Source: an uncultured virus (IMG/VR IMGVR_UViG_3300027708_000036) | Lineage: Duplodnaviria; Heunggongvirae; Uroviricota; Caudoviricetes | DNA length: 64,000 nucleotides | Reading direction: 5' to 3' (one strand) | Virus record (IMG/VR): IMGVR_UViG_3300027708_000036 | Shown here: one piece after another, positions 1-64,000 of the stretch | Layout: each line of letters starts with the position of its first letter | Position numbering within the stretch: position 1 is the first letter of the stretch | The notes under the pieces: generated by a model | What the model saw: the letters and a program-made list of their open reading frames with translations, nothing else | Databases searched by the model: none | What the model was told of the DNA's origin: nothing | Position numbers and translations under genes: made by a program

Positions 1-89
1 ATAAGTTAGAGCATGGAACTAAGAATGTTGGAGATATTGTAAGGATTACATTCGTCTTTGATGTCCCACATTCCAAGAACAATCCATAG
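1..89 (+). CDS. C-terminus of a probable 2OG-Fe(II) / Asp-Asn beta-hydroxylase family protein (partial)
   Basis: Manual translation ...KLEHGTKNVGDIVRITFVFDVPHSKNNP* has the H-x3-N-x-G...R-I-x-x-V-F-D C-terminal pattern of double-stranded beta-helix hydroxylases. Confidence 0.5.
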   Translation, partial: KLEHGTKNVGDIVRITFVFDVPHSKNNP

Positions 90-118
90 TTGCCTTGCAA
101 CAAAAGTTAATGTATAAT
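90..118 (+). promoter_or_regulatory. sigma70-type promoter
   Basis: TTGCCT-17 nt-TATAAT, followed by AGGAG and the trx start. Confidence 0.75.
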
Positions 119-129
119 AGGAGATATAA

Positions 130-381
130 ATGAAGTTACTAAAATTTTATGCTGAGTGGTGTGGTCCCTGCAAAGGACTTACAATGGTTATCAATGGTGC
201 TAAAGACAAGATTGAAATTCCAATCGAAGAATACGACATTGATAATGAAATGATGATGACACAAGAATATAAAATTCGATCTGTTCCAACTATTGTTTTA
301 GTCGATGATAAAGATCAAGAAATTAAACGAAATGTTGGTTTACTTACTGAAGAGAAACTGTTAGAATTCCTGAAAGGTTAA
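130..381 (+). CDS. trx: thioredoxin
   Basis: WCGPC active site and cis-Pro motif SVPT; 83 aa. Confidence 0.92.
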   Translation: MKLLKFYAEWCGPCKGLTMVINGAKDKIEIPIEEYDIDNEMMMTQEYKIRSVPTIVLVDDKDQEIKRNVGLLTEEKLLEFLKG

Positions 382-382
382 T

Positions 383-1459
383 ATGGCAAGCATACTAGAC
401 AAAATTAAAAAGAACACAACTATCAAAGACTCTGCGATTCTATCTGAATCAAAGTTCTTTAAGAAGAAGGATATGATTCCTACTTCTGTTCCAATCATCA
501 ATGTGGCTTTATCTGGTCGTCTTGATGGTGGATTAACTCCAGGTATTACAATGTGGGCTGGTCCAAGCAAACACTTTAAGACTGCGTTCTCATTGTTAAT
601 GGCTAAGTCCTATATGGACAAGTATGAAGATGCAGCATTATTATTCTATGACTCAGAGTTCGGTACTCCGCAGTCTTACTTCGATACATTTGGTATTGAT
701 ACAAAGCGTGTTGTTCATACTCCACTCACTGATGTTGAGCAATTGAAGTTCGATATTATGCAACAGTTGTCCAATGTAGATCGTGGTGACCACCTAATTA
801 TTGTTATTGACTCTATTGGTAATCTTGCTTCTAAGAAAGAAGTAGAAGATGCCATGGAAGGTAAGTCTGTTGCAGATATGTCAAGAGCAAAACAGATGAA
901 GTCATTGTTCCGTATGGTAACCCCACACTTGAACCTTAAAGACATTCCACTGGTTGTAGTGAACCATACCTACATGGAAATTGGTATGTTCCCGAAAGCA
1001 ATCGTTGGTGGTGGTACTGGTGCAATGTATTCAGCAGATAATGTTTACATTCTTGGTCGCCAGCAAGAAAAAGAAGGTACTGAAATCGTAGGATACAATT
1101 TTATTATTAACGTAGAGAAGAGTCGTTATGTTAAAGAAAAATCTAAGATACCTGTTAGCGTATCTTTTGATGGTGGTCTTAGTAAGTGGAGCGGTTTGTT
1201 GGATCTTGCTCTTGAATCCAAGCATGTGGTTAAACCCACCAATGGTTGGTATTCCAAATGTGATCCAGATACTGGAGAAGTAGAAACCAAGAAATATCGT
1301 GTCAAAGAAACTGATGATAAAGACTTTTGGTTGTCAATTCTTACAAGCAAATCATTCTATGATTTTGTAAAGAACAAATATTCAATTGGTCAAGGTGGAC
1401 AAATGATGCAAGAAGATGATCTTGATAAAGCATTAGAGGAATTAGAGTTCGATGAGTAA
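383..1459 (+). CDS. uvsX: UvsX RecA-like recombinase
   Basis: AGPSKHFKT P-loop, YDSEFG, DSIGNLASKKE and GGGTG motifs of T4 UvsX. Confidence 0.96.
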   Translation: MASILDKIKKNTTIKDSAILSESKFFKKKDMIPTSVPIINVALSGRLDGGLTPGITMWAGPSKHFKTAFSLLMAKSYMDKYEDAALLFYDSEFGTPQSYFDTFGIDTKRVVHTPLTDVEQLKFDIMQQLSNVDRGDHLIIVIDSIGNLASKKEVEDAMEGKSVADMSRAKQMKSLFRMVTPHLNLKDIPLVVVNHTYMEIGMFPKAIVGGGTGAMYSADNVYILGRQQEKEGTEIVGYNFIINVEKSRYVKEKSKIPVSVSFDGGLSKWSGLLDLALESKHVVKPTNGWYSKCDPDTGEVETKKYRVKETDDKDFWLSILTSKSFYDFVKNKYSIGQGGQMMQEDDLDKALEELEFDE

Positions 1460-1784
1460 ACCTTATGTTGTAGTGGAGTCCAAATATAGTGGACTTGATG
1501 CGATAAAGTTGACAGAAGAGCCATGGCAGGGTATAATATATGCTTATGGTAAGGTTGAGTTTGAAGAAGATGAAATCGACTCAACCATTCATCTAAAATT
1601 TGATTATGAAATTCTTGATGATGGTGGAAAGGGTTTCACCAATAAGAAACCATTTGAAGAATACATTGGTAAAATCTTGGAAGAATTGCTTCATGAAGGC
1701 ATCCAAGAAAACAATTTAACATATACAGGCGGAACAGAAATTGATGCGAATAGAACAAAAGATTCTGAGCAATCTGATATTTGA
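1452..1784 (+). CDS. gp40-like head vertex assembly chaperone
   Basis: Small acidic protein in the uvsX-40-41 position conserved in T4-like phages. Confidence 0.6.
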   Translation: MSKPYVVVESKYSGLDAIKLTEEPWQGIIYAYGKVEFEEDEIDSTIHLKFDYEILDDGGKGFTNKKPFEEYIGKILEELLHEGIQENNLTYTGGTEIDANRTKDSEQSDI

Positions 1785-3135
1785 TGAGAACTATTGTCGT
1801 AAAGTAATCCCATTTATCAAGAAAGAATATTTTGCAGAGCGCAAAGAAGTAATCTTGGCAGACGAGATTGTTTCTTTCTTCACGAAGTATAACAAACCAG
1901 CATCCAAAGAAATCCTACAGATTGAAATTAGCAACAGGAAAGATCTCAACGATAAAGAGTTATCTGAACTTGGCGACTTTATCGGCACATTGAGTCAGGA
2001 ACCAGTCAATGAAGACTGGATGTTAGAACATACTGAAAAGTTTTGTAAAGATAGGGCAATTTATAATGGAGTTCTCTCGGCAATCAGAATCATTGACGGC
2101 AACGACAAGCAACATACGCAAGATGCGATCCCTTCTATTCTTTCTGATGCTCTTGCCGTTTCATTTGATAATCATATTGGGCATGACTATCTTGATGACC
2201 ACAATGAGAGGTATGATTTTTATCATAGGGTGGAAGAGAAGGTTGCATTCGACCTTGACATGTTCAATAAAATCACTAAGGGTGGACTATCAAAGAAAAC
2301 ACTTAATATTTGTCTTGCTGGCACTGGTGTTGGTAAGTCTTTGTTTATGTGTCACGTGGGTGCAGGTTGCCTAACTCAAGGTAAAAATGTCTTATACATA
2401 ACTATGGAAATGGCAGAAGAGCGTATCGCTGAAAGGATTGATGCGAATCTTCTTAACCTAACCATGGATGAACTAAAAGTTATTGACAGGGATATCTATG
2501 AAAGTCGTATTGCTAAGATTACGGCTAAAACTAAAGGTAAACTAATTGTCAAAGAATACCCAACTGCTGGTGCCCACTCTGGTCACTTCCGTGCTTTGCT
2601 GGAAGAACTAAAGTTGAAACGAGAATTCAAACCTGATATTATCTTCATTGACTATCTCAATATTTGTGCGAGTCAACGAATGAAACAAGGTGGAAGTATT
2701 AACTCTTATACATATATTAAGAGCATTGCAGAAGAGTTAAGAGGATTGGCAGTTGAGTATAATGTTCCCATTGTATCAGCCACTCAAACGACTCGTTCTG
2801 GATTCACAAACTCGGATCCAGGACTTGAAGACACCTCTGAATCTTTTGGTTTGCCAGCGACAGCTGACTTTATGTTTGCTTTGGTCAGCAATGAAGAGTT
2901 GGAAGGATTGAATCAGATTATTGTTAAACAGTTGAAGAATCGCTATAACGATCCAGGATTCTATAAGAGATTTGTTATTGGGGTTGATAGAGCAAAGATG
3001 AAACTGTATGATGTAGAAGCATCGGCACAAACGCTAAGTGATTCAGGAAAGCACGATGACGATGAACCAATGTTTGATAAAAGTAATTTTGGTCGCAGAC
3101 AAAAAGCAGAATCGTTTGACGGATTTAAGTTTTAG
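1744..3135 (+). CDS. 41: gp41 replicative DNA helicase (DnaB-like)
   Basis: LAGTGVGKS Walker A, IFIDYLNI Walker B, SATQTTR, KQLKNRY. Confidence 0.96.
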   Translation: MRIEQKILSNLIFDENYCRKVIPFIKKEYFAERKEVILADEIVSFFTKYNKPASKEILQIEISNRKDLNDKELSELGDFIGTLSQEPVNEDWMLEHTEKFCKDRAIYNGVLSAIRIIDGNDKQHTQDAIPSILSDALAVSFDNHIGHDYLDDHNERYDFYHRVEEKVAFDLDMFNKITKGGLSKKTLNICLAGTGVGKSLFMCHVGAGCLTQGKNVLYITMEMAEERIAERIDANLLNLTMDELKVIDRDIYESRIAKITAKTKGKLIVKEYPTAGAHSGHFRALLEELKLKREFKPDIIFIDYLNICASQRMKQGGSINSYTYIKSIAEELRGLAVEYNVPIVSATQTTRSGFTNSDPGLEDTSESFGLPATADFMFALVSNEELEGLNQIIVKQLKNRYNDPGFYKRFVIGVDRAKMKLYDVEASAQTLSDSGKHDDDEPMFDKSNFGRRQKAESFDGFKF

Positions 3136-3143
3136 GAGAGAAT

Positions 3144-4469
3144 ATGACTAAGGTAATCGTAGCAAAACAAAAACATGATATGTCTCACATGATGGGACAA
3201 TTTCCAGATGAGTCACATTATGATTTCCTCATTGAAGAGGACTGTGATGTTTATATGCCAGAAATTCCTGGACATCCAGAGATGACATACTCTGAAGAGA
3301 GAATCGTTTTGAAGTTCCGTAAGAATTACTTTACAAAAGAACAACAAGATCAAGCATACATTGGACTTCGTGAAGCAGCAACCGAAACTCAGAATAGAGG
3401 TATGGCTGCAGGTCCAAGAGCAGAGAAGTTGGGTAATCGTGAGTGGGTCACTGAATATGAATCAGAAATTATTGATTACTTCTTGAATCCAAAGGCATCA
3501 CTGGACGGAGATCCAATTGATGTTATTAAAGCCAAGCATGAAGGTAAGACTGATAAACCATCTACCAGAAATAATGTTTGGGGTATCCAAGCAGTTAAGA
3601 AAGATAAATTTGTTTTCAATGAGTGGGTTGAGAAAGTTCGTAAATTAGATGCATCTGATATGGTTATCGAAGCAAGACGAGTAGAAAAAGCATATGTCTG
3701 CGCAACTACCTATGCCAATGGTGTTATGTCTGGTATTGCTGGTTGGTTCGATCGTTATCCTCGCATTCCTTATGGTCGTGCAACATCTTATACTGCTCGT
3801 GAACCAGCAAAGTTTGCCATGGCATATCCATTCTTGCAACAACTTGCGCAGGGTTTTAAAGACTTGTTGCCATGGAGATACAACAATCAAATGGAAGCAG
3901 CAAAGAAACTGGATCCTGCATTCTTAGTTCCAGAAACTCCATTCACTACTGTTACTGTTAATAAGTCTTTCAGAACTGCTTGTCACTACGATGCAGGTGA
4001 CTTTACTGCTGGTCTATCCAATCTATTGACTCTAACAAACAATGGTAACTATACAGGTTGTTATTTGGTTGCACCAGAGTATCGTGTTGCTGTTAATCCA
4101 AGACCTGGAGATTTGCTACTCATTAACAATCATGAAGTGATGCATGGCAATACTCAGATTCAATTGCTCGATGAAGAAGCAGAGCGAATCTCATTAGTTG
4201 TTTACTTCCGTGAGAAGATGCTTGAGTTGGGTTCAAAACAATACGAAGATTGTCGTTATGACTTTGTTGAACACCGCAGACTTAACAAAGAACATCCAGA
4301 CCAAAAATATGAAGATGGTTCTCAACGACATCTTTGGAATGGTGTTAGTTCTTCTATGTGGGAATCAGAAGAATGGTATGAATACCTTGAGAGTAAACTT
4401 GGTAATGATATACTAATGAAGTATCACCCAGAATCACAAAAGGCAAATTCACTTGAAGGATTCTTCTAA
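3144..4469 (+). CDS. TET/JBP-family 2OG-Fe(II) dioxygenase (DNA pyrimidine methyl oxidase)
   Basis: PFTTVTVN, RTACHYDAGD (HxD), HEVMHGNT (distal His) and ERISLVVYFRE (2OG-binding Arg) match the TET/JBP signature. Confidence 0.82.
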   Translation: MTKVIVAKQKHDMSHMMGQFPDESHYDFLIEEDCDVYMPEIPGHPEMTYSEERIVLKFRKNYFTKEQQDQAYIGLREAATETQNRGMAAGPRAEKLGNREWVTEYESEIIDYFLNPKASLDGDPIDVIKAKHEGKTDKPSTRNNVWGIQAVKKDKFVFNEWVEKVRKLDASDMVIEARRVEKAYVCATTYANGVMSGIAGWFDRYPRIPYGRATSYTAREPAKFAMAYPFLQQLAQGFKDLLPWRYNNQMEAAKKLDPAFLVPETPFTTVTVNKSFRTACHYDAGDFTAGLSNLLTLTNNGNYTGCYLVAPEYRVAVNPRPGDLLLINNHEVMHGNTQIQLLDEEAERISLVVYFREKMLELGSKQYEDCRYDFVEHRRLNKEHPDQKYEDGSQRHLWNGVSSSMWESEEWYEYLESKLGNDILMKYHPESQKANSLEGFF

Positions 4470-5161
4470 TGTGTTCAGTGATTGGTGCGATTATTAAAGA
4501 ACCTCGTGCAGAGGATTTCTTAATGCTTCATCGTGTGTTCCTTGAATCTAAGATTCGAGGGATGCACGCTACTGGAATCTCCTATGTTAAGCATGGAAAG
4601 ATTATCACTGAGAAGCGACCAGTTCCTGCCGATGAATTCCCATTCAACTTTCCAAGTTATGTGAATGAAGATGGTAGTCTTTATTTAATTGGTCACTGTC
4701 GTTATAGCACTAGCGATTTAGAATTCAATCAACCAATTGCCAACGAGAATCTTTCAGTAGTTCACAATGGAGTTATCACTCAAGAGTTACCTGAGAAGTG
4801 GAAAGAACTCTATGGTTATGATTGTGAAACTAAAAACGATACTGAATTGATTTTACATACAGCAGAGGATTGCATCAGTCCATTGATTCGCTGGAAAGAT
4901 TCAAGTCTTGCAGTTATTGAATTACATGTTGATAAAGTTATTAGATTCTATCGCAATGGTAAGCGTCCATTATACTTGACAAATATCTCAAATGGATGTA
5001 TAATTACTTCTACTGCTGATGTTCCAAAACGAGCAGAAGTTCCAGGATTTCCGATTAACACTTTGATGAATCATTACATTACATTTGATGACCAACTCGC
5101 AATGACAATTGAAAAAGAAGTCATTGAAGATGCGGTGGACTTACAATATGAACTTTGTTAA
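4469..5161 (+). CDS. class II (Ntn) glutamine amidotransferase-like protein
   Basis: N-terminal Cys2 nucleophile (MCSVIG), RGMHATG, GHCRYSTS, VHNGVI, NDTE. Confidence 0.85.
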   Translation: MCSVIGAIIKEPRAEDFLMLHRVFLESKIRGMHATGISYVKHGKIITEKRPVPADEFPFNFPSYVNEDGSLYLIGHCRYSTSDLEFNQPIANENLSVVHNGVITQELPEKWKELYGYDCETKNDTELILHTAEDCISPLIRWKDSSLAVIELHVDKVIRFYRNGKRPLYLTNISNGCIITSTADVPKRAEVPGFPINTLMNHYITFDDQLAMTIEKEVIEDAVDLQYELC

Positions 5162-5789
5162 TTCAACAAGAGTTGAAGAGTTAATTAAAAATAGTCCAGC
5201 TGGTAAGAATACCAAATTCTTATCGGCTGCACATTCATTGTGGTATCGTTTCCACAATTATGATAAAGCACCACCACTGGCTCTTGAAGTAAATGGTGAT
5301 GTTGTTTCGCTAATCTTTGCGACATTCAATCGTGATGGTTATGCGAATCTATATGAGATAGTTACACTTGAAGGACAAGAAGGAAATGGTTATGCAAGTA
5401 AATGCTGGGATGAATGGATCAAATATGCAGTCGGAGAACGCAAAACCCAACGACTTAAAATGTCATGCACTCCATCTTCCGTTACATGGCACAATAAAAA
5501 TGGTCTCATCTTCTGGGCAGTCGATCCAACTGGCTCTCTTAGATCTGACCAACCATTATTTCCTACGAGAGTGGAACAAATAGACTATCGTAATAATGCT
5601 ATTGTCAGCCCACTTCAAGCACTGCCACCATACAAAGCAAGAGATCAATTTCGTGCTGAAGGATTAGAATCCTATAAATGGGGTGAAAAGAAAAGAGCAA
5701 AAAGTCAAGCAGCAATTGATGCAGTTGGTAAGGCATGGTTGAGAGAAGCACTAATGGAACAACCTTCACTTGAAGAGTTTTTATTATAA
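5148..5789 (+). CDS. GNAT-like acyltransferase
   Basis: LYEIVTLEGQEGNGYAS resembles acetyl-CoA-binding motif A (Q/R-x-x-G-x-A/G); ATG at 5148 overlaps the upstream gene. Confidence 0.6.
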   Translation: MNFVNSTRVEELIKNSPAGKNTKFLSAAHSLWYRFHNYDKAPPLALEVNGDVVSLIFATFNRDGYANLYEIVTLEGQEGNGYASKCWDEWIKYAVGERKTQRLKMSCTPSSVTWHNKNGLIFWAVDPTGSLRSDQPLFPTRVEQIDYRNNAIVSPLQALPPYKARDQFRAEGLESYKWGEKKRAKSQAAIDAVGKAWLREALMEQPSLEEFLL

Positions 5790-6808
5790 TGGATTATAGA
5801 CTAGAACAAAATCGTAGGGAAGCGTTCATTCGTTGGTATGCATGGTCATTGAAGTATGATGATTGTGATCCAGCAGTATGGGCAACGAACTATCTTAACA
5901 AACGATATGAGCATAATGATGAGCAGAAGTTATGGTTGTGTTGGTTGTATGGTAATACATACTATCTTCCAACTGCTTGGATTCTCATGAATGAGTTTCC
6001 TGACTTTGAGTTGGCAACAGTTGATCGTATTACTCAATGGAACACTGCCAACTATAAACGATTAAGATATCAGACTGATACAAAGTGGAACAAAGGACAT
6101 CTCCCTGCGATGTTTGCTTCTTATCAGCAATTCATTGGTAATAAAACACAACGAGAAAAACTGAAAGAATACTATGGACAATCTGAGGAAGAGAACTTTA
6201 ATAATCTGTGGACAGGCATTAAGTCTGGGTTGCATAAGTTTGGTCGTTATTCCACTTGGTTTTATCTTCAGCATCTTAAGCATACTGCTGGTGTCCATAT
6301 CACTCCTACTAGCCTCATGCTTGATGATTATGATGGGTCTCGCTCTCATCGTAATGGATTACTTCTCGCCATTGGGAAAGATGACGATATGGACAGAAAA
6401 CTCACTGGAGTCGATTATTCAAATCTGGAAGCACAAGCGAGGGACATTCTCGTTGAGACGAAAGAAAGATTCCCAGAACTGGACTCACAAATAGATTACT
6501 TTACCATGGAAACCTGCCTATGTTCTTTCAAAAAGATTTTCAGAAAGAGTCATGGAAGGTATCTTGGTTACTATCTTGATAGACAAGCAGAAGAAATTAT
6601 GCAGTGCGAGAAAGATGGTTGGTATGGTATTGATTGGAATGTTCTATGGCAATCAAGAGAAGAAACAATTGATTTTAGATTAGACCATAGACATGGTATT
6701 GATAAAGAGAAATTTACATCTTTCCTTAGCACTGGTGGAATGCAGAATATGGATTGGATGTTTGATGATGAAGAACCTATATTAAATGGATTGGAGATGT
6801 TTACATGA
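5789..6808 (+). CDS. amino acid:DNA transferase (aGPT-Pplase2 / AADT, HhH-glycosylase fold)
   Basis: KFGRYSTWFYLQ, GSRSHRNGL, METCLCSFKK and GRYLGYY resemble the alpha-glutamyl/putrescinyl thymine pyrophosphorylase clade 2 enzymes; lies next to a P-loop kinase. Confidence 0.78.
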   Translation: MDYRLEQNRREAFIRWYAWSLKYDDCDPAVWATNYLNKRYEHNDEQKLWLCWLYGNTYYLPTAWILMNEFPDFELATVDRITQWNTANYKRLRYQTDTKWNKGHLPAMFASYQQFIGNKTQREKLKEYYGQSEEENFNNLWTGIKSGLHKFGRYSTWFYLQHLKHTAGVHITPTSLMLDDYDGSRSHRNGLLLAIGKDDDMDRKLTGVDYSNLEAQARDILVETKERFPELDSQIDYFTMETCLCSFKKIFRKSHGRYLGYYLDRQAEEIMQCEKDGWYGIDWNVLWQSREETIDFRLDHRHGIDKEKFTSFLSTGGMQNMDWMFDDEEPILNGLEMFT

Positions 6809-7206
6809 GTACGATGACACTTGACAGTAATGGAAATCTTGGAGTTGGAACTATTACAGTTTCTTCTAATACTACTGGTATGTATAATACCGCAGTTGGA
6901 TCTAGTGCACTTGCATTTGGTGGATTCGATATGGAAGACTTTCTTGATACACATTCGTTTAATAAGATTACAGTTGAGCATAAGGTTGCAGAGTTCGAGT
7001 TAGCCAAATTAAGAGAAACTGTTCCAACTTATGCAGATGAGATTAAAGAAAACTTGTCTAAGAATCTTGCAAGAGATATAATTAAGAAAGCAACATTCAC
7101 AAAGAAACATAATGTTGATAGCGACACTCATCACTTTCTTGGAAGAGTATGGGTGTTCACTGAAGGCGAATTAAAGGATCTAATTAATGAGGCTCGCAAT
7201 GCGTAA
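6805..7206 (+). CDS. hypothetical protein
   Basis: 133 aa ORF overlapping both neighbours, preceded by GGAG. Confidence 0.6.
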   Translation: MSTMTLDSNGNLGVGTITVSSNTTGMYNTAVGSSALAFGGFDMEDFLDTHSFNKITVEHKVAEFELAKLRETVPTYADEIKENLSKNLARDIIKKATFTKKHNVDSDTHHFLGRVWVFTEGELKDLINEARNA

Positions 7207-7741
7207 GATTATCGCTGTTGGTGGACAACCTGGAACTGGTAAGACTACTCTATTCCGTAAGTTCATGGAAGGTAAGACTTGGGAAAGAGTCGAACCAAAG
7301 AAAATGCTTCCTGCACTCTATTGTAAAGACCTAGACTTATACATTCTAGGTAAGTACGAGGATGGTGAAACCTTCGCTGGAACAGATCGCCTATCAATGG
7401 CAGTCCAGCCAGTGGCACAAGAGTTCGTTAAGGAAACTACCTCCAATATTCTCTTTGAAGGAGATCGAATTTTCAACCAGTCTTTCCTAGAGTTTTCTAT
7501 GAATATGCAAGGTATTGATTTACAAGTGGTTTATCTTAAAGTACCTGATTCCACGCTAAAAGAACGCTACATCGAGCGAGGATCCGACCAGTCTGAGACT
7601 TTCCTAAAAGGTCGTGCGACTAAATATAGTAATCTACTATCAAACTTTGAACTGATGCCTTATATTACTGAGTTTAGTAACACTAACTTGGAGGAGCAGG
7701 GAAAGGTACTCGCATTCTTGGAAGGTAATTTCAAGATGTAA
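7199..7741 (+). CDS. P-loop kinase, putative 5-hydroxymethyluracil DNA kinase
   Basis: IIAVGGQPGTGKTT P-loop, FAGTDRLS, LFEGDR and RGSDQSETFLKGR; lies in the modification cluster. Confidence 0.75.
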   Translation: MRKIIAVGGQPGTGKTTLFRKFMEGKTWERVEPKKMLPALYCKDLDLYILGKYEDGETFAGTDRLSMAVQPVAQEFVKETTSNILFEGDRIFNQSFLEFSMNMQGIDLQVVYLKVPDSTLKERYIERGSDQSETFLKGRATKYSNLLSNFELMPYITEFSNTNLEEQGKVLAFLEGNFKM

Positions 7742-7762
7742 AATGCCTTTCTGGGATGTAAA

Positions 7763-8491
7763 ATGTCATGCAATTTTGAATTCCTAGAAAACGCTAATTA
7801 CGATTGGATGGACTTGCTCAACTTTTACGAGCGACCATTCAGAGCGAAATATATACCATCAAAAGTGTGGAAAGACCTAGACAACTATCGCAATGATAGT
7901 AAGGGTCTTTCAAACTACTTCAAAAAGTGGAGAACTAAAGTCGAGTTCCTTCCACAAAAATCCAAAGCAAAACTCTACGATAGTTATGTAGCTGTCGGTG
8001 GTGAATATGGACCAGATGAAAGACAGTGTTGCATCCAGATATATACAACTAATTTCGATAGGTTTCCATTCACTGAAACTACATGGAATAAGTTTAAGTA
8101 CCGCATACTACAGACACACATGCATGAGTTAATACACTTCATGCAGTTCGACAGAAGAGGAGACGAGTGGTCAAACTACATCGTTCCTTACAAGAAAGTA
8201 AACCATGAAAAAAAGAACATTGAGAGAAGATATCTTTCCGAGTTCGATGAAATTCAGGCATATGCCCACTGTGTGTTACTTGATTTCAAAATCTACAAAC
8301 CAACCATCTCCACAGAAGAACTAATCAATAGAGCAAAGTACTCTAAAGATTCTTCCACTCTTAACTACATCCTCAAAGCATTCAATTACGATTACCGTAA
8401 TAACGCTGCAATTCCTAAGTTGATGCAGCAGATCGCCAAGTGGGATCGTAAATACCAAAGAACTATCCGAGCATCTCGTCGTCCTAAATAA
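7763..8491 (+). CDS. putative zincin metallopeptidase-like protein
   Basis: HELIH (HExxH) plus a downstream EIQAYA third-ligand motif. Confidence 0.55.
   Translation: MSCNFEFLENANYDWMDLLNFYERPFRAKYIPSKVWKDLDNYRNDSKGLSNYFKKWRTKVEFLPQKSKAKLYDSYVAVGGEYGPDERQCCIQIYTTNFDRFPFTETTWNKFKYRILQTHMHELIHFMQFDRRGDEWSNYIVPYKKVNHEKKNIERRYLSEFDEIQAYAHCVLLDFKIYKPTISTEELINRAKYSKDSSTLNYILKAFNYDYRNNAAIPKLMQQIAKWDRKYQRTIRASRRPK
8484..8490 (+). promoter_or_regulatory. T4-like late promoter core (representative; similar sites at 13088, 18134, 19445, 27523, 29214, 43457, 60280)
   Basis: (C/A)TAAATA at gene junctions just upstream of virion-type genes; resembles the gp55-dependent TATAAATA box. Confidence 0.6.
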
Positions 8492-8524
8492 TATAGATAG
8501 TTTCTATATTAATAGGGAGTTTGA

Positions 8525-9301
8525 ATGTCAGTTGGCACAGGTGGTGTAGAGTATGAGAACAAAGTTCTGGGAGTCATTTCCGAACAGATCCTCAACACCG
8601 ACTTGAAAATCAAACCAGGAGGTACTGCTGCATTTTCTGCTGCAGAACCAGACCTCGTCCTTATTCGCAAATCCAACAATGCGATAATCAATATAGAAAT
8701 CAAACAAGACAGAACTGCCCAGATGGGTGGTGGATCTTACAATTACGATATGGCTTCTGGAAAGTTTGAAGTCTCAGCAAAGACTGAGATTGATCCAGAG
8801 TTAGATAAAAAGATTGTAAGTATTCTGGATACAAAGAAGAAACATCTGGATGCGTTATTGGAATATTCAAAAGAAAAGAATCCTCCAGCAATTGCAGCAG
8901 GTATTCGAGGACTTCCATTAAAGTCCACAAAACATGTTTGGGAAGAACTAACAAGAGAAAGATTATTAGTCCCTCTCAATGGTAAAGTAGCAGTTGATAG
9001 TTCATTTCTTCATGCACATTATAAAAAGAAGAACTGTTATTATATTCAGATTGGTGGTGCAGGTTTATATTACTTGTATACCAATCCATTAAATTTACCA
9101 GTGCCACAATTGCGTGTATCAATGCAAGTAGAACTAAGACTCGGTAGAGGTGGTTCTAAAATGGACGGTAAAACAAGAGAGCAAGTAGCCACAGGAAATA
9201 TTCGTGCGCAGGGAAGACTGGACGGTAAAATGTTAGTCGCTTCACCATGGTCGCTAGATATACCTGGACATTTCGAAAAATTATTTGGTACGGTAAACTA
9301 A
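8525..9301 (+). CDS. PD-(D/E)XK nuclease-like protein
   Basis: N-terminal YE helix, EPDLVL and INIEIKQ catalytic pattern. Confidence 0.55.
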   Translation: MSVGTGGVEYENKVLGVISEQILNTDLKIKPGGTAAFSAAEPDLVLIRKSNNAIINIEIKQDRTAQMGGGSYNYDMASGKFEVSAKTEIDPELDKKIVSILDTKKKHLDALLEYSKEKNPPAIAAGIRGLPLKSTKHVWEELTRERLLVPLNGKVAVDSSFLHAHYKKKNCYYIQIGGAGLYYLYTNPLNLPVPQLRVSMQVELRLGRGGSKMDGKTREQVATGNIRAQGRLDGKMLVASPWSLDIPGHFEKLFGTVN

Positions 9302-9302
9302 T

Positions 9303-10655
9303 ATGTTAAATTTTAAATCATTCTTAACTGAAGTTGTTAAACCAACTTCACTCCTACAATCAATTTACGAAGAATTTCTTATAGAAGTTAAGAAAGTTTC
9401 TGAGAACGATGATATGGGTAAACTCAATGAGTTGAGACTTGCTCATCACTTATCAAGTGAGAAGGAAGAAGAAAAACATCTTCCAGAACACCATCGTTCA
9501 TACGGTAAAGAAGATGCAGCACACAACGGATCCCCAGAAGATGTTCAGAAAAACATTCTTGGTAGAATGGATAAAGATAAAGCAGCACGAGTTGACAAGG
9601 CTGCATCTGATTCTGCCGATGCTTGGAGAAAGAAATATCTTGCTGAAGGTGAGAAAGTTGGTAAAGTTTATTGGACTTCAAACGCAGACAAAATAAACAA
9701 AAAAGGTGAAAAGGTAAACGGAGATCATTTCAAAACAACTGGTGTTCACGATCCAAAATCAAACGCTGATGTGATGGTCCAGATTGTAGATAAAGATGGT
9801 AACCATGTTCGTTGGCATGGCATCTCTGCTAAGATCGGTAAGCACGATCCAAACTTAAATAATCCAGGACTTGACTCACTAGAAAAGATTACTGGAAATG
9901 AATCTGGTCACTTTGCTTCATTAATGAAACCTCATGATGACCATATGCAAGCAATTGGGTATAGCCCAAAGAGTCGTGATGATCGCCATGCACAATGGAA
10001 GATTGAACAGATGGCAACCAGCAATGAACCTGGAAAGGGAATTCCTGGAGTTCGTGCTCAACACGCAGAGTTAGAAGCGAAACTTAAAAGTGGTGAGAAA
10101 CTTAATGCTGACGAAAAGAAAATGCATGAGCACTCAACTACATTCTTACAAGCACATGATAGTTTAAAATCTGATAAAGATAGAAAAGAATTCATGGATA
10201 CAGTTGCCCATAGAACACAAGCAGCTGTTTCTTCTGGACAAGAAGCAAGAAAACGAGTTGCTGCTTCTATTGCTGAAGGGCTTAAGAAAAAGGTTAAAGT
10301 TAATCCTGATGGAACTCATGATGATTCCGAATTGAGAAATACTCTTAATGGATTAATTTCACCACAAACAACTTTTGAACATTCAATCGTTCATGCAAGA
10401 GAAATGTCAGATGGAAGTCATGTTCCAGAAGTTAATGACCAGCATACATATGCCCAGAAACACTTGAACAATTTTACTAATTTAAGTGTTGAGGGTGGAG
10501 ATGGACAGACGACTTATATCAAGGGTAAATTAAATAAACCTGGACATAAAAACCATGGTAAAACATTTAATGTGGCTCAACTAACGACTAAGTCCAACTC
10601 TGGTCCAATGCAGAACACAGTTGGCTCTCTAAGTCTCGTAAACAAACAGCACTAA
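9303..10655 (+). CDS. probable internal head protein with a degenerate restriction-endonuclease-like domain
   Basis: N-terminus MLNFKSFLTE resembles the T4 capsid-targeting sequence; GKLNE...ADVMV...ISAK pattern. Confidence 0.5.
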   Translation: MLNFKSFLTEVVKPTSLLQSIYEEFLIEVKKVSENDDMGKLNELRLAHHLSSEKEEEKHLPEHHRSYGKEDAAHNGSPEDVQKNILGRMDKDKAARVDKAASDSADAWRKKYLAEGEKVGKVYWTSNADKINKKGEKVNGDHFKTTGVHDPKSNADVMVQIVDKDGNHVRWHGISAKIGKHDPNLNNPGLDSLEKITGNESGHFASLMKPHDDHMQAIGYSPKSRDDRHAQWKIEQMATSNEPGKGIPGVRAQHAELEAKLKSGEKLNADEKKMHEHSTTFLQAHDSLKSDKDRKEFMDTVAHRTQAAVSSGQEARKRVAASIAEGLKKKVKVNPDGTHDDSELRNTLNGLISPQTTFEHSIVHAREMSDGSHVPEVNDQHTYAQKHLNNFTNLSVEGGDGQTTYIKGKLNKPGHKNHGKTFNVAQLTTKSNSGPMQNTVGSLSLVNKQH

Positions 10656-10681
10656 TCCCCTCAAGTCTGTAGGGTTATTGT

Positions 10682-10710
10682 TTGACAAATATTGCAAATT
10701 AAGGTATAAT
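10682..10710 (+). promoter_or_regulatory. sigma70-type promoter (leaderless transcript)
   Basis: TTGACA-17-TATAAT; ATG begins 7 nt after the -10 box. Confidence 0.85.
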
Positions 10711-10716
10711 AGTAAT

Positions 10717-12498
10717 ATGATACTAGGATTCAAGAACTTTTTAATTGAGGCTGCACCAGAAGAAGGTGCAAAACTCAAACATATTACTCACGCTGAAGAT
10801 CGCCCATTGTTCCATGGAGCCGATGGATTCAATCATGCTTACAATGCACTTCATGGTGTTAATCATCAGATCAACCAAAGAACTCAATCAAACAAATTGA
10901 CAATGAAGTATGATGGTTCACCATCTATTGTTTATGGAACTAATCCAGAAAATGGTAAATTCTTTGTTGCTTCAAAGTCTGCCTTTAATAAAAATCCAAA
11001 GTTAAATTATACACCTGAAGATGTTGAAAAGAATCATGGACATGCTCCAGGTCTTGTAGAAAAACTAAAAGCAGGTTTACAACATTTACCAAAGATTGCT
11101 CCAAAGAAGGGAGTTTTCCAAGGTGACATGATGTTCACTAAACCTGATGTTAAAAATAACAAAGACGGAACTGTATCCTTTACACCAAATACTATTACAT
11201 ATAGTGCTCGTGGTAAAAAAGCAGAAGCGATTAGCAAGGCTAAAGTTGGTGTAGTTACTCATACAAAATATGAAGGAACTAACCTTGCAAATATGCATGC
11301 TACTGGTAATGTTTCTGAAAGCGATTTCGGTAATGATCCAGATGTTTTCCATCACACTGCTAGTTATGATACAAGTTTAGTTCACCATCCAAAAGAAGCA
11401 CAAGATAGATTCTTGGATGAGATGGGTAAAGCCAAAGCCATTCATACTGAACATGGCGATAAGATGTATAAAGCGATTCATCCAGAACATAGTGGTGAAG
11501 CAGGACACCTAGCAACCTACATCAATCAAACAGTTCGTACTGGTGAAACACCTTCCACTGAAGGTTTCTCTAATCATGTTTCTAGTCAATTAAAGAAAAA
11601 GTTCGACAAGATTAAAACACCTGCTAAAAAGCAAGAGATTATTGCTGATGCTGACAAACAGTTAAAACATATTGAAAAGAACAAAGAACACTATGATAAT
11701 CTGTTAAAGATGCATGGTCATCTACAGAATGCTAAGAATGAATTAGTTAATAGTTTAGAATCAAATGAAGGTGGTTATGCTCATGCCATCGGTGGTGTTG
11801 CTTCGAAGCCAGAGGGTTTCGTATACAATCACACTCACAATGGTGTGACAGAGCCAACCAAGTTAGTTAATCGTAAAGTCTTTGCAAAACAAAATCTATT
11901 AAAGAATCGTGGTGAACCAAAAACAGAAGAAGTTCATCACACAATGGCATTTGGTCGTATGAATCCTCCAACTGCTGGTCATGAAAAACTTGTTCAACAT
12001 ATGCACGATACTGCCAAGAAATTTGGTGGTGATCATACTCTAGTTTTATCTGGGTCACATGATACAAAAGATGGTAAGAATCCTCTAAGTCCAGAACAAA
12101 AACTAAAGCATGCTAAGAATGCATTCCCTGGAACTAATGTTGTAGTTGCAGATAAAGATAAACCAACTCTATTGCATCAAGCGTCTGAGTTACATAAACA
12201 AGGTGTGACGCATTTACACTTTGCTGGTGGCTCAGATCGTGCTCCAATGGCAGAGTTACTCAAGAAGTATAATGGAGTTAAGGGTGCTCATGGTTACTAC
12301 AACTTTAAAGATATTTCTTTTGAGAACGCTGGTAAACGAGACGAAAATGCCAAAGGTGTTGAAGGTGTATCTGGAACTAAGTTAAGAGAACTAGCATCAT
12401 CTGGTAAGAAAGAAGAATTCCACAAACATCTATCTTCACAGATGAAACCAGAACACAAAGATGAATTATACAACGATCTTAGAAGGGCTATGAAATGA
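10717..12498 (+). CDS. fusion of a ligase-like nucleotidyltransferase domain and a HIGH-superfamily (cytidylyltransferase-like) domain
   Basis: N-half has TMKYDGSP, FQGDMM, PEGFV, TKLVNR; C-half has AFGRMNPPTAGHEKL, KNPL, GGSDR, SGTKLR. Confidence 0.7.
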   Translation: MILGFKNFLIEAAPEEGAKLKHITHAEDRPLFHGADGFNHAYNALHGVNHQINQRTQSNKLTMKYDGSPSIVYGTNPENGKFFVASKSAFNKNPKLNYTPEDVEKNHGHAPGLVEKLKAGLQHLPKIAPKKGVFQGDMMFTKPDVKNNKDGTVSFTPNTITYSARGKKAEAISKAKVGVVTHTKYEGTNLANMHATGNVSESDFGNDPDVFHHTASYDTSLVHHPKEAQDRFLDEMGKAKAIHTEHGDKMYKAIHPEHSGEAGHLATYINQTVRTGETPSTEGFSNHVSSQLKKKFDKIKTPAKKQEIIADADKQLKHIEKNKEHYDNLLKMHGHLQNAKNELVNSLESNEGGYAHAIGGVASKPEGFVYNHTHNGVTEPTKLVNRKVFAKQNLLKNRGEPKTEEVHHTMAFGRMNPPTAGHEKLVQHMHDTAKKFGGDHTLVLSGSHDTKDGKNPLSPEQKLKHAKNAFPGTNVVVADKDKPTLLHQASELHKQGVTHLHFAGGSDRAPMAELLKKYNGVKGAHGYYNFKDISFENAGKRDENAKGVEGVSGTKLRELASSGKKEEFHKHLSSQMKPEHKDELYNDLRRAMK

Positions 12499-12842
12499 AG
12501 AAACTAATTTTAGTTTTAGCAGTAGCATTATCTGGTTGTGCAGTAATCTTTCCTAAGCCACATGATCCAGTTATGTTTGGTCAGGCAATCGATGTTAAGG
12601 TAGGACTAAGTAAAATTAGTTGTGAAGACAAATCTAACTGGCAACCAGTATTAGATAAAGTAGAAACTCTTAAGGTTTACTCTACAGAACGTGGTGATCC
12701 ACAATCCGATTCATTTGGAAAAATGGAAGAAGCATTAAAGAAAGCAAAAGATAGTAAGAGCAATACATTCTGCGAAAGCATTGTTAAACTTAATAGAACA
12801 AGAGTCGATGTTACCATCGATGCTTGGAAAGGTAGAAAATGA
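12495..12842 (+). CDS. lipoprotein
   Basis: Signal peptide ending in the lipobox LSGC. Confidence 0.7.
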   Translation: MKKLILVLAVALSGCAVIFPKPHDPVMFGQAIDVKVGLSKISCEDKSNWQPVLDKVETLKVYSTERGDPQSDSFGKMEEALKKAKDSKSNTFCESIVKLNRTRVDVTIDAWKGRK

Positions 12843-13075
12843 GTATCCTCAATGAATTAAGAGAACAGGCTGGACTTGGTGGTCCAGCAGCAGCATTGGC
12901 AAACGAACTTCTAGTAATCCATGAAAACTACTCTAATGGAGAACTAACCTCCGAAGAATACGGATTCCTACTACAAGAAATCGCTGATATTCGTGCTCAG
13001 CAGGAACTAGCCTCAGACGAAATCGCCTGTCGTTGGATCGTTGCTGCAGCACAGGCTCTAATATCCACTATGTAA
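12839..13075 (+). CDS. hypothetical protein
   Basis: 78 aa ORF translationally coupled to the lipoprotein gene. Confidence 0.65.
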   Translation: MSILNELREQAGLGGPAAALANELLVIHENYSNGELTSEEYGFLLQEIADIRAQQELASDEIACRWIVAAAQALISTM

Positions 13076-13122
13076 GGATACAAACTCCTAAATAAGTATG
13101 TACTACTTTATAGATGGATCGT

Positions 13123-15045
13123 ATGAAAGATTATAGACAACTAATAAAAGAATTACCCTCAACTACATTGGTATGTGCACTTGGAGATTTTGATCCTCCA
13201 ACTACCGCACATGAGTTGTTGGTTAAAACTGTCAATAGACTGGCGGAACAGAAGAATACCGACCACGTCATCTACGCATCCACTAAAGATAGTCTTATTC
13301 AAGAAGACAAAAAGGAACACTACTTAAAGTTAATGTTCCCAAAGACTAAGTTCAAGTCCGTGAACGAGTCCAAGATTAGCAATCTCCTTGAAGAACTATC
13401 AAAGAAATACAAAAAGATTGTAATTGTTGCTGGAAGCGAACAAGTTGCTGGACTCAAGAAACTTGTTAAAGAAAACACCGAAATTATTGCAATCAACGAG
13501 AAGAATCCTGACGCTAATTATGCTAAAATGAAGCAGTTGGCAGTTAAAGGATTGTACGAAGAATTTAAGAAGAAGTTGCCAAGCACTATTCGTGAACTTG
13601 ATGGTCGTCGTTTAATGAACGATGTGCGCATGGGTTTAGGTTTAGATCCAGTTAAAGAGCAACTTGTTCTAGTTAAAGATAAACTACGTGAACAATATTT
13701 TCGTGGAGAGATTTTTAACGAAGGTGATATTGTAGAATCAAATGGCGAGCAATTTACTATTGTAAAACGTGGTTCAAATCATTTGTTGTTAAAAGAAGAA
13801 TCTGGCAAACTTGTATCAAAATGGATTCAAGATGTCCAACCAATGGAAGACAAAGTAATGAACGAAGGTGTTATCCAACCAAATGGTACTGATAAACTTG
13901 ATGTAAGTACATCAGATACTGGTGCTAAAAAAGATGACAAAGAACCAAAGGGTAAAACTAAAGGGTTCATGACATTCTATAATTACAATACAAAAGATAC
14001 TGTTAAAGAAGAAATTCAAATTGATGAATTGTCTACTGATCTATTGGCAAGATATAAAACAGCATCACATGCATCTGCAAAAGCAGCGGATGCTTCTGGT
14101 AACTATGCTAAAGGTGACAAGCGTTTCAAAGGTATCAACAAAGCAACTACCAAACAATTCGATAATGATCTAAAGAAACATGGTCAATACAAAGAAGAAT
14201 TAGAAGAGAATCATATCGTTCATGTGGATGATGGTAGCAAGTATGGCGAACAACCTCATGATAAAGATGTTGAGCATGTAATGTCTGGTGTTAACACACA
14301 TGGCGGTGAATTCGATGGACATTCAGATAAAGGTGCTTTCTTCAAATTCAAATCGCACAGTGATGCTAAGAACTTTGTAGATCATGTTAAAAGATCCCCG
14401 CATAAAACTGTTGGTGCAGATCTACATGAAGAAACTAAAAAGAAAGAAGTTTGTCCAGAGTGTGGTGAACCTAAATGCGAATGTGATGTTGGTACAGATA
14501 AAACTTCTTACAATCAACCATTCGATCCATTCTTCAAAGAAGATTTTACTGAACAAGAAATTGATGAGATGGTAAACTCTGTTACTGACGAAGACATTGA
14601 AGATCTCTATGAAGAAGACGAAATTGTTTTAGTCTATGATGATACTGGTGAAGAGATTCCACCACTACAAGAAGAATCAAAGTATGATTTGATGGAAGTT
14701 CTTTCTCGTACAGAACGTATGAGAGGTAAGATTCGTCTACGCAAGACTTCTGCAAAACGTGGTCGCTCCACTAGGATTGCATTACAGCGTTTCTCAAATC
14801 CAACAACTATTAATAAACGTGCACGTCGTCTTGCCATTAAATTAATGAAGAAACGTATGCTACGTGGTCGTGATTACTCTAAGATTTCCGTTGGTGAAAA
14901 AGAACGTATGGAAAAAGTAATGTCAAAACGCAAAGATGTTATTGGGCGCATTGCTCAAAAATTAGTTTCTCGTGTTCGTAAAGTAGAGAAGTCGAGAATG
15001 TCTCATGGTAAAGTTACTAAAGGGAGTATACCAAGTGTATTTTAA
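13123..15045 (+). CDS. multidomain probable internal head protein with a degenerate HIGH nucleotidyltransferase N-terminus
   Basis: MKDYRQLIKE start, LGDFDPPTTAHELL, LREQYFRGEIF motif, repeated acidic (I/L)xE linkers, basic C-terminus; late promoter upstream. Confidence 0.6.
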   Translation: MKDYRQLIKELPSTTLVCALGDFDPPTTAHELLVKTVNRLAEQKNTDHVIYASTKDSLIQEDKKEHYLKLMFPKTKFKSVNESKISNLLEELSKKYKKIVIVAGSEQVAGLKKLVKENTEIIAINEKNPDANYAKMKQLAVKGLYEEFKKKLPSTIRELDGRRLMNDVRMGLGLDPVKEQLVLVKDKLREQYFRGEIFNEGDIVESNGEQFTIVKRGSNHLLLKEESGKLVSKWIQDVQPMEDKVMNEGVIQPNGTDKLDVSTSDTGAKKDDKEPKGKTKGFMTFYNYNTKDTVKEEIQIDELSTDLLARYKTASHASAKAADASGNYAKGDKRFKGINKATTKQFDNDLKKHGQYKEELEENHIVHVDDGSKYGEQPHDKDVEHVMSGVNTHGGEFDGHSDKGAFFKFKSHSDAKNFVDHVKRSPHKTVGADLHEETKKKEVCPECGEPKCECDVGTDKTSYNQPFDPFFKEDFTEQEIDEMVNSVTDEDIEDLYEEDEIVLVYDDTGEEIPPLQEESKYDLMEVLSRTERMRGKIRLRKTSAKRGRSTRIALQRFSNPTTINKRARRLAIKLMKKRMLRGRDYSKISVGEKERMEKVMSKRKDVIGRIAQKLVSRVRKVEKSRMSHGKVTKGSIPSVF

Positions 15046-15730
15046 ATCTTTCTCAGACCATTTGTCTGAAACTTGTAACTGTTGGAAAGGTTACAAGCGC
15101 AAACCTGGAACTACACCATGTGCTGAAGGTTCATGCATTAAAGAAGGTAAGCGTGGGTTGTGGGATAATATCCATGCCAAACAAAAACGAATCAAAGCTG
15201 GTTCTGGTGAAAAGATGCGCACACCTGGAAGCGAAGGTGCTCCAACTGATGCAGCATTGAAGGCATCTCAAACAAATGAGGCTGCTAACATGGCTCAACA
15301 AGCAGCAATTGCCATTGCCATGAAAAAAGCTGGTAAGAAACCAAAGAATGAAGAAGTTGAAGCACAGTTTGATCTAATTGAATCTGTTGTTGAAGAATTA
15401 GCATTGTTACACAATATTGATCCAGAAGTTCTTTGGGAAAAGTTTGAAGAGTTTACTGACGAACAATTATTAGAGTATGCAGTTGATGCTAAAGGACATA
15501 AGTCATCTACTGGTGGACTAACCCAAAAGGGTCGTGATGCATACAATGCTAAGGGTGCACATTTACAAGCACCAGTGACAACTCCTCCATCTAAATTAAA
15601 AGCTGGAAGTAAAGCATCAAATCGTCGTAAGTCTTTCTGTGCACGAATGGGTGGTATGGAAGGTCCAATGAAGAAACCAAATGGCGAGCCAAGTCGTAAG
15701 GCACTCGCACTTAGAAAGTGGAACTGTTAA
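15035..15730 (+). CDS. conserved T4-like phage protein built from short modules
   Basis: CWKGY, GLWDNIHAKQKR and RKSFCARM...RKWNC modules separated by acidic linkers; GTG start after GGGAG. Confidence 0.65.
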   Translation: MYFKSFSDHLSETCNCWKGYKRKPGTTPCAEGSCIKEGKRGLWDNIHAKQKRIKAGSGEKMRTPGSEGAPTDAALKASQTNEAANMAQQAAIAIAMKKAGKKPKNEEVEAQFDLIESVVEELALLHNIDPEVLWEKFEEFTDEQLLEYAVDAKGHKSSTGGLTQKGRDAYNAKGAHLQAPVTTPPSKLKAGSKASNRRKSFCARMGGMEGPMKKPNGEPSRKALALRKWNC

Positions 15731-15731
15731 A

Positions 15732-16178
15732 ATGGAAGAATTAATAATAGCATTAAAAGTCTTGATGGCAAATCAAACCTTCATGTACTTTAAAACCCAT
15801 ACTTATCACTGGAATATTGAGGGTATTGAATTCTCTCAGTATCATGATTTTTTTGGGGATCTTTATATCGACATTTATAATTCAGTAGATCCAACTGCAG
15901 AACAAATTCGTGCGTTAGATCATTATACTCCAATCAGTCTTGGTGAATTATATCGTTATAAAACTATTGACGAAAACGAAACTCGTGTAGAGTTAATTAG
16001 CGATATGCTCTCAACACTAATTACAGATAACGATAAAGTAATTGCAAGCCTAAATAGAGTATTCGCTCTTGGTACAAGAGAAAACAAACAAGGTTTATGT
16101 AACTTTATTGCAGATCGACTAGATACACATGCAAAACACGGTTGGATGTTACGTGCTAGTATGAAGAAAATAGGATAA
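15732..16178 (+). CDS. dps: Dps / ferritin-like DNA protection protein
   Basis: HTYHWNIEG, HDFF, VDPTAEQIRAL and KHGWML are Dps ferroxidase-centre motifs. Confidence 0.9.
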   Translation: MEELIIALKVLMANQTFMYFKTHTYHWNIEGIEFSQYHDFFGDLYIDIYNSVDPTAEQIRALDHYTPISLGELYRYKTIDENETRVELISDMLSTLITDNDKVIASLNRVFALGTRENKQGLCNFIADRLDTHAKHGWMLRASMKKIG

Positions 16179-16182
16179 TAAA

Positions 16183-18141
16183 ATGGAATACAATCAATTC
16201 ATGGAAGCGTTGAAGGGTAAACAAAAGAAATTGGACAAGAACCACAATGGTGAACTTGACTCTCAAGATTTTAAGATTCTTCGTAAAGAAGAAACTGAAG
16301 AGTTAGACGAAATTCATCGTATGAAGACTAAACTTAATAAGTTAGATCCGTTCAGCAATCGTTCAGTTGCTCGCCAAAAATTGAGCAATCTAATGAAGTC
16401 TGGTAAAGCCAGAGGTGCTTTGATTGCCAATAAGATGAGAACTCTAAACATGGGTGACGATTTAGATCAAGAAGATCTAGATGCACTCCACGAAGTTTTA
16501 TCAAAAGATGCTAAGGCTGGTGATTACATCTCTGATTTTGTTCATAGCGATAATCCAAAGTTTGATGGTAAGTCTAAAAAAGAACGTATCAAAATGGCTC
16601 TTGGTGCCTACTACGATACTAACAAGAAGAAAGATGGTGTCTCTGAAGGATACCAAAGTTACTCTGGTAGAAGCCATGGTAATCCATATGGCGGTGGTGG
16701 TTTTGGTAAAAGAGAACGAGAAGATGACGAGTATCATGTTCCAGATCCAACTCCAATAGCACCAGTACCTGATCGTAAGTATATCAGAGGTACTCCTGAG
16801 AACAAAGCGCACAAAGCTGCAAACAAACCAATCAATGGTCATCCGACAAATGAAGAAGTTGAGGGTTGGAAACTTGATTCTAGTCACAAGCATCCTGATG
16901 GTAGTCGTACTGTAAAAGTTAAGCACGAAAATGGTGCAGTGCAAGTTCATACTAACAAAAATGTAAAGGCATTGCAAACATTGTTGCAACAACGATACAA
17001 AGTCAACTTTGCTGAAGAATTTGAACAGGTTGAAGAAGATAAAATGACAACAACAAAAGATAAATCAGGTAAACTGGTCTCTTTCAAATACGAAGGTGAT
17101 TGGAAAAAATCTACTGAGAAAAAACAAGGTTCTGGTAAAGCAGCAAACCTCGCTGGTCAAGCAATGCAGAAAATGTCAGGGGTACAGAATCTTGCAAGAG
17201 CACGTGCCAACAACATGAATTCAGAAGAAGTAGAACAAATTGATGAACTTAATGACAATTTACATCCAGCAGGTGCTGCTTTATTAAAGCATATTAAACC
17301 ACAACATCACAATCTCTATAAACCGCATTTAGCAAAAGGTACTTTCAATGGTTCATATAAAGATCGTACTGATGTTTTGGCTGCAGCCAAAAAAGCTGGT
17401 CACTTAGAAGAAGCAAAAGACGAACAAGAGTATGGTTACGAAGGTGACATGGCTCTAAATCAATTGGCAACTCTAACACGATGTGCTGAAATGATCAAAG
17501 ATATGCTCAAACCAGATACTGATATGCCAGAATGGGTTCAATCTAAGATTACTCTTGCCACTGACTATATTCAAACTGCAGCTGACTATATGTACTCTGA
17601 GATGAATGAGGGTGCACAATATGCTGGTTTAGAAAAAGAAGATAAACCTGGAAAAATTAAAACTGCAGTTGTTAAACTACATCCAAAGGGTGTTGGCTCT
17701 GAAACTGTTGAAGGCTGGAAAGATGCAAAGAAACCAGTAGCAGAAGCAGTTCAAAAGGTAGACATTCCTGCTTACCTACGCAAAGCAAAAGGTGATACAC
17801 CATTAAAGATGTCTGACCTAAAGCGTAAAGATACTATTTCTGATCCAGAAAATCTAAAGAAAAATCGTTTGACAGATTCTTTCGATAACGAAGGTAACTT
17901 AATCTCTAATAAGATTTCATACAAAGATTTTATTACGGAAATTAAATTGGCTGATCTACCAGTTCGTAGAATTCAGGGGCATTCTTATGGAGCAAATTAC
18001 TCTGATCCAGAAGGAGCAGATGATGCTGATGATAATAAACCAATGAAGCCAGCAGCTGAAAAGCGTGGTCGTGGTCGCCCAGCTGGGGCAAAATCTGGTG
18101 CTCGTAAGATTACAGGCACTTCAAAACTAATGAATAAATAA
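16183..18141 (+). CDS. modular probable internal head protein (EF-hand-like loop, AT-hook)
   Basis: DKNHNGELDSQD, repeated EE..E..(L/I)DE linkers, PEWVQSKIT module, KRGRGRP. Confidence 0.6.
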   Translation: MEYNQFMEALKGKQKKLDKNHNGELDSQDFKILRKEETEELDEIHRMKTKLNKLDPFSNRSVARQKLSNLMKSGKARGALIANKMRTLNMGDDLDQEDLDALHEVLSKDAKAGDYISDFVHSDNPKFDGKSKKERIKMALGAYYDTNKKKDGVSEGYQSYSGRSHGNPYGGGGFGKREREDDEYHVPDPTPIAPVPDRKYIRGTPENKAHKAANKPINGHPTNEEVEGWKLDSSHKHPDGSRTVKVKHENGAVQVHTNKNVKALQTLLQQRYKVNFAEEFEQVEEDKMTTTKDKSGKLVSFKYEGDWKKSTEKKQGSGKAANLAGQAMQKMSGVQNLARARANNMNSEEVEQIDELNDNLHPAGAALLKHIKPQHHNLYKPHLAKGTFNGSYKDRTDVLAAAKKAGHLEEAKDEQEYGYEGDMALNQLATLTRCAEMIKDMLKPDTDMPEWVQSKITLATDYIQTAADYMYSEMNEGAQYAGLEKEDKPGKIKTAVVKLHPKGVGSETVEGWKDAKKPVAEAVQKVDIPAYLRKAKGDTPLKMSDLKRKDTISDPENLKKNRLTDSFDNEGNLISNKISYKDFITEIKLADLPVRRIQGHSYGANYSDPEGADDADDNKPMKPAAEKRGRGRPAGAKSGARKITGTSKLMNK

Positions 18142-18170
18142 AGTAAAGTCCAAATCTAAGGAGACACAAA

Positions 18171-19445
18171 ATGGCACTATGGGGCAACAAAGACTCTAAA
18201 ACAGCAAGTGGAACTATCGCTATCGCATCAACAGGTGTGGTAACTGGTACTTCTACTGCTTTCACTACACAAGCAAAAACTGGTAATACTATCCGTGCAA
18301 GCGGTGTAGATTTCCAAATCGTTTCAATCACATCTGATACTGTGGCTAAAGTAATCATGGGAGCAAACAATGGTAACGGCACAGTTACTACTGTTTCTGG
18401 TGGTACTTCTTACACATTATCTGAGAAGCCAGTATTCGTTTCACACGGATCTACAGATAGCGTTCCTAATCTAGGCGACTCTAACAAAGTATTCGGTGTT
18501 GACACTACTGAAGTTAAAGCAGGTGGCGACAACGTAACTAACGTGGCAGTTGTTTCTGGTAAAACTCGTTACATTGGTACTGCTCCAGCAGTAACATTCT
18601 CTGGCGGTGGTGGTTCTTCTGCTGCAGCTACTGCAACTATCGCTGGTGGTGTAGTTACAGCAATCACTGTCACTAACGTAGGTTCTTCTTATACTTCTGT
18701 ACCGACAGTTGCCATTGCTAAACCTGCTCGTATTATTCCTACTTCTGGAATTACTATTGCTACTGATACTGTTGCTTATACTGCACATGGCTTAGTTGCC
18801 AATGAAGAAGTTAAGTATAACAATGGTGGTGGTGCTTCTGCCACTGGTTTAACTTCTACTACATCTTATTATGTTGCTACTGCTGGTCGTACTGCCAATG
18901 CGTTCGAAGTTAAGGCAGCAGCAACTACTGGTACTCTTGCAGCAACTGTTGCTACTTCTGGTACTGGTGGTCAATTCACTTGCGGTGCTTCTACTCTTGC
19001 TGCTAATGATCGTGTTACTATCACTGGTACAAATACTGGTACTGGCACTATTACTGGCTACGCAACTGGCACAACTTATAAAGTTTCTGCCGTTACTGGT
19101 ACTTCTCCAAGCGTAACTGGTTTCACACTAACTACTGAAGCTGGTGTTGCTATTGTTACTACTGCTGGTACTTTGGTTGGTTTGACTTATACAACTGAAA
19201 CAGTTATCGATATTTCTGGTACTGGTAATAATGCTCAGTACTTTGAAATCCAAAACGCTGCAGATCAAGCAACAGCTACTGCTTCACTAGGTGAAGGTAC
19301 ATCTGGTGGTGCTGCACATGCTGGTTGGACTCGTCGTATTGTTGGTACTGGCGGTCGTGCTGGTCGTGTTCAAACTGAAGTTTTAGTTGCCATGGGTTCA
19401 ATCACTGGTGACCAAGCTGACGATATCCAATATCCAGACGCATAA
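18171..19445 (+). CDS. virion structural protein (Thr/Gly/Ala-rich beta-structured)
   Basis: MALWG start, T/G/A-rich repeats, HAGW...GRAGRVQTEVLVA C-terminus; late promoter and AAGGAG upstream. Confidence 0.7.
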   Translation: MALWGNKDSKTASGTIAIASTGVVTGTSTAFTTQAKTGNTIRASGVDFQIVSITSDTVAKVIMGANNGNGTVTTVSGGTSYTLSEKPVFVSHGSTDSVPNLGDSNKVFGVDTTEVKAGGDNVTNVAVVSGKTRYIGTAPAVTFSGGGGSSAAATATIAGGVVTAITVTNVGSSYTSVPTVAIAKPARIIPTSGITIATDTVAYTAHGLVANEEVKYNNGGGASATGLTSTTSYYVATAGRTANAFEVKAAATTGTLAATVATSGTGGQFTCGASTLAANDRVTITGTNTGTGTITGYATGTTYKVSAVTGTSPSVTGFTLTTEAGVAIVTTAGTLVGLTYTTETVIDISGTGNNAQYFEIQNAADQATATASLGEGTSGGAAHAGWTRRIVGTGGRAGRVQTEVLVAMGSITGDQADDIQYPDA

Positions 19446-19467
19446 TAAATAATAATACCTAGAACGA

Positions 19468-19491
19468 GATGGGGTTGTAACAAACCCCATC
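19468..19491 (+). other. intergenic hairpin
   Basis: GATGGGGTT-gtaaca-AACCCCATC perfect 9 bp stem without a clear adjacent U-tract. Confidence 0.5.
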
Positions 19492-19517
19492 AATCTACAT
19501 TTTAATAGGAGTGCCAA

Positions 19518-20114
19518 ATGGCAGATCAAAAGATATCAGAATTAACCGCAGCAACCTCTGCTGCATCAGCAGACTTACTGAACATCGTACAAGGTGGTTC
19601 AAACAAGAAACTGACAGTTGCTAATTTCTTAGCAAACTTAAACTCCCCAGTTGTAATCAATGCGAATGGTGCTGACCAAGATACTCGTATCGCTGGTGAC
19701 AATGATGCCAATTTATTGTATACTGATGCAGGTACAGATAAAGTTGGTGTAGGTACTTCAACTCCAACAGAAAAATTAGATGTTTATGGTAATCTAGCAA
19801 TTACTAATGGTTATCTACGTTTATCATCTACTCCACAAGCATTAACTGGTTCTGGTTCGTTGGTTGTGAATACAACTGCAGCCGTTACGTATGTAACAAC
19901 TACTGGTTCTGCAACTCTATCATTAGGTGATGGTGTTCAAGGACAAGAGAAAACAATAGCAATGATTGGCTATGCTGGAAGTGCTGTTTTAACACCATCT
20001 TCACCTGTTGGTTTTACAACTATTACTTTTACTGGTGTTAGTAATACTGTTCGTTTGATTTTCTTGAATACTAAGTGGCGCATCTTAAGCAATTACGGAG
20101 CAACAGTCGCTTAA
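19518..20114 (+). CDS. virion / tail-fibre-associated protein
   Basis: MADQKISELT start and VGVGTSTPTEKLDV fibre repeat. Confidence 0.65.
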   Translation: MADQKISELTAATSAASADLLNIVQGGSNKKLTVANFLANLNSPVVINANGADQDTRIAGDNDANLLYTDAGTDKVGVGTSTPTEKLDVYGNLAITNGYLRLSSTPQALTGSGSLVVNTTAAVTYVTTTGSATLSLGDGVQGQEKTIAMIGYAGSAVLTPSSPVGFTTITFTGVSNTVRLIFLNTKWRILSNYGATVA

Positions 20115-20153
20115 CATTTCGTTTTGAATTATTATTAGAAAGTGAAAAGTTAG

Positions 20154-20531
20154 GTGAAAGAAAAGTTAAATGAATCAAACTTCTTAGTTTTTGCAATGCA
20201 TCATTATGATAATCCTCAGTGTCATAGCCTGCAAGAATTTGAAGAGGATTTGAAGAAGTTCTTATATCTTAAGAAATTACTCTCAAGGTATAAAAACAAT
20301 AGAGAGTTAAGAGAGCGATTGATACTAAATCATATTATAGTTTTGTATAATATTTTCGGTGAAAACGCAACTCAAATGTTGTTTTATAAGATAGACGAGT
20401 CCTGTTGGGATTCACTAATTACATTTTTAGTGTATCTCGATAGGATGCCAGAAACGATACCAGAATTGAATATTGTTTTATCTGATATAGTTTTAGATGA
20501 AAACATTATATCAACACTTAGGAAAATTTAA
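20154..20531 (+). CDS. conserved T4-like phage hypothetical protein
   Basis: YDNPQC...EFEEDL...ERLILNHIIVLYNIFG, a pattern recognisable in T4-like phages. Confidence 0.7.
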   Translation: MKEKLNESNFLVFAMHHYDNPQCHSLQEFEEDLKKFLYLKKLLSRYKNNRELRERLILNHIIVLYNIFGENATQMLFYKIDESCWDSLITFLVYLDRMPETIPELNIVLSDIVLDENIISTLRKI

Positions 20532-21070
20532 TGAGTCGCATAGTAGACAACTTAATTGCATATCGAATTCTCAAAATGTTAGTCACTAACTTTGAGAACA
20601 CAGACGCATTCAAACTAGGTATTATTGATGCTAAGGGTAAGAACATCCGTAAAGCAAATACTTTACAGACATCAAAAGAACGTGACGCTTATACTTACCT
20701 CAATCGTTTAGTCTTCAATGTTAAGAAGATTATCAATAGACTTCCAGGTGGTGAAAGTAAAATGAAATCATTGGTTGCAGCACTATGGTTAGTAAAAGAA
20801 CAATACCAATCAGGCAGTCGTTCAACTGCAATGCTCCAAGAAAAGTTTGACAATATCATGAAACTGTTGGATAATAGAGTGTCTCTTGTTGAAGAAGAGA
20901 TTCTTGTTAAAAAGTTTCTTGATGAAGATGGCGCAGTAGCGAATGTTACTGGTGCTGCAGTTTCTACCAATGAACCAAAGATTGGTCCAAAGGAAATTAA
21001 GAAATACAAAGCTGGTCAAGCATCCACCATTGCAGGAATGATTCGTCGTCCGAAACCTGTAGGAGTTTAA
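20531..21070 (+). CDS. conserved T4-like phage hypothetical protein
   Basis: AFKLGIIDAKGK...AYTYLNRLVFNVKK; coupled to the upstream gene. Confidence 0.7.
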   Translation: MSRIVDNLIAYRILKMLVTNFENTDAFKLGIIDAKGKNIRKANTLQTSKERDAYTYLNRLVFNVKKIINRLPGGESKMKSLVAALWLVKEQYQSGSRSTAMLQEKFDNIMKLLDNRVSLVEEEILVKKFLDEDGAVANVTGAAVSTNEPKIGPKEIKKYKAGQASTIAGMIRRPKPVGV

Positions 21071-21071
21071 G

Positions 21072-21512
21072 ATGTGGATGTTGTCATTTGTACCTGATGC
21101 GTTACTTCATATTGTAGTCATTGGTATTATGATTGCTGGTATAGCAATCTATGCTCTTAGTTTTCTTACAAGATTTGTCCCACCACTAATTCCTTATTCT
21201 GGAATCGCCAGAATATTTGGAACTATCCTTACTGTTGTAGGGATTTATTTTTTTGGTAGTTACTCCACTGAGATGTTATGGAGAGCAAAAGTAACAGAAT
21301 TAGAAAAACAAATTAAAATTTCTGAAGCAAAATCTAAAGAAATAAATATCCAAATACAAAAAGTATATGTTGATAGAGTTAAAGTAGTAAAACAAACTCA
21401 AATAGTGATACAAGAAAAGATTAAAGAAGTAGAAATTAAAATTGATTCTGAGTGTAAAGTTGCACCTGAAGCGGTCGATATACTAAATGAAGCAGCAGGA
21501 GTGAAAAAATGA
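21072..21512 (+). CDS. Rz-like inner-membrane spanin
   Basis: N-terminal transmembrane helices, coiled coil and C-terminal Cys; overlaps a lipoprotein gene. Confidence 0.6.
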   Translation: MWMLSFVPDALLHIVVIGIMIAGIAIYALSFLTRFVPPLIPYSGIARIFGTILTVVGIYFFGSYSTEMLWRAKVTELEKQIKISEAKSKEINIQIQKVYVDRVKVVKQTQIVIQEKIKEVEIKIDSECKVAPEAVDILNEAAGVKK

Positions 21513-21769
21513 AAACCCTTCTAGTTGCTCTAACAATATTAATATTAACTGGATGTAGCACACCAGTTAAAAGAAATTTTCCATCTGTTCCAACTGAACT
21601 AATGGAAGCGTGTCCTGACTTGAAGAAAACTAAACCTACTGAGAAGTTGAGTGAAGTATTGAAAGTCGTAGTGGACAATTATGGACAATATCATGAATGT
21701 AAAATTAAAGTTGATACTTGGATTGAATGGTACAAAACACAACGAGACATTTTTGAGAGTGTAAAATAA
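21509..21769 (+). CDS. Rz1-like outer-membrane spanin lipoprotein
   Basis: Lipobox LTGC, Pro-rich segment, LMEACPDL and YHECK. Confidence 0.68.
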   Translation: MKTLLVALTILILTGCSTPVKRNFPSVPTELMEACPDLKKTKPTEKLSEVLKVVVDNYGQYHECKIKVDTWIEWYKTQRDIFESVK

Positions 21770-22123
21770 ATGGATACAGAAAGACTAGCTAAATTGGAAG
21801 CACAAGTAGAAACTATAAAAGAGGATGTCAAAGAGTTGAAATCTGATCTTAAAGAAGTGCACTCTCGTATTACTACATCCAATAGAGAAATCGTTGATAA
21901 GATTGACGATATGCAAACTCGCATTGAACATAAGATGCAAGCTAATGCTCAAATCTCTCAAGACCAACATGCTGAAATTAAAAAGGATGTTGTGCAAGAT
22001 TTAGAAAAGATGAACACTAGAGTTGCAGCACTTGAGCAGTGGAAGTGGTATGTAATCGGTGGTGCTGCAGTTGCAGGTTTTATTCTCGGACATATCAACG
22101 AGATTGTAAAGTATATAAAATAA
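21770..22123 (+). CDS. coiled-coil protein with a C-terminal TM helix (XhlA/holin-like)
   Basis: Heptad repeats followed by WKWYVIGGAAVAGFIL. Confidence 0.5.
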   Translation: MDTERLAKLEAQVETIKEDVKELKSDLKEVHSRITTSNREIVDKIDDMQTRIEHKMQANAQISQDQHAEIKKDVVQDLEKMNTRVAALEQWKWYVIGGAAVAGFILGHINEIVKYIK

Positions 22124-22126
22124 AAC

Positions 22127-22155
22127 TTGTTTTGTAATGATAAGTAGGGTATAAT
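22127..22155 (+). promoter_or_regulatory. sigma70-type promoter
   Basis: TTGTTT-17-TATAAT upstream of the primase gene. Confidence 0.6.
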
Positions 22156-22180
22156 TGTACTCTACTAGTGGAGATTTGTA

Positions 22181-23212
22181 ATGTTATACATTGATGCAAA
22201 GTATGCCCAAATACTTGGGTCTCGCTTGCGAAACTTCAAACAAAAGAAAGATTATCTCTGGAACTATTCATGTCCAGTTTGTGGGGATAGCACATCCAAT
22301 AAATTAAAAGCACGTGGTTACATCTATCGTGCAAAGGCAGATCTATTTGTGAAGTGTCACAACTGTGGTTACGGCACGAACATCGGTAATCTAATTAAGT
22401 ATGTTGATACAAAGTTGTATGATGAGTATGTGCTTGAACGATATAAGTCTGGTGCAACAAGATACAATGACCACAAAGATATCTCTGAAACTCAAGTAGT
22501 TCTTGAGACAGAACCAGAAAATTTACTTGAAGATGATATTCTCTCATCTCTCTCAAGACTAGATAAACTACCACTGACACATCCTGCTGTTCAGTATGTA
22601 GTTAAAAGAAAGATTCCGAAGGACAAATGGAGTCTCCTGTACTTTGCTCCAAAGTTTAAGGCATACACTAACTCAGTGACTGCCAAATTCCAAGAGCCAA
22701 TACAAGACGAACATCCAAGGATGATTATTCCATTTTTTACTAATGCTGGTAAGTGTTTTGCTTATCAGGCTAGAGCGTATGGAAATGAAGAGCCTAAGTA
22801 TTATACCATCAAGGTGGATGAGACTCAGGAAAAGATTTATGGACTTGAAAGGATTGATTATGCTAAAAGAATACTTGTGGTCGAAGGACCAATTGACTCG
22901 CTTTTTCTACCAAATGCAGTGGCTGTTTCAGGAGCAAGTTTTGATACCCCTACTATTAGGAGTATTCTTGCTAATGCAACGATTGTAATGGACAATGAAC
23001 CAAGAAATAAAGACATTGTCAAACAGTTAGAGAAGTATATCAATCTAGGTTATTCTGTCTGTATGTTTCCAGAACACATAGAACAGAAAGATGTGAATGA
23101 AATGATTTTACATGGCGGAATGACTGCCGATGAAATTACCGATGTCATAAATACAAACACCTACTTTGGTATGGAAGCAAAATTGAAATTTGGTACATGG
23201 AAGAAAATATGA
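22181..23212 (+). CDS. 61: gp61 DNA primase
   Basis: CPVCGDS...CHNCG zinc finger and TOPRIM motifs VEGPIDS, DNEPRN, KDVNEM. Confidence 0.95.
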   Translation: MLYIDAKYAQILGSRLRNFKQKKDYLWNYSCPVCGDSTSNKLKARGYIYRAKADLFVKCHNCGYGTNIGNLIKYVDTKLYDEYVLERYKSGATRYNDHKDISETQVVLETEPENLLEDDILSSLSRLDKLPLTHPAVQYVVKRKIPKDKWSLLYFAPKFKAYTNSVTAKFQEPIQDEHPRMIIPFFTNAGKCFAYQARAYGNEEPKYYTIKVDETQEKIYGLERIDYAKRILVVEGPIDSLFLPNAVAVSGASFDTPTIRSILANATIVMDNEPRNKDIVKQLEKYINLGYSVCMFPEHIEQKDVNEMILHGGMTADEITDVINTNTYFGMEAKLKFGTWKKI

Positions 23213-23877
23213 ATGTCAGGATGATTAGTTATAGCAAACCCGATGAGAAAATGTTCCAAGAAGGTTTAGTAGATGTACAGGAGTTAGTTGCATTCTGTGC
23301 AAGAGTGAGTAATCCCAACAACCAACTCAACACAGAGACATCAGAGAAGTTAATTAAGTATCTCATCAAACATCAGCATTGGTCACCACTAGAAATGGTC
23401 AGTGCTTGTTTAGAAATTGAAACTACTCGTGATATAGCAAGACAAATCTTGCGTCACCGCTCTTTCTCGTTCCAAGAATTTAGCCAGCGATATGCTGATC
23501 CAACAAAAGACTTATCTTTCGTTCTAAGGGAAGCCCGACTCCAAGATACGAAGAATCGTCAAAATAGTGTTGAGAATACAAATCTAGCATTGGCAACATG
23601 GTGGGAAGAAAGACAAAAGCGAGTGATAAGAGAAGCTGAAGAAGCGTATGCTTGGGCAATCGAAAATGGTATTGCCAAAGAGCAAGCAAGAGCAGTACTC
23701 CCAGAAGGACTAACTGTTTCTCGTTTATACATGAATGGTACACTAAGATCGTGGATCCACTTCATTGAATTACGATCGGCAAATGGTACACAAAAGGAAC
23801 ACCAAGAAGTCGCACGACAATGCGCAAAGGTTATTGCTGAGGTATTCCCTCTAGCAAATGAATTAGTAAAACTATAA
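23209..23877 (+). CDS. thyX: flavin-dependent thymidylate synthase
   Basis: RHRSFSFQEFSQRY ThyX motif, HWSPLE, QKEH. Confidence 0.96.
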   Translation: MNVRMISYSKPDEKMFQEGLVDVQELVAFCARVSNPNNQLNTETSEKLIKYLIKHQHWSPLEMVSACLEIETTRDIARQILRHRSFSFQEFSQRYADPTKDLSFVLREARLQDTKNRQNSVENTNLALATWWEERQKRVIREAEEAYAWAIENGIAKEQARAVLPEGLTVSRLYMNGTLRSWIHFIELRSANGTQKEHQEVARQCAKVIAEVFPLANELVKL

Positions 23878-23894
23878 TAATATTGGGGCAATAA

Positions 23895-25688
23895 ATGGAA
23901 ATTGTGCATGGCATAAAGGTTGACTACAACCGAGATAGTTTGTTTGACGAATTAGGTAGAATTAGATTAAAAGAAAGTTATATGAAGGATGACGAGGTAA
24001 GCCCACAAGAGAGGTTTGCTTTTGTCTCAAATAAATTTGGGAGCAATCCAGAACATGCGCAAAGGTTATACGAATACAGCAGCAAACATTGGTTGTCTTA
24101 TTCTACTCCCATTTTATCTTTTGGTCGTAGTAAGCGTGGTTTGCCTATATCATGTTTCCTTAATTATATCGAAGATACTGCGGAGGGTTTAGTTGATAAT
24201 CTATCAGAAACTAATTGGTTGTCTATGCTTGGCGGTGGTGTTGGCATCGGTTTTGGTATTCGTTCAGCAGACGATAAATCTACAGGTGTCATGCCTCACC
24301 TCAAAATGTATGACGCAAGTTCTTTGGCATACAGGCAAGGTCGTACTCGCAGGGGCAGTTATGCTGCTTATCTGTCTATTGATCATCCAGATATCATCAA
24401 CTTTCTAGAGATGCGCAAGCCGACAGGCGATCAAAACATGCGTACTCTAAACATGCATCATGGGATTAACATTCCAGATGCATTTATGGAAATCATTGAA
24501 CAGAGTATGATTGATCCAGACTTCGATGACTCTTGGAAATTAGTGGATCCTGCTTCCAATGAAGTTCGTGAAACTGTATCAGCAAAAGAATTATGGCAAC
24601 GCATTCTTGAGATGCGTATGATGACAGGTGAACCATATCTACATTTTATTGACGAATCAAATCGACAAATGCCACAATGGTTAAAAGATCTTGGGTTAAA
24701 GATTAATCAATCTAATCTTTGCTCTGAGATTATTCTACCAACAAATGAGAAACGCACAGCAGTATGTTGTTTGTCATCTTTGAACTTGGAGTATTATGAT
24801 GATTGGAAAGATGAACCGCAGTTCCTACGTGATGTTGCTGAAATGCTTGACAATGTTCTGCAGTATTTTATTGATCATGCTCCTTCCTCAATTAAGCGTG
24901 CAAAGTACTCAGCAACTCGTGAAAGAAGTATCGGCATTGGTGCGTTAGGTTGGCATGCATATCTACAGAAGAATAATCTTCCATGGGAATCATCATTGGC
25001 AGTTGGTAGAAATAAAAACATCTTTAAAACTATAAGAGAGAAATTAGATGTCGCTAATAAAGAACTGGGATTGGAACGTGGTGAAGCACCTGACGCAGTG
25101 GGTACTGGGAATAGGTTTAGTCATCTTATGGCTATTGCTCCCAATGCTTCTTCTTCCATTCTCATGGGCAATACTAGTCCTTCTATTGAACCTTTGCGTG
25201 CCAATGCTTATCGCCAAGATACTTTATCGGGTTCTCACTTAAATAAAAATAAGTATCTTGATAAGGTCGTTACTGATTATGTTAATTCAAACCCTAAGGC
25301 AGATGCCCAAGAAATATGGAGTTCGATTATTGCGAATGATGGTTCAGTTCAGCACTTGGATTGGTTGGGAGACTGGGAGAAAGACGTCTTCAAGACTTCT
25401 ATGGAAATTGACCAGCGTTGGGTCATTCAACACGCTTCCGACAGGCAACAATATATTGATCAAGCACAATCGTTAAATGTATTCTTTAGACCAGACAGTC
25501 ACATCAAGTATATTCATGCTGTGCATTTCCAAGCATGGAAGTCTGGATTGAAGACTATGTACTACTGCCGTAGTGATAAGATCGCAAAAGCAGATAAGGT
25601 GTCAAAGAGAATTGAACGAGATATTATTAAAGAAATTAACTTACACGATCTAGCCGAAGGTAACGAATGTTTGGCTTGCGAGGGATAA
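23895..25688 (+). CDS. nrdA: ribonucleotide reductase class Ia alpha subunit
   Basis: PISCF, QSNLCSEI, IAPNASSS, KTMYY and C-terminal CLAC. Confidence 0.96.
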   Translation: MEIVHGIKVDYNRDSLFDELGRIRLKESYMKDDEVSPQERFAFVSNKFGSNPEHAQRLYEYSSKHWLSYSTPILSFGRSKRGLPISCFLNYIEDTAEGLVDNLSETNWLSMLGGGVGIGFGIRSADDKSTGVMPHLKMYDASSLAYRQGRTRRGSYAAYLSIDHPDIINFLEMRKPTGDQNMRTLNMHHGINIPDAFMEIIEQSMIDPDFDDSWKLVDPASNEVRETVSAKELWQRILEMRMMTGEPYLHFIDESNRQMPQWLKDLGLKINQSNLCSEIILPTNEKRTAVCCLSSLNLEYYDDWKDEPQFLRDVAEMLDNVLQYFIDHAPSSIKRAKYSATRERSIGIGALGWHAYLQKNNLPWESSLAVGRNKNIFKTIREKLDVANKELGLERGEAPDAVGTGNRFSHLMAIAPNASSSILMGNTSPSIEPLRANAYRQDTLSGSHLNKNKYLDKVVTDYVNSNPKADAQEIWSSIIANDGSVQHLDWLGDWEKDVFKTSMEIDQRWVIQHASDRQQYIDQAQSLNVFFRPDSHIKYIHAVHFQAWKSGLKTMYYCRSDKIAKADKVSKRIERDIIKEINLHDLAEGNECLACEG

Positions 25689-25689
25689 A

Positions 25690-26682
25690 ATGATTACAAA
25701 AACAAAAACAAGATTAACGGATACAAGAGATTCATTTAAACCTTTTAACTATCCATGGGCATATGATGCTTGGTTGAAACATGAACAAGCACACTGGCTG
25801 CACTCAGAAGTACCAATGGCTGAGGATGTTAAAGACTGGAAAAAGAAATTAACAAATGAAGAAAAAACCTTTCTTACGAACATCTTCCGATTCTTCACTC
25901 AAGGAGACATTGATGTTGCTGGTGGTTATGTTAATAATTATCTGCCTCATTTCCCTCAACCTGAAGTAAGAATGATGTTAATGGGTTTTGCTGCTCGTGA
26001 AGCATTACACATTGCTGCATACTCTCACCTAATCGAAACACTGGGATTACCAGAATCTACTTACAACCAATTCCTTGAATATCAAGAGATGAAAGATAAG
26101 CATGACTATGTACTTGAACTTTCTAGTCGCAATGGTACTATCGCTAGTACTGCTGAGCACATTGCTGTTTTCAGTGCCTTTACTGAAGGCATGCAGTTGT
26201 TTAGTTCTTTTATCATGTTGCTTAATTTTCCTCGCCAAGGCATGATGAAGGGTATGGGTCAAATTGTTACTTGGTCTATTGCCGATGAAACAATCCATGC
26301 TGAGTCTATGATTAAGTTGTTCCGTGAGTATATCAAAGAAAATCCTGAGATCTGGAATGACGAATTAAAGGGTAAGATATATACAATCGCTGAGAAAATG
26401 GTAGAGTTAGAAGACAAGTTTATTGATCTTTGCTATCAAGGTGCAGACATGCGTGAACTATCTGCAGAAGATGTTAAGAAATATATTCGTTACATTGCAG
26501 ATCGTCGTCTAATCTCTCTTGGCATGAAAGGTATCTTTAAAGTTAAAAAGAATCCACTTCCATGGGTCGAAGAAATGATCAATGCACCAGTACACGGAAA
26601 CTTCTTTGAGAATCGTGTTACTGATTATGCTAAAGGTGCATTGTCTGGCACATGGGGTGATGTATGGGGTAAAGCAGCGTGA
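25690..26682 (+). CDS. nrdB: ribonucleotide reductase class Ia beta subunit
   Basis: REALHIAAY, EGMQLFSSF, DETIH, NFFENRVTDY. Confidence 0.96.
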   Translation: MITKTKTRLTDTRDSFKPFNYPWAYDAWLKHEQAHWLHSEVPMAEDVKDWKKKLTNEEKTFLTNIFRFFTQGDIDVAGGYVNNYLPHFPQPEVRMMLMGFAAREALHIAAYSHLIETLGLPESTYNQFLEYQEMKDKHDYVLELSSRNGTIASTAEHIAVFSAFTEGMQLFSSFIMLLNFPRQGMMKGMGQIVTWSIADETIHAESMIKLFREYIKENPEIWNDELKGKIYTIAEKMVELEDKFIDLCYQGADMRELSAEDVKKYIRYIADRRLISLGMKGIFKVKKNPLPWVEEMINAPVHGNFFENRVTDYAKGALSGTWGDVWGKAA

Positions 26683-27383
26683 TAGAGTTAATCTATCTGT
26701 TGGCTATGACTCACATTACCATTGTGTGCGTCACTTTATATCTTCATAGAGGACAGACACACAGAGGAATAACTTTTCATCCAGTTGTTGCACACTTCAT
26801 GCGTTTCTGGTTATGGCTTACTACTGGTATGGTAACTAAACAGTGGGTAGCTATTCATCGTAAACACCATCAGAATTCTGATAAAGAAGGTGATCCGCAC
26901 ACACCTCATGTGTATGGTATTTGGAGAGTGGTCTTCGGTGGTGCTTTACTTTACCATGATGCCAGTAAAAATAAAGAGATGATTGCTCAATACGGAGTTG
27001 GAACTCCAGATGATTGGATGGAAAATAACATTTACTCTAAACATAGCAGAGCAGGTATTATGCTAATGTTAGCCATCAATATTATTTTGTTTGGTTGGAT
27101 TGGTCTGCTTCTATGGGGTATTCAGATGATTTGGATTCCATTCTGGGCAGCAGGTATTGTCAATGGTGTTGGTCATTGGTTTGGTTATCGTAACACGGAC
27201 ACCAAAGATCGTTCAAAGAACATATCAATGTTCGGAATCATTATTGGTGGTGAAGAACTACACAATAATCACCACGCTGAACCAGCAAACCCTAAATTAA
27301 GTAGAAAATGGTTTGAATTTGATATTGGATGGATGTGGTTTAAGATACTACAAAAACTAAAACTAGCCGAGACTAAACAATGA
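26679..27383 (+). CDS. delta-9-type fatty acid desaturase
   Basis: Three His boxes HRGQTH, HRKHH and HNNHH plus TM helices. Confidence 0.92.
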   Translation: MIELIYLLAMTHITIVCVTLYLHRGQTHRGITFHPVVAHFMRFWLWLTTGMVTKQWVAIHRKHHQNSDKEGDPHTPHVYGIWRVVFGGALLYHDASKNKEMIAQYGVGTPDDWMENNIYSKHSRAGIMLMLAINIILFGWIGLLLWGIQMIWIPFWAAGIVNGVGHWFGYRNTDTKDRSKNISMFGIIIGGEELHNNHHAEPANPKLSRKWFEFDIGWMWFKILQKLKLAETKQ

Positions 27384-27526
27384 CAACTAAGATTTTTGAA
27401 TGTAATGAATGTCAGGCAAGAGGTAAGATTATACTCAAGTCAGAAGAACGATTGGAAGACATCGTTTACTGCCCTATTTGCTCTGCTGACATTTACGAAG
27501 AAGACGACTACGAAGAGGAAGAATAA
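27380..27526 (+). CDS. small zinc-ribbon protein (not in the ORF track)
   Basis: MTTKIFECNECQ...YCPICSADIYEEDDYEEEE*; two CxxC motifs, 48 aa. Confidence 0.7.
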   Translation: MTTKIFECNECQARGKIILKSEERLEDIVYCPICSADIYEEDDYEEEE

Positions 27527-27554
27527 ATAGTAGTTTATACTACTGATTATTCTA

Positions 27555-27980
27555 ATGTGGCTTTATAATAACGAAATTATTGAGGAACTACCTGATGATT
27601 GTGTTGGCTTTGTTTATTTAATTACGAACAAAGCCAGTAGTCGTATGTATGTGGGTAAGAAGTTATCCAAATTTGCCAAAACTACATACAAAATAGTAAA
27701 GCAGAAAAACGGAATTAAAAAACGAAAGAAGATTCGTAGCAAAATAGACTCTGATTGGATGGAGTACTATGGTTCGAGTATAGAACTAAATAAAGATGTA
27801 GAGTCTCTCGGAAAGGACAACTTCCTTCGTGAGATTCTTTTCTTTTGTAAATCCAAAGCTGAATGTTCTTACATAGAAGCACGAGAACAGTTTGCACGAA
27901 AGGTGTTAGAGTCAGACGACTACTACAATGGACAGATTTCTGTCCGAGTCCATGGCTCTCATATTAAAAACAAACTATGA
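27555..27980 (+). CDS. small GIY-YIG family endonuclease
   Basis: GFVYLITN...MYVGKK, YYGSS, conserved Glu, YYNG. Confidence 0.8.
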   Translation: MWLYNNEIIEELPDDCVGFVYLITNKASSRMYVGKKLSKFAKTTYKIVKQKNGIKKRKKIRSKIDSDWMEYYGSSIELNKDVESLGKDNFLREILFFCKSKAECSYIEAREQFARKVLESDDYYNGQISVRVHGSHIKNKL

Positions 27981-29221
27981 CATACTTACTCTTTACAGTT
28001 GCACTATCGTTGTCGGCTCTCGCTGCATATTACGCAGTGATGGGGCTCATCGCAATTTTTGCTGCAGCTGTTGTACCGATTGCTCTTATGGGTTCTTTGC
28101 TTGAAGCATCGAAACTTGTAGTTGCATCTTGGCTCTATCGAAATTGGAAAGAAATTCCAAAATTGATGAAGTCATACTTTGTAGTTGCCTTGATTGTGTT
28201 AATGATGTTAACATCTATGGGCATTTTCGGATTCTTATCAAAGGCACATTTAGATCAAGCAATACCTTCGGGAGATGTTCAATCTAAGTTGTCATTACTT
28301 GATGAGAAGATTAAAACAGAAAAGGAAAATATCAATGCAAGTCGTAAAGAACTTACTCAACTCGATGCTCAAGTGGATCAAACCATCGCAAGAACAGACG
28401 ATGCCAAAGGAACAGACAGAGCCATCTCCATCCGTAGAGGTCAGCAAAAAGATAGAACCAGAATCCTCAACGAAATCGGTACAGCGCAAGCCAAGATCGC
28501 CAAGTACAACGAAGAGCGTGCGCCAATCGCCAGCGAAGTCCGTAAAGTCGAAGCAGAAGTAGGACCAATCAAGTACATTGCTGCATTGATATATGGTGAC
28601 GAAAGTTCAAATGATACGAATATGCTTGAGAAAGCAGTTCGTATCGTCACCATACTCATTGTTATTGTATTTGATCCATTGGCAGTACTATTACTAATTG
28701 CCGCAAACTGGAATCTTAAACATACTGGTACAAGAAGATGGAATGAATTCTTTGAGAAACCACCTACAGTAGACTTTCCAGAAAAGACTAAAGAAGTTGA
28801 AGCCGATATGCCTATCGAAGAAGCAACTACAACTCCTGTTTTTGATCATATGACACAACATTTGTCAAAAGAAACACCTGACAAATGGGATGAGTCAGAA
28901 ATTATTGAAGAACACGAAACAACTGTTGTTCCAGAAGAAATCAAAAAAGAAGTAAACGAGTTATTAGAATCTGAGATTCCAGAAATCGAAATTGATGAGC
29001 CAACAAAAGATTGGGAACCAGAATTATATAAAAGAGTTGAGAAGAAAATTGAGTATGATTCAGCTGGTAGAAGAATCACACCATCAGTAGAAGAAGAATT
29101 AAACCCTCCAACGAAAACACAATCATTCTTGAATAAAGTCCAGAGTGTGTTTTCTTCACCTAGTACAAAGTCAGCCATTGAAAAAGATGTTGAGAAGTTG
29201 CAAGACAAAAATCCTAAATAG
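27977..29221 (+). CDS. membrane protein with a coiled coil and acidic tail
   Basis: N-terminal TM helices, GFLSKAH, EVGPIKYIA, VFDPLAVLL. Confidence 0.7.
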   Translation: MTYLLFTVALSLSALAAYYAVMGLIAIFAAAVVPIALMGSLLEASKLVVASWLYRNWKEIPKLMKSYFVVALIVLMMLTSMGIFGFLSKAHLDQAIPSGDVQSKLSLLDEKIKTEKENINASRKELTQLDAQVDQTIARTDDAKGTDRAISIRRGQQKDRTRILNEIGTAQAKIAKYNEERAPIASEVRKVEAEVGPIKYIAALIYGDESSNDTNMLEKAVRIVTILIVIVFDPLAVLLLIAANWNLKHTGTRRWNEFFEKPPTVDFPEKTKEVEADMPIEEATTTPVFDHMTQHLSKETPDKWDESEIIEEHETTVVPEEIKKEVNELLESEIPEIEIDEPTKDWEPELYKRVEKKIEYDSAGRRITPSVEEELNPPTKTQSFLNKVQSVFSSPSTKSAIEKDVEKLQDKNPK

Positions 29222-29271
29222 TAGATAATACTAATAAGGAACTACAAGTTCCATGGTTTTAGGAGAATATA

Positions 29272-30042
29272 GTGGATCCCCTAACTCTCTTTGCATTAGC
29301 CAATGGAGCAGTTTCTGCGATCAAAGCTGGATGTAAATTATACAAAGATATCAAAGGTGCAGCTGGAGATGTAAGGGATGTGCTCAAAGATTTGGATGCA
29401 CAGTTCCATGGTATGTATGAAGAAAAGGGAAAGACACCACCACCTGCAGCAGTCAAACAACTTAATGAAGAAAAAGCCAGAATAAAAGAATTAAACAAGA
29501 AAGACTCAGGCGATGTTTATTTTGAGTTAGGTCAACATCTTGGTGCTTTCTTTGATAATCAAGCAAAATGTATAGCAGTATTTGAAGCAGAAGAACGTAG
29601 GTCTTATCAAGTATACAGTGGTGAATCTTCTGTAGGTGCTCGTGCCCTGCAAAGAATATTGATGAAAAAGAAACTTGAGCAGATGGAAGTTGAACTGCGT
29701 GAAGTAATGGTATATCAAAGTCCACCTGAGTTGGGTGCACTTTGGACAGAAGTATTAGAAACTTCTAAAATATTAAATGCAAGACAATCAGTTGCGCTAA
29801 AGAAACAGATTGAACTACAACATAAACATGATATTGAGCATGCTAAATTTATAAACAAAGTTCATGTTGCGTTAAGATGGTTTGGTAGTTTTATAGCAAT
29901 TATTGGTGTTACATTTATTATTTTATGGTTCGTAGTGCAAGATAGAATAGAAAAATATCCACAACTAGGAACTGATTGGGTTCCTAAAACGGACAAACAA
30001 AGAAGACAAGAAGCCATGCCCAAACACTACGTAGGAAGATAG
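29272..30042 (+). CDS. hypothetical membrane-anchored protein
   Basis: AGGAG SD, 256 aa, C-terminal TM helix. Confidence 0.7.
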   Translation: MDPLTLFALANGAVSAIKAGCKLYKDIKGAAGDVRDVLKDLDAQFHGMYEEKGKTPPPAAVKQLNEEKARIKELNKKDSGDVYFELGQHLGAFFDNQAKCIAVFEAEERRSYQVYSGESSVGARALQRILMKKKLEQMEVELREVMVYQSPPELGALWTEVLETSKILNARQSVALKKQIELQHKHDIEHAKFINKVHVALRWFGSFIAIIGVTFIILWFVVQDRIEKYPQLGTDWVPKTDKQRRQEAMPKHYVGR

Positions 30043-30084
30043 CAGAGCAGTAAGTCTAATAATAAAAATAAAAGGAAGACTGAA

Positions 30085-30462
30085 ATGGAATTAGAACAAA
30101 TCAAAGACAAGTTAAGTGCTGGCGAAGCCAAAGGTGCGCTGATTGAAAAGGTAACATTTGCAGTATTGCCCATCATGTTTGCCTGTGTGGTGTACTTGAT
30201 GAATGCGCTGAGTCATGTTAATACACAGTTGACCATTCTTGAAAGCAAGATGCAGTTGGTGGTGACATCGGACAACAAACAAGCACCAAACATGGGTGCT
30301 GAACTGGCTCGTGAAAAACTGCGCCAAGACTTTATGCAAGCCAACACAGAAGCACTATCAAGAAGCGGTGCCAACAAAGCAGTACTGGACACATTAGTAT
30401 GGCGTGTGCAAGAGTTGGAAAAGTACAAAGAGAAACAAAGTAACAATGGTGGGAAGAAGTAA
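30085..30462 (+). CDS. hypothetical TM and coiled-coil protein
   Basis: 125 aa with one TM segment. Confidence 0.6.
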   Translation: MELEQIKDKLSAGEAKGALIEKVTFAVLPIMFACVVYLMNALSHVNTQLTILESKMQLVVTSDNKQAPNMGAELAREKLRQDFMQANTEALSRSGANKAVLDTLVWRVQELEKYKEKQSNNGGKK

Positions 30463-30466
30463 GTAA

Positions 30467-30898
30467 ATGCTCGATGGAGTTAAGACTGCTTCAACTACGC
30501 TAAAAGAAGCGCAGAAAATAGGTAAAGAACTTGGTTCTGTTGTTTCCGATCAACAAGCTGATATGGAAGCAACAATACAGAAAGAGCACAAGGCTCGTGT
30601 TACAGCAAAGTTATCTGAAGCTGCTCGCAAAGCATCACTAGAAGTTAAAGCAGTTGAGAAATTTGAATCTAAGTATAAACATGAACAAGAACTTGCTAAA
30701 TTAAAAGCTGACACGATTCGTAAGTACGGGAAAGATGCTTGGGTTAAAGTTGAAGCAGAAAAGGCTCTTATTGAAAAAGAGCGACAAGCAGAATTAACTG
30801 CTATGGATATTGATCGACATAAACAACTTGATGTTCTTTGTTGGTGTATGACTGTAGCAGCATTAATAACCTATTTTTTAAAATTGTATAAAATATGA
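30467..30898 (+). CDS. hypothetical protein with a C-terminal TM helix
   Basis: 143 aa. Confidence 0.6.
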   Translation: MLDGVKTASTTLKEAQKIGKELGSVVSDQQADMEATIQKEHKARVTAKLSEAARKASLEVKAVEKFESKYKHEQELAKLKADTIRKYGKDAWVKVEAEKALIEKERQAELTAMDIDRHKQLDVLCWCMTVAALITYFLKLYKI

Positions 30899-30992
30899 GA
30901 CTAGCGCAATTCGTTTTAATTATAACTCTTGTAGTTACTACATTTTTAATATGGTTAGAACACCAAGTTAAGATGATACACTAAAGAATAAT

Positions 30993-31268
30993 ATGAAAAC
31001 AATAGGATTATTACTGCTTAGTTTTTCAATGTACGCAAATGCTCAAGCATTTAAATATAACTATGAAATCACATGTGGTCCAGTCATGCCAATAATACAA
31101 TTTCTTTCTGAGACTCAACAAGAAAAATTAACATGGACAGGTTTAGATATATCAGATGGTTCAGTATATTCTTTGTGGGAAGACAAAGAAGGTAATTGGA
31201 CACTACTTAAGAAAAATTCACAAATTGCTTGTATCATAGGTTCTGGCACAAAAACAAAGGTTATATGA
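30993..31268 (+). CDS. exported hypothetical protein
   Basis: Signal peptide ending ANA/AQA, two Cys. Confidence 0.6.
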   Translation: MKTIGLLLLSFSMYANAQAFKYNYEITCGPVMPIIQFLSETQQEKLTWTGLDISDGSVYSLWEDKEGNWTLLKKNSQIACIIGSGTKTKVI

Positions 31269-32026
31269 AAAAACTCTTACTATTACTACTATGTTCTTTA
31301 AATTTTAGTTTATTAGCGAATCCGATTGATGCATCTTGCCCTCAACACGTAGTTTGGGGTGCTCCACAGGTAGCAGTTGAGGGTAATAACCAGTACCTAT
31401 GTCGTACTGGTTATGCCGTTAATTACAACTACCAGACCAAAGTTGCGTATTTCGTAGCTGAAGTTATCAAACCAGAATTGCTAGTGACTAAGGCAGTTTC
31501 TCGTAAAGATGACTTCCGTGAAGATCAAGAGATACCAGCACAATTCCGTGTAACATTAAAAGAGTATGTAGGTTCAGGACTGGATCGTGGTCACATGGCA
31601 CCTGCAGCAAACTTTACTTATGATGCAAATGTTATGAGTGAGAGTTTTTTGCTCTCAAACATGATGCCACAAAGTCCAGGAAACAATCGTGGGATTTGGA
31701 AGTATCTAGAAGAGAATACTCGCTATTGGGCATCCAAGTATGGTCACTTAAATGTAATTACAGGTACGATTTTTGATGTCAATTCTCAAACAATGGGTAA
31801 TGGTACAAAAGTTCCATCATTCATTTATAAGATTGTTATTGATCCAAGACGCAATGCAGCAATTGCGTTTGTGTTTCCGAATGCTAAGTTAGATCCAAAA
31901 GAAATAGAAAACTATGTTGTACCTATTTCAGACATAGAAAAATATACTGGAATAAACTTCTCTCCTATGATTCCAGCAAACTTAAAATCATTAGAAACAA
32001 CTAAAGGTAACTATAAGGATTGGTAA
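31265..32026 (+). CDS. exported DNA/RNA non-specific endonuclease (NucA/EndoG family)
   Basis: Signal peptide; DRGHMAPAA, ESFLLSNMMPQ, NRGIWKYLE. Confidence 0.92.
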   Translation: MKKLLLLLLCSLNFSLLANPIDASCPQHVVWGAPQVAVEGNNQYLCRTGYAVNYNYQTKVAYFVAEVIKPELLVTKAVSRKDDFREDQEIPAQFRVTLKEYVGSGLDRGHMAPAANFTYDANVMSESFLLSNMMPQSPGNNRGIWKYLEENTRYWASKYGHLNVITGTIFDVNSQTMGNGTKVPSFIYKIVIDPRRNAAIAFVFPNAKLDPKEIENYVVPISDIEKYTGINFSPMIPANLKSLETTKGNYKDW

Positions 32027-32027
32027 G

Positions 32028-32612
32028 ATGGCACTCATAGATTCAGTATTAAACATGGTCAGCAGGACACCAAAAGATCCTGACGCACCAAAGCCACCAG
32101 CTGGTTCTCGTTCAGAGCGTGAAGCAAAGATCAAAGACAAAGCAGGTATGGTCATCAATGTGTTTGCATTGCTATTGGCAGTGAATGCATATTTCGGTGG
32201 AACATACTCAAGCACTATTCTTGGTAACACTATCAAGGCAGGTAGCGAGTGGAGTTTCTATCAAGCGAAGAGCATCAAGAAAACTGCAGCAGAGTATGCA
32301 TTACATGATGCAGTTAAATCTGGTGATACAAAGTATGCAGAAGAATTGAAAAAGAAAATTGATCGTTATGAAAACGAACCAAAAGACGGCATGAAGGATA
32401 TTCGTGCTCGTGCTGAGAAGTTAGAAGCAGACAGAGACGCTGCAAAACTTCGTAGTCCATGGATGAGTTATGCTTCAACTGCATACCAGTTAGCAATCGT
32501 ATTACTATCAGCATCTATCCTTGCTGTTAGCATGCCGTTGTTTTGGGGTAGTTTTGGTGTATGCGCCATTGGTATTGTATTAATGTCACAGGGCTTATTG
32601 CTCTGGTTCTAG
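32028..32612 (+). CDS. DUF4337-like membrane protein
   Basis: WSFYQAKSIK motif, AYQLAIVLLSASIL, three TM helices. Confidence 0.65.
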   Translation: MALIDSVLNMVSRTPKDPDAPKPPAGSRSEREAKIKDKAGMVINVFALLLAVNAYFGGTYSSTILGNTIKAGSEWSFYQAKSIKKTAAEYALHDAVKSGDTKYAEELKKKIDRYENEPKDGMKDIRARAEKLEADRDAAKLRSPWMSYASTAYQLAIVLLSASILAVSMPLFWGSFGVCAIGIVLMSQGLLLWF

Positions 32613-32621
32613 GAGAAAAAG

Positions 32622-33047
32622 ATGGCAGAAGTTAAAAAAGACGAAGACTGGATGCAAAAGAAATGGCGTCCAGCCATGGGTTGGATGTACATGTTAGTCT
32701 GTATGATGGACATGGTTGTGTTCCCAGTTTTGTGGTCTATACTACAAGCAGTTACTCATACTCCAATCACTCAGTGGAATCCATTAACACTGCAAGGTGC
32801 TGGTTTATTTCACTTAGCAATGGGTGCAGTATTAGGTATCGCAGCATTTGGTAGAACTCAAGAGAAAATTGCAGGAAGCGCAACAAATGCACCAACACCA
32901 GCCTTACCAGCAAGCGTGCCAACAGCACCTAGCATGCCTGCACCAGTACCAATGGCTCCAAGACCAGTACCAATGGCACCACCTCCAGCACCATCAATGG
33001 ACTTATTGCCAGACGATCCACCGACACGCAACACTCGTAACGACTGA
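32622..33047 (+). CDS. holin-like membrane protein (GTA 3TM holin-like)
   Basis: WRPAMGW...LGIAAFGRTQEK with a Pro-rich tail. Confidence 0.6.
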   Translation: MAEVKKDEDWMQKKWRPAMGWMYMLVCMMDMVVFPVLWSILQAVTHTPITQWNPLTLQGAGLFHLAMGAVLGIAAFGRTQEKIAGSATNAPTPALPASVPTAPSMPAPVPMAPRPVPMAPPPAPSMDLLPDDPPTRNTRND

Positions 33048-33826
33048 TGAACTATCGCACGATATTCATAAGTGATGTTCACTTAGGTACTCGTGATTGT
33101 CAAGCAGATAAGTTAAATAACTTTTTGAAACATAACACCTGCGAGACTTTATATCTCGTGGGTGATATAATTGATGCTTGGAAGATCCAACAGAACAAGT
33201 GGCGATGGAAACAAAGCCACACTAATGTTGTCCGCAGAATACTTGGTCATGCCAAGAGAGGAACGAGAGTTGTTTATGTTGCAGGTAATCATGATGAATT
33301 CTTAAGACCGATGATCCCATATGGATTCTCTTTCGGTCTGATTGAAATAAAAAATCAAACAGAACATATCGGTGTAGATGGTAAACACTATCTTATAACT
33401 CATGGTGATTTATTTGATGGTATTACAAGACTGGCTCCATGGCTTGCATTTCTTGGTGATAAACTCTATGACTTAGTTCTTGATTGGAACTCTCGTTTCA
33501 ACTGGATTCGTCACAAACTAGGGTTTGGATACTGGTCACTGTCTAAATACCTAAAGCATAAAGTAAAGAAAGCATCTGACTTTATGTTTCAATTTGAACG
33601 TAATCTTGCAGGCTATTGCAAGAAACGAGGTTACGATGGAGTCATCTGTGGGCATATTCATCACGCTGAAATAAAAGATATTGATGGTATAATCTACATG
33701 AATGATGGAGATTGGGTTGAATCCTGCACTGCTTTGGTCGAGCATCATAACGGTAAGTGGGAAATTATTACATGGACTAAAGAGAATGACAAAGAAGATA
33801 CTGATAGTAACAGACAACCTACCTGA
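33047..33826 (+). CDS. LpxH/PlcP-like metallophosphoesterase
   Basis: ISDVHLG, LVGDIIDAW, GNHDE, HGDLFD, CGHIH, NDGDWVESCTAL. Confidence 0.88.
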   Translation: MNYRTIFISDVHLGTRDCQADKLNNFLKHNTCETLYLVGDIIDAWKIQQNKWRWKQSHTNVVRRILGHAKRGTRVVYVAGNHDEFLRPMIPYGFSFGLIEIKNQTEHIGVDGKHYLITHGDLFDGITRLAPWLAFLGDKLYDLVLDWNSRFNWIRHKLGFGYWSLSKYLKHKVKKASDFMFQFERNLAGYCKKRGYDGVICGHIHHAEIKDIDGIIYMNDGDWVESCTALVEHHNGKWEIITWTKENDKEDTDSNRQPT

Positions 33827-34778
33827 TCAAATCAATGGTGTCGTTACCACTTACAAAAATATTGAAGCATGTGCGATTCGGGATGGTTATACTGTTGATT
33901 ATCTTGATCCCAGCAGGTTCCGCTATTTTGATTGCCCTCCCTACAACGAAGTCAAGATTACCATTCCGTGGCAGGTGGGCAAGAAGATTGAGGAGATCAA
34001 TCCAGATTATATCCACATCGCCACCGAAGGTACTTTGGGTTTGTGGGCTAGAGCATATCTTTCAAAATGTGGTATTAGCCACAATACTGCTTATCATACT
34101 AAGTTTCCTGAGGGACTTAAAACCCTATTTGGCATTCCTGAGTGGATAACATGGAGATTTGTTCGCTGGTTTCATAAACATAGTGGTAAGGTATTAACAA
34201 CCACTGAGACAATGGTGAAAGATCTTAAAGCACATGGGTTTGGTGGAGAAGTTATTCCATGGACTCGTGGTGTTGATAGAGAAATATTTAATCCATCGCA
34301 CAGAAACGACAATATCAATGGTAAATATTTGCTCTGTGTTTCTCGTGTTAGCAAAGAAAAGAATCTTGAAGAATTTTTTAAATTAGATTATCCTGGATAC
34401 TACAAAGTTATGGTTGGTGATGGACCAATGCTTGAAACATACAAGAAACAGTATCCTGAGGTAATCTTTACTGGATTTAAGACTGGTGTTGATTTAGCCA
34501 AATGGTATGCAAATGCTGAAGTGTTTGTATTTCCTAGTCAATGGGAAACATTTGGTATTGTAATGATCGAAGCGATGGCTTGTGGTACTCCAGTTGCAGC
34601 ATTCCCATGCGATGGACCATTAGATGTTATTGATCAAGCAGAAACTGGATTCATGAATGACAATCTTAGCGATGCAATTGATGGTTGTTTACAGTTAAAT
34701 AGGGATAGAGTGTTAAGGGGTAGCCAGCGATGGAGTTGGGAAAATGCTTGGAAAATCTTCAAAAATAACCTAACTTAG
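33786..34778 (+). CDS. GT4 family glycosyltransferase (Agt-like)
   Basis: QINGVVTT, IHIATEG, AYHTKFPE, RGVD, SRVSKEKN, ETFGIVMIEAMACGTPV. Confidence 0.9.
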   Translation: MTKKILIVTDNLPDQINGVVTTYKNIEACAIRDGYTVDYLDPSRFRYFDCPPYNEVKITIPWQVGKKIEEINPDYIHIATEGTLGLWARAYLSKCGISHNTAYHTKFPEGLKTLFGIPEWITWRFVRWFHKHSGKVLTTTETMVKDLKAHGFGGEVIPWTRGVDREIFNPSHRNDNINGKYLLCVSRVSKEKNLEEFFKLDYPGYYKVMVGDGPMLETYKKQYPEVIFTGFKTGVDLAKWYANAEVFVFPSQWETFGIVMIEAMACGTPVAAFPCDGPLDVIDQAETGFMNDNLSDAIDGCLQLNRDRVLRGSQRWSWENAWKIFKNNLT

Positions 34779-34780
34779 GG

Positions 34781-34805
34781 ATAACCCCACGATCTGTAGG
34801 GTTAT
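34781..34805 (+). repeat. recurrent palindrome ATAACCCYAC-N5-GTAGGGTTAT (other copies near 10655, 43478, 52019, 52317, 52666)
   Basis: Six related inverted repeats read directly from the sequence, each upstream of a sigma70-type promoter. Confidence 0.8.
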
Positions 34806-34815
34806 TAACCCCCCT

Positions 34816-34842
34816 AAACCCCTGTAGATACAGGGGTTTTTT
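34816..34842 (+). terminator. intrinsic terminator
   Basis: AAACCCCTGTA-GA-TACAGGGGTTTTTT. Confidence 0.85.
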
Positions 34843-34857
34843 ATTGCCAAAAAGTGC

Positions 34858-34886
34858 TTGTCTTTAATTGCATATTGCTGTATAAT
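34858..34886 (+). promoter_or_regulatory. sigma70-type early promoter
   Basis: TTGTCT-TTAATT...-TATAAT with a 17 nt spacer. Confidence 0.75.
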
Positions 34887-34916
34887 AGTTGTATGAAAAT
34901 TGAAAAGGAACTGAAA

Positions 34917-35174
34917 ATGAAGCAATTAAATGCCTACATCGCTAAGAAAAACCAATGGAATGCTATCTTCAAAAGCACTCGATATTGTTTAGACACTCAT
35001 GCTGATCGTCAGCGTGTTGCAGATTGTATTGACTCTGATTTGAGTCCTGAGAATTTGACTTGCGATGGTGAACTTCCACGAAGTGTGGTTAACGCAAAAT
35101 ACAAAGAGTTGGTCTATGCTGCAAGTCAACTCAAGAAGTTGGATCCAGCAGTAAAATTTTATGAATTTGAGTAA
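34917..35174 (+). CDS. hypothetical early protein (alternative in-frame start at 34893)
   Basis: DLSPENLTCDGEL motif; AAAGGA SD. Confidence 0.7.
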   Translation: MKQLNAYIAKKNQWNAIFKSTRYCLDTHADRQRVADCIDSDLSPENLTCDGELPRSVVNAKYKELVYAASQLKKLDPAVKFYEFE

Positions 35175-35183
35175 GGATAGATT

Positions 35184-35393
35184 ATGAAATATCGTGTAAT
35201 TGTGAATGGTGTATCTTTTTATACATCAGGTGCAGCTATCAAGCGTGGTGTTGGTGATTCAGTTGGTGTGAATACAGTTGTTCGTCAGTTGTTTGAAAAT
35301 ATGTTTAATGCAATCGGTATTGCATCAACGATGACAGTGTATGACCACAAGATGAATCGTGTTTCTTATGATGTTCAAATTTCAAAGGTATAA
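35184..35393 (+). CDS. hypothetical protein
   Basis: AAGGA SD, 69 aa. Confidence 0.6.
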   Translation: MKYRVIVNGVSFYTSGAAIKRGVGDSVGVNTVVRQLFENMFNAIGIASTMTVYDHKMNRVSYDVQISKV

Positions 35394-35395
35394 TT

Positions 35396-35611
35396 ATGAG
35401 TAAAATGGCAGAATTAGCAATGGAAATTGATGACTTAATTGAACAAGGTATGTCTGCTAAGTTTATCGCAATTAAACTTAACATTCCAATTCAAATGGTA
35501 CAAGACGCATTTGAACAGCGTGAGAATTTAGAAATTGAAAAACAGTACGAGTTCTTGTCTTATGCAGATGAAATGGCAAACGATGATGCTCAATATTATG
35601 GAGAAGCATAA
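35396..35611 (+). CDS. hypothetical protein (possible HTH)
   Basis: GMSAKFIAIKLNIPIQMV is HTH-like. Confidence 0.55.
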   Translation: MSKMAELAMEIDDLIEQGMSAKFIAIKLNIPIQMVQDAFEQRENLEIEKQYEFLSYADEMANDDAQYYGEA

Positions 35612-35865
35612 TGAATATGATTATTGAAGAAAAGAATACAGTTGAGTATAAAGGCGAGATATTTGATCGCACTCATGGTAGTCCTTTTGATCGTGGTGCT
35701 GCTGATAGTTACTATCATCGTCCACCAAATCCTCATTGGTATCCAGAAGGCACTTACAATGGTGATCGTGTAGAAGCAAAAGATATGCATGGGATTCAAT
35801 TGCGTGCATATGCTATGGGTTATGAATTCAACGAACGATTCGGTGATAAAAAGAATTGGGATTAA
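35611..35865 (+). CDS. hypothetical protein
   Basis: HGSPFDRGAADSYY motif. Confidence 0.65.
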   Translation: MNMIIEEKNTVEYKGEIFDRTHGSPFDRGAADSYYHRPPNPHWYPEGTYNGDRVEAKDMHGIQLRAYAMGYEFNERFGDKKNWD

Positions 35866-35986
35866 AAACCCCATCGGTCTTACTGGAGGGATATCCGTGG
35901 CAGACCTTAAACAGCCAAAACAGCAGTCTATTTTTGCTGGTTACAGACTATAAAGAAAAACCAGCACTAATTTTTGAAAGGTGATT

Positions 35987-36286
35987 ATGAATAAATTTGC
36001 AGTGAATAGAATGAAAACAGCACGACAGGAAGAAATCATGCTTATCTGTCAAGAAGAGTGTGCTGAAGTTGCGCAAGCAATAAGTAAGGTGTTCCGATTC
36101 GGAGTTGATGGTGAGCACTTGGGTGCTACGAATCGTGAACGACTCGAAGAAGAAATTGGTGATTTGCTTTGCATGATCGAGATGCTGACTGAAGAAGAAA
36201 TCATCGATGCCAGTGCAGTTGCAAGAGCAGCACAAGCCAAGCGAGCAAAGTTAGCCAAGTGGTCGAACATTAAGGAAGTTGCATGA
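35987..36286 (+). CDS. MazG-like NTP pyrophosphohydrolase
   Basis: QEECAEVAQAISK...LEEEIGDL (ExxE...ExxD). Confidence 0.78.
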   Translation: MNKFAVNRMKTARQEEIMLICQEECAEVAQAISKVFRFGVDGEHLGATNRERLEEEIGDLLCMIEMLTEEEIIDASAVARAAQAKRAKLAKWSNIKEVA

Positions 36287-36504
36287 TTCAGATTAATAAC
36301 CTAACCGAGTATCAAGTTGAGATGTTAGACCATATGTGGTCTTTGGACTCAGTGGAAGAATACGAGGAATGGTATAATCTATTAGATGACGAAGACCAGC
36401 AACTTGCAGATAGTCTGCAACAAATGATTATTCTCGCAGAGATGGATAATCTGATGGACGACTGCAAAGATGCGAAAGAACTATTAAAGAAATTTGCCTT
36501 GTAA
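36283..36504 (+). CDS. hypothetical acidic protein
   Basis: 73 aa, coupled to the upstream gene. Confidence 0.6.
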   Translation: MIQINNLTEYQVEMLDHMWSLDSVEEYEEWYNLLDDEDQQLADSLQQMIILAEMDNLMDDCKDAKELLKKFAL

Positions 36505-36528
36505 GAGAAAGACATGTATAATAAACGA

Positions 36529-36651
36529 ATGAAACCTAGAAATCCTATTGCAAAGGATGTTCGTACTCCCAAATACCGCATGCGTGTAGTTGAGAGTAAG
36601 GTTCAGTACATTCGTCAACCTAAGCACAAGAAGGACATATATGAGTCTTAA
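36529..36651 (+). CDS. small basic ArfA-like protein (leaderless; not in the ORF track)
   Basis: MKPRNPIAKDVRTPKYRMRVVESKVQYIRQPKHKKDIYES*; promoter TTGCCT-17-TATAAT at 36494-36522. Confidence 0.6.
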   Translation: MKPRNPIAKDVRTPKYRMRVVESKVQYIRQPKHKKDIYES

Positions 36652-36889
36652 TTACGAAGCAGAATTTTATCGTGCAGGTCTACTAAAGACTGTAAAGATA
36701 AAAGAGCACAAGTACGATCTGGTAGAATTTACAATCACCAGTAAACTTACCGATGAAGAAACAGGTAAAGTTATCCTTGATAGTGGACATACAGCCTTCT
36801 TCAGCAACAAAGAGTTCAAGGAATTCTTTGGTCCAATTTTTAATGAGATGAAAGTGAGATTAGATAATGCAGACAGTATTCAGCAATGA
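36641..36889 (+). CDS. hypothetical protein
   Basis: AAGGA SD before ATG 36641. Confidence 0.6.
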   Translation: MSLNYEAEFYRAGLLKTVKIKEHKYDLVEFTITSKLTDEETGKVILDSGHTAFFSNKEFKEFFGPIFNEMKVRLDNADSIQQ

Positions 36890-37172
36890 AAAAGAGTTTG
36901 AAGATTTTAAAAACTGGACTTTAGGACTATTACACGATGAAAATCTCAAGTCAGGTGTGTGTGTTACTTTTACCAAGAAAGATGGAAGTGAACGCAAAAT
37001 GCAGTGTACCCTCATCGAAAGCAAAATCCCAACAGACAAGCGTCCAAAGGGTACAAGCGAAAGTGAGAATACCAGCATTGTTGGATCCGCAGTTCGTGTC
37101 TTCGATACAGAAGTCGGAGAGTGGAGAAGTTTCCGTTGGGACTCAGTAACTAAAGTGGAGTTTGATTTATGA
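36867..37172 (+). CDS. WYL_2 / Sm-like SH3 beta-barrel protein
   Basis: VTFTKKDGSERKMQCT...VFD...WRSFRWDSV. Confidence 0.7.
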   Translation: MQTVFSNEKEFEDFKNWTLGLLHDENLKSGVCVTFTKKDGSERKMQCTLIESKIPTDKRPKGTSESENTSIVGSAVRVFDTEVGEWRSFRWDSVTKVEFDL

Positions 37173-37360
37173 AAATTTTAATTTTATTGGCAATCGTTAT
37201 TGCAGTGGCAATTATTATGCCAATTGCAACAATCTGGTCACTCAATGCATTATTCCCTGCATTGGCAATCCCATTGACATTTGATACATGGATGGCTACA
37301 TTGATTCTAAGTGGAATCGTTAGTGGCAGTTCTGGATTTACATATAGAGGTAACAAATGA
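37169..37360 (+). CDS. small membrane protein
   Basis: Two hydrophobic helices. Confidence 0.6.
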   Translation: MKILILLAIVIAVAIIMPIATIWSLNALFPALAIPLTFDTWMATLILSGIVSGSSGFTYRGNK

Positions 37361-37611
37361 ACTACGCATTGACACCCGAACAGAAGAAAGATTTACAAGG
37401 GGCTATTCAAGAGATTAGCAACTCAATGATTCGTACTGAAGCAGAACGAGATCTCATTCGAGAAATAGTTAAGGAACAATCTGATACATTGCAAATTCCT
37501 AAGAAAGTTATTTCAAAGATTGCAAAGACGTATCATAAACAGAATCTCGCACAGGAAGTTGCAGACCATGAGGACTTCGTGGAACTATACGAGAAAATCA
37601 CTGCAAAATAG
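37357..37611 (+). CDS. dsbA: T4 DsbA-like dsDNA-binding protein
   Basis: EISNSMIR.EAERD...KIAKTYHKQN...FVELYE; close to the RNase H gene as in T4. Confidence 0.7.
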   Translation: MNYALTPEQKKDLQGAIQEISNSMIRTEAERDLIREIVKEQSDTLQIPKKVISKIAKTYHKQNLAQEVADHEDFVELYEKITAK

Positions 37612-37614
37612 TGC

Positions 37615-37643
37615 TTGACATTAATTGCGAATTGCGGTATAAT
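37615..37643 (+). promoter_or_regulatory. sigma70-type promoter
   Basis: TTGACA-TTAATT...-TATAAT, 17 nt spacer. Confidence 0.85.
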
Positions 37644-37672
37644 AGATATTATATTATGGAGGTTACAAACCT

Positions 37673-38788
37673 ATGGCTGTGAATACTGCAAAACGACGTG
37701 CAAAGAATAATGCTATTCTGTTGTCACAAAAGAAGTTCGAACCAACAATCGACCAGATTGATTTTACAATCAGTCTGAGTCGTGCGTTGGGTTACTACTC
37801 AGTGCACACTGGGTCAAAAGAACAGAAAATGTTTACGATTGAGTTCTTCTCAAAGAAAGAACCCAAGATCGCTAAACAACTCAAGAAACTCCCCGATTTT
37901 CATTTCCAAACATTTGGATCACTATGTCGTCTCATGACTAATGAACAGACAGACTTAAAACAATTGTCTTCATACAGCCCATTCTTTACGAACAAGTTGA
38001 AACAATTGCTGGCTGATGCAACCAAATATGTCGAAGAAGTTGAGATTGTCAAAGCACCAACTAATGTGATCTCCATTCAAGAACGAATGGAAGACAAAGC
38101 CAGAGAACATGCTGGTGAGTTCGAGGGTGCGATTGATGAGTGGATCATTACACGTGGTAAGAGTAATTTCTCTGCCAAGAACTATCTGCTTGCCAATGAA
38201 GTTGGTGCACCCATCGCTAAACGAATCGGTGAATTGTTTGTAGGCACTGCACAAGAATTGCGTGAAGCACTTGATGGTGATGATGAACAACTCACAGAGG
38301 GTTACTCATACCTAACACGTAGAGAACTAAAGAAGTTTGTCGAGTTCGTAGAGACTATCATTGCAGACTGCCAACAACAAGTGCAGACTGCTAAAGCGAA
38401 TCGTGCACCACGTAAACGCAAACCACAACCACCAAGTAAAGTGGTTGCCAAGATGAAGTACATGAAAGACTTTGCAGAGTTTAATCTCAAGTCAATCAAG
38501 CCAGAGACGATTGTTGGATCGTCTGAGGTATGGGTATACAATACCAAATATCGTAAGGTAACTGTTTACAAAGCCATCAACGATGTGCTGACAGTTAAGG
38601 GTACTACAATTATCGGATTCGATGTGAAAGAATCCAAGACGCTGATGTTGCGCAAACCAGATGTATTCTTTAAGGGACTAACACTTGGTAAGCGACCATT
38701 GAATAACGCAATGAAGACATTGACCACGAAGCCAACTGTGCCAAATGGTCGTGTCAATGAAGAATGTATTTTGCTGGGAGCATTTTAA
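37673..38788 (+). CDS. conserved T4-like phage hypothetical protein
   Basis: QLTEGYSYL, WVYNTKYRK, VKGTTIIGFD, NGRVNE; GGAGG SD. Confidence 0.75.
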   Translation: MAVNTAKRRAKNNAILLSQKKFEPTIDQIDFTISLSRALGYYSVHTGSKEQKMFTIEFFSKKEPKIAKQLKKLPDFHFQTFGSLCRLMTNEQTDLKQLSSYSPFFTNKLKQLLADATKYVEEVEIVKAPTNVISIQERMEDKAREHAGEFEGAIDEWIITRGKSNFSAKNYLLANEVGAPIAKRIGELFVGTAQELREALDGDDEQLTEGYSYLTRRELKKFVEFVETIIADCQQQVQTAKANRAPRKRKPQPPSKVVAKMKYMKDFAEFNLKSIKPETIVGSSEVWVYNTKYRKVTVYKAINDVLTVKGTTIIGFDVKESKTLMLRKPDVFFKGLTLGKRPLNNAMKTLTTKPTVPNGRVNEECILLGAF

Positions 38789-38789
38789 T

Positions 38790-39683
38790 ATGATATTAGT
38801 TGATTATAGTCAGGTGGCACTTGCAGCCATCCTTACCTTCCAGCGTGAGTTGAAAGGAACTGAATCAGAAGTTAAGAATCTGATTCGTCACGTAACTTTG
38901 TCTACACTCAAATCATACAAGAAAAAGTATGGTAAAGAATATGGAGAGATGGTAATCTGTTGCGATGGTCGTAAATACTGGCGCAAGGAATTCTTCGAAT
39001 ATTACAAGGGTATGCGTAAAAGCAATCGTGAAAAGTCAGATCTCGATTGGAAGTTAATCTTTGATACACTATCAGAAATGCGCACTGATCTTGCCACATA
39101 CTTTCCATATCGTGTTATTCACGTGGATCGTGCAGAAGCAGACGATATCATTGCTGTATTGACAGAGTGGGCGCAAGATAATCAGATGGTTCAACAAGGA
39201 TTAGTTGAAGAACCACAAAAGATTCTTATCCTTTCTTCTGATAAAGACTTTAAACAACTACAATTGTATCCTAATGTGAAACAATGGTCTCCGATGCAGA
39301 AGAAATATATTACTGCTTCTCATAAAGAAATTATTGAACATAAGATTGAACATATCGTTAAGGGTGATACTGGTGATGGAGTTCCAAACATCCTAAGCAA
39401 AGACGATGTATTCATGAAAGGCGAGAGACAGAAACCAATGAGTGCCAAACGACTTCAAGAATTTTTCGAGAATGGATTCATTGCTTGTAAGAATGATGAG
39501 GAACGACGCAACTGGCAACGCAATGCGACTTTGGTCGACTTCCAATTTATTCCAGATGGAGTCAAGTCAGATGTTATCGGCACATACCTAAATATTATTC
39601 CGAACACTGATAAGATGAAAATCATGAACTATCTTATGGAAAATCGTTGCCGATTATTGCTTGACGAAATAGAGGACTTTTAA
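38790..39683 (+). CDS. rnh: T4 RNase H (5'-3' exonuclease, FEN-like)
   Basis: ILVDYSQ, AEADDII, SSDKDFKQL, KGDTGDGVPNI. Confidence 0.93.
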   Translation: MILVDYSQVALAAILTFQRELKGTESEVKNLIRHVTLSTLKSYKKKYGKEYGEMVICCDGRKYWRKEFFEYYKGMRKSNREKSDLDWKLIFDTLSEMRTDLATYFPYRVIHVDRAEADDIIAVLTEWAQDNQMVQQGLVEEPQKILILSSDKDFKQLQLYPNVKQWSPMQKKYITASHKEIIEHKIEHIVKGDTGDGVPNILSKDDVFMKGERQKPMSAKRLQEFFENGFIACKNDEERRNWQRNATLVDFQFIPDGVKSDVIGTYLNIIPNTDKMKIMNYLMENRCRLLLDEIEDF

Positions 39684-40121
39684 ATGAAACAATACATAAC
39701 AGAAATGCTCAAGGAGATCAATGACGATCCCAAGACAATTGAGAAACACAAAAATGAATTCTTGTTGAAGGTTTTATTTGCCCACGCATTTTTACCTACT
39801 CACAAGATGTTATTACCTGAAGGTGAACCACCATTCAAACCTGCTGATCAACCAATTGGAATGACTGATACAAATTTGTTCACTGAATGTAAGAAGATGT
39901 ATGTATTCATGCGTGCAGATCTTAAACCACTTAAACGAGAAGCATTGTTTATTGGCTTACTGGAAGGAATTCATCCTACAGAAGCTGCAATTCTTATCGC
40001 TGTTAAAGATCAAAAGTTACATAAAATGTATCCAAAGATTACACATAAACTAGTGAGTGATGCAGGAATTATTCCACCACCTGTTAAAAAAGAGAAATCC
40101 AATGAAAATAGTAAAAGTTAA
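39684..40121 (+). CDS. conserved T4-like phage protein
   Basis: LPEGEPPF...REALFIGLLEGIHP.EA...VKD; follows rnh. Confidence 0.7.
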   Translation: MKQYITEMLKEINDDPKTIEKHKNEFLLKVLFAHAFLPTHKMLLPEGEPPFKPADQPIGMTDTNLFTECKKMYVFMRADLKPLKREALFIGLLEGIHPTEAAILIAVKDQKLHKMYPKITHKLVSDAGIIPPPVKKEKSNENSKS

Positions 40122-40365
40122 AAACACTGATACCAATTTAGAACTACCAGCAGAGGTTAGAGTTTATACACCCAATCAAGTTGTAGTTCTAATTAAAGAG
40201 TTTGAAACAGCAAAACTGTTTAGACAAGAGATGACATCAGAAGATGGTGTTAATTGGACTACAGATGATGGTGTATATACTTGCGAAATTGCAAAGGATA
40301 TGTTTGAATACGATAAAGGAACTATTTTAGTAAGAGTTCCAAAGACGAAAGTTGTTGACTTGTAA
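40102..40365 (+). CDS. hypothetical protein
   Basis: ORF overlapping the upstream gene. Confidence 0.55.
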   Translation: MKIVKVKNTDTNLELPAEVRVYTPNQVVVLIKEFETAKLFRQEMTSEDGVNWTTDDGVYTCEIAKDMFEYDKGTILVRVPKTKVVDL

Positions 40366-40389
40366 TAACTTCTGTAGTATAATTATATT

Positions 40390-40914
40390 ATGAACGATTC
40401 AGTGAAAACAGTAGTAGATCATTTTGCAAAAAGAGTATTCGATATTCAATTTGCAGACATCCATGTCAATGCTAAAAAGAAAGCAGTTGATATCGATTGT
40501 AGGATCGTATCAGATTTTATTTCTTGCGAGAATGAGTTTTGCTCTCATGCCACTCCACATATACTTAGAAACTGTAAATGGTGGAGCGAGGGAGCAATCA
40601 AGAAGTTTGAATCACTTCAAGGTACTAAACGACAACGAAGAGAGTCATACGAAGATGGTAAACGAATGTTTAACATCGAACATCAATACCCACTCGGTAT
40701 TATAAAAGACAAGGTAGTTAAAAAAACATTTAAGTCAGTGGAACAAGTTAAAGATTATTTTATTAGGTATAATAAAGTAGTCATTGTTACTGCTGAGGAA
40801 AATGCTAAGTTAAACGCAACCCACAAGACTGCAGCTACAATCCAAGAAGCACGTACCAGATACCAGCAGAATGGAATAGTTGTTCGTAGATTTGATATGA
40901 ATGATATAAAATAG
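40390..40914 (+). CDS. hypothetical protein, possibly HNH/His-Me-finger-like (leaderless)
   Basis: IEHQYP...VTAEENAKLN; promoter TTGACT-17-TATAAT at 40355-40383. Confidence 0.5.
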   Translation: MNDSVKTVVDHFAKRVFDIQFADIHVNAKKKAVDIDCRIVSDFISCENEFCSHATPHILRNCKWWSEGAIKKFESLQGTKRQRRESYEDGKRMFNIEHQYPLGIIKDKVVKKTFKSVEQVKDYFIRYNKVVIVTAEENAKLNATHKTAATIQEARTRYQQNGIVVRRFDMNDIK

Positions 40915-40924
40915 GAGATATATT

Positions 40925-41638
40925 ATGCCAAATTGGTGTTATAACAGTGCAACATTGCACCACGATAATAAAGAAGTGATTGATGGTTTTGAAACAGAAC
41001 TTCAAAAAGAGAAGGCTGAACCATTTAACTATTTGCGACCAAACCCTGCAGGTGAGTGGGATTATGCTTGGTCATGCGAGAACTGGGGATGTAAGTGGGA
41101 TGTTTCCATCATGGATTGGGAACGAGAAGATGACAATACAATAGTCTTACACTTTGATTCACCATGGTCTCCTCCAGTCATTATGTATGAATTCTTAGAG
41201 ACAGAGGGTTGGACTGTTCGTGCAATGTATCACGAACCTGGAATGGGATTTGCTGGTCGTTTCGAAGATGGCTTTGACGAATACTATGAGATGGATTGGA
41301 CAGATCGTAATTCAATTGAGAATCTACCTGAAGACATTCTTGACTTCACCAATGCTCTTGATGATTTGGAACGCTATGAAGAAGAACAGTTCGAAGAAGA
41401 ACTAACTGATTTAGAACGCACTGATTGGTTTGATGCCAGTGTCAATCCTGCATATATTGGTCGATACGAAGTAACTACTGTTGCATGGGATTTTCCTCAG
41501 TATTGTACTTGGGATGGTAAGTCATGGGCTCGCTGGGAAGGTGACGAATTAGAAGTCACTAAATGGAGAGGACTTGCAGAAGAATATTGGGATGCAGTCG
41601 CTGCATTAGATAAGATTATCGAGGACTCGAGAGTATAA
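40925..41638 (+). CDS. YubB/DUF1281-like ferredoxin-fold protein
   Basis: MPNWCYN, WYxW-like WDYAWSCENWGCKWD, FDSPWSPP, EPGMGFAG. Confidence 0.75.
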   Translation: MPNWCYNSATLHHDNKEVIDGFETELQKEKAEPFNYLRPNPAGEWDYAWSCENWGCKWDVSIMDWEREDDNTIVLHFDSPWSPPVIMYEFLETEGWTVRAMYHEPGMGFAGRFEDGFDEYYEMDWTDRNSIENLPEDILDFTNALDDLERYEEEQFEEELTDLERTDWFDASVNPAYIGRYEVTTVAWDFPQYCTWDGKSWARWEGDELEVTKWRGLAEEYWDAVAALDKIIEDSRV

Positions 41639-41639
41639 A

Positions 41640-42347
41640 GTGAAGAAGTTTGCTATATTATGGTTGTTGATTTGTGCCAATGCTTACGCAGATGTTTCAT
41701 TTGGAACTGGCGAATCAGAAGACTGTAACATAGCAAAAGCACTTGCTGTCAATGATGCTATTGAACGCTACGCTGAGAAAGAGTTTGAAGTAAAGAAACA
41801 ACATATTTGCAGAGAACGAAACGCAGAAGGCATTGAATGCGAATATGTTAAGAAGACTGAGATTGAATCTGCTGGTACTTTAAAGAAAGTATTAAGCGAG
41901 AAGGTAAAACAGAAGAAAGATATTTGTGTTGTTGAGGTTAAGATTGAACTTGACCCGAGCAGACCACTGGCAGGAGACATTGAGAATGCCAGTAACTTTG
42001 CATATAATGGACAGAAATATCCATTTGATGTAATAACTAGAGAGCCAATGTATGTTTACTTGTTTAGTGTATACGATGACAAGATGCATATGATGTATCC
42101 CTATGATGGAATTAAGAGTAATCTCTTACATGGTAAGTTGACTTTACCGAATGGTATCTGGTGGCAAGCAGACATAATGTCCAATGCTATCGAAAGTAAA
42201 GATACACTGATGGCAGTCTTCACCAAAGTTAAGATTACTTTTGGTAGTAGTATGACGAGGGATGAGATCTATCGTCAGATTGCGTCAGTGCCTATTAATG
42301 CTAGGCGAGTGGTTTACCACAATTTTGTTATTAAACGGAGAACTTGA
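41640..42347 (+). CDS. exported protein
   Basis: Signal peptide ending AYA; several Cys. Confidence 0.65.
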   Translation: MKKFAILWLLICANAYADVSFGTGESEDCNIAKALAVNDAIERYAEKEFEVKKQHICRERNAEGIECEYVKKTEIESAGTLKKVLSEKVKQKKDICVVEVKIELDPSRPLAGDIENASNFAYNGQKYPFDVITREPMYVYLFSVYDDKMHMMYPYDGIKSNLLHGKLTLPNGIWWQADIMSNAIESKDTLMAVFTKVKITFGSSMTRDEIYRQIASVPINARRVVYHNFVIKRRT

Positions 42348-42348
42348 A

Positions 42349-43002
42349 ATGAAATATATTATGACTTGTGTAGTGGCATCTATGGTAGCCTTATCTGGAT
42401 GTTCAACTTTTAAGGGAGATCCCAACAAAACAGTTGAGATCCCTGCCAATAAACTCGATAATATTCCTCAATGGTATCTTGCAAAAGATCCAGATGACAC
42501 GAAGTTTATCGTAGTTACTGCGACTGATGTATCGAAAGATATGCAGTTTGCCATCGACAAAGCAACATTGAATGCTAAGATTCAACTTGCCGCACGATTG
42601 AAAACAGATGTTGATTCTGTTACTCGTGAGTCTACACTTGAGACTGCTGGATCTGGTTCTGCTGTTGAACGAGAGATTGATCGTGTATCCAAGGTTCGTG
42701 TGAAGCAAGCCATTGGTATGTTCAAACGAGAGAACATTGCTGTATTCAAAGAGGGTGATGTATATCGTGCATACGTGCAGTTTAAGATTGCAACAGAAGA
42801 TGCGCAACGATTGACTATGCCAGCAGGTAAGAACAAGAATCGTGAAGACAAATTCAAAGAGTTGGAAGATGAACCAAAGGTATCTGCAGTTCAACCAAAT
42901 ACATTCCAACTCCTACCTGTAGAGAACGAAGAATACAAGAAGCGTCGTGAAGAAGCGATGAAGAAACCTGGAGCAGTAATTGGTCAGGCAGTTGTTCGAT
43001 GA
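42349..43002 (+). CDS. lipoprotein (LPP20-like)
   Basis: Lipobox LSGC, IPQWY, A.DKATLNAK.QLA. Confidence 0.65.
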   Translation: MKYIMTCVVASMVALSGCSTFKGDPNKTVEIPANKLDNIPQWYLAKDPDDTKFIVVTATDVSKDMQFAIDKATLNAKIQLAARLKTDVDSVTRESTLETAGSGSAVEREIDRVSKVRVKQAIGMFKRENIAVFKEGDVYRAYVQFKIATEDAQRLTMPAGKNKNREDKFKELEDEPKVSAVQPNTFQLLPVENEEYKKRREEAMKKPGAVIGQAVVR

Positions 43003-43448
43003 AACAGAAGTGGGTAGAAGCATTCATGGATACAGCCGAGCGTTTTGCTCAGCTGTCCAGTGCAGTTAGATTGCAGGTCGGTGCGGTTGTCGTAAAAGAT
43101 AATCGTATCATCTCAATTGGATATAATGGAATGCCATCTGGGTGGACAAACGAATGTGAGAACATCGTGCAGCATTCAGATGACACGATAACAACAGTAA
43201 CAAAAGATGAGGTAATACATGCTGAAGCAAATGCAATACTCAAATTGGCTCGTGATGGTGAATCAGGCAATGGCTCCAGTTTATTCTGTACTCATGCTCC
43301 TTGCATTCATTGCGCTAAGTTAATACATGGTGCAGGAATAGAACATGTTTACTTTCGGGAATCATATCGAGATGAACTTGGTATTGATTTTTTAGAGAAA
43401 TGTAAAATAAGAGTTGAAAAAGTTGACTTTAATTCAATAATGAACTAA
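42999..43448 (+). CDS. cd: dCMP deaminase
   Basis: VGAVVVKD, IGYNG, HAEANAI, PCIHC. Confidence 0.92.
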   Translation: MKQKWVEAFMDTAERFAQLSSAVRLQVGAVVVKDNRIISIGYNGMPSGWTNECENIVQHSDDTITTVTKDEVIHAEANAILKLARDGESGNGSSLFCTHAPCIHCAKLIHGAGIEHVYFRESYRDELGIDFLEKCKIRVEKVDFNSIMN

Positions 43449-43512
43449 GATAGTGACTAAATAGATTACTGTCTGAAAAACCTTACAAGTTGTAGGGTTA
43501 TCCAGATAGTGC

Positions 43513-43541
43513 TTGACAAATAACCAAAGGTGTAGTAGAAT
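43513..43541 (+). promoter_or_regulatory. sigma70-type promoter of the tRNA-array leader
   Basis: TTGACA-17-TAGAAT; a second promoter TTGACT-17-TAAGAT lies at 43423-43451. Confidence 0.8.
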
Positions 43542-43547
43542 TCAATC

Positions 43548-43667
43548 ATGAACTTAAGAAATATATCCTCGCAGAAACATCTCCCGCTATTAAGTGGCTG
43601 GACATGCTCACGCACATCATTTGGATATAATGCGATTGAGGATTCTGGGGGTTTGGCAAGTACATAA
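43548..43667 (+). CDS. putative attenuator leader peptide (39 aa, leaderless)
   Basis: MNLRNISSQKHLPLLSGWTCSRTSFGYNAIEDSGGLAST*; 19 amino acids and 33 distinct codons; 3' end complementary to the 5' arm of the downstream terminator. Confidence 0.75.
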   Translation: MNLRNISSQKHLPLLSGWTCSRTSFGYNAIEDSGGLAST

Positions 43668-43690
43668 CTGACACACGCAGTTTACTTACC

Positions 43691-43724
43691 AAACCCTCTG
43701 AGATGAAAATCCAGAGGGTTTTTT
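43691..43724 (+). terminator. intrinsic terminator (attenuator) upstream of the tRNA array
   Basis: AAACCCTCTG-a-GAT-GAAA-ATC-CAGAGGGTTT followed by a T tract. Confidence 0.88.
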
Positions 43725-43747
43725 GTTTTATAGCCATCGTGCTAAAA

Positions 43748-43762
43748 TGTTCTTTTACAATT
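43748..43762 (+). promoter_or_regulatory. rrn-type boxA antitermination element
   Basis: TGTTCTTTTACAATT versus the rRNA leader boxA TGCTCTTTAACAATT. Confidence 0.6.
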
Positions 43763-43773
43763 CAGGATTCTGT

Positions 43774-43847
43774 TGGGGGTTGGTGTAGTGGTAGCACACT
43801 TGACTTTGACTCAAGTAGTACAAGTTCGATTCTTGTACCCCCTGCCA
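43774..43847 (+). tRNA. tRNA-Gln(TTG)
   Basis: Cloverleaf, anticodon loop CTTTGAC, GTTCGA, CCA. Confidence 0.92.
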
Positions 43848-43856
43848 AACAGAAAC

Positions 43857-43927
43857 ACATTGATCATCTAATTGGTCAGGATGGTGTTCATAAGGCACTA
43901 AATGTAGGTTCGACTCCTACTCAGTGT
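43857..43927 (+). ncRNA. tRNA-like element lacking CCA, with an extended acceptor helix
   Basis: ACATTGA/TCAGTGT stem, D-arm, GTAGG-TTCGACT-CCTAC T-arm, non-canonical anticodon arm. Confidence 0.6.
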
Positions 43928-43948
43928 GTTTTTGTTTGGTAAAAATAT

Positions 43949-44022
43949 GGGAGTGAAACTTTAAGGTGAAGTAACTGGCTTTTAACCAGTAAAATTCGGA
44001 TCGTTCCCGAACACTCCTACCA
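43949..44022 (+). tRNA. tRNA-Lys(TTT), atypical T-loop
   Basis: ACTGG-CTTTTAA-CCAGT; T-loop ATCGTTC; CCA. Confidence 0.85.
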
Positions 44023-44027
44023 ATTAT

Positions 44028-44103
44028 GGTGTTTATAGTGTAGTGGTCTGCACATCTCGCTGTGACCGAGATAGTATGAGTTCGATCCTCATTAAACACC
44101 CCA
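44028..44103 (+). tRNA. tRNA-His(GTG)
   Basis: G-1:C73, anticodon loop CTGTGAC. Confidence 0.93.
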
Positions 44104-44104
44104 T

Positions 44105-44180
44105 GCTGCTTTAGCTGATGTGGTCATAGCGGTGGTTTGAAGAACCATTGAAAGTAGTTCGATTCTACTAGGCAGCACCA
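44105..44180 (+). tRNA. tRNA-Phe(GAA)
   Basis: Anticodon loop TTGAAGA, CCA. Confidence 0.9.
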
Positions 44181-44189
44181 AAAAATTAG

Positions 44190-44264
44190 TCCCGATTAGC
44201 TCAGAGGTAGAGCAATCGCTTGATAAGCGATAGGCGAGTGGATCGTTACCACTATCGGGAACCA
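44190..44264 (+). tRNA. tRNA-Ile(GAT), atypical T-loop
   Basis: ATCGC-TTGATAA-GCGAT; T-loop ATCGTTA. Confidence 0.9.
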
Positions 44265-44270
44265 AGTTAT

Positions 44271-44360
44271 GGAGAGTTGGTCGAGTCTGGTTTATGGCAA
44301 CAGTCTTGAAAACTGTCGAACAGAAATGTTCCGTGAGTTCGAATCTCACACTCTCCGCCA
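44271..44360 (+). tRNA. tRNA-Ser(TGA)
   Basis: Loop CTTGAAA, long variable arm, GCCA. Confidence 0.93.
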
Positions 44361-44364
44361 ATAT

Positions 44365-44439
44365 GCCTCGTTATTTCAGTGGTAGAATGTCTCTTTTACA
44401 CGGAGAAGGTCGGCAGTTCGAATCTGTCACGAGGTACCA
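44365..44439 (+). tRNA. tRNA-Val(TAC)
   Basis: Loop TTTACAC. Confidence 0.92.
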
Positions 44440-44441
44440 AT

Positions 44442-44516
44442 ACCCGATTGGTGAAATGAATATCACGCTGTGCTACGAACGCAGAAGTGGAGGTTTGATT
44501 CCTTCATTGGGTGCCA
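44442..44516 (+). tRNA. tRNA-Arg(ACG)
   Basis: Loop CTACGAA. Confidence 0.88.
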
Positions 44517-44522
44517 AAGTTT

Positions 44523-44611
44523 GGAAGATGGGCAGGACGGTAATGCAGCAGATTGCTAATCTGTCATCGTAGTGATACGGTGAGTGAGTTCGACTCTCAC
44601 ATCTTCCGCCA
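44523..44611 (+). tRNA. tRNA-Ser(GCT)
   Basis: Loop TTGCTAA, long variable arm. Confidence 0.92.
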
Positions 44612-44617
44612 AATGTT

Positions 44618-44692
44618 GGGCTGATAGCTTAATGGTAAAGCAATCGACTCATAATCGATTGAGTCTGAGTTCAATTCTCAGTCAGCCCACCA
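44618..44692 (+). tRNA. tRNA-Ile2(CAT) (lysidine type, probable)
   Basis: ATCGA-CTCATAA-TCGAT; body resembles bacterial Ile2 rather than Met. Confidence 0.8.
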
Positions 44693-44694
44693 AT

Positions 44695-44772
44695 GCCTCG
44701 ATGGACAAATTGGAAAAGTCGTCTCTCTCAAAAGGAGAAATTCTGTGAGTTCGAATCTCACTCGAGGTACCA
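44695..44772 (+). tRNA. tRNA-Leu(CAA), short variable arm
   Basis: Loop CTCAAAA; 78 nt. Confidence 0.85.
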
Positions 44773-44776
44773 ACTG

Positions 44777-44805
44777 TTGACTTGCAAGATTGTTTGATGT
44801 ATAAT
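44777..44805 (+). promoter_or_regulatory. internal promoter of the tRNA array (near-duplicate at 45064-45092)
   Basis: TTGACT-TGCAAGATT...-TATAAT, 17 nt spacer. Confidence 0.8.
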
Positions 44806-44814
44806 AGAGTAACT

Positions 44815-44897
44815 GCGAGTATGATGAAATTGGTAAACATAGAAGACTTAAAATCTTCCGCTTCGGCTTCCCAGTTCGAGTCTGGGTACTCGCACCA
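44815..44897 (+). tRNA. tRNA-Leu(TAA)
   Basis: Loop CTTAAAA, variable arm with TTCG loop. Confidence 0.93.
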
Positions 44898-44899
44898 AT

Positions 44900-44974
44900 A
44901 CGGCTATAGTATAATGGAGAATACAGTAGGCTTCTACCCTACGAATGTGGGTTCGATTCCTGCTAGCCGTGCCA
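44900..44974 (+). tRNA. tRNA-Arg(TCT)
   Basis: Loop CTTCTAC. Confidence 0.9.
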
Positions 44975-44981
44975 GAATTAT

Positions 44982-45055
44982 GTGAGTGGAGCCAGTTGGA
45001 CAGGCACTGGATTGCAAACCCATGGAAGTAGGTTCGATTCCTATCACTCACTCCA
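44982..45055 (+). tRNA. tRNA-Cys(GCA)
   Basis: Loop TTGCAAA, U73 discriminator; imperfect anticodon stem. Confidence 0.82.
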
Positions 45056-45226
45056 GATAGTTGTTGACTTGCAAGATTATTTGAGGTATAATAGTTGTTC
45101 TTCGAAAGTCCACTCTAAGTCTGCGGTAAATACGTAGCATGTGGCAGGGATGGCTTGATTGTTGCAACTCGCCTACAATCTCCCATGCAAGCAAGTTTGG
45201 TAGTTCTTGTAAAAAACTACCACTGT

Positions 45227-45302
45227 GCTCGATTCGTCTATCGGTTAGGACACTGCCCTTTCACGGCAGGAAGGAGGGGTTCGATTCCCCCATCGAGTAC
45301 CA
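45227..45302 (+). tRNA. tRNA-Glu(TTC)
   Basis: Loop CTTTCAC. Confidence 0.93.
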
Positions 45303-45303
45303 G

Positions 45304-45535
45304 ATTTAATTACATTGGTTATCAACCCAGTAGGTGACTTATGCAGAGATATATTCCTAGTGACGGCTAGGCTCTGGTAAGTTACACGAAAGATGGAAAC
45401 GAAGTCGAAAGATGGATACGGTGGTCACGCTGGAACAAGTTGGGCACGTAATGTGGTTGACAGACAAGTCCATGGACGGCATGGTAGGGCAGGTTCAAAA
45501 CTGTTTATTCTGTCAAACACCCAGTGTAATTAAAT
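45304..45535 (+). ncRNA. unannotated structured ncRNA A
   Basis: 15 bp closing helix ATTTAATTACATTGG / CCAGTGTAATTAAAT enclosing several hairpins; no credible ORF. Confidence 0.7.
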
Positions 45536-45540
45536 GTGGT

Positions 45541-45687
45541 ATTAGTTTAGTGTTATCAAGGTATCGTCATAGGACGCTATGACTACTCGACAGTTAGGGT
45601 GCGACTGAAACTGTCTGATATAACTGCCACTCGCTTGTCAGTGTTAGCTACATTGTTGACAAATCGGCACGATAACACTAAACTAAT
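45541..45687 (+). ncRNA. unannotated structured ncRNA B
   Basis: Perfect 17 bp closing helix ATTAGTTTAGTGTTATC / GATAACACTAAACTAAT enclosing three hairpins. Confidence 0.72.
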
Positions 45688-45693
45688 ATCATT

Positions 45694-45786
45694 GGAGCAA
45701 TTGATGCTATGGCGTGTGCATCCTCAGACTGTAAATCTGATCCCTCTGGGTAAACAATCTTGGTTCGACTCCAAGTTGCTCCACCA
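45694..45786 (+). tRNA. tRNA-Tyr(GTA)
   Basis: Loop CTGTAAA, variable arm. Confidence 0.88.
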
Positions 45787-45793
45787 GTTTTTA

Positions 45794-45868
45794 GGCTCGT
45801 TAGTATAATGGTCATTACAGCGGATTGTCTATCCGCTTATGGGAGTTCGATTCTCCCACGAGTCGCCA
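45794..45868 (+). tRNA. tRNA-Asp(GTC)
   Basis: Loop TTGTCTA, G73. Confidence 0.9.
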
Positions 45869-45872
45869 AGTT

Positions 45873-45950
45873 TGCGGAGTATGGAAGTGGTCTATCCGTC
45901 TGGTCTCATAAGCCATGAAATCGTTGGTTCGAATCCAACCTCCGCTACCA
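45873..45950 (+). tRNA. tRNA-fMet(CAT) (initiator-like)
   Basis: Unpaired 1:72, GCGGAG acceptor, loop CTCATAA. Confidence 0.8.
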
Positions 45951-46216
45951 AGCCATGCAGCGTCACAACTGCTACTCTGACCCAGAGGAAATGAAACTGA
46001 GTTGTCCTCAGTAGGGTGGTTCTTTTCTATTAAATTAGAAGGCATCGAAACTGTTATAGAAGACAGATAAGATGGGGTCGACCAAACCAGCGTTAGCAAC
46101 ACGAGAGTTCTGTCCGTGGCGAGTGGGTGGAGGGCATGCTTGATGGAGAAACTGGTGCGATGTACACAAACCAGAAATAAACTGATGTGCTATAATTACC
46201 ACGACGGATAGAAAGC
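45951..46216 (+). ncRNA. unannotated structured ncRNA C
   Basis: Multi-hairpin 5' domain and a 3' domain closed by TTCTGTCCGT / ACGGATAGAA; no credible ORF. Confidence 0.62.
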
Positions 46217-46221
46217 ATTTT

Positions 46222-46298
46222 GCCCCGATGACGGAATTGGTATACGTGTTGGTCTTAGAAGCCAAATTTTGCGAGTTCGAGTCTCGCTTGGGGCACCA
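46222..46298 (+). tRNA. tRNA-Leu(TAG), short variable arm
   Basis: Loop CTTAGAA; 77 nt. Confidence 0.87.
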
Positions 46299-46304
46299 AA
46301 TTTC

Positions 46305-46379
46305 GGTGATGTAGCACAACGGTAGTGCAACTCCTTCATACGGAGTAGGTTAGTGGCTCGATTCCACTCATCACCACCA
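46305..46379 (+). tRNA. tRNA-Met(CAT) elongator (probable)
   Basis: ACTCC-TTCATAC-GGAGT. Confidence 0.85.
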
Positions 46380-46386
46380 AATATAG

Positions 46387-46463
<77 letters not shown>

Positions 46464-46477
46464 AGATAAGTAGAAGT

Positions 46478-47131
46478 ATGAAGCACATGGCATTATATTT
46501 GCACCATCCCGAATGTTCGAAGGACTGTGCGTATGCCATGGTTAATGCTCTTTCTTCAGATTACCAAATACGGATATTTGAAGAAAGCGAGTTAGACGAT
46601 GATAGTTTCTTTGACAATATTGACATTATTGCTTTTCCTGGTGGTATTGGCGATAGCGACAGTTATCCTAATTTCTTCACTAGAACAAGAGCGAATCGAA
46701 TCGCCAGATTCTTGGATGGTGGTGGTCACTATCTTGGCATCTGCATGGGTGCTTATTGGGCTGGAAGTCGTTATTTCGATATACTTACTGATGTTGGTCC
46801 AGTTCAGTACATAAAGAGACCGAATGCCACTGTTCGCAGAAGTTATGGAACAGTTGCTGATGTAGAGTGGAATGGTACAAAAGAGCAGATGTATTTTTAT
46901 GATGGTTGTGCGCTGATTGGAGACGAGACAAAGTTTAAAACAATCGCACGATATGCCAATGGTGATCCAATGGCAATCATACAAGGAAGAATAGGATTAA
47001 TAGGTTGCCACCCAGAAGCACCACTGTATTGGTATGAGAAACCATGGCAATACATAAACAAACACTGGAACGATGGAAGACATCACACACTGTTGTTAGA
47101 TTTTGTAAATAAATTATGCCCTATTAGTTAA
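46478..47131 (+). CDS. BPL_N / class I glutamine amidotransferase-like protein
   Basis: AFPGG, GGHYLGICMGAY nucleophile elbow, GCHPE. Confidence 0.82.
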   Translation: MKHMALYLHHPECSKDCAYAMVNALSSDYQIRIFEESELDDDSFFDNIDIIAFPGGIGDSDSYPNFFTRTRANRIARFLDGGGHYLGICMGAYWAGSRYFDILTDVGPVQYIKRPNATVRRSYGTVADVEWNGTKEQMYFYDGCALIGDETKFKTIARYANGDPMAIIQGRIGLIGCHPEAPLYWYEKPWQYINKHWNDGRHHTLLLDFVNKLCPIS

Positions 47132-47191
47132 ATGGTAGAACACCTGTTTTGTAATCAGGTAATGGCAGTTCGATTCTGTCATGGGGCACCA
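47118..47191 (+). tRNA. tRNA-Thr(TGT)
   Basis: Loop TTTGTAA; overlaps the last codons of the upstream CDS. Confidence 0.88.
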
Positions 47192-47210
47192 AACAATAAT
47201 GGAGAATGTC

Positions 47211-47348
47211 GTGTCATCAAGAGAAACAATAGAGAAAGCATATGGAAGCATTCCCAAAGAAGTAGGAATGTATCATGATTGGGGTATCCCAACATGGAGA
47301 GGTTTTAAGTATTACTGGTATAAAATTACCAGAAAAGTAACAAGATAA
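47211..47348 (+). CDS. small hypothetical protein (not in the ORF track)
   Basis: GGAG SD and GTG start; MSSRETIEKAYGSIPKEVGMYHDWGIPTWRGFKYYWYKITRKVTR*. Confidence 0.55.
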   Translation: MSSRETIEKAYGSIPKEVGMYHDWGIPTWRGFKYYWYKITRKVTR

Positions 47349-47354
47349 GTTTAT

Positions 47355-47430
47355 TCCGCAGTAGCTCAGTTGGTAGAGTAGATGACTGTTAATCATTTGG
47401 TCGATGGTTCGAGCCCATCCTGTGGAGCCA
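47355..47430 (+). tRNA. tRNA-Asn(GTT)
   Basis: Loop CTGTTAA, GCCA. Confidence 0.94.
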
Positions 47431-47436
47431 AGTATC

Positions 47437-47510
47437 GGGGGATTAGTATAATGGGATTACGGCAGCTTTGCAAGCTGTTTATGGGAGTTCGATCCTCCCA
47501 TCCTCCACCA
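47437..47510 (+). tRNA. tRNA-Ala(TGC)
   Basis: G3:U70, loop TTTGCAA. Confidence 0.94.
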
Positions 47511-47560
47511 AGAATCGCTCTCACATATGGCGTATAATAAGATAAGTAATATGTGACCTT

Positions 47561-47634
47561 GCTCTGTTAGTTAAATGGTATAACAGTTGATTAGTAATCA
47601 TCAATTGGGAGTTCGATTCTCTCACGGAGCACCA
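47561..47634 (+). tRNA. tRNA-Thr(AGT)
   Basis: Loop TTAGTAA (A34); C2:G71 Thr identity pair. Confidence 0.85.
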
Positions 47635-47636
47635 AT

Positions 47637-47710
47637 ATCTCTCTAGTGTAATGGCAGCACGAAAATCTCCAAAATTTTTAGTCGGGGTTCAAGTCCCTGG
47701 AGGGATGCCA
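47637..47710 (+). tRNA. tRNA-Trp(CCA)
   Basis: Loop CTCCAAA, G73. Confidence 0.9.
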
Positions 47711-47712
47711 AT

Positions 47713-47786
47713 GCGGGATTAGTTTAATGGTAAAACTACAGATTTCCAATCTGTTGTTATCAGTTCGATTCTGATATTCCGCTCCA
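47713..47786 (+). tRNA. tRNA-Gly(TCC)
   Basis: GCG start, loop TTTCCAA, TCCA end. Confidence 0.92.
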
Positions 47787-47804
47787 TTTAAGATAGAGGT
47801 AGTT

Positions 47805-48281
47805 ATGCGTAAAGATATCAACATCGATGAAGTGAAACAATTCATCGAGGCACAGAGTCCTGAATCTAAGATTTATATCGGTGGCGACTCTGAACGATTT
47901 AATATCGGTGATGATTTCTACGCTGATTATATCTTAGTGATTGTTGTTCATATCAATGGTAATAATGGTTGTAAAATCTTCGGTGAAGTATCTCGTGAAA
48001 GAGACTATGACCAGAAGAAAAGCAAACCACGTATGCGATTGATGAATGAAGTATATAAAATTGCAGAGTTGTATCTAAAGTTGCATGAAGTTCTGGAAGA
48101 CAGAGATGTGGAAGTTCACCTTGACATTAATCCAGACGAAATGCATGGATCATCTTGCGTAATCAACGAAGCAGTTGGTTACATTAAGGGTATGTGCAAT
48201 ATTGTACCATTTGTAAAACCAAATGCATTTGCAGCATCATACGCTGCAGACAGATACAAGTCTTACATGCGTGCAGCATAA
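47805..48281 (+). CDS. YkuK/DUF458 RNase H-like protein
   Basis: IYIGGDSE, RLMNEV, VHLDINP, AASYAADR. Confidence 0.82.
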   Translation: MRKDINIDEVKQFIEAQSPESKIYIGGDSERFNIGDDFYADYILVIVVHINGNNGCKIFGEVSRERDYDQKKSKPRMRLMNEVYKIAELYLKLHEVLEDRDVEVHLDINPDEMHGSSCVINEAVGYIKGMCNIVPFVKPNAFAASYAADRYKSYMRAA

Positions 48282-48324
48282 TTTGACATGCAGGGAATAT
48301 TATTGTATAATAAGTAGTAAGAGT

Positions 48325-48399
48325 GCGGGATTAATTCAGTGGTAGAATGTTTCGTTGCCAACGAAAATGTCATCGGTTCAAATCCGATATCCCGCTCCA
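48325..48399 (+). tRNA. tRNA-Gly(GCC)
   Basis: Loop TTGCCAA; own promoter TTGACA-17-TATAAT at 48283-48311. Confidence 0.93.
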
Positions 48400-48415
48400 A
48401 CAACATGGAGATATT

Positions 48416-48622
48416 ATGACAGAAGAAACTACACCAGTACCACTAACCTTTAAAGAGCAGTGGGAACAAAAGAAACTACTGAAGCGAGCCAAGAAAAAAG
48501 CAAAGCATAATTTGCAAAGCCAAGGATTGGGTCGCAAAGAAGCAAGTAAAGCAGTCAACAAAGCAGTCAATCGAATCGCTTCCAATAAGCCCATGCAACG
48601 TGCTGCTGGACGTGGCGGATAA
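48416..48622 (+). CDS. small basic protein
   Basis: GGAG SD; Lys/Arg-rich, ends GRGG. Confidence 0.6.
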   Translation: MTEETTPVPLTFKEQWEQKKLLKRAKKKAKHNLQSQGLGRKEASKAVNKAVNRIASNKPMQRAAGRGG

Positions 48623-48627
48623 AATAC

Positions 48628-48649
48628 AATCCCACATAGTGGGATTTTT
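48628..48649 (+). terminator. intrinsic terminator
   Basis: AATCCCAC-ATA-GTGGGATT followed by T tract. Confidence 0.7.
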
Positions 48650-48666
48650 CACATTAGGAATTTATT

Positions 48667-49068
48667 ATGTTTGAATGTATCATAGCAGGAGATTCAATTG
48701 GAGTAGGAATTGCCAATGTACGTAAAGAGTGCGTGGCATATGTACAAGGTGGAATTAACTCGCACCAGTGGTTGAATAAAAATATTCAAAACACACCACT
48801 AATTGCTAATCATGTAATCATCTCACTTGGTTCAAACGACCACAAATACGTTAAGACTGAGGAAGAACTCAGAGTCATTCGTAAACTAACCAAAGCCGAC
48901 AGAGTGTATTGGATTATGCCAAGCGATAAGTTTCCAGCAGCACAATCAGCAGTGTGGCATGTGGCAAACGAGAATAACGATATGATTCTTGGAACGAAAC
49001 GAATGCAAACCGATGGTGTCCACCCATCGTGGGCAGGATATAAAGAACTAGCGGAGAAGGCAAGATGA
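48667..49068 (+). CDS. SGNH/GDSL hydrolase-like protein
   Basis: GDSIG, LGSND, DGVHP. Confidence 0.82.
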   Translation: MFECIIAGDSIGVGIANVRKECVAYVQGGINSHQWLNKNIQNTPLIANHVIISLGSNDHKYVKTEEELRVIRKLTKADRVYWIMPSDKFPAAQSAVWHVANENNDMILGTKRMQTDGVHPSWAGYKELAEKAR

Positions 49069-49274
49069 ACATTAAAGACTATCAGATGGAGCCAAAGAAG
49101 CCACTATCATTCGAGGAGTGGAAGGGTAATATTGCTCCACAATATCAAGGAGAGAAACTCAAGGCATATGATAGACTGCATAATGTAGACTACGAGAAAG
49201 AATTCAATGCCATGCTTAAATCAGAGTATGCAGAATACCTATCAAATCTAAATGGAGACTGGTTGCTAAAATGA
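49065..49274 (+). CDS. hypothetical protein
   Basis: 69 aa coupled ORF; followed by several further short ORFs up to about 50430. Confidence 0.55.
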   Translation: MNIKDYQMEPKKPLSFEEWKGNIAPQYQGEKLKAYDRLHNVDYEKEFNAMLKSEYAEYLSNLNGDWLLK

Positions 49275-49560
49275 TACTGGTAGCCACATGGATCACTGTT
49301 GGATTCTTTTCAGCCATCGGATGGTATGGAGCGAATCATCTCGTCATTGAACCATACCTGCCACCACCGAGACAGATAGAGAAAAAGAAAGATGATTGAA
49401 ATAATTATAGCACTGGCAATAGGAATTGCACTGGGTTTCGCATTAAACAATAAGAAACCACCAGAGCAGGAACAACCACCAGACTATGCCTATTACAAAA
49501 ACCTATCCGAATCACTAATGCAAGATGTGAGACGACTAAGAGAAGAACTAAGGAAGAAAG

Positions 49561-49788
49561 ATGACAACCTTCACTAGCGAGGACAGAGAAAACTCTGAGC
49601 CAATACTGAATAGCTGTAGGGATACAGGAATGTCCACGTATACCTATTTCTGGACTGTCAATAAGAAAGTCATTAGTCCATACTTTAATACTGACTCCGA
49701 AGCCAATAGCTGGATGGAGATCGAGAAATACAAGATTGAAGCACAATCGCTTTGGTCTGATTCATGCACAACCCAAAGGAAACTATGA
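49561..49788 (+). CDS. hypothetical protein
   Basis: MTTFTSEDRE start; AAGGA upstream. Confidence 0.55.
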   Translation: MTTFTSEDRENSEPILNSCRDTGMSTYTYFWTVNKKVISPYFNTDSEANSWMEIEKYKIEAQSLWSDSCTTQRKL

Positions 49789-50064
49789 AAACTGTACAAC
49801 AAATGGAAACTGAAGCCATCCTATCAATGATGGAATCGATGAAGACTCTGGAACAACAACTAGCCGATGCCAAGAAAAGAATCGATGATCTAGAAAAGAT
49901 AATCTCCAATCAGAGAGCAATGATAAAGGAACTGCAATGAAGGTAAATAAACTAATTCGTAAGATGTATAAAGCAATCATACTATCCAAGAAGAAACAAG
50001 AGAAGAAACTATACCTAAAGATCCTCAAGAAATCCCTAAAACATAAGCATACGGAAGCCGTGCA

Positions 50065-50268
50065 GTGACACAAGAAGTAATCCTACATAAAGACGACCTC
50101 AATGCAATCATCGAGTTCGCCTCAAAGTACCCCGAATCCGACTATATTACAGTCTCCTGCGATTCTTCCTCGGGGATCGGAATTTTAGTCTCAGCATCAC
50201 TACGAGCAATAATCAACGAAGATGCAGTAATCATAACAAAGCAAATCGTGGACGAATCATCATGGTAG
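50065..50268 (+). CDS. hypothetical protein
   Basis: DSSSGIG...IVDESSW. Confidence 0.55.
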   Translation: MTQEVILHKDDLNAIIEFASKYPESDYITVSCDSSSGIGILVSASLRAIINEDAVIITKQIVDESSW

Positions 50269-50434
50269 AAAACGAAGATAAACTATGCACTCTGGAAGAA
50301 GCTGAAGAATTCGATAAGAAACGAAACTACAGCTATACCGTGCCTTGGAATGGAGTTGCTCCATCAGTAAATGCTCAGTGGAAAGTAGAGATAAAAGATC
50401 CATGGGATGAATGGAAAGCCAATAAGGATATCGT

Positions 50435-51007
50435 GTGAATATGGTAGACGATAGTTCTGTCTGGTCCACTATTGATGGTGTAGATCTGTGGATATACGAT
50501 AAACTAATACTTGCAAAACGATTAGGCTATGATTGTGGACCAGCTGGAATAGCACCAACAAAGACTAACGAGTACATTGTAAGACCAATCTCTAACTATC
50601 GTATGATGGGTCGTGGTAGTAGTATACTGACAATTCCTGCCAATGCCGATATTATTCCAGATGGTTACTTTTGGTGTGAGGTATTTAACGGTAGACACAT
50701 AACAATAGACTATAATTACGGAGTACAAACTCTTGCTGTGGAAGGATTTAAAGACAGTACCAGAACAGATCGATTTAGCTCTTGGAAGCGAATCGAATAT
50801 TCTTACGAACTACCACCATTATTACAACCCATAGCCCTAAAGTACGAGTGGCTTAATATAGAGATAATTGACGATAAAATCATTGAAGTACACCTAAGAT
50901 ACAACGATGACTTTGCTAATCATACATCACAAGAGATAATACCCATATGGCGAGAGAACTACTATCATAGTCCATGTGGAGATAGAATAGGATTTTTACT
51001 AAAATGA
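50435..51007 (+). CDS. ATP-grasp-like phage protein
   Basis: YDKLILA..LGY.CGPAG, YIVRP, FWCE.F.GRH.TID, IIEVHLR. Confidence 0.6.
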   Translation: MNMVDDSSVWSTIDGVDLWIYDKLILAKRLGYDCGPAGIAPTKTNEYIVRPISNYRMMGRGSSILTIPANADIIPDGYFWCEVFNGRHITIDYNYGVQTLAVEGFKDSTRTDRFSSWKRIEYSYELPPLLQPIALKYEWLNIEIIDDKIIEVHLRYNDDFANHTSQEIIPIWRENYYHSPCGDRIGFLLK

Positions 51008-51183
51008 ACCAAGAAGAATACATTAAGTTTCTGGAAGAGAGACTAAAGCACTCCGATGAACAACTAACGAAAGCCATGGAGATGCTGGCTAAACTAATGA
51101 GTAAGATGAAGGATGCTATTTAGTCGTGTGTGGTGGACGTATATTCGGAAAATACAGGGTTTGCATGAATACAAAGGCGAGTG

Positions 51184-51477
51184 ATGGCATACAAAGAAAA
51201 AGTTTGTCCTAAGTGTAACACCGTGCACAACAAGCGTGGTGAGTTCTGCTCTCGTAGCTGTGGTAACTCTCGTCCACTAACAAAGGAACAGAAGCAGAAG
51301 ATTGGTGCTGCTAAGTCTGCATGGCTTACTGGTGGTAGTGAAGAAGCAGAAGTGGCTGTGCATAACTTTGTCTCTGGTGGAAACAATAAGACTGCTGAAC
51401 CCATTGCTCCTATTGTTTCGAGAGATGCTGGCTATAGACGTTTCGTAGAAGATGGCGATCTATGGGAGGAAGTTTAG
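51184..51477 (+). CDS. zinc-finger plus NUMOD3-like DNA-binding protein
   Basis: CPKC...FCSRSC, TKEQKQKIG. Confidence 0.55.
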   Translation: MAYKEKVCPKCNTVHNKRGEFCSRSCGNSRPLTKEQKQKIGAAKSAWLTGGSEEAEVAVHNFVSGGNNKTAEPIAPIVSRDAGYRRFVEDGDLWEEV

Positions 51478-51625
51478 TTACAGGGAATATTGCCAGTTAT
51501 TACCACGCTATGTGAGTGTATGTGGGAGGGCTATGTGGAGACGTATGTGACACTCTTGTGCGCAACGAGTGTAAGACGAGTGCGTGTGCTCTCGAGTGCG
51601 TGTGATGCAATATTGCAATTCTTAT

Positions 51626-51654
51626 TTGATTTTAATTTGACTTTGGGGTATACT
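51626..51654 (+). promoter_or_regulatory. sigma70-type promoter
   Basis: TTGATT-TTAATT...-TATACT, 17 nt spacer. Confidence 0.6.
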
Positions 51655-51762
51655 TACGGTGTTAGGGTTGATAAAGAGTAGGTAATGCATTAGTCGTGTA
51701 ACTCCTATGTAGCGTGTATATGGGCTCGGTGACCGACCAGTAATATAGTTTGGAGTGATTTG

Positions 51763-51799
51763 AAAAGACCAGCAATCGTTTTTGATTCTGGTCTTTTTT
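51763..51799 (+). terminator. intrinsic terminator
   Basis: AAAAGACCAG...CTGGTCTTTTTT. Confidence 0.78.
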
Positions 51800-51824
51800 G
51801 CATTTCTAGTTCTGAAATTGTAGT

Positions 51825-51900
51825 AAGTAAGTGCTAACTTACTTTTTGGTTAGTAAGCACTTACTTCGATCGAGAGAATTTGGTAAGTAAGTGCTTACTT
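51825..51900. repeat. three copies of the 16 bp palindrome AAGTAAG-NN-CTTACTT
   Basis: Copies at 51825-51840, 51851-51866 (inverted) and 51885-51900. Confidence 0.85.
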
Positions 51901-52112
51901 CGCCAGCATGCGTCCGTCTCGTCGGCTATAAACCAGACGAGCAGGGTCCACGTCCACCCCAGTAACTTTCGAATAACTCAATTATTCCTCAAGAGAGAAT
52001 TAACGACAACCACTAATTAATAACCCTCAACTTTGGTAGGGATCAAATTAGTTGTTGCCTTTAATTGCAAATTCAGTAATAATAAGCCATAAATTTGAAA
52101 AAAGGACTTAAA

Positions 52113-52328
52113 ATGATTTCTCGTGATTTTCTCTCTTCTTTGAACTTCCGTGTTATGGACGAAACCGATAAAATGGGTTTCGCTGGGGTTCAATCGCCTG
52201 TTCCACTGATTGTTGAAATCAATGATCTTTTGATTATCATTGATGGTGATCGTTGTGAAGTTTACGGTGAAAATTCGGATTTTGGACCAGCAGAAATTTG
52301 CGAATCCATCAGCGAATTACCCTACTAA
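52113..52328 (+). CDS. hypothetical early protein
   Basis: AAAGGA SD; own promoter and palindrome upstream. Confidence 0.65.
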   Translation: MISRDFLSSLNFRVMDETDKMGFAGVQSPVPLIVEINDLLIIIDGDRCEVYGENSDFGPAEICESISELPY

Positions 52329-52398
52329 GAGTGGGGTTATTGCTTGCCGTTAATTCGGTTTGGATGTAAGATTACAGTATTGAAATTAAGGAAACAAA

Positions 52399-52668
52399 AT
52401 GAGTAAAACCGATAAAATTAAAGACTACGCATCCAAAGCCCAGTATTACTTGGAACTGGCTGACAAGTATCAGCAAATGGCTTTCGGCGAATTCGCTGAC
52501 GCACAGTGCTACGACCTGCATAACGGGATTGAAGAAATGATGGACGAAATTGACGATCTGCTTATGGAAGTCTGTATCCCTCTTGAAATGAATACGATTG
52601 ATATCGGCTCGGGTTTGTACGACGCACGAGAAGGAAACGAGGATTCTTTCTCAAATCTGGATAAGTAA
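52399..52668 (+). CDS. hypothetical acidic early protein
   Basis: AAGGA SD; promoter TTGCCG-17-TAAGAT at 52344-52372. Confidence 0.65.
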   Translation: MSKTDKIKDYASKAQYYLELADKYQQMAFGEFADAQCYDLHNGIEEMMDEIDDLLMEVCIPLEMNTIDIGSGLYDAREGNEDSFSNLDK

Positions 52669-52762
52669 CCCTACGGATTGTAGGGTTATCCAGAAAGTTG
52701 TTGTCGTTAATTCGTAGTTGCTGTAAGATTATGGTATTGAAATTGATTATGAAAGGTTTTTT

Positions 52763-53659
52763 ATGAATGTATCCGCTGTTTCCTTCGACGCCAAATCTGG
52801 CAACTACATGGCTAAAGTCGGTTCTAAGACTATCAAGTCTTACTCCAAAGCATACGTGGAGCGCAAACTCCGCAACATGGTTGGTGATGTAGAAGTTGCC
52901 ATGGCTGCAGCTGTTGAGAAGTCTAACAAGTATGACATCAATACACGATTCGGTTTCGTGGAAAAGCTGGTTACCATGGTTGCCACTGGTGTTCAACCCT
53001 CTGCCGTGATTACTGGTGAAGGTGGACTCGGCAAAACATTCACTGTAACCAAAACCTTGGCTGCACATGGCTACAAAGATATTTCAGAATTAGCTGAATT
53101 CCAAGTGGGCTCTGTCATCAATACTGCAAAGTGTTTTATGATGGTCAAGGGTTATTCCACTGCAAAGGGTTTGTATCGCACTCTGTTCGAGAATCAAAAA
53201 TCCGTGATTGTGTTTGATGATTGCGACGCTGTTCTGAAAGATCCAGTTGCATTAAACTTGCTTAAGGGAGCATTGGACTCTTACGGCAAACGCATTATTT
53301 CTTGGAATGCAGACATGAAGGATGATGATCTGCCACGCAGTTTTAATTTCGAAGGACGTGTTATTTTCATTAGCAACATGGATCAAGATCGTATCGACCA
53401 AGCCATTCGTTCACGTAGTATGATGATTGACCTGAGCATGACTTTCGACCAGAAGATCGACCGCATGGAATACATTGCAAAGAGTGATGAGTTTCTCCCA
53501 GAGTACGATGCAAAGATCAAGTCTGATGCACTGGCTCTTATCCGTGAAGTCGGTAAAGAAGCCAAAGAGATTAGTCTCCGTACTCTTATTGCTGTGTCCA
53601 AGGTACGTGCTTCCAACAAAGAGTGGAAAGACCTTGCTACATACATGTTGACTGCTTAA
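52763..53659 (+). CDS. AAA+ ATPase
   Basis: GEGGLGKT Walker A, IVFDDCD Walker B, IFISN sensor, AIRSRS arginine finger; promoter TTGTCG-17-TAAGAT at 52701-52729. Confidence 0.88.
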   Translation: MNVSAVSFDAKSGNYMAKVGSKTIKSYSKAYVERKLRNMVGDVEVAMAAAVEKSNKYDINTRFGFVEKLVTMVATGVQPSAVITGEGGLGKTFTVTKTLAAHGYKDISELAEFQVGSVINTAKCFMMVKGYSTAKGLYRTLFENQKSVIVFDDCDAVLKDPVALNLLKGALDSYGKRIISWNADMKDDDLPRSFNFEGRVIFISNMDQDRIDQAIRSRSMMIDLSMTFDQKIDRMEYIAKSDEFLPEYDAKIKSDALALIREVGKEAKEISLRTLIAVSKVRASNKEWKDLATYMLTA

Positions 53660-54239
53660 GGAGAGCATATGTTGAAATGGATATTGTTGATAGTAATAGT
53701 AGTAGCATTCCCTATAGAGGTAGAACATCTATTGGCAGATGTTGCAACAATCGCCAAGGATACAATAACATTAGTAATACAAGGATTTAAGCAATGAAGA
53801 AGAAAACACTAAACGAACTGTTACGTAAGAGATTAGGTATCAAGCCCACATTAGGGTATTTACTAAGAAAGAGATTATCTAAATGATTAGATTCATAGTA
53901 GGACTATTCGTAGTATTCGGAGCAGCAGGTGGGATGGACAATGCAACCGATGGTGAACTATTGCCATTATTGGGATTAGCCATAGTAGGACTAGTACTGA
54001 TGTACTTCGGCTCTGAGAAACTGAAACAGATGTAAATCTGTATTCGGCTTAGGGGACATATCTGTATTTGAAGGGACTCCTCCTCAGCCACACAATCGGG
54101 GGTTTAGCCACCATCATAATTACATCCTTGTCTTGCAATCATTCTTAGGGTATAATCATATCTGTAGAGGGTTGCATCGATCGAGTTCAGATTGTCTGCA
54201 AAAATTCCCCGAGAAAATTTTCACTGTAAAAGGTTGCAT

Positions 54240-54467
54240 ATGAATGAAGTTTATATTCTTGAGATGTATAATCCAGACGAGGAATATCCAGGATCACAGT
54301 CACCGATTCTTGGTGTTTTCATTAGTAAAGAAAATGCAGAGATATATCGTAATGAATACATTCGAGATCGTTATAGCATCGATGAAGAGGATTGTTCGGA
54401 TCAAGATCTGATTAACGACATCTATCCTGTTGAGTTTTTCATTAACAGATTTAGAGTGATGTCATGA
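54240..54467 (+). CDS. hypothetical protein
   Basis: AAAGG SD; promoter TTGTCT-17-TATAAT at 54128-54156. Confidence 0.55.
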   Translation: MNEVYILEMYNPDEEYPGSQSPILGVFISKENAEIYRNEYIRDRYSIDEEDCSDQDLINDIYPVEFFINRFRVMS

Positions 54468-54800
54468 CCACTGTAATCGCAATGGCTATAATTATTATTA
54501 TGGAGTTAGCAAGAAAATGATTGTATATGATAATGATGGTAAGAACATAGTCATCTCCACGACTCCTAGAGTTGAGTTTGATGATAATGTTCCAATATGG
54601 TTTATTAATGAGTTTCTTCGTAGAATGGCCAAGGGACAGATTAAGGTTAAGGATTCTACTGGTAAAGAATTAAAGGTGTATTATGGTGAATGTTAAACAA
54701 GGAAATATTGCACGTCCTCCTCAGTGGTGGAAACACCTAAGAGACTGGAAACGAGTGTTTTGGAAGTCTGAACGACAAGCACAAAAGCGAGGTATTAAAA

Positions 54801-55142
54801 ATGAGTCTTGATGTTGATTTAATGGTTATAAAACCCACGAGTATCTTCTCTATGAATATCACTCATAATCTTGGCAAGATGGCTACACAAGTTTTCTTGT
54901 CTAATGGTGATACTCTTTATGATGTTTTATGGCGACCAGAAGAAGTTGGTTATTACACAGCTGAGGATATCTCTGCACTTTTACATGAAGGTATGGTTAA
55001 GTTAATTTCTTCTCCCGAAGAGTATAAGAGATATAATCCAGACAACGGATGGGGTGACTACGATGGTCTTGTTGAATTTGTCAAACAATACTATCATGCT
55101 TGCCTAACGAATCCAGAAGCAGAGTTAAGAGTAAGTAGATGA
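54801..55142 (+). CDS. conserved phage hypothetical protein
   Basis: MSLDV...NITHNL...LWRPEE...NPDNGWG.Y. Confidence 0.7.
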   Translation: MSLDVDLMVIKPTSIFSMNITHNLGKMATQVFLSNGDTLYDVLWRPEEVGYYTAEDISALLHEGMVKLISSPEEYKRYNPDNGWGDYDGLVEFVKQYYHACLTNPEAELRVSR

Positions 55143-55363
55143 AACTGGCTGATCAATTTTCTAAGTCCGTACCCCAGAAGTGGAACTATGGAGACAGAGT
55201 ATTCGCAAAGTGGGAAGGTGTTCCTCTCGTGGGTATGGTCATTCGTCAGAATGAGTTTGGAGTGCTAATTCATGCAGACCTTCCCCTCGGAGAAAGTGAA
55301 GGAAGACAGGTAGTATATTGCAATCCCAAGACAGTTAAAAAATTGGTTGTCTTTAATGAATAA
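55139..55363 (+). CDS. SH3-like hypothetical protein
   Basis: GDRVFAKW...GMV. Confidence 0.55.
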   Translation: MKLADQFSKSVPQKWNYGDRVFAKWEGVPLVGMVIRQNEFGVLIHADLPLGESEGRQVVYCNPKTVKKLVVFNE

Positions 55364-55381
55364 TTGGAGTATAATAGTACT

Positions 55382-55579
55382 ATGATAAAATTAGAAATCC
55401 CCTTTGAAGTTGCAGACGGCATTGTACTGGCATCGTTGAAGAATCACATTGGTTATCTTAGAGAAGAGATTCGTGCCCATGTTGAGGATGGTGCTTATCT
55501 TCATCCAGAGGATTACCATAACAGTATGGTGAATTTAATTCCAGCCATGCAACTGATTATTGATTACTATGGTGGCTAG
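55382..55579 (+). CDS. hypothetical protein (leaderless)
   Basis: Promoter TTGTCT-17-TATAAT at 55347-55375; LHPED...YYGG. Confidence 0.6.
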   Translation: MIKLEIPFEVADGIVLASLKNHIGYLREEIRAHVEDGAYLHPEDYHNSMVNLIPAMQLIIDYYGG

Positions 55580-55778
55580 AGTCTTATTGGTATTATTGTT
55601 ATCAGGATGTTCCATGACAAAGATGGAAAACATCTATGTTGATAATTCTGCCACGAATAACTTTGTTGGTAATCCTTGCAAGTTTTATGTTAGACTTGCA
55701 GGTGAAGCCAAGTGCATGATCATGAAACATGATGCAAGGAATCCAGAAAATCCATATAACAATGAAAGAACAAAATGA
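55569..55778 (+). CDS. small lipoprotein
   Basis: Lipobox LSGC. Confidence 0.55.
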   Translation: MVARVLLVLLLSGCSMTKMENIYVDNSATNNFVGNPCKFYVRLAGEAKCMIMKHDARNPENPYNNERTK

Positions 55779-55993
55779 CAGAACAAAAATTGAATAAACT
55801 TGTATTAGAAATAGATAATGTTTTAAGTAAGATGATTGTGGAATATGAATATGATCCACTACATCTATCATCTATTATCCTTGCACGTCTTGTGAGGATG
55901 AATCAAGAGTTTGAAAGTCATGATGATTTTAATAAAATTATGAACTCAGCAATTTTGAAAAGACCTGCTGATAATGAAAGGACACTACAATGA
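55775..55993 (+). CDS. hypothetical protein
   Basis: Coupled ORF, 72 aa. Confidence 0.55.
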   Translation: MTEQKLNKLVLEIDNVLSKMIVEYEYDPLHLSSIILARLVRMNQEFESHDDFNKIMNSAILKRPADNERTLQ

Positions 55994-56898
55994 AAATTGC
56001 AATATGTTCAGACGTCCATCTAGAATTCGGACAACTGGAATTAGAGAACACACAGAATGCTGAAGTCCTTATTTTATCTGGTGATATTTGTACTGCTGTT
56101 GACCTTAGGGTTACCGATAGTATTTTATCTTCTGCTAAAACTGATAGGTATCTTGAGTTTTTTACTGCTTGCTCTCGTAACTTTCCTCATGTGGTTTATG
56201 TTATGGGTAATCACGAACATTACCATGGTGACTATGCTACTTCTGCAAGCATTCTAAAAGATGCACTAAAGCATCTACCAAATATTCATGTTCTTGACAA
56301 AGAAGTATTCACTCTTGGAGATTATGTCTTTCTGGGTGGCACTCTTTGGACTGACATGAATGCCGAAGATGAAATGACTATGAATCATGTTTCTCGTCGT
56401 ATGAATGATTTTCAGATCTGTAAAAATAGTCTTAGGACTGTAAACTTCAGAACACAGGAACCAACTCTTGACGAGAATGGTGATCACAAGAAAGATGCTG
56501 AAGGTAAGCCAATGTATCATGCAGTCTTCAAGACTCGTGAAGCATACCTGTCTCCGCAGGATGCTGTGGAAGACCACAAAGCAATGTTGAAGTTTATTGA
56601 GACTAATTACAATATGACTCCTCCATGGATGACTACCATTGTAGTTGGGCATCATGCTCCAAGCAAACTTTCTGAGCATCCACGTTATAAAAAAGATCAA
56701 CTCATGAATGGTGCTTACAATTCCAAGTTAGATCAATTTATCATGGATCGTCCAGGAATTAAGTTGTGGACTCATGGTCATACTCATGAAGACTTTGACT
56801 ACATGATTAAGGGTTGTCGTGTTGTTTGTAATCCTCGTGGTTATATCAACTACGAAGATCGTGCAGATCGTTTTGAATTGAAATTCGTAGAGGTTTAA
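55990..56898 (+). CDS. calcineurin-like metallophosphoesterase
   Basis: SDVHLE, LSGDI, GNHEHY, TLWTD, HHAPS, HGHTH, CNPRGY. Confidence 0.9.
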   Translation: MKIAICSDVHLEFGQLELENTQNAEVLILSGDICTAVDLRVTDSILSSAKTDRYLEFFTACSRNFPHVVYVMGNHEHYHGDYATSASILKDALKHLPNIHVLDKEVFTLGDYVFLGGTLWTDMNAEDEMTMNHVSRRMNDFQICKNSLRTVNFRTQEPTLDENGDHKKDAEGKPMYHAVFKTREAYLSPQDAVEDHKAMLKFIETNYNMTPPWMTTIVVGHHAPSKLSEHPRYKKDQLMNGAYNSKLDQFIMDRPGIKLWTHGHTHEDFDYMIKGCRVVCNPRGYINYEDRADRFELKFVEV

Positions 56899-56899
56899 T

Positions 56900-57235
56900 A
56901 TGAGTGATTACACTCCAGACAGATGGATGATTGTTAAAATTACTGGACCAGTTGCATATCCAGTCCATAAAGTTTTTGCTTGTTGGTATGGTGGTTATCT
57001 TGGTTCAGATTCTTGGAAACTAAACAGTGGTATCACAAGAGCATATGAAGATGGTCATTGCTTCATGTTTGACGGAAACAGTGGTTCTACCTATGTTTGT
57101 CATAAGGCACATTATGGTGCTAGCAGTTATGGTTTTGGTGTTCTTGAGAATATGGTAACCAAAGCACTTGATAATGGTGTTACAATTGAAGTATTACCTG
57201 AAGAAACTAACTGGTTGGAGATTAACTATGAATAA
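56900..57235 (+). CDS. conserved phage hypothetical protein
   Basis: YTPDRW...WYGGYLGSDSWKLNSGI. Confidence 0.7.
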   Translation: MSDYTPDRWMIVKITGPVAYPVHKVFACWYGGYLGSDSWKLNSGITRAYEDGHCFMFDGNSGSTYVCHKAHYGASSYGFGVLENMVTKALDNGVTIEVLPEETNWLEINYE

Positions 57236-57428
57236 ACCTACGACATGGACAATTACAGTTGAGGAAGCAGACGATGGTAGTGGAGATTTAGTTCTTCCAC
57301 TCACCGATGAGATTATGGAATCTGCTGGTTGGCAGATTGGTGATACACTCGAGTGGATAGATAATAAGAATGGCACTTGGTCAATAAAGAAAATAGAAAA
57401 TGAACCATCAACTAATACCACTGAATGA
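57228..57428 (+). CDS. AbrB/MazE-like swapped-hairpin protein
   Basis: GDLVLPL.DEI....GW..GDTLEW. Confidence 0.65.
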   Translation: MNKPTTWTITVEEADDGSGDLVLPLTDEIMESAGWQIGDTLEWIDNKNGTWSIKKIENEPSTNTTE

Positions 57429-57542
57429 TAAAGAAGAAGCAATTCTTACTTTAATGCAACGTGTCAACGAACTTGAGTACGAAAACTCAAATTTGAAAGA
57501 TGAAATTAAACGACTACAATGGTCACTTATGGAGCAAGACTA

Positions 57543-57833
57543 ATGAAATATACTTTAATAGCTGAAGATGAGTTTGGTGGTTCAACAACCACTCGTGAGT
57601 TTACTGCAGATTATTTACCAGAAGTTCTGTCAGAAATTGAATTGTTTCTAAAAGGAGCAGGTTTTGTATTTGATGGTAATCTCGACTTTGTCAATGATTT
57701 CGAAACTGAGCCAGAATGGGAACCCGAAGAAGAGTGGAATACTGAAGAATGGTCTACACCAGAGTTATATGACGAACAAGATTTACCAATGGGTAAGTCA
57801 AAATACTATTTCGACACCGAAAGGAACAAATAA
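57543..57833 (+). CDS. hypothetical protein
   Basis: EF.A..L.EVL..IE.FLKGAGF. Confidence 0.6.
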   Translation: MKYTLIAEDEFGGSTTTREFTADYLPEVLSEIELFLKGAGFVFDGNLDFVNDFETEPEWEPEEEWNTEEWSTPELYDEQDLPMGKSKYYFDTERNK

Positions 57834-58198
57834 TGGGAATGCCACTTGATGTACTAATGTTTCAACAAGCATGTGATCAAAAACCATCACCTGAAAACGC
57901 TGCATTATACAGATCTCTCATGGAAGAAGAGTTCAAAGAGTTCGTTGATGCTCATTGGAATCATGATGATGTTGAAATGCTTGATGGTTGCATGGATTTA
58001 ATCTGGGTAACACTTGGATTTTGTCACATGAAGGGTTACGATGTTCAAAAAGCATGGGATGCAGTGCTTCGAAGCAACATGGCAAAGGTTGATCCCACTA
58101 CTCGCAAGGTTATTCGTCGTGAAGATGGTAAGATTTTGAAGCCAGAGGGCTGGACTCCACCTGATTTGAGCAAATTTACAAAAAAACACTTGCCTTAA
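57833..58198 (+). CDS. MazG-like / PRA-PH NTP pyrophosphohydrolase
   Basis: MEEEFKE, DGCMDLIWV, V.RSNMAK, REDGKILKPEGW.PPDL. Confidence 0.85.
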   Translation: MGMPLDVLMFQQACDQKPSPENAALYRSLMEEEFKEFVDAHWNHDDVEMLDGCMDLIWVTLGFCHMKGYDVQKAWDAVLRSNMAKVDPTTRKVIRREDGKILKPEGWTPPDLSKFTKKHLP

Positions 58199-58224
58199 AT
58201 TGATTTTTGAGGTATAATTACATT

Positions 58225-58749
58225 ATGATTACATTATACTTAGACATGGATGGTGTGCTTTGCAACTTTGACAAGGCATATCGTGCTATTGACCCTGATA
58301 AAGCAGACCGAAAGAAGTTTCGTGAGGCAGTTTTCATGCATAAAATCTTTGAAGACTTAGAATTTATGCATGATGCTCATGTTTTGCTTGATTATGTTGC
58401 TAAACTCAAGGATATCAACATTGAAATTCTTACTTCAATGGGCACTTATGACGAATTACAAGGTCATGAAGCAAAAACACAGAAGTTATACTGGTTACAC
58501 AAGCATAACATTCCTTACAAAGCCAATTTTGTTCGAGCAAAACAAGAAAAAGCCAATTTTGCGCATGATAGATCAATTTTAGTTGATGATTCTACTGGTT
58601 GTATTAATCCGTTTAATGTTAAAGGTGGTCATGGTATTCTCCACACAAAATCTTCTGATTCTATTCAACAAATTCATGATGTGATTCGTGGAATCAACGG
58701 ATTACATGCATTAAAATTTGGTTTTGACTCAATGGGATCTTATGCTTGA
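58225..58749 (+). CDS. HAD-family 5'(3')-deoxyribonucleotidase (leaderless)
   Basis: LDMDGVL, ILTS, LVDD; promoter TTGCCT-17-TATAAT at 58190-58218. Confidence 0.85.
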   Translation: MITLYLDMDGVLCNFDKAYRAIDPDKADRKKFREAVFMHKIFEDLEFMHDAHVLLDYVAKLKDINIEILTSMGTYDELQGHEAKTQKLYWLHKHNIPYKANFVRAKQEKANFAHDRSILVDDSTGCINPFNVKGGHGILHTKSSDSIQQIHDVIRGINGLHALKFGFDSMGSYA

Positions 58750-59032
58750 TATTTTTGGACCAACTTTACAATGGATACGTGATGACTACTCTTCTAATCG
58801 ACTTCGCTTTTTTGTTGAGCTCTGCGCTTGGGCTGTTAGTATTGGCTGTAGTATCACAATGGCAGTCACAGTCCCTAATCCTCCTCTTATTCTATTATAC
58901 CCTGTCTGGATTAGTGGTTGTGCTATGTATGCTTGGGCTAGTTGGACTAGGAAATCATTTGGCATGCTTGCTAACTACATCTTGCTTACTTCCATAGATA
59001 CATTTGGTTTAATAAGGATGCTTACTCAGTGA
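58742..59032 (+). CDS. small membrane protein
   Basis: Three hydrophobic helices. Confidence 0.6.
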   Translation: MLDIFGPTLQWIRDDYSSNRLRFFVELCAWAVSIGCSITMAVTVPNPPLILLYPVWISGCAMYAWASWTRKSFGMLANYILLTSIDTFGLIRMLTQ

Positions 59033-59640
59033 ATATATTTTATCTTCACGAAGATACTAAAGAATGCGCAAAACAACATCTTGACAAACATGTCGTTAAG
59101 ATGATTCTAGAATACGCACAACTTTTGTCTACTGCTCATCGTCTTCTTGACGGATATGAGTATGAAGGTAAGTCTATTTCTGGTCGCAAAGCAATGCGAT
59201 GGAAATTAGATGATGAACGTGAAGATAATTTATATCTTGCGTCACATATGAAACATCCATCAGGCATCTGGTGTCGTGAAACTTCTCGCAACTATATGTG
59301 GTTGTACTCTTTGTGGCGAGATCTCATGAAAGAATATACTTTCCGCTATGGCAAACACCATGTTGCTGAAAGATTAATTCCTTTTCTTGATACTTTACCA
59401 ACAAACATAAAATTTGATGGTATGACTCCAATGCCACAGTGTATGCCTGAAGATTATAAAGTTCCGACTGATTCTATACAAGCATATCACAATTATTACA
59501 TTAATGACAAACAACCATTTGCTGTTTGGACAAATAGACCAATCCCAGAGTGGTATGTTTGTGAGTGGAAAGATAGAAATCACAAAGCAGTGTATCAAAA
59601 ACAAAACGATAAAATAAAATTTAGAATGGTTCCCGCATAA
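59029..59640 (+). CDS. pyrimidine dimer DNA glycosylase-like protein
   Basis: MNIFYL, DKHVVKMILEYAQLLSTAH, HPS.IW, EY..RYGK.H, PQCMP. Confidence 0.78.
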   Translation: MNIFYLHEDTKECAKQHLDKHVVKMILEYAQLLSTAHRLLDGYEYEGKSISGRKAMRWKLDDEREDNLYLASHMKHPSGIWCRETSRNYMWLYSLWRDLMKEYTFRYGKHHVAERLIPFLDTLPTNIKFDGMTPMPQCMPEDYKVPTDSIQAYHNYYINDKQPFAVWTNRPIPEWYVCEWKDRNHKAVYQKQNDKIKFRMVPA

Positions 59641-60287
59641 TGAGTTTAAATACATTTAATAATTACGGATTTATTGAACATATCTTTACTGATAAAGAAT
59701 TACAACCAATTCGTGATGAAATTGATGAAATTCAAGCAGACTTTGACATGCATCAACCACAGCAATGGAATACTCGTCTCAGTGGCAACCTAAAAAGAGA
59801 ATTTGCACTGCCAAAATCAATGAAACATGCAGAAACACTAATTTTACCACAAGTTGAAGAGTATGTTGAGTTTTTCAACTTTCTTAAAGACTCATTTCTC
59901 ACAAGAGACGAAGTAGAGTTTAGTTTGAACTCACTTTGGGTGAATTTTCAAGCAAAAAATGAGTTTAACCCACTTCATAATCATGATGGGTTCATGTCTT
60001 TCGTTATCTACACGAAAGTTCCATTTAAAATGAGAGATGAGTTGGCTGCATCTCCAGGAATTAACTCAAATAACAATGTTCCAGGTCATTTCCAGTTTTC
60101 TTACACTGGAATTCTTGGTGGCATCAGTAATCACTATGTTCCTGTTGATGAAAGTTACGAAAACACCATGATGTTGTTCCCTTCCAAGTTAATGCACTGT
60201 GTTTATCCATTTTTTACCTCTGACGAATACAGAATTTCCGTTGCTGGCAATGTTTACTGTAATAGAAAGAATTCCGCCACTAAATAG
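59640..60287 (+). CDS. 2OG-Fe(II) oxygenase
   Basis: WVNFQ...FNPLHNH, FPS.LMHCVYPF, RISVAGN. Confidence 0.85.
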   Translation: MSLNTFNNYGFIEHIFTDKELQPIRDEIDEIQADFDMHQPQQWNTRLSGNLKREFALPKSMKHAETLILPQVEEYVEFFNFLKDSFLTRDEVEFSLNSLWVNFQAKNEFNPLHNHDGFMSFVIYTKVPFKMRDELAASPGINSNNNVPGHFQFSYTGILGGISNHYVPVDESYENTMMLFPSKLMHCVYPFFTSDEYRISVAGNVYCNRKNSATK

Positions 60288-60304
60288 AGTTGTGAGGAGA
60301 CATT

Positions 60305-60547
60305 ATGCCAACATATAGTTTTAGAAATAGAGAAACAGGCGAAATTCATGATGAGATCATGCGCATTGCTGCTCGTGATCAATATCTACTAGACAATCCC
60401 CATTTGGAATCTATTATTACAAGTGCACCTGCATTTGCTGGGGATCATATCACCATTAAAAAAGATACAGGTTTTAAGGAGGTGCTACAAAGAATCCATT
60501 CTCTAACTCCAGGAAGTCAATTAGATAAAACATCATCCCAAATTTAA
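60305..60547 (+). CDS. FmdB-like small protein
   Basis: MPTYSF...TGE...YL.DNPH...GFKEVL; upstream of phoH as in T4-like phages. Confidence 0.65.
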   Translation: MPTYSFRNRETGEIHDEIMRIAARDQYLLDNPHLESIITSAPAFAGDHITIKKDTGFKEVLQRIHSLTPGSQLDKTSSQI

Positions 60548-60556
60548 GGAATTTCA

Positions 60557-61324
60557 ATGGCTCGTGCATCAGCTGCTAAAAAAGTAATAGACATCAATAA
60601 TAATGAAGAGCGTGAAACGAAACCAATTGCCAGTAATCAATTAAGAATCCGATTAGACAACTTAAAGACATTCCAACCATTAACAGACAATCAGAAGAAA
60701 TTCTTTGACGCATACAAGCGTGGTGATTATTTTGTGGCACTTCATGGTGTCGCTGGAACAGGTAAAACATTCATTGCTCTTTATAAAGCAATCGAAGAAG
60801 TCCTTGATAAAGCAAATCCATTCAATAAGATTATTGTAGTTCGTTCTGCAGTTCAATCTCGTGAGATTGGTCATCTTCCAGGAGATGTAAATGAGAAAAT
60901 GGAAATCTATCAACAACCATATCGTCAAATCTGCGAGACACTATTCGGTCGCAAAGACGCATGGGATAGATTAGAAGAACAGCACCACATTGAGTTTATC
61001 TCTACCTCATTTATTCGTGGTATGTCTTTTGATAATGCAATCATTATCGTGGACGAGATGCAAAACTTGACCTTTGAAGAAATCGACACAGTTATGACTC
61101 GTGTTGGTCATATGTCAAAGATTATCTGGTGTGGAGATTACCGTCAGACTGACCTAAATAAGAAAAAGAACGATATGTCTGGTATTCTAAAATTCTTTGA
61201 TATTGCCATGCATATGGGTGCTTTCACTAAGATTGAATTCACTCCTGATGACATCGTTCGATCGTCTTTGGTTAAAGATTATATCCTTGCCAAACTAAAA
61301 ATAGAAGACATGGAGAACAAATGA
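60557..61324 (+). CDS. phoH: PhoH-like ATPase
   Basis: GVAGTGKT, IGHLPG, FIRGMSF, DEMQN, GDYRQTD, DIVRS. Confidence 0.94.
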   Translation: MARASAAKKVIDINNNEERETKPIASNQLRIRLDNLKTFQPLTDNQKKFFDAYKRGDYFVALHGVAGTGKTFIALYKAIEEVLDKANPFNKIIVVRSAVQSREIGHLPGDVNEKMEIYQQPYRQICETLFGRKDAWDRLEEQHHIEFISTSFIRGMSFDNAIIIVDEMQNLTFEEIDTVMTRVGHMSKIIWCGDYRQTDLNKKKNDMSGILKFFDIAMHMGAFTKIEFTPDDIVRSSLVKDYILAKLKIEDMENK

Positions 61325-61941
61325 TTACAGCAGAACAATTTGCACACTTATTTCCAAGAGCACAAGACCCAGCGTCTTGGGCAGAGTCAATGAACAACGT
61401 ATTTCCTACATATGAGATTGATACACCACATCGTGTTGCAGCATTCCTTGCACAGTGTGGTCATGAGTCAGGTGGTTGGACAGTATTCGAAGAAAACCTA
61501 AACTATTCCGCACAAGGATTGAATGGTATCTTTAAGAAGTATTTTCCTACAATCGAATCAGCTACTCCGTATGCTCGCAAGCCAGAGTTGATTGCCAACA
61601 AGATTTATGCAAATCGTATGGGTAATGGTACACCAGAAAGTGGTGATGGATATAAGTATCGTGGTCGTGGACCAATTCAGCTGACTGGAAAAGATAACTA
61701 CAGAGCATTTGCCAAGGATATGTTTGACGACTGGGAAAATCTATTTGAGAATCCAGACTGGGTTACATCGGATCGTGACTTTGCTCTTATGTCAGCAATT
61801 TGGTTCTGGAATAAAAACAAGTTGAATGTTCAGGCAGATGCTGGTGACATTAAACTAATGACTAAAAAGATTAATGGTGGTTACATCGGCTTGGAAGATC
61901 GTATCAAACACTACAATGAAGCAATACACTTACTTGTATAA
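61321..61941 (+). CDS. GH19 endolysin
   Basis: FLAQCGHESGG, ENLNYS, YRGRGPIQLTG.DNY, INGG.IGLEDR. Confidence 0.92.
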   Translation: MITAEQFAHLFPRAQDPASWAESMNNVFPTYEIDTPHRVAAFLAQCGHESGGWTVFEENLNYSAQGLNGIFKKYFPTIESATPYARKPELIANKIYANRMGNGTPESGDGYKYRGRGPIQLTGKDNYRAFAKDMFDDWENLFENPDWVTSDRDFALMSAIWFWNKNKLNVQADAGDIKLMTKKINGGYIGLEDRIKHYNEAIHLLV

Positions 61942-62071
61942 CTAGGAGAAATAAAATGTTAGACACTCTATTTTGGATAGCACTTGGTGCATTTGTTGGT
62001 TGGAATTTTCCACAACCTTTCTGGGCAAAAATTATTCAAGAAAAAATTCAATCGATGATTGCTAAAAAGTA

Positions 62072-62455
62072 ATGGCTTATTCCGATAAAGTTATCGACCA
62101 CTATGAGAATCCACGTAATGTGGGTTCTTTGGATAAAAACGATCCATCGGTTGGTACTGGAATGGTTGGTGCACCTGCGTGTGGTGACGTGATGAAGTTG
62201 CAGATTAAAGTTGAAGATGGAATTATTACCGATGCAAAATTCAAAACATATGGATGTGGATCTGCTATTGCAAGTTCCTCTCTTGTTACCGAATGGGTTA
62301 AAGGCAAGACATTGGAGCAAGCAGCAGTTATTAAAAATTCAGACATTGCTCAAGAACTCGCATTGCCCCCAGTCAAAATCCATTGTAGCATCCTTGCTGA
62401 AGATGCCATCAAAGCAGCAATAAACGACTATCAACTAAAGTGTGCGTGCGTATGA
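62072..62455 (+). CDS. iscU: Fe-S cluster scaffold IscU
   Basis: [41 protein letters not shown]. Confidence 0.96.
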
Positions 62456-62763
62456 TTACCGTAACAGAATCCGCAAAGAAACAACTCGATGAGATCCTAA
62501 TGGATGATGTATCGATGAAATATGTAAGAGCATTCATCACTGGTGGTGGTTGCTCTGGTTTTAATTATGGGTTTACACTTGAAGCAGATAAAGAAGAAGA
62601 TGACTTCGTTATTGACAATCTTGTAGTTGATGCCATGAGTATGCAGTATTTTGACAACGCTACTATAGATTTTACTAGTGATAAATTAAAAGGATCTCAA
62701 TTTGTTATATCAAACCCAAACGCAAAATCAACCTGTGGATGTGGAAGCAGTTTCTCAGTCTAA
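62452..62763 (+). CDS. A-type Fe-S carrier (IscA/ErpA/HesB family)
   Basis: [19 protein letters not shown]. Confidence 0.93.
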
Positions 62764-62764
62764 A

Positions 62765-63418
62765 GTGAAAACATTTATACATCATGATTTCGGCAAACTT
62801 GAACGTGACACAAAACCCGATGGTACAAGGTTATATAAAACCCCATCGGGTAAATCCTATCCCTCCGTTACGACAGTTACAGGATTGCACTCAGCAAAGG
62901 GAATCCTGGAGTGGCGAAAAAGAGTCGGAGAAGCAGAAGCAAACCGAGTCTCCGCAAAAGCCAGTTCCAGAGGTACAAGAATCCATCAACACTGTGAAGA
63001 CTTTCTCCTTGGAGAGCATGTTGAGCCAGATATGTTTGATGCAGAGATGTTCAACTCAATCCGACCACTCCTCGACCAAATCGACAACATCCACTGCTTG
63101 GAGACTCCACTATGGTCTGACCATTTACAAGTCGCAGGAACAGTTGACTGTATCGCAGAGTTCCAAGGTAAACTTTCGGTTATAGATTTTAAGACATCTA
63201 GTAAACCAAAAGATAGAGATGATATCCATAACTACTTTATGCAGACTGCAGCATATGCAGTAGCATTTGAAGAACGAACTGGTATTCCTATTGGAAGACT
63301 TGTAATTATTATGGCAGTTGATAGTGACGATCCAAGATGGTTTATCGAGAAACGAGACAATTGGATTGGTGGTTTTAAAAAACTGCGATTAGACTATAAG
63401 AATTTAAAAAACATTTGA
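62765..63418 (+). CDS. PD-(D/E)XK exonuclease of T4-like phages
   Basis: YPSVTTV, RGT.IH, AGTVDC, IDFKTS, Q.AAYA. Confidence 0.85.
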   Translation: MKTFIHHDFGKLERDTKPDGTRLYKTPSGKSYPSVTTVTGLHSAKGILEWRKRVGEAEANRVSAKASSRGTRIHQHCEDFLLGEHVEPDMFDAEMFNSIRPLLDQIDNIHCLETPLWSDHLQVAGTVDCIAEFQGKLSVIDFKTSSKPKDRDDIHNYFMQTAAYAVAFEERTGIPIGRLVIIMAVDSDDPRWFIEKRDNWIGGFKKLRLDYKNLKNI

Positions 63419-63443
63419 CTTGTAACTAAATACAAGGTATAAT
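63415..63443 (+). promoter_or_regulatory. sigma70-type promoter for tmRNA
   Basis: TTGACT-17-TATAAT. Confidence 0.8.
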
Positions 63444-63449
63444 GTAGGT

Positions 63450-63741
63450 TATTGCTGTATGAAGCAAAGAGAAAAGTGTTCTGGACGGGAGTTCGATTCT
63501 CCCCACCTCCACCAGAAGTGCATGTGTTAGATGAAAGAAACCATTTTATGGGCTCTAATGGGTGTACTTCTGATGGGGGTGACTAGGTTTCGACAGGGCA
63601 ACAAGTACACAAGTGGACAGCACGACACAGAGAGTCGTAAAAAGTAAAAAACCGTAAACGCAAACGACGCACAGTTCGCATTAGCAGCCTAAACACTGCT
63701 TAGGGTTTCGATAGGTTTCCTCGTAACAGAATAACCTATCA
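63450..63741 (+). ncRNA. ssrA: circularly permuted (two-piece) tmRNA
   Basis: The T-arm and CACCTCC-A-CCA 3' end (to 63514) precede the GGGGGTG-AC-TAGG-TTTCGAC 5' end (from 63575); G3:U70; tag ORF 63660-63692 encodes ANDAQFALAA*. Confidence 0.92.
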
Positions 63742-63764
63742 CATTATTTTAAAAAGGGAATTAC

Positions 63765-64000
63765 ATGAAAAAAGTTATTTTAGTAACAGCATTAATGGCA
63801 TCGATGGGTGCACAAGCAGTTGAACTAGGTATTAATGCAAGTCGTGATACTGCCAATACAGATCGTACTGGTTATGGTATTACAATTGGACAGAAGTATG
63901 ACAAAGTAGGCATTACAGCTGGCTTTGATCAATACAAATCTGGAATTGATATGAACAAGTATAGTTTAGTTGCTTCTTATGATGTTACCAAAGTTGGTGC
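63765..64000 (+). CDS. outer-membrane beta-barrel protein (partial)
   Basis: Signal peptide MKKVILVTALMASMGAQA followed by alternating amphipathic beta-strands; runs off the window. Confidence 0.65.
   Translation, partial: MKKVILVTALMASMGAQAVELGINASRDTANTDRTGYGITIGQKYDKVGITAGFDQYKSGIDMNKYSLVASYDVTKVG

Follow-up and report, generated by a model that had tools for sequence, protein, structure and literature searches.

What does a run of six tightly packed genes behind the helicase of a freshwater T4-like phage do to the DNA of that phage? The window analyzed here comprises 64,000 nucleotides of the uncultured virus IMGVR_UViG_3300027708_000036, and the genes occupy positions 3144 to 7741 of its + strand (Table 1). 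An earlier note described five contiguous, translationally coupled genes next to a helicase as a thymidine hypermodification cluster. An ORF check places all five as described, each protein has a Pfam match above the cut-off, and a gp41-type helicase gene adjoins the cassette; an additional ORF that the note had missed, orf133, lies inside it. Neighboring genes overlap at every junction: by TAATG at TET/GATase and GNAT/ADDT, by ATGA at ADDT/orf133, by 14 nucleotides at GATase/GNAT (GNAT ATG at 5148), and by 8 nucleotides at orf133/kinase. Among relatives, the slot behind the gp41-type helicase holds differing sets of DNA-modification genes. Most likely, the set found here oxidizes thymine in newly made DNA, and the base that results carries an aminomethyl group, probably in acetylated form.

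Table 1. Features of the cassette and its context in the window
Position	Strand	Feature	Basis
1744..3135	+	gp41-type helicase	Pfam; directly 5' of TET/JBP gene
3144..4469	+	TET/JBP (5mYOX) dioxygenase, long T4-type form, 441 aa	Pfam, alignment, AlphaFold model
4446..4466	+	TET C-terminal tail, DNA polymerase-like; candidate gp45 clamp-binding peptide	Sequence likeness
4469..5161	+	Stand-alone class II (Ntn) glutamine amidotransferase (GATase), 230 aa	Pfam, alignment, structure-profile search
5148..5789	+	GNAT acetyltransferase, 213 aa, helical C-terminal extension	Pfam (marginal), model
5763..5786	+	GNAT C-terminal tail, polymerase-like, candidate gp45-binding	Sequence likeness
5789..6808	+	ADDT/aGPT-Pplase2 DNA transferase, 339 aa	Pfam, alignment
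6788..6805	+	ADDT C-terminal tail, polymerase-like, candidate gp45-binding	Sequence likeness
6805..7206	+	orf133, 133 aa, variable low-complexity N-terminus	ORF between ADDT and kinase
7199..7741	+	P-loop nucleotide kinase 3, 5-hmU DNA kinase candidate, 180 aa	Pfam, BLAST
23197..23877	+	ThyX thymidylate synthase (ordinary dTMP)	Context gene

In the scheme that we propose, the phage would replicate with ordinary thymine supplied by ThyX, and the TET/JBP dioxygenase would then convert a subset of thymines in the finished DNA to 5-hmU. The kinase would place a phosphate on the hydroxyl of 5-hmU, which ADDT, through Cys245 and Glu241, would expel via an exocyclic methylene. GATase would free ammonia from glutamine for ADDT to add, giving 5-aminomethyl-dU, and GNAT would acetylate the amine to 5-acetamidomethyl-dU (5-AcNmdU). 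TET, GNAT, and ADDT would probably be borne on the gp45 sliding clamp by their polymerase-like tails, with gp45 in place of the ParB activator of small phages, and the purpose would be protection from restriction. Taken whole, from ThyX-made thymine to a clamp-borne, anti-restriction acetylation, this scheme has in our judgment a somewhat better than even chance of being right.

Where would the 5-hmU come from? The Pfam match (Tet_JBP, PF12851; 94.8 bits, cut-off 34.9), the HxD...H motif with the 2OG-binding arginine (H281-x-D283, H334, and R348, invariant in 21 sequences), and the TET-like fold of the AlphaFold model (pLDDT 85.6; matches to CcTet, TET2, and NgTET1 at E 4e-10 to 2e-9) all agree that the first gene encodes a TET/JBP dioxygenase, as proposed. 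The phage also encodes ThyX, as the note said, and no dUMP hydroxymethylase (PF00303) or C5-methyltransferase (PF00145) is matched in G001, G002, or G003. G001 is a 131-kb record identical to window positions 12359–64000 that extends 79 kb further. Together with L290, which is 99.99% identical to the window and adds 9.6 kb upstream, it brings the coverage of this phage to approximately 153 kb, in which neither family nor ParB is found, approximately 10 kb of its genome lying outside; G002 and G003 are complete relatives used for absence checks. The presence of ThyX and the absence of both families support thymine oxidation after replication as the source of 5-hmU. Lee et al. already infer that TET replaces the hydroxymethylase (PMC8989533), and O'Toole et al. 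demonstrated phage T-dioxygenases and named GATase, a P-loop kinase, and AADT as neighbors of clade C1 enzymes (PMC13229309). The idea, neighbors included, is already in print and is not new. All three neighbors are present in our cassette and a C5-methyltransferase is absent; the oxidation of thymine itself would follow by analogy with clade C1.

The TET protein differs from ParB-linked forms by an extra variable insert of approximately 100 amino acids and a C-terminal extension (432–490 amino acids in gp41 loci versus 296–328 in ParB loci). In a tree built without the published clade sequences and without an A/B or C2 outgroup, the long T4-type forms make up their own branch (SH-aLRT 95) beside the ParB-linked short forms, including one that resembles 5mYOX177. 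With ParB, 5mYOX177 yields approximately 8% hmU, and ParB-less clade C1 members are reported to be inactive when expressed alone (PMC13229309); two motif searches of the O'Toole Dataset S11 constructs found no long T4-type TET (0 matches, 12 files). L181, a locus with the order ParB-TET-GATase-GNAT-ADDT, has a TET that agrees with 5mYOX177 in 52 of its first 60 residues by a count made by eye. Elsewhere (L103, L173-175, and L177), the GATase/ADDT module lies beside a thymidylate-synthase-like dUMP hydroxymethylase and a 5-hmdU kinase, a pairing that indicates hmU as the substrate of the module.

Both enzymes that would act next on 5-hmU belong to the expected families. The kinase (Ploopntkinase3, 41.5 bits; cut-off 27) has its Walker A motif at residues 7–15 and matches M6 gp54 (35% over 55 amino acids, E 0.001). 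ADDT (PF18724, 78.4 bits; cut-off 26.2) has E241 and C245, which are invariant in 59 sequences and align with the E..C motif of M6 gp51, PaMx11 gp46, and ViI gp247; its sequence profile matched no solved structure. The suggested pathway order, activation by the kinase and then substitution by ADDT, is supported, the chemistry being predicted from published work on relatives. As for orf133, it has no Pfam or PHROG match and no convincing atlas match (best 0.86); it is missing from ParB-type cassettes and from some T4-like ones and is therefore probably dispensable for the chemistry.

What is the role of the amidotransferase? Its GATase_6 match (40.1 bits; cut-off 27) includes the glutamine-binding set Cys2, R30-G31, R78, N100-G101, and D124, alignable to PurF; in 30 sequences C2 is found in at least 90%, and R30, R78, N100, G101, and D124 are invariant. 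Searched against solved structures, a 16-sequence profile matched only PurF, GlmS, and AsnB at E ≤ 0.001. In seven of 23 long ADDT relatives, drawn from the best 150 of 363 matches, a GATase_6 domain recognized by Pfam precedes the ADDT part on its N-terminal side, and P0048, which aligns with these seven, brings the count to 8/23; in a quick ADDT tree the fusions fall on several branches. In an ADDT-only search, GATase is present in every one of the 34 loci that retain 2.5 kb or more of upstream sequence, 16 of 50 loci having been set aside as truncated. It is likewise present in all 109 distinct ADDT loci that passed a length filter (256 examined), a set partly chosen by GATase or TET queries, and it is visibly adjacent or fused in six of the seven loci from a search of genome contigs. 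GATase is retained where GNAT is lost or replaced by an amidoligase. Two distant-clade ADDT genes without GATase (in Caulobacter phage Cr30, which also carries TET and a kinase, and in L325) have an inositol-1-phosphate synthase alongside, so the neighbor seems to be the supplier of the nucleophile; the literature matches listed include no report of modified Cr30 DNA. The earlier assignment of the amidotransferase to tailoring is probably wrong, since the fusions and the constant co-occurrence point to a partner of the transferase. On these sequence grounds GATase probably supplies ADDT with nitrogen, and ammonia is a likelier incoming group than an amino acid. We found no printed proposal of an ammonia donor in the literature searched, whose coverage stops short of subscription papers.

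The third protein was called GNAT-like, and this is borne out by an AlphaFold model (pLDDT 71.6) that matches GNAT acetyltransferases (0.98–0.99 against atlas GNAT clusters) and by a marginal Pfam score (Acetyltransf_1, 21.3 bits; cut-off 20.7); BLAST finds no relationship to PaMx11 gp48, the proven 5-NmdU acetyltransferase. Across the 109 loci, the slot beside GATase/ADDT holds a cassette-type GNAT (75 loci), an amidoligase and another GNAT (21), an amidoligase without GNAT (seven), or another or fused GNAT (three), and it is empty in three. In the amidoligase loci GATase could serve the ligase, which counts against reading it as the ADDT partner. GNAT and amidoligase are unrelated amine-acylating types, and such an interchange would be expected were ADDT to produce a primary amine. 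We lean toward 5-acetamidomethylU (5-AcNmdU) as the end product, reached via 5-hmU, 5-phosphomethylU, and 5-aminomethylU. The product had been thought a possible new base; the likeliest one is a known structure, made in vitro by the PaMx11 enzymes (PMC8989533).

Could the same genes make something else? Characterized clade-2 transferases take amino acids or polyamines, and none takes ammonia (PMC8989533); diaminopropane is one substrate (PMC13458397). ADDT might accordingly act as its counterparts in M6, PaMx11, and ViI do and attach a free amino acid, which GATase would amidate or trim and GNAT would acetylate to an undescribed base, and in 28 of the 109 loci an amidoligase could use GATase ammonia to amidate a carboxylate. 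We consider this unlikely, because the cassette has no ATP-dependent ligase for carboxylate activation, and GATase is kept without a ligase in 81 of the 109 loci and is fused to ADDT in others of its family. It is quite improbable that the pathway ends at 5-aminomethyl-dU and that GNAT has some other substrate, be it a protein, a small molecule, or a different base. The three empty slots, the marginal Pfam score, and the missing relation to gp48 would fit such an ending, but in two unrelated phage types GNAT (48% identity) is flanked by GATase and ADDT, has the same type of tail as TET and ADDT, and interchanges with amidoligase.

The nature of the Ntn enzyme and the target base also have to be weighed. 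EgtC and DUG3 represent a gamma-glutamyl hydrolase type of Ntn enzyme, which has its glutamate-binding residues in common with the amidotransferases. Were our enzyme of that type, ADDT would add a gamma-glutamyl thiol or amine such as glutathione, the Ntn enzyme would remove the glutamate, and GNAT would acetylate the amine thus freed. The common residues agree with this, and the amine-acylating slot would be accounted for too. M6 gp51 takes the thiol beta-mercaptoethanol in vitro (PMC8989533); the structure profile, which matches only ammonia-donating enzymes, leaves it a slim chance. Slighter still is the prospect that the target is 5-methylcytosine from a host methyltransferase. Although 5mYOX176 and 97 are in vitro roughly as active on 5mC as on T (PMC13229309), the phage has no C5-methyltransferase in the sequence covered, the module is elsewhere paired with a dUMP hydroxymethylase, and the sites purged from the genome include some made of C and G only.

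Thymine as the target is also the reading under which we present the restriction sites: T-free sites are purged and T-containing ones retained, in an imperfect pattern. Across 143,330 bp of the phage's sequence, CCGG occurs 0 times (44 expected), CGCG 0 times (68), and GGCC four times (90), and all 12 T-containing four-base palindromes are kept at 40% of expectation or more. Observed/expected counts in 16 relatives' loci with the cassette are 1/76 for CCGG, 18/194 for GGCC, and 1058/1463 for GATC, versus 238/325, 455/431, and 454/1223 in 17 UvsX-selected loci without TET; the loci compared are mutually related and were set against each other without regard to host. Among the exceptions, GCGC is undepleted despite having no T (100/108), CGCG is depleted without TET too (43/122), GGTACC (3/36) and AACGTT (0/9) are depleted although they contain T, and TCGA is still purged in phages with ParB-type cassettes (10/108).

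How might the long TET be activated? No PF02195 match occurs in G002 or G003, a dedicated ParB profile finds nothing in the window, G001, or G002, and the adjacent ParB of the ParB-dependent subclass is absent here. TET, GNAT, and ADDT have the same tail ending as the phage's own polymerase. The tail pattern, defined after the tails were seen, occurs in four of 165 ORFs of G002 (0.23 expected), namely TET, GNAT, ADDT, and the polymerase; it is found in gp41 loci for TET (59/61), GNAT (48/51), and ADDT (61/61) and in 0 of 32 ParB loci, which amounts to one lineage contrast. The gp33 and gp55 ORFs of this phage do not match it. T4 gp43, gp55, and gp33 have C-terminal gp45-binding peptides (PMC2988020), and the likeness lies in a short hydrophobic-acidic C-terminus, as on the phage's own polymerase; here the tails are on base-modifying enzymes and are candidate gp45 peptides by sequence. 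The gp45 sliding clamp may replace the ParB activator in T4-like phages. A wider picture, possible rather than probable, would have GATase and ADDT form a two-subunit glutamine-dependent amino:DNA transferase, the oxidase, transferase, and acetylase ride the clamp that replaces ParB, and amidoligase relatives extend the amine to undescribed bases.

Median dN/dS is 0.05–0.10 for the five cassette enzymes, 0.19 for orf133, and 0.05 for the helicase (7–12 pairs each). In four metatranscriptomes, contigs of relatives span the cassette (21–29 of 30 bins); there is no silent control, so the contigs do not show transcription. Members of the group are frequent in fresh water; one IMG/VR scan yielded 327 relatives of TET. 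A collection of 50,697 records contained no cultured carrier of the cassette GNAT, and its GATase matches, among 30 of 68, are PaP3-like proteins, 24–28% identical; the complete cassette thus turned up in none of its cultured phages.

The same gene families make up the clade C1 5mYOX neighborhoods (PMC13229309; PMC8989533, Fig. 2 sequences 22–25), and ParB apart, the cassette has the gene order of the small-phage ParB-TET-GATase-GNAT-ADDT-kinase loci (versus L104: TET 43% over 181 amino acids, GATase 33%, GNAT 48%, ADDT 54%, kinase 37%). Like them, our phage is without a C5-methyltransferase and a dUMP hydroxymethylase; it differs in having no ParB in the sequence covered, a longer TET with an insert and a polymerase-like tail, and a T4-like genome. 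The role of the amidotransferases and amidoligases that accompany thymidine hypermodification genes is left unexplained by Lee et al. (PMC8989533), as are the ParB-less clade C1 enzymes by O'Toole et al. (PMC13229309). We suggest that the transferase draws its nitrogen from glutamine and that gp45 may be the activator that ParB-less TETs lack. If this is true, four enzymes would suffice to put a primary amine, a useful labeling handle, on T in any DNA.

The nearest characterized ADDT is the ViI serine:DNA transferase gp247 (27% over 296 amino acids, E 2e-24), whose product is 5-NeOmdU; ViI differs in its serine ether and PLP decarboxylase, in hmU from a dUMP hydroxymethylase, and in having no GATase. 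PaMx11 makes 5-AcNmdU with the kinase gp49, the glycine:DNA transferase gp46, the FAD lyase gp47, and the acetyltransferase gp48 (PMC8989533). Neither gp46 nor gp48 has a significant BLAST match among the window proteins, and Pfam matches to the ORFs of the window and G001 include no FAD-dependent glycinylthymine lyase and no dUMP hydroxymethylase. The two systems have in common a kinase, a clade-2 transferase with catalytic Glu/Cys, a GNAT, and, as predicted here, the end product. In PaMx11, hmU is pre-replicative and a flavin enzyme uncovers the amine of the glycine, whereas here the amine would come from glutamine via GATase.

The window phage is a T4-like myovirus of freshwater metagenomes: the window encodes UvsX, gp41 helicase, NrdAB and, as an earlier note had claimed, ThyX, and an identical record, G001, adds capsid, tail and gp32/gp59 genes. 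Immediately downstream of the helicase is a run of six ORFs that overlap one another. The five that the earlier note had listed there as a packed set are all present, and structure models agree with the TET/JBP and GNAT folds it had assigned; orf133 was missing from its list. Catalytic residues are intact in the cassette enzymes, all cassette ORFs are under purifying selection, and gene order is conserved in the best 80 of 327 IMG/VR relatives as far as contigs reach, the departures listed among these 80 being extra genes in some loci and the lack of orf133 in one. The cassette is real, intact, widespread and of a published kind.

Coordinates of cassette ORFs (plus strand), of host-like genes elsewhere in the window and of loci of relatives (L-numbers)
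Location	Feature	Remark
3144-4469	TET/JBP dioxygenase (TET)	fold confirmed by model
4469-5161	class II amidotransferase (GATase)	
5148-5789	GNAT	fold confirmed by model
5789-6808	aGPT-Pplase2-type DNA transferase (ADDT)	
6805-7206	orf133, 133 aa, no assigned family	conserved, dN/dS 0.19; confined to T4-like cassettes
7199-7741	P-loop kinase	
26679-27383	fatty-acid desaturase	host-like
33047-34778	metallophosphoesterase + glycosyltransferase pair	host-like
62072-62763	NifU/IscA iron-sulphur assembly pair	host-like
L001:10001-18894 (Caulobacter phage Cr30); L325:10466-15368	long TET, distant ADDT, inositol-1-phosphate synthase, small DxD phosphatase-like ORF, kinase	lacks GATase
L158:7685-9072; L173:8699-10058; P0002 (ADDT relative)	amidoligase with second GNAT family or low-molecular-weight phosphatase-like protein	the latter also occurs fused to ADDT
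L316:11940-13286; L309:9561-10565; DLP6 (L002); C48C1 (L003); S-CBWM1 (L004)	long TET with glycosyltransferases, not ADDT	L316-type glycosyltransferase also has a polymerase-like tail
L319:7216-8322 and similar TET-less relatives	369-aa DruA-like protein (PF14236, 32.5 bits)	same slot behind gp41
L070:6770-8270; L077:12889-16420; L067:9190-9810; L072:11362-11965; L080:6010-6595; L015:5386-6057	genes inserted in cassette	L015: scan gave no match
L286:1340-4992; L288:5265-8513	ParB-like gene, GATase, ADDT, kinase; very divergent TET-like gene last	prophage-like, Bacteroidota MAGs

Lee et al. (PMC8989533) describe contigs with TET_JBP in place of dUMP hydroxymethylase, and amidotransferases and amidoligases as partners of unassigned function. 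Phage T-dioxygenases are demonstrated by O'Toole et al. (PMC13229309), whose clade C1 is defined with GATase, kinase and AADT as neighbours; the C1 enzymes inspected there have ~250-335 aa. Burke et al. (PMC8256090) mention TET alongside kinase and transferase. The main inference of the earlier note, that hmU is made by the dioxygenase, then activated and substituted, is therefore already published; the product of the cassette is, as far as these sources go, not in print. Two long-form TET motifs occur in none of 12 supplementary files of PMC13229309.

The absence of a dUMP hydroxymethylase and C5-methyltransferase, claimed earlier for the window, extends to most of the genome: the window, G001 and a 99.99% identical upstream contig cover 152,948 bp, all but ~10 kb, and neither was found there. 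Profile searches of G001 found no thymidylate-synthase-family gene and no C5-methyltransferase (the two controls gave matches in 10 and in 12 genomes out of 14), and Pfam found no hydroxymethylase, C5-methyltransferase or ParB in 13 + 74 window, 79 G001 and 6 upstream ORFs. The relatives G002 (100% complete; TET 95% identical to that of the window) and G003 (96%) both have ThyX, and neither matches PF00303, PF00145 or PF02195. Our own profiles of cassette-linked ParB, hydroxymethylase and amidoligase matched nothing in the window, G001 or G002.

Which base is modified? Sequence comparisons point to T, because the same module is paired elsewhere with dUMP hydroxymethylase and, in locus L181, is preceded by a 5mYOX177-like TET. 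In 143,330 bp (window and G001), CCGG (observed/expected 0/44), CGCG (0/68) and GGCC (4/90) are purged and all T-containing 4-base palindromes are retained at no less than 40%. GCNGC is partly depleted (GCCGC 6/29) and GGTACC stands at 3/36; taken together, these losses are a fingerprint of host restriction systems. Relatives without TET retain CCGG and GGCC and have lost GATC; Pelagibacter phage HTVC008M has purged TCGA (0/47). These counts, with hosts and kinship uncontrolled, agree with T as the target. Against T stand the retention of GCGC, the depletion of some T-containing hexamers and the purging of TCGA in ParB-type cassette phages; partial, context-specific modification, like that of the tested enzymes, would fit, and we consider cytosine as target very improbable.

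The GATase accompanies the ADDT closely. It is present in 34/34 untruncated loci from an ADDT-only search and in 109/109 distinct ADDT loci passing a length filter (from 256), a set biased by the queries used. The hmU source in ADDT loci is a long TET in 61 (gp41 loci), ParB with a short TET in 32 and a dUMP hydroxymethylase-like gene in 5; the tailoring slot in the 109 holds this GNAT in 75, amidoligase with a different GNAT in 21, amidoligase without GNAT in 7 (with a low-molecular-weight phosphatase-like gene), other or fused GNATs in 3, and nothing in 3. Fusions among 23 long ADDT relatives (from the best 150 of 363 matches) are GATase-ADDT (8), TET-ADDT (2) and kinase-containing (5). Searching with UvsX, which avoids this query bias, left 38 loci that were long enough: 15 carry the GATase cassette, 5 have TET but lack ADDT (a glycosyltransferase comes next in the cases checked), 17 have neither, and one, L325, has TET, ADDT and kinase without GATase.

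Among solved structures, the GATase profile matches PurF, GlmS and AsnB only, enzymes in which the ammonia requires an acceptor. The sole constant electrophile in the loci is the ADDT methylene intermediate, described by Lee et al. (PMC8989533). That the transferase nucleophile comes from the adjoining gene fits L325 too, which lacks GATase but has inositol-1-phosphate synthase next, like cultured Cr30; its ADDT is distant (27% identical, equally near that of Cr30). Our best reading, held with slightly better than even confidence, is that T would be oxidized to 5-hmU, phosphorylated to 5-phosphomethyl-U, converted to 5-aminomethyl-U with nitrogen from glutamine, and finished as 5-acetamidomethyl-U. 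An amino-acid adduct, giving the new base envisaged earlier, is unlikely; a pathway ending at the amine seems less likely still, and trimming of a gamma-glutamyl group is a slim prospect.

Other relatives carry other sets. The Cr30/L325 set suggests thymine substituted with inositol; one literature search showed no report of this, and Cr30 is cultured and open to testing. The TET-glycosyltransferase relatives probably make glycosylated hmU, similar to base J, and the DruA-like protein is possibly another DNA-modifying enzyme. Translations of the inserted genes include CxxxCxxC motif proteins; we take the inserts to be radical-SAM (CxxxCxxC), 2OG-oxygenase-like and nuclease-like ORFs.

The C-termini of TET, GNAT and ADDT resemble the end of the phage polymerase (tails listed from 57, 49 and 39 different relatives, respectively). 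In G002 this tail pattern, defined after tails had been seen, occurs in 4/165 ORFs (TET, GNAT, ADDT and polymerase) against 0.23 expected; none of the 32 ParB loci has such tails. T4 gp43, gp55 and gp33 bind gp45, the sliding clamp, through C-termini of this type (PMC2988020). In PMC13229309, ParB serves as an activator of the short C1 enzymes when the substrate is double-stranded DNA, and C1 members without ParB are reported to be inactive alone. Judging from this one lineage contrast, the clamp may therefore replace ParB here, which may be why ParB-less enzymes seem inactive alone.

Follow-up and report, generated by a model that had tools for sequence, protein, structure and literature searches.

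The enteric trp, his, leu, thr, ilv and pheA operons are controlled by leader-peptide transcription attenuators, in which a short leader ORF is followed by mutually exclusive antiterminator and terminator helices, the latter being favoured by a ribosome positioned at the leader end. In a similar manner, the pheST attenuator with its pheM leader senses Phe codons and controls a synthetase, placing a component of translation under the supply of charged tRNA. T-box riboswitches also couple read-through of a terminator to tRNA charging via an antiterminator, but they bind one uncharged tRNA directly and do so without translation. To our knowledge, the leader-peptide attenuators described so far each respond to one or a few amino acids, the genes under their control being those for the biosynthesis of these amino acids or for a synthetase. 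We are not aware of a tRNA-gating leader in which all 20 amino acids are packed into about 40 codons, and a full-text search of the literature outside subscription journals returned no such system. The trpL attenuator of Sinorhizobium meliloti (rnTrpL/peTrpL), which has a 14-amino-acid leader with Trp codons and controls trpE(G), is transcribed from the leader ATG and thus encodes a leaderless peptide, and its terminated RNA and peptide are reported to act in trans (PMC7298713). Phage-encoded tRNAs in turn have been described as a counter-defence that replaces depleted or cleaved host tRNAs; the abstracts of these studies concern the tRNAs themselves and mention neither a sensor nor regulated expression of the array (PMC10264068, eLife 2023; PMC11464382, Nature 2024).

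Here, we analysed a 64,000-nucleotide stretch of DNA (the window), which is part of a large T4-like phage genome, and describe an element at the 5′ edge of its tRNA array that is best compared with these attenuators. The locus has a short ORF in the 5′ leader of the putatively regulated unit (in all 143 complete loci it is conserved and in phase), a terminator consisting of a hairpin and a U-run between the leader and the tRNA genes, and an antiterminator that excludes the terminator, the bases CCCTC being common to both. A run of regulatory codons for one amino acid is absent, and about one codon per amino acid is found instead. The element resembles the enteric attenuators in its short leader ORF, its exclusive helices and the predicted effect of a ribosome at the leader end, but differs from them in being phage-encoded, in lying on a putatively leaderless mRNA, in carrying roughly one of each of the 20 amino acids rather than a run of one, in putatively gating tRNAs instead of biosynthetic enzymes, and in having no detected 1:2 helix, so that read-through would be the default without translation. 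With pheST it would share leader-peptide attenuation of a translation component by charged-tRNA supply, whereas pheST senses one amino acid and controls a synthetase, not tRNA genes. The S. meliloti leader, in turn, provides a precedent for a leaderless leader peptide (PMC7298713). The class of mechanism is known, while its sensor logic and its target were not found described in the literature searched.

All genes of the window, and all features described below, lie on the plus strand. PHROG matches in the window comprise a UvsX-like recombinase, a DnaB-like helicase, a primase, a ribonucleotide reductase, a thymidylate synthase, PhoH and MazG, and the source phage is a freshwater phage. The window carries 29 tRNA genes (43774–48399) that cover all 20 amino acids, tRNA-Val included, as well as a tmRNA gene. 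The array starts with tRNA-Gln(UUG) at 43774, 50 nt past position 43724, and its first block, delimited by the tRNA and promoter scans, contains 12 genes (43774–44772). Because, in a consensus scan of the window, the stretch from the leader promoter to 44777, terminator region included, is free of further sigma-70-like promoters, these 12 tRNAs have no other recognisable promoter; internal promoters are listed at 44777, 45064 and 48283 and supply the later tRNAs. A search of positions 42500–49500 against Rfam at E-values up to 1 returned only tRNAs and chance hits, and no T-box.

The leader ORF (43548–43667, stop included) comprises 39 codons and 19 of the 20 amino acids. It is preceded by a sigma-70-type promoter (43513–43541; 11 of 12 consensus matches) composed of TTGACA (43513–43518), a 17-nt spacer and TAGAAT (43536–43541), and its ATG at 43548 is found 6 nt past the −10 box. 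Among the relatives described below, 59 of 65 unique upstream regions match the sigma-70 consensus at ten or more of 12 positions, the spacer measures 17 nt in 63 of the 65, and the distance from the end of the −10 box to the ATG is 6–7 nt in 55 of them, with an overall range of 3–10 nt. Since the −10 box lies this close to the ATG, the mRNA is predicted to be leaderless, and by this measure the leaderless start is conserved across the relatives. A perfect 4-mer Shine-Dalgarno match is present in only three of the 65 upstream regions of the leader ORF; a Shine-Dalgarno site is present for 34 of the 63 other ORFs of the window. Metatranscriptome contigs over the leader start 23–59 nt 5′ of the predicted start, but contig ends reflect assembly and DNA carry-over is possible. 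Contigs from four RNA libraries of four studies span about 43489–43714 at a depth of 3–6, and one contig bridges 43691–43797; these contigs were given no weight, because they cannot show expression levels or RNA ends and may stem from carried-over DNA.

An earlier note on this DNA, made from the window alone, had described this layout and likened it to an attenuator that switches on the tRNA array. Its promoter, its ORF with 19 amino acids (Val missing) within the first 32 codons and 33 distinct codons, its pairing between the end of the ORF and the terminator arm, its strong terminator, its array beginning 50 nt further on and its three internal promoters were all recovered. The note had also proposed looking for a short ORF with covarying helices upstream of the arrays of related phages and folding both conformations, and the comparison of relatives provided the ORF, the covariation and the expected geometry alike.

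For this comparison, we used 147 loci, namely the window and 146 related metagenomic phage loci. A search with the exact 34-base terminator yielded 10 viral contigs. In IMG/VR, a peptide-profile search gave 145 pattern matches, 67 of which were confirmed as loci, and in JGI metagenomes 215 pattern matches yielded 88 confirmed ones, the best 80 of which were taken into the set. As some contigs sit in both collections, distinct sequences were counted. One candidate (L078) was dropped from the IMG/VR set, its match being 14 residues within a 491-amino-acid ORF. The closest record among those compared (G001) is 100% identical to the window over 43000–44300. A protein search added 32 further members of the peptide family, none of which carries a Pfam domain or a name other than “hypothetical protein”. 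Among GenBank phages, a collection that perhaps does not include the closest records, neither a DNA match to the region nor a tblastn relative was found (query, a 40-amino-acid family member; E up to 1). In 185,579 prokaryote genomes, 63 pattern matches and no confirmed relative were obtained, and a host copy was thus not found.

The module is, throughout this family, tied to the tRNA array. We scanned 134 loci for tRNAs, 13 of which end less than 200 nt past the stop codon; in all 121 loci with at least 200 nt past the stop, a tRNA array is found 3′ of the leader ORF, as the earlier note's view of a module heading the array had implied. The distance from the stop codon to the array is within 160 nt in 110 of these loci and 182–336 nt in the other 11. 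In almost every case tRNA-Gln(UUG) leads the array, and a tRNA upstream of the leader ORF was seen in none of the 134 loci scanned.

The putative switch consists of two helices that compete for the same bases. The antiterminator hairpin (43647–43698; −24.7 kcal/mol, z −6.2) is formed by a 5′ strand that corresponds to the last five to seven codons of the ORF (43647–43662) and a 3′ strand (43683–43698) that includes CCCTC, the start of the terminator stem. Between these strands, 15 of 16 positions pair within the minimum free energy fold, one of them as G·U, with a single C/A mismatch, and the stop codon (43665–43667) is situated in the apical part. The intrinsic terminator (43694–43729; −18.3 kcal/mol, z −5.7) has a stem at 43694–43718, composed of CCCTCTG(A)GAT and ATCCAGAGGG around a GAAA loop, and continues into TTTTTTGTTTT. 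The consensus scan had missed it because its loop rule is 3–8 nt. The leader RNA as a whole folds with a z-score of −3.4.

A covariance model of the antiterminator has one match in the window and recovered the element in 67 of 67 loci searched. Across 62 distinct rows, 93.2% of the antiterminator cells are paired, compared with 36–66% in slid controls, and 12 of 20 pairs have changed on both sides, a count reached in none of 500 shuffles; these antiterminator figures come from an alignment fitted to that very structure, which favours the antiterminator. For the terminator, to which the alignment was not fitted, 96.1% of the cells are paired and seven of 10 pairs have changed on both sides, again a level that no shuffle out of 500 attained. 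Having two pairing partners, the five shared bases (CCCTC or CCCC) would be expected to vary little, and they are in fact almost invariant. Judged by these compensatory changes, both of the mutually exclusive helices are under selection.

The competition is predicted to be won by the antiterminator. In the window, with both strands present, the antiterminator is the helix that folds, and it is the more stable one in 62 of 62 distinct rows (mean −22.1 versus −13.1 kcal/mol). When the joint segment is folded, the shared bases belong to the antiterminator only in 41 of the 62 rows, are split 3:2 in 21 and belong to the terminator only in none; in the rows with a 3:2 split, the three G-C pairs beside the U-run stay unformed. 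A helix that would sequester the 5′ strand of the antiterminator (an anti-antiterminator, 1:2) was found neither in the leader fold nor in the RNAalifold consensus, so that the default state without translation would be read-through. Counted from the first antiterminator base, the stop codon follows after 15–21 nt in 59 of 61 sequences and after 14 and 19 nt in the other two, and is thus always inside the hairpin. Hence, a ribosome that reaches the stop must have opened the 5′ strand, and the masking of the antiterminator by a terminating ribosome, as the earlier note had imagined it, agrees with the geometry of 61 of 61 sequences. It is this geometry that suggests a dependence of the antiterminator on ribosome position.

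Two further conserved structures flank the switch. Within the ORF, RNAalifold predicts a small hairpin, CCGCU-AUUA-AGUGG (43584–43597), whose five pairs are kept in 44–45 of 45 sequences. It is without compensatory evidence because its sole change is one-sided (A-U to G-U), and the RNAalifold consensus contains no pause hairpin with compensatory support; the hairpin is a possible candidate for an RNA polymerase pause hairpin. Between the terminator and the first tRNA, the comparison of relatives revealed a spacer element (43731–43761) that combines a hairpin with the conserved loop CCATCGTG (43731–43744) and the conserved motif TTCTTTTACAAT (43750–43761). The stems of the hairpin vary among relatives (TAGC/GCTA, GGC/GCC, GGG/CCC), and the motif has a single exact match in the window, at 43750–43761. 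The spacer element may be a processing site or a weak −10 box. Motif and hairpin could also constitute an unrecognised promoter, which would make the tRNAs independent of read-through.

The leader ORF has the hallmarks of a real coding frame. It is complete and unbroken in 143 of the 147 loci, and the other four are cut by a contig end, so that none is broken, while its length varies from 38 to 45 codons across the family. In 59 of 61 unique sequences, the ATG and the antiterminator are 99, 102, 105, 108, 111 or 120 nt apart and thus in phase; the remaining two deviate by one in the alignment to the model. Different synonymous codons are used at conserved residues (Leu CTC/CTA/CTT/TTA, Pro CCG/CCA, Gly GGC/GGT). 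On this comparative evidence the reading frame itself is established, and the evolutionary pattern points to its translation. The earlier note had predicted that the peptide would be poorly conserved. The opposite was found: the peptide has a conserved core, HLPLxSGW..R (HLPLLSGW..R), plus D and G, and among 28 diverse members P, W, D and G are invariant and L, G and R nearly so.

The most unusual property of the peptide is its amino-acid composition. The leader of the window contains 19 distinct amino acids, with Val missing, all within the first 32 codons, and 33 distinct codons. Of 67 distinct peptides of 38–45 amino acids, 39 have the complete set of 20 and 28 lack a single kind, which is Val in 27 and Arg in one; Val is absent from these 27 although the array carries tRNA-Val. 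The null set consisted of 12,952 stretches, each 39 codons long, drawn from 63 ORFs of the window; they hold on average 15.7 kinds of amino acid (sd 1.6), with 3.1% reaching at least 19 and 0.27% reaching 20; their mean number of distinct codons is 24.5 (sd 2.7), and 0.04% have at least 33. Random draws from the pooled composition of the family yield at least 19 kinds in 4.4% and 20 kinds in 0.46%. Shuffling within alignment columns gives a mean of 18.38 kinds (sd 0.09) versus 19.55 observed, a value that none of 2,000 shuffles reaches, and at least 19 kinds in 29.8 of 62 peptides versus 62 of 62 observed, but this control breaks the relatedness of the sequences and the result is not a probability.

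Several amino acids occur in exactly one copy, namely Tyr in 67, Cys and Trp in 66 each, His in 65 and Asp in 59 of the 67 peptides. These single copies are not fixed in place: Cys, His and Tyr each occupy four alignment columns and Asp occupies two. An Asn, Ser, Thr or Gly in place of Cys22 is accompanied by a Cys at position 4–6, and a Gln in place of His13 by a His at position 7 or 10; one lineage has lost the otherwise invariant Asp and has gained one upstream. Single-copy Cys, His, Tyr and Asp thus shift position and are never lost, which points to selection for their presence and not for their position. Sequences with two copies of a residue would be the intermediates of such a move. Across the family the set of amino acids is kept complete, which is consistent with selection to retain one or more copies of each kind. 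Residues that move but are never lost provide a rare and clean signature of selection acting on composition, not on sequence.

The earlier note had called the leader “pan-codon”, a term of which the amino-acid part holds for all 67 peptides while the isoacceptor part is weak. Given the peptides, the relatives have a mean of 32.0 distinct codons, compared with an expectation of 29.4 under phage codon usage (median p 0.11) and of 31.3 if synonymous codons were chosen uniformly. Codon diversity is therefore not clearly beyond that imposed by the peptide itself, and the signal is better described as pan-amino-acid than as pan-codon. The expectation that a stall at almost any codon would operate the switch has to be narrowed as well. 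The full set is complete before the antiterminator strand in 49 of 55 distinct peptides, but one to three kinds, the nearly invariant Asp included, sit within 2–4 codons of the antiterminator. With the usual footprint, a ribosome stalled that near would cover the base of the hairpin, and at these one to three kinds a stall would probably leave the antiterminator base covered.

We propose that the element acts as a ribosome-mediated transcription attenuator through which a shortage of any aminoacyl-tRNA opens the tRNA array, a reading for which we consider the chances to be even. Transcription would begin at or beside the ATG and produce a leaderless mRNA. Left undisturbed, the antiterminator would hold the CCCTC needed by the terminator stem, and with no ribosome on the leader, or one held upstream, it would form and RNA polymerase would read through into the tRNA genes. 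A ribosome reaching the stop codon would unwind the 5′ strand, the terminator would form and transcription would end. Since each of the 20 amino acids is represented in the leader by roughly one codon, the ribosome would be held upstream, and the array turned on, if almost any charged tRNA became scarce, be it through starvation, through decay of the host tRNA pool after shut-off or through defence nucleases that cleave tRNAs. The supply of tRNAs would thereby be self-adjusting. A pause of the polymerase may be needed for timing, and the hairpin at 43584–43597 would be a candidate for it. Coupling between ribosome and polymerase, timing, the direction of the response and the signal sensed are all what we infer from this arrangement. 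The complete set suggests that the element reports every charged tRNA and feeds back on a tRNA set for the same 20 amino acids. The strongest form of the proposal, a universal charged-tRNA sensor in which a stall at any kind of codon switches on the complete phage tRNA set, we put forward more tentatively and regard as somewhat doubtful. With one copy per amino acid, as opposed to the codon runs of classical attenuators, mild starvation may not be sensed.

The peptide is more conserved than a sensor in which any sequence would do requires, and it could therefore act as a peptide. Accordingly, the ORF might encode a small functional protein, with the terminator ending its short transcript, the 3′ hairpin stabilising the mRNA or tuning its translation, the array using a promoter of its own, and the amino-acid set having arisen by chance and been kept by purifying selection. 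Besides the invariant and nearly invariant residues in 28 diverse members, the conserved motif and hairpin between terminator and first tRNA, which are encountered in Xanthomonas phage BUDD too, are compatible with this explanation, and leader peptides can act in trans, as reported for peTrpL of S. meliloti (PMC7298713). We nevertheless consider it unlikely, as a position-specific fold or binding surface does not predict single-copy residues that shift without loss, and the plain end of a gene needs neither two selected helices nor a stop codon that is always inside the antiterminator. Moreover, no confident fold is predicted for the peptide (AlphaFold2 with a 28-row alignment: pLDDT 60, pTM 0.12, no secondary structure), no family, name or usable ESM Atlas neighbour was found in Pfam, PHROG, the ESM Atlas and the protein search, and no sigma-70-like promoter is listed before the first tRNA block. 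By analogy with S. meliloti trpL, it is conceivable that the terminated RNA or peptide of the phage acts in trans, too. At the other extreme, the region might be a structured non-coding small RNA reaching from the promoter to the terminator, with an incidental open frame. The fold (z −3.4), the high nucleotide conservation with ATATCC and the core almost invariant, and, as a weak point, the short RNA-library contigs that cover just this stretch in four studies would suit such an RNA, but a frame that is open in 143 of 143 complete loci, seven length classes that are all in phase, the synonymous changes and the lack of an Rfam family at E up to 1 bring this possibility close to exclusion.

Two other explanations accept the switch and change what it senses. 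It might report only the loading or running of ribosomes (free 70S, initiation capacity or overall elongation speed) and not individual aminoacyl-tRNAs, given that the conserved leaderless start depends on direct 70S loading, that the antiterminator is the default fold without a ribosome, and that single codons are weak sensors. Yet this would leave unexplained why 20 amino acids are kept in 38–45 codons and why lost single-copy residues reappear, and we judge it to be rather improbable. Nascent-chain arrest, known from the leader peptides TnaC, SecM and SpeFL, could alternatively set the switch through a ligand- or factor-specific stall at the core HLPLLSGW..R, with the amino-acid set being incidental; the core is kept at the peptide level despite synonymous variation, and the antiterminator would stay free during a stall at codons 13–24. 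That Cys22 and His13 are replaceable when a copy sits elsewhere is, however, not what an arrest motif would lead one to expect, and we give this explanation only a slim chance.

If the proposed attenuator is real, phage tRNA arrays would be regulated by feedback from translation itself. A phage would then restore decoding capacity on demand, for example after a defence nuclease has cleaved one tRNA species, and would not need to know beforehand which tRNA gets attacked. The debate on whether phage tRNAs serve codon compensation or the escape from tRNA-targeting immunity would gain a directly testable handle, and the leader would represent a compact natural part that reports the shortage of any amino acid or tRNA.

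By UvsX, the nearest cultured relatives are Stenotrophomonas phage DLP_6 (63%), Phage C48C1 (62%), Xanthomonas phage BUDD (60%) and, at 58%, the Menderavirus group with Menderavirus Moby. Covariance model R1 has no match in DLP_6, C48C1 and Moby, and a scan upstream of their arrays returned no terminator-like site or comparable module. In BUDD, the model has one weak match (E 0.64) just 5′ of the tRNA array. This site was rejected as the same switch because its stop-codon hairpin and terminator coexist in one fold and are not mutually exclusive. A 39-amino-acid ORF with 18 kinds of amino acid is found there in the same place as the leader ORF, and a motif of the same type as TTCTTTTACAAT precedes the first tRNA of this phage.

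Between the intrinsic terminator (43694–43729, plus strand) that follows the 39-codon leader ORF and the first tRNA gene at 43774, the spacer holds a small hairpin and a motif (43731–43761, plus strand), both of which are conserved in the relatives, the related metagenomic phage loci carrying the same leader module. The hairpin keeps its loop CCATCGTG while its stems vary among these loci, and the motif, TTCTTT(A/T)A(A/C)AAT, is found 12–25 nt 5′ of the first tRNA. The window's only exact copy of the motif is the one in this spacer (43750–43761). In the cultured Xanthomonas phage BUDD (ON758385.1; L163, about 1200–1215, minus strand), too, a similar TTCTTTAAAAA lies ahead of the first tRNA. 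The motif may mark a site of processing or belong to a promoter of unusual type.

On its other side, the leader promoter is directly preceded by a further hairpin, AACCTTACA / TGTAGGGTT (43482–43502). Because an A-run lies 5′ of it on the plus strand, this hairpin reads as a minus-strand terminator; the minus strand carries no gene at this site. Three of the four metatranscriptome contigs covering the leader start near the hairpin.

BUDD, which like Stenotrophomonas phage Moby (NC_048802.1) is among the nearest cultured relatives by UvsX, encodes a 39-aa ORF (L163 1560–1679, minus strand) with 18 kinds of amino acid, lacking Cys and Ile, upstream of its first tRNA and separated from it by one other small ORF. 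Its stop codon is spanned by a hairpin that is followed by an intrinsic terminator, and as both structures occur together in one fold, no switch is evident. In Moby, a 48-codon ORF (L167 566–712, plus strand) uses all 20 amino acids and ends 14 nt 5′ of a tRNA gene; no terminator-like site was flagged at this ORF, and the position of a full-set ORF ahead of a tRNA gene may be a coincidence.

Within the plus-strand tRNA array of the window, the second tRNA (43856–43929) is typed by ARAGORN as tRNA-Tyr with anticodon ATA, an unusual one; the gene scores 41.4 bits as a tRNA in Rfam, and its identity is doubtful. A 93-nt tRNA (45694–45786) is called Tyr(GTA) by ARAGORN; in Rfam, tRNA-Sec matches it best, with a score of 27.5 bits that falls short of that family's threshold. 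Neither of the two gaps in the array (45303–45693 and 45951–46221) contains an ORF of at least 100 aa; the latter includes a terminator-like site (45999–46022).

A 174-aa ORF, which together with its promoter occupies 40355–40914 (plus strand), is likely a second leaderless gene of the window: its promoter, TTGACT-17-TATAAT, ends at 40383, the ATG follows 6 nt further on, and no Shine–Dalgarno site precedes this ATG. Finally, the phage encodes a tmRNA (63422–63783, plus strand) whose tag peptide, ANDAQFALAA, resembles proteobacterial tags, a likeness that may give a hint of the host.
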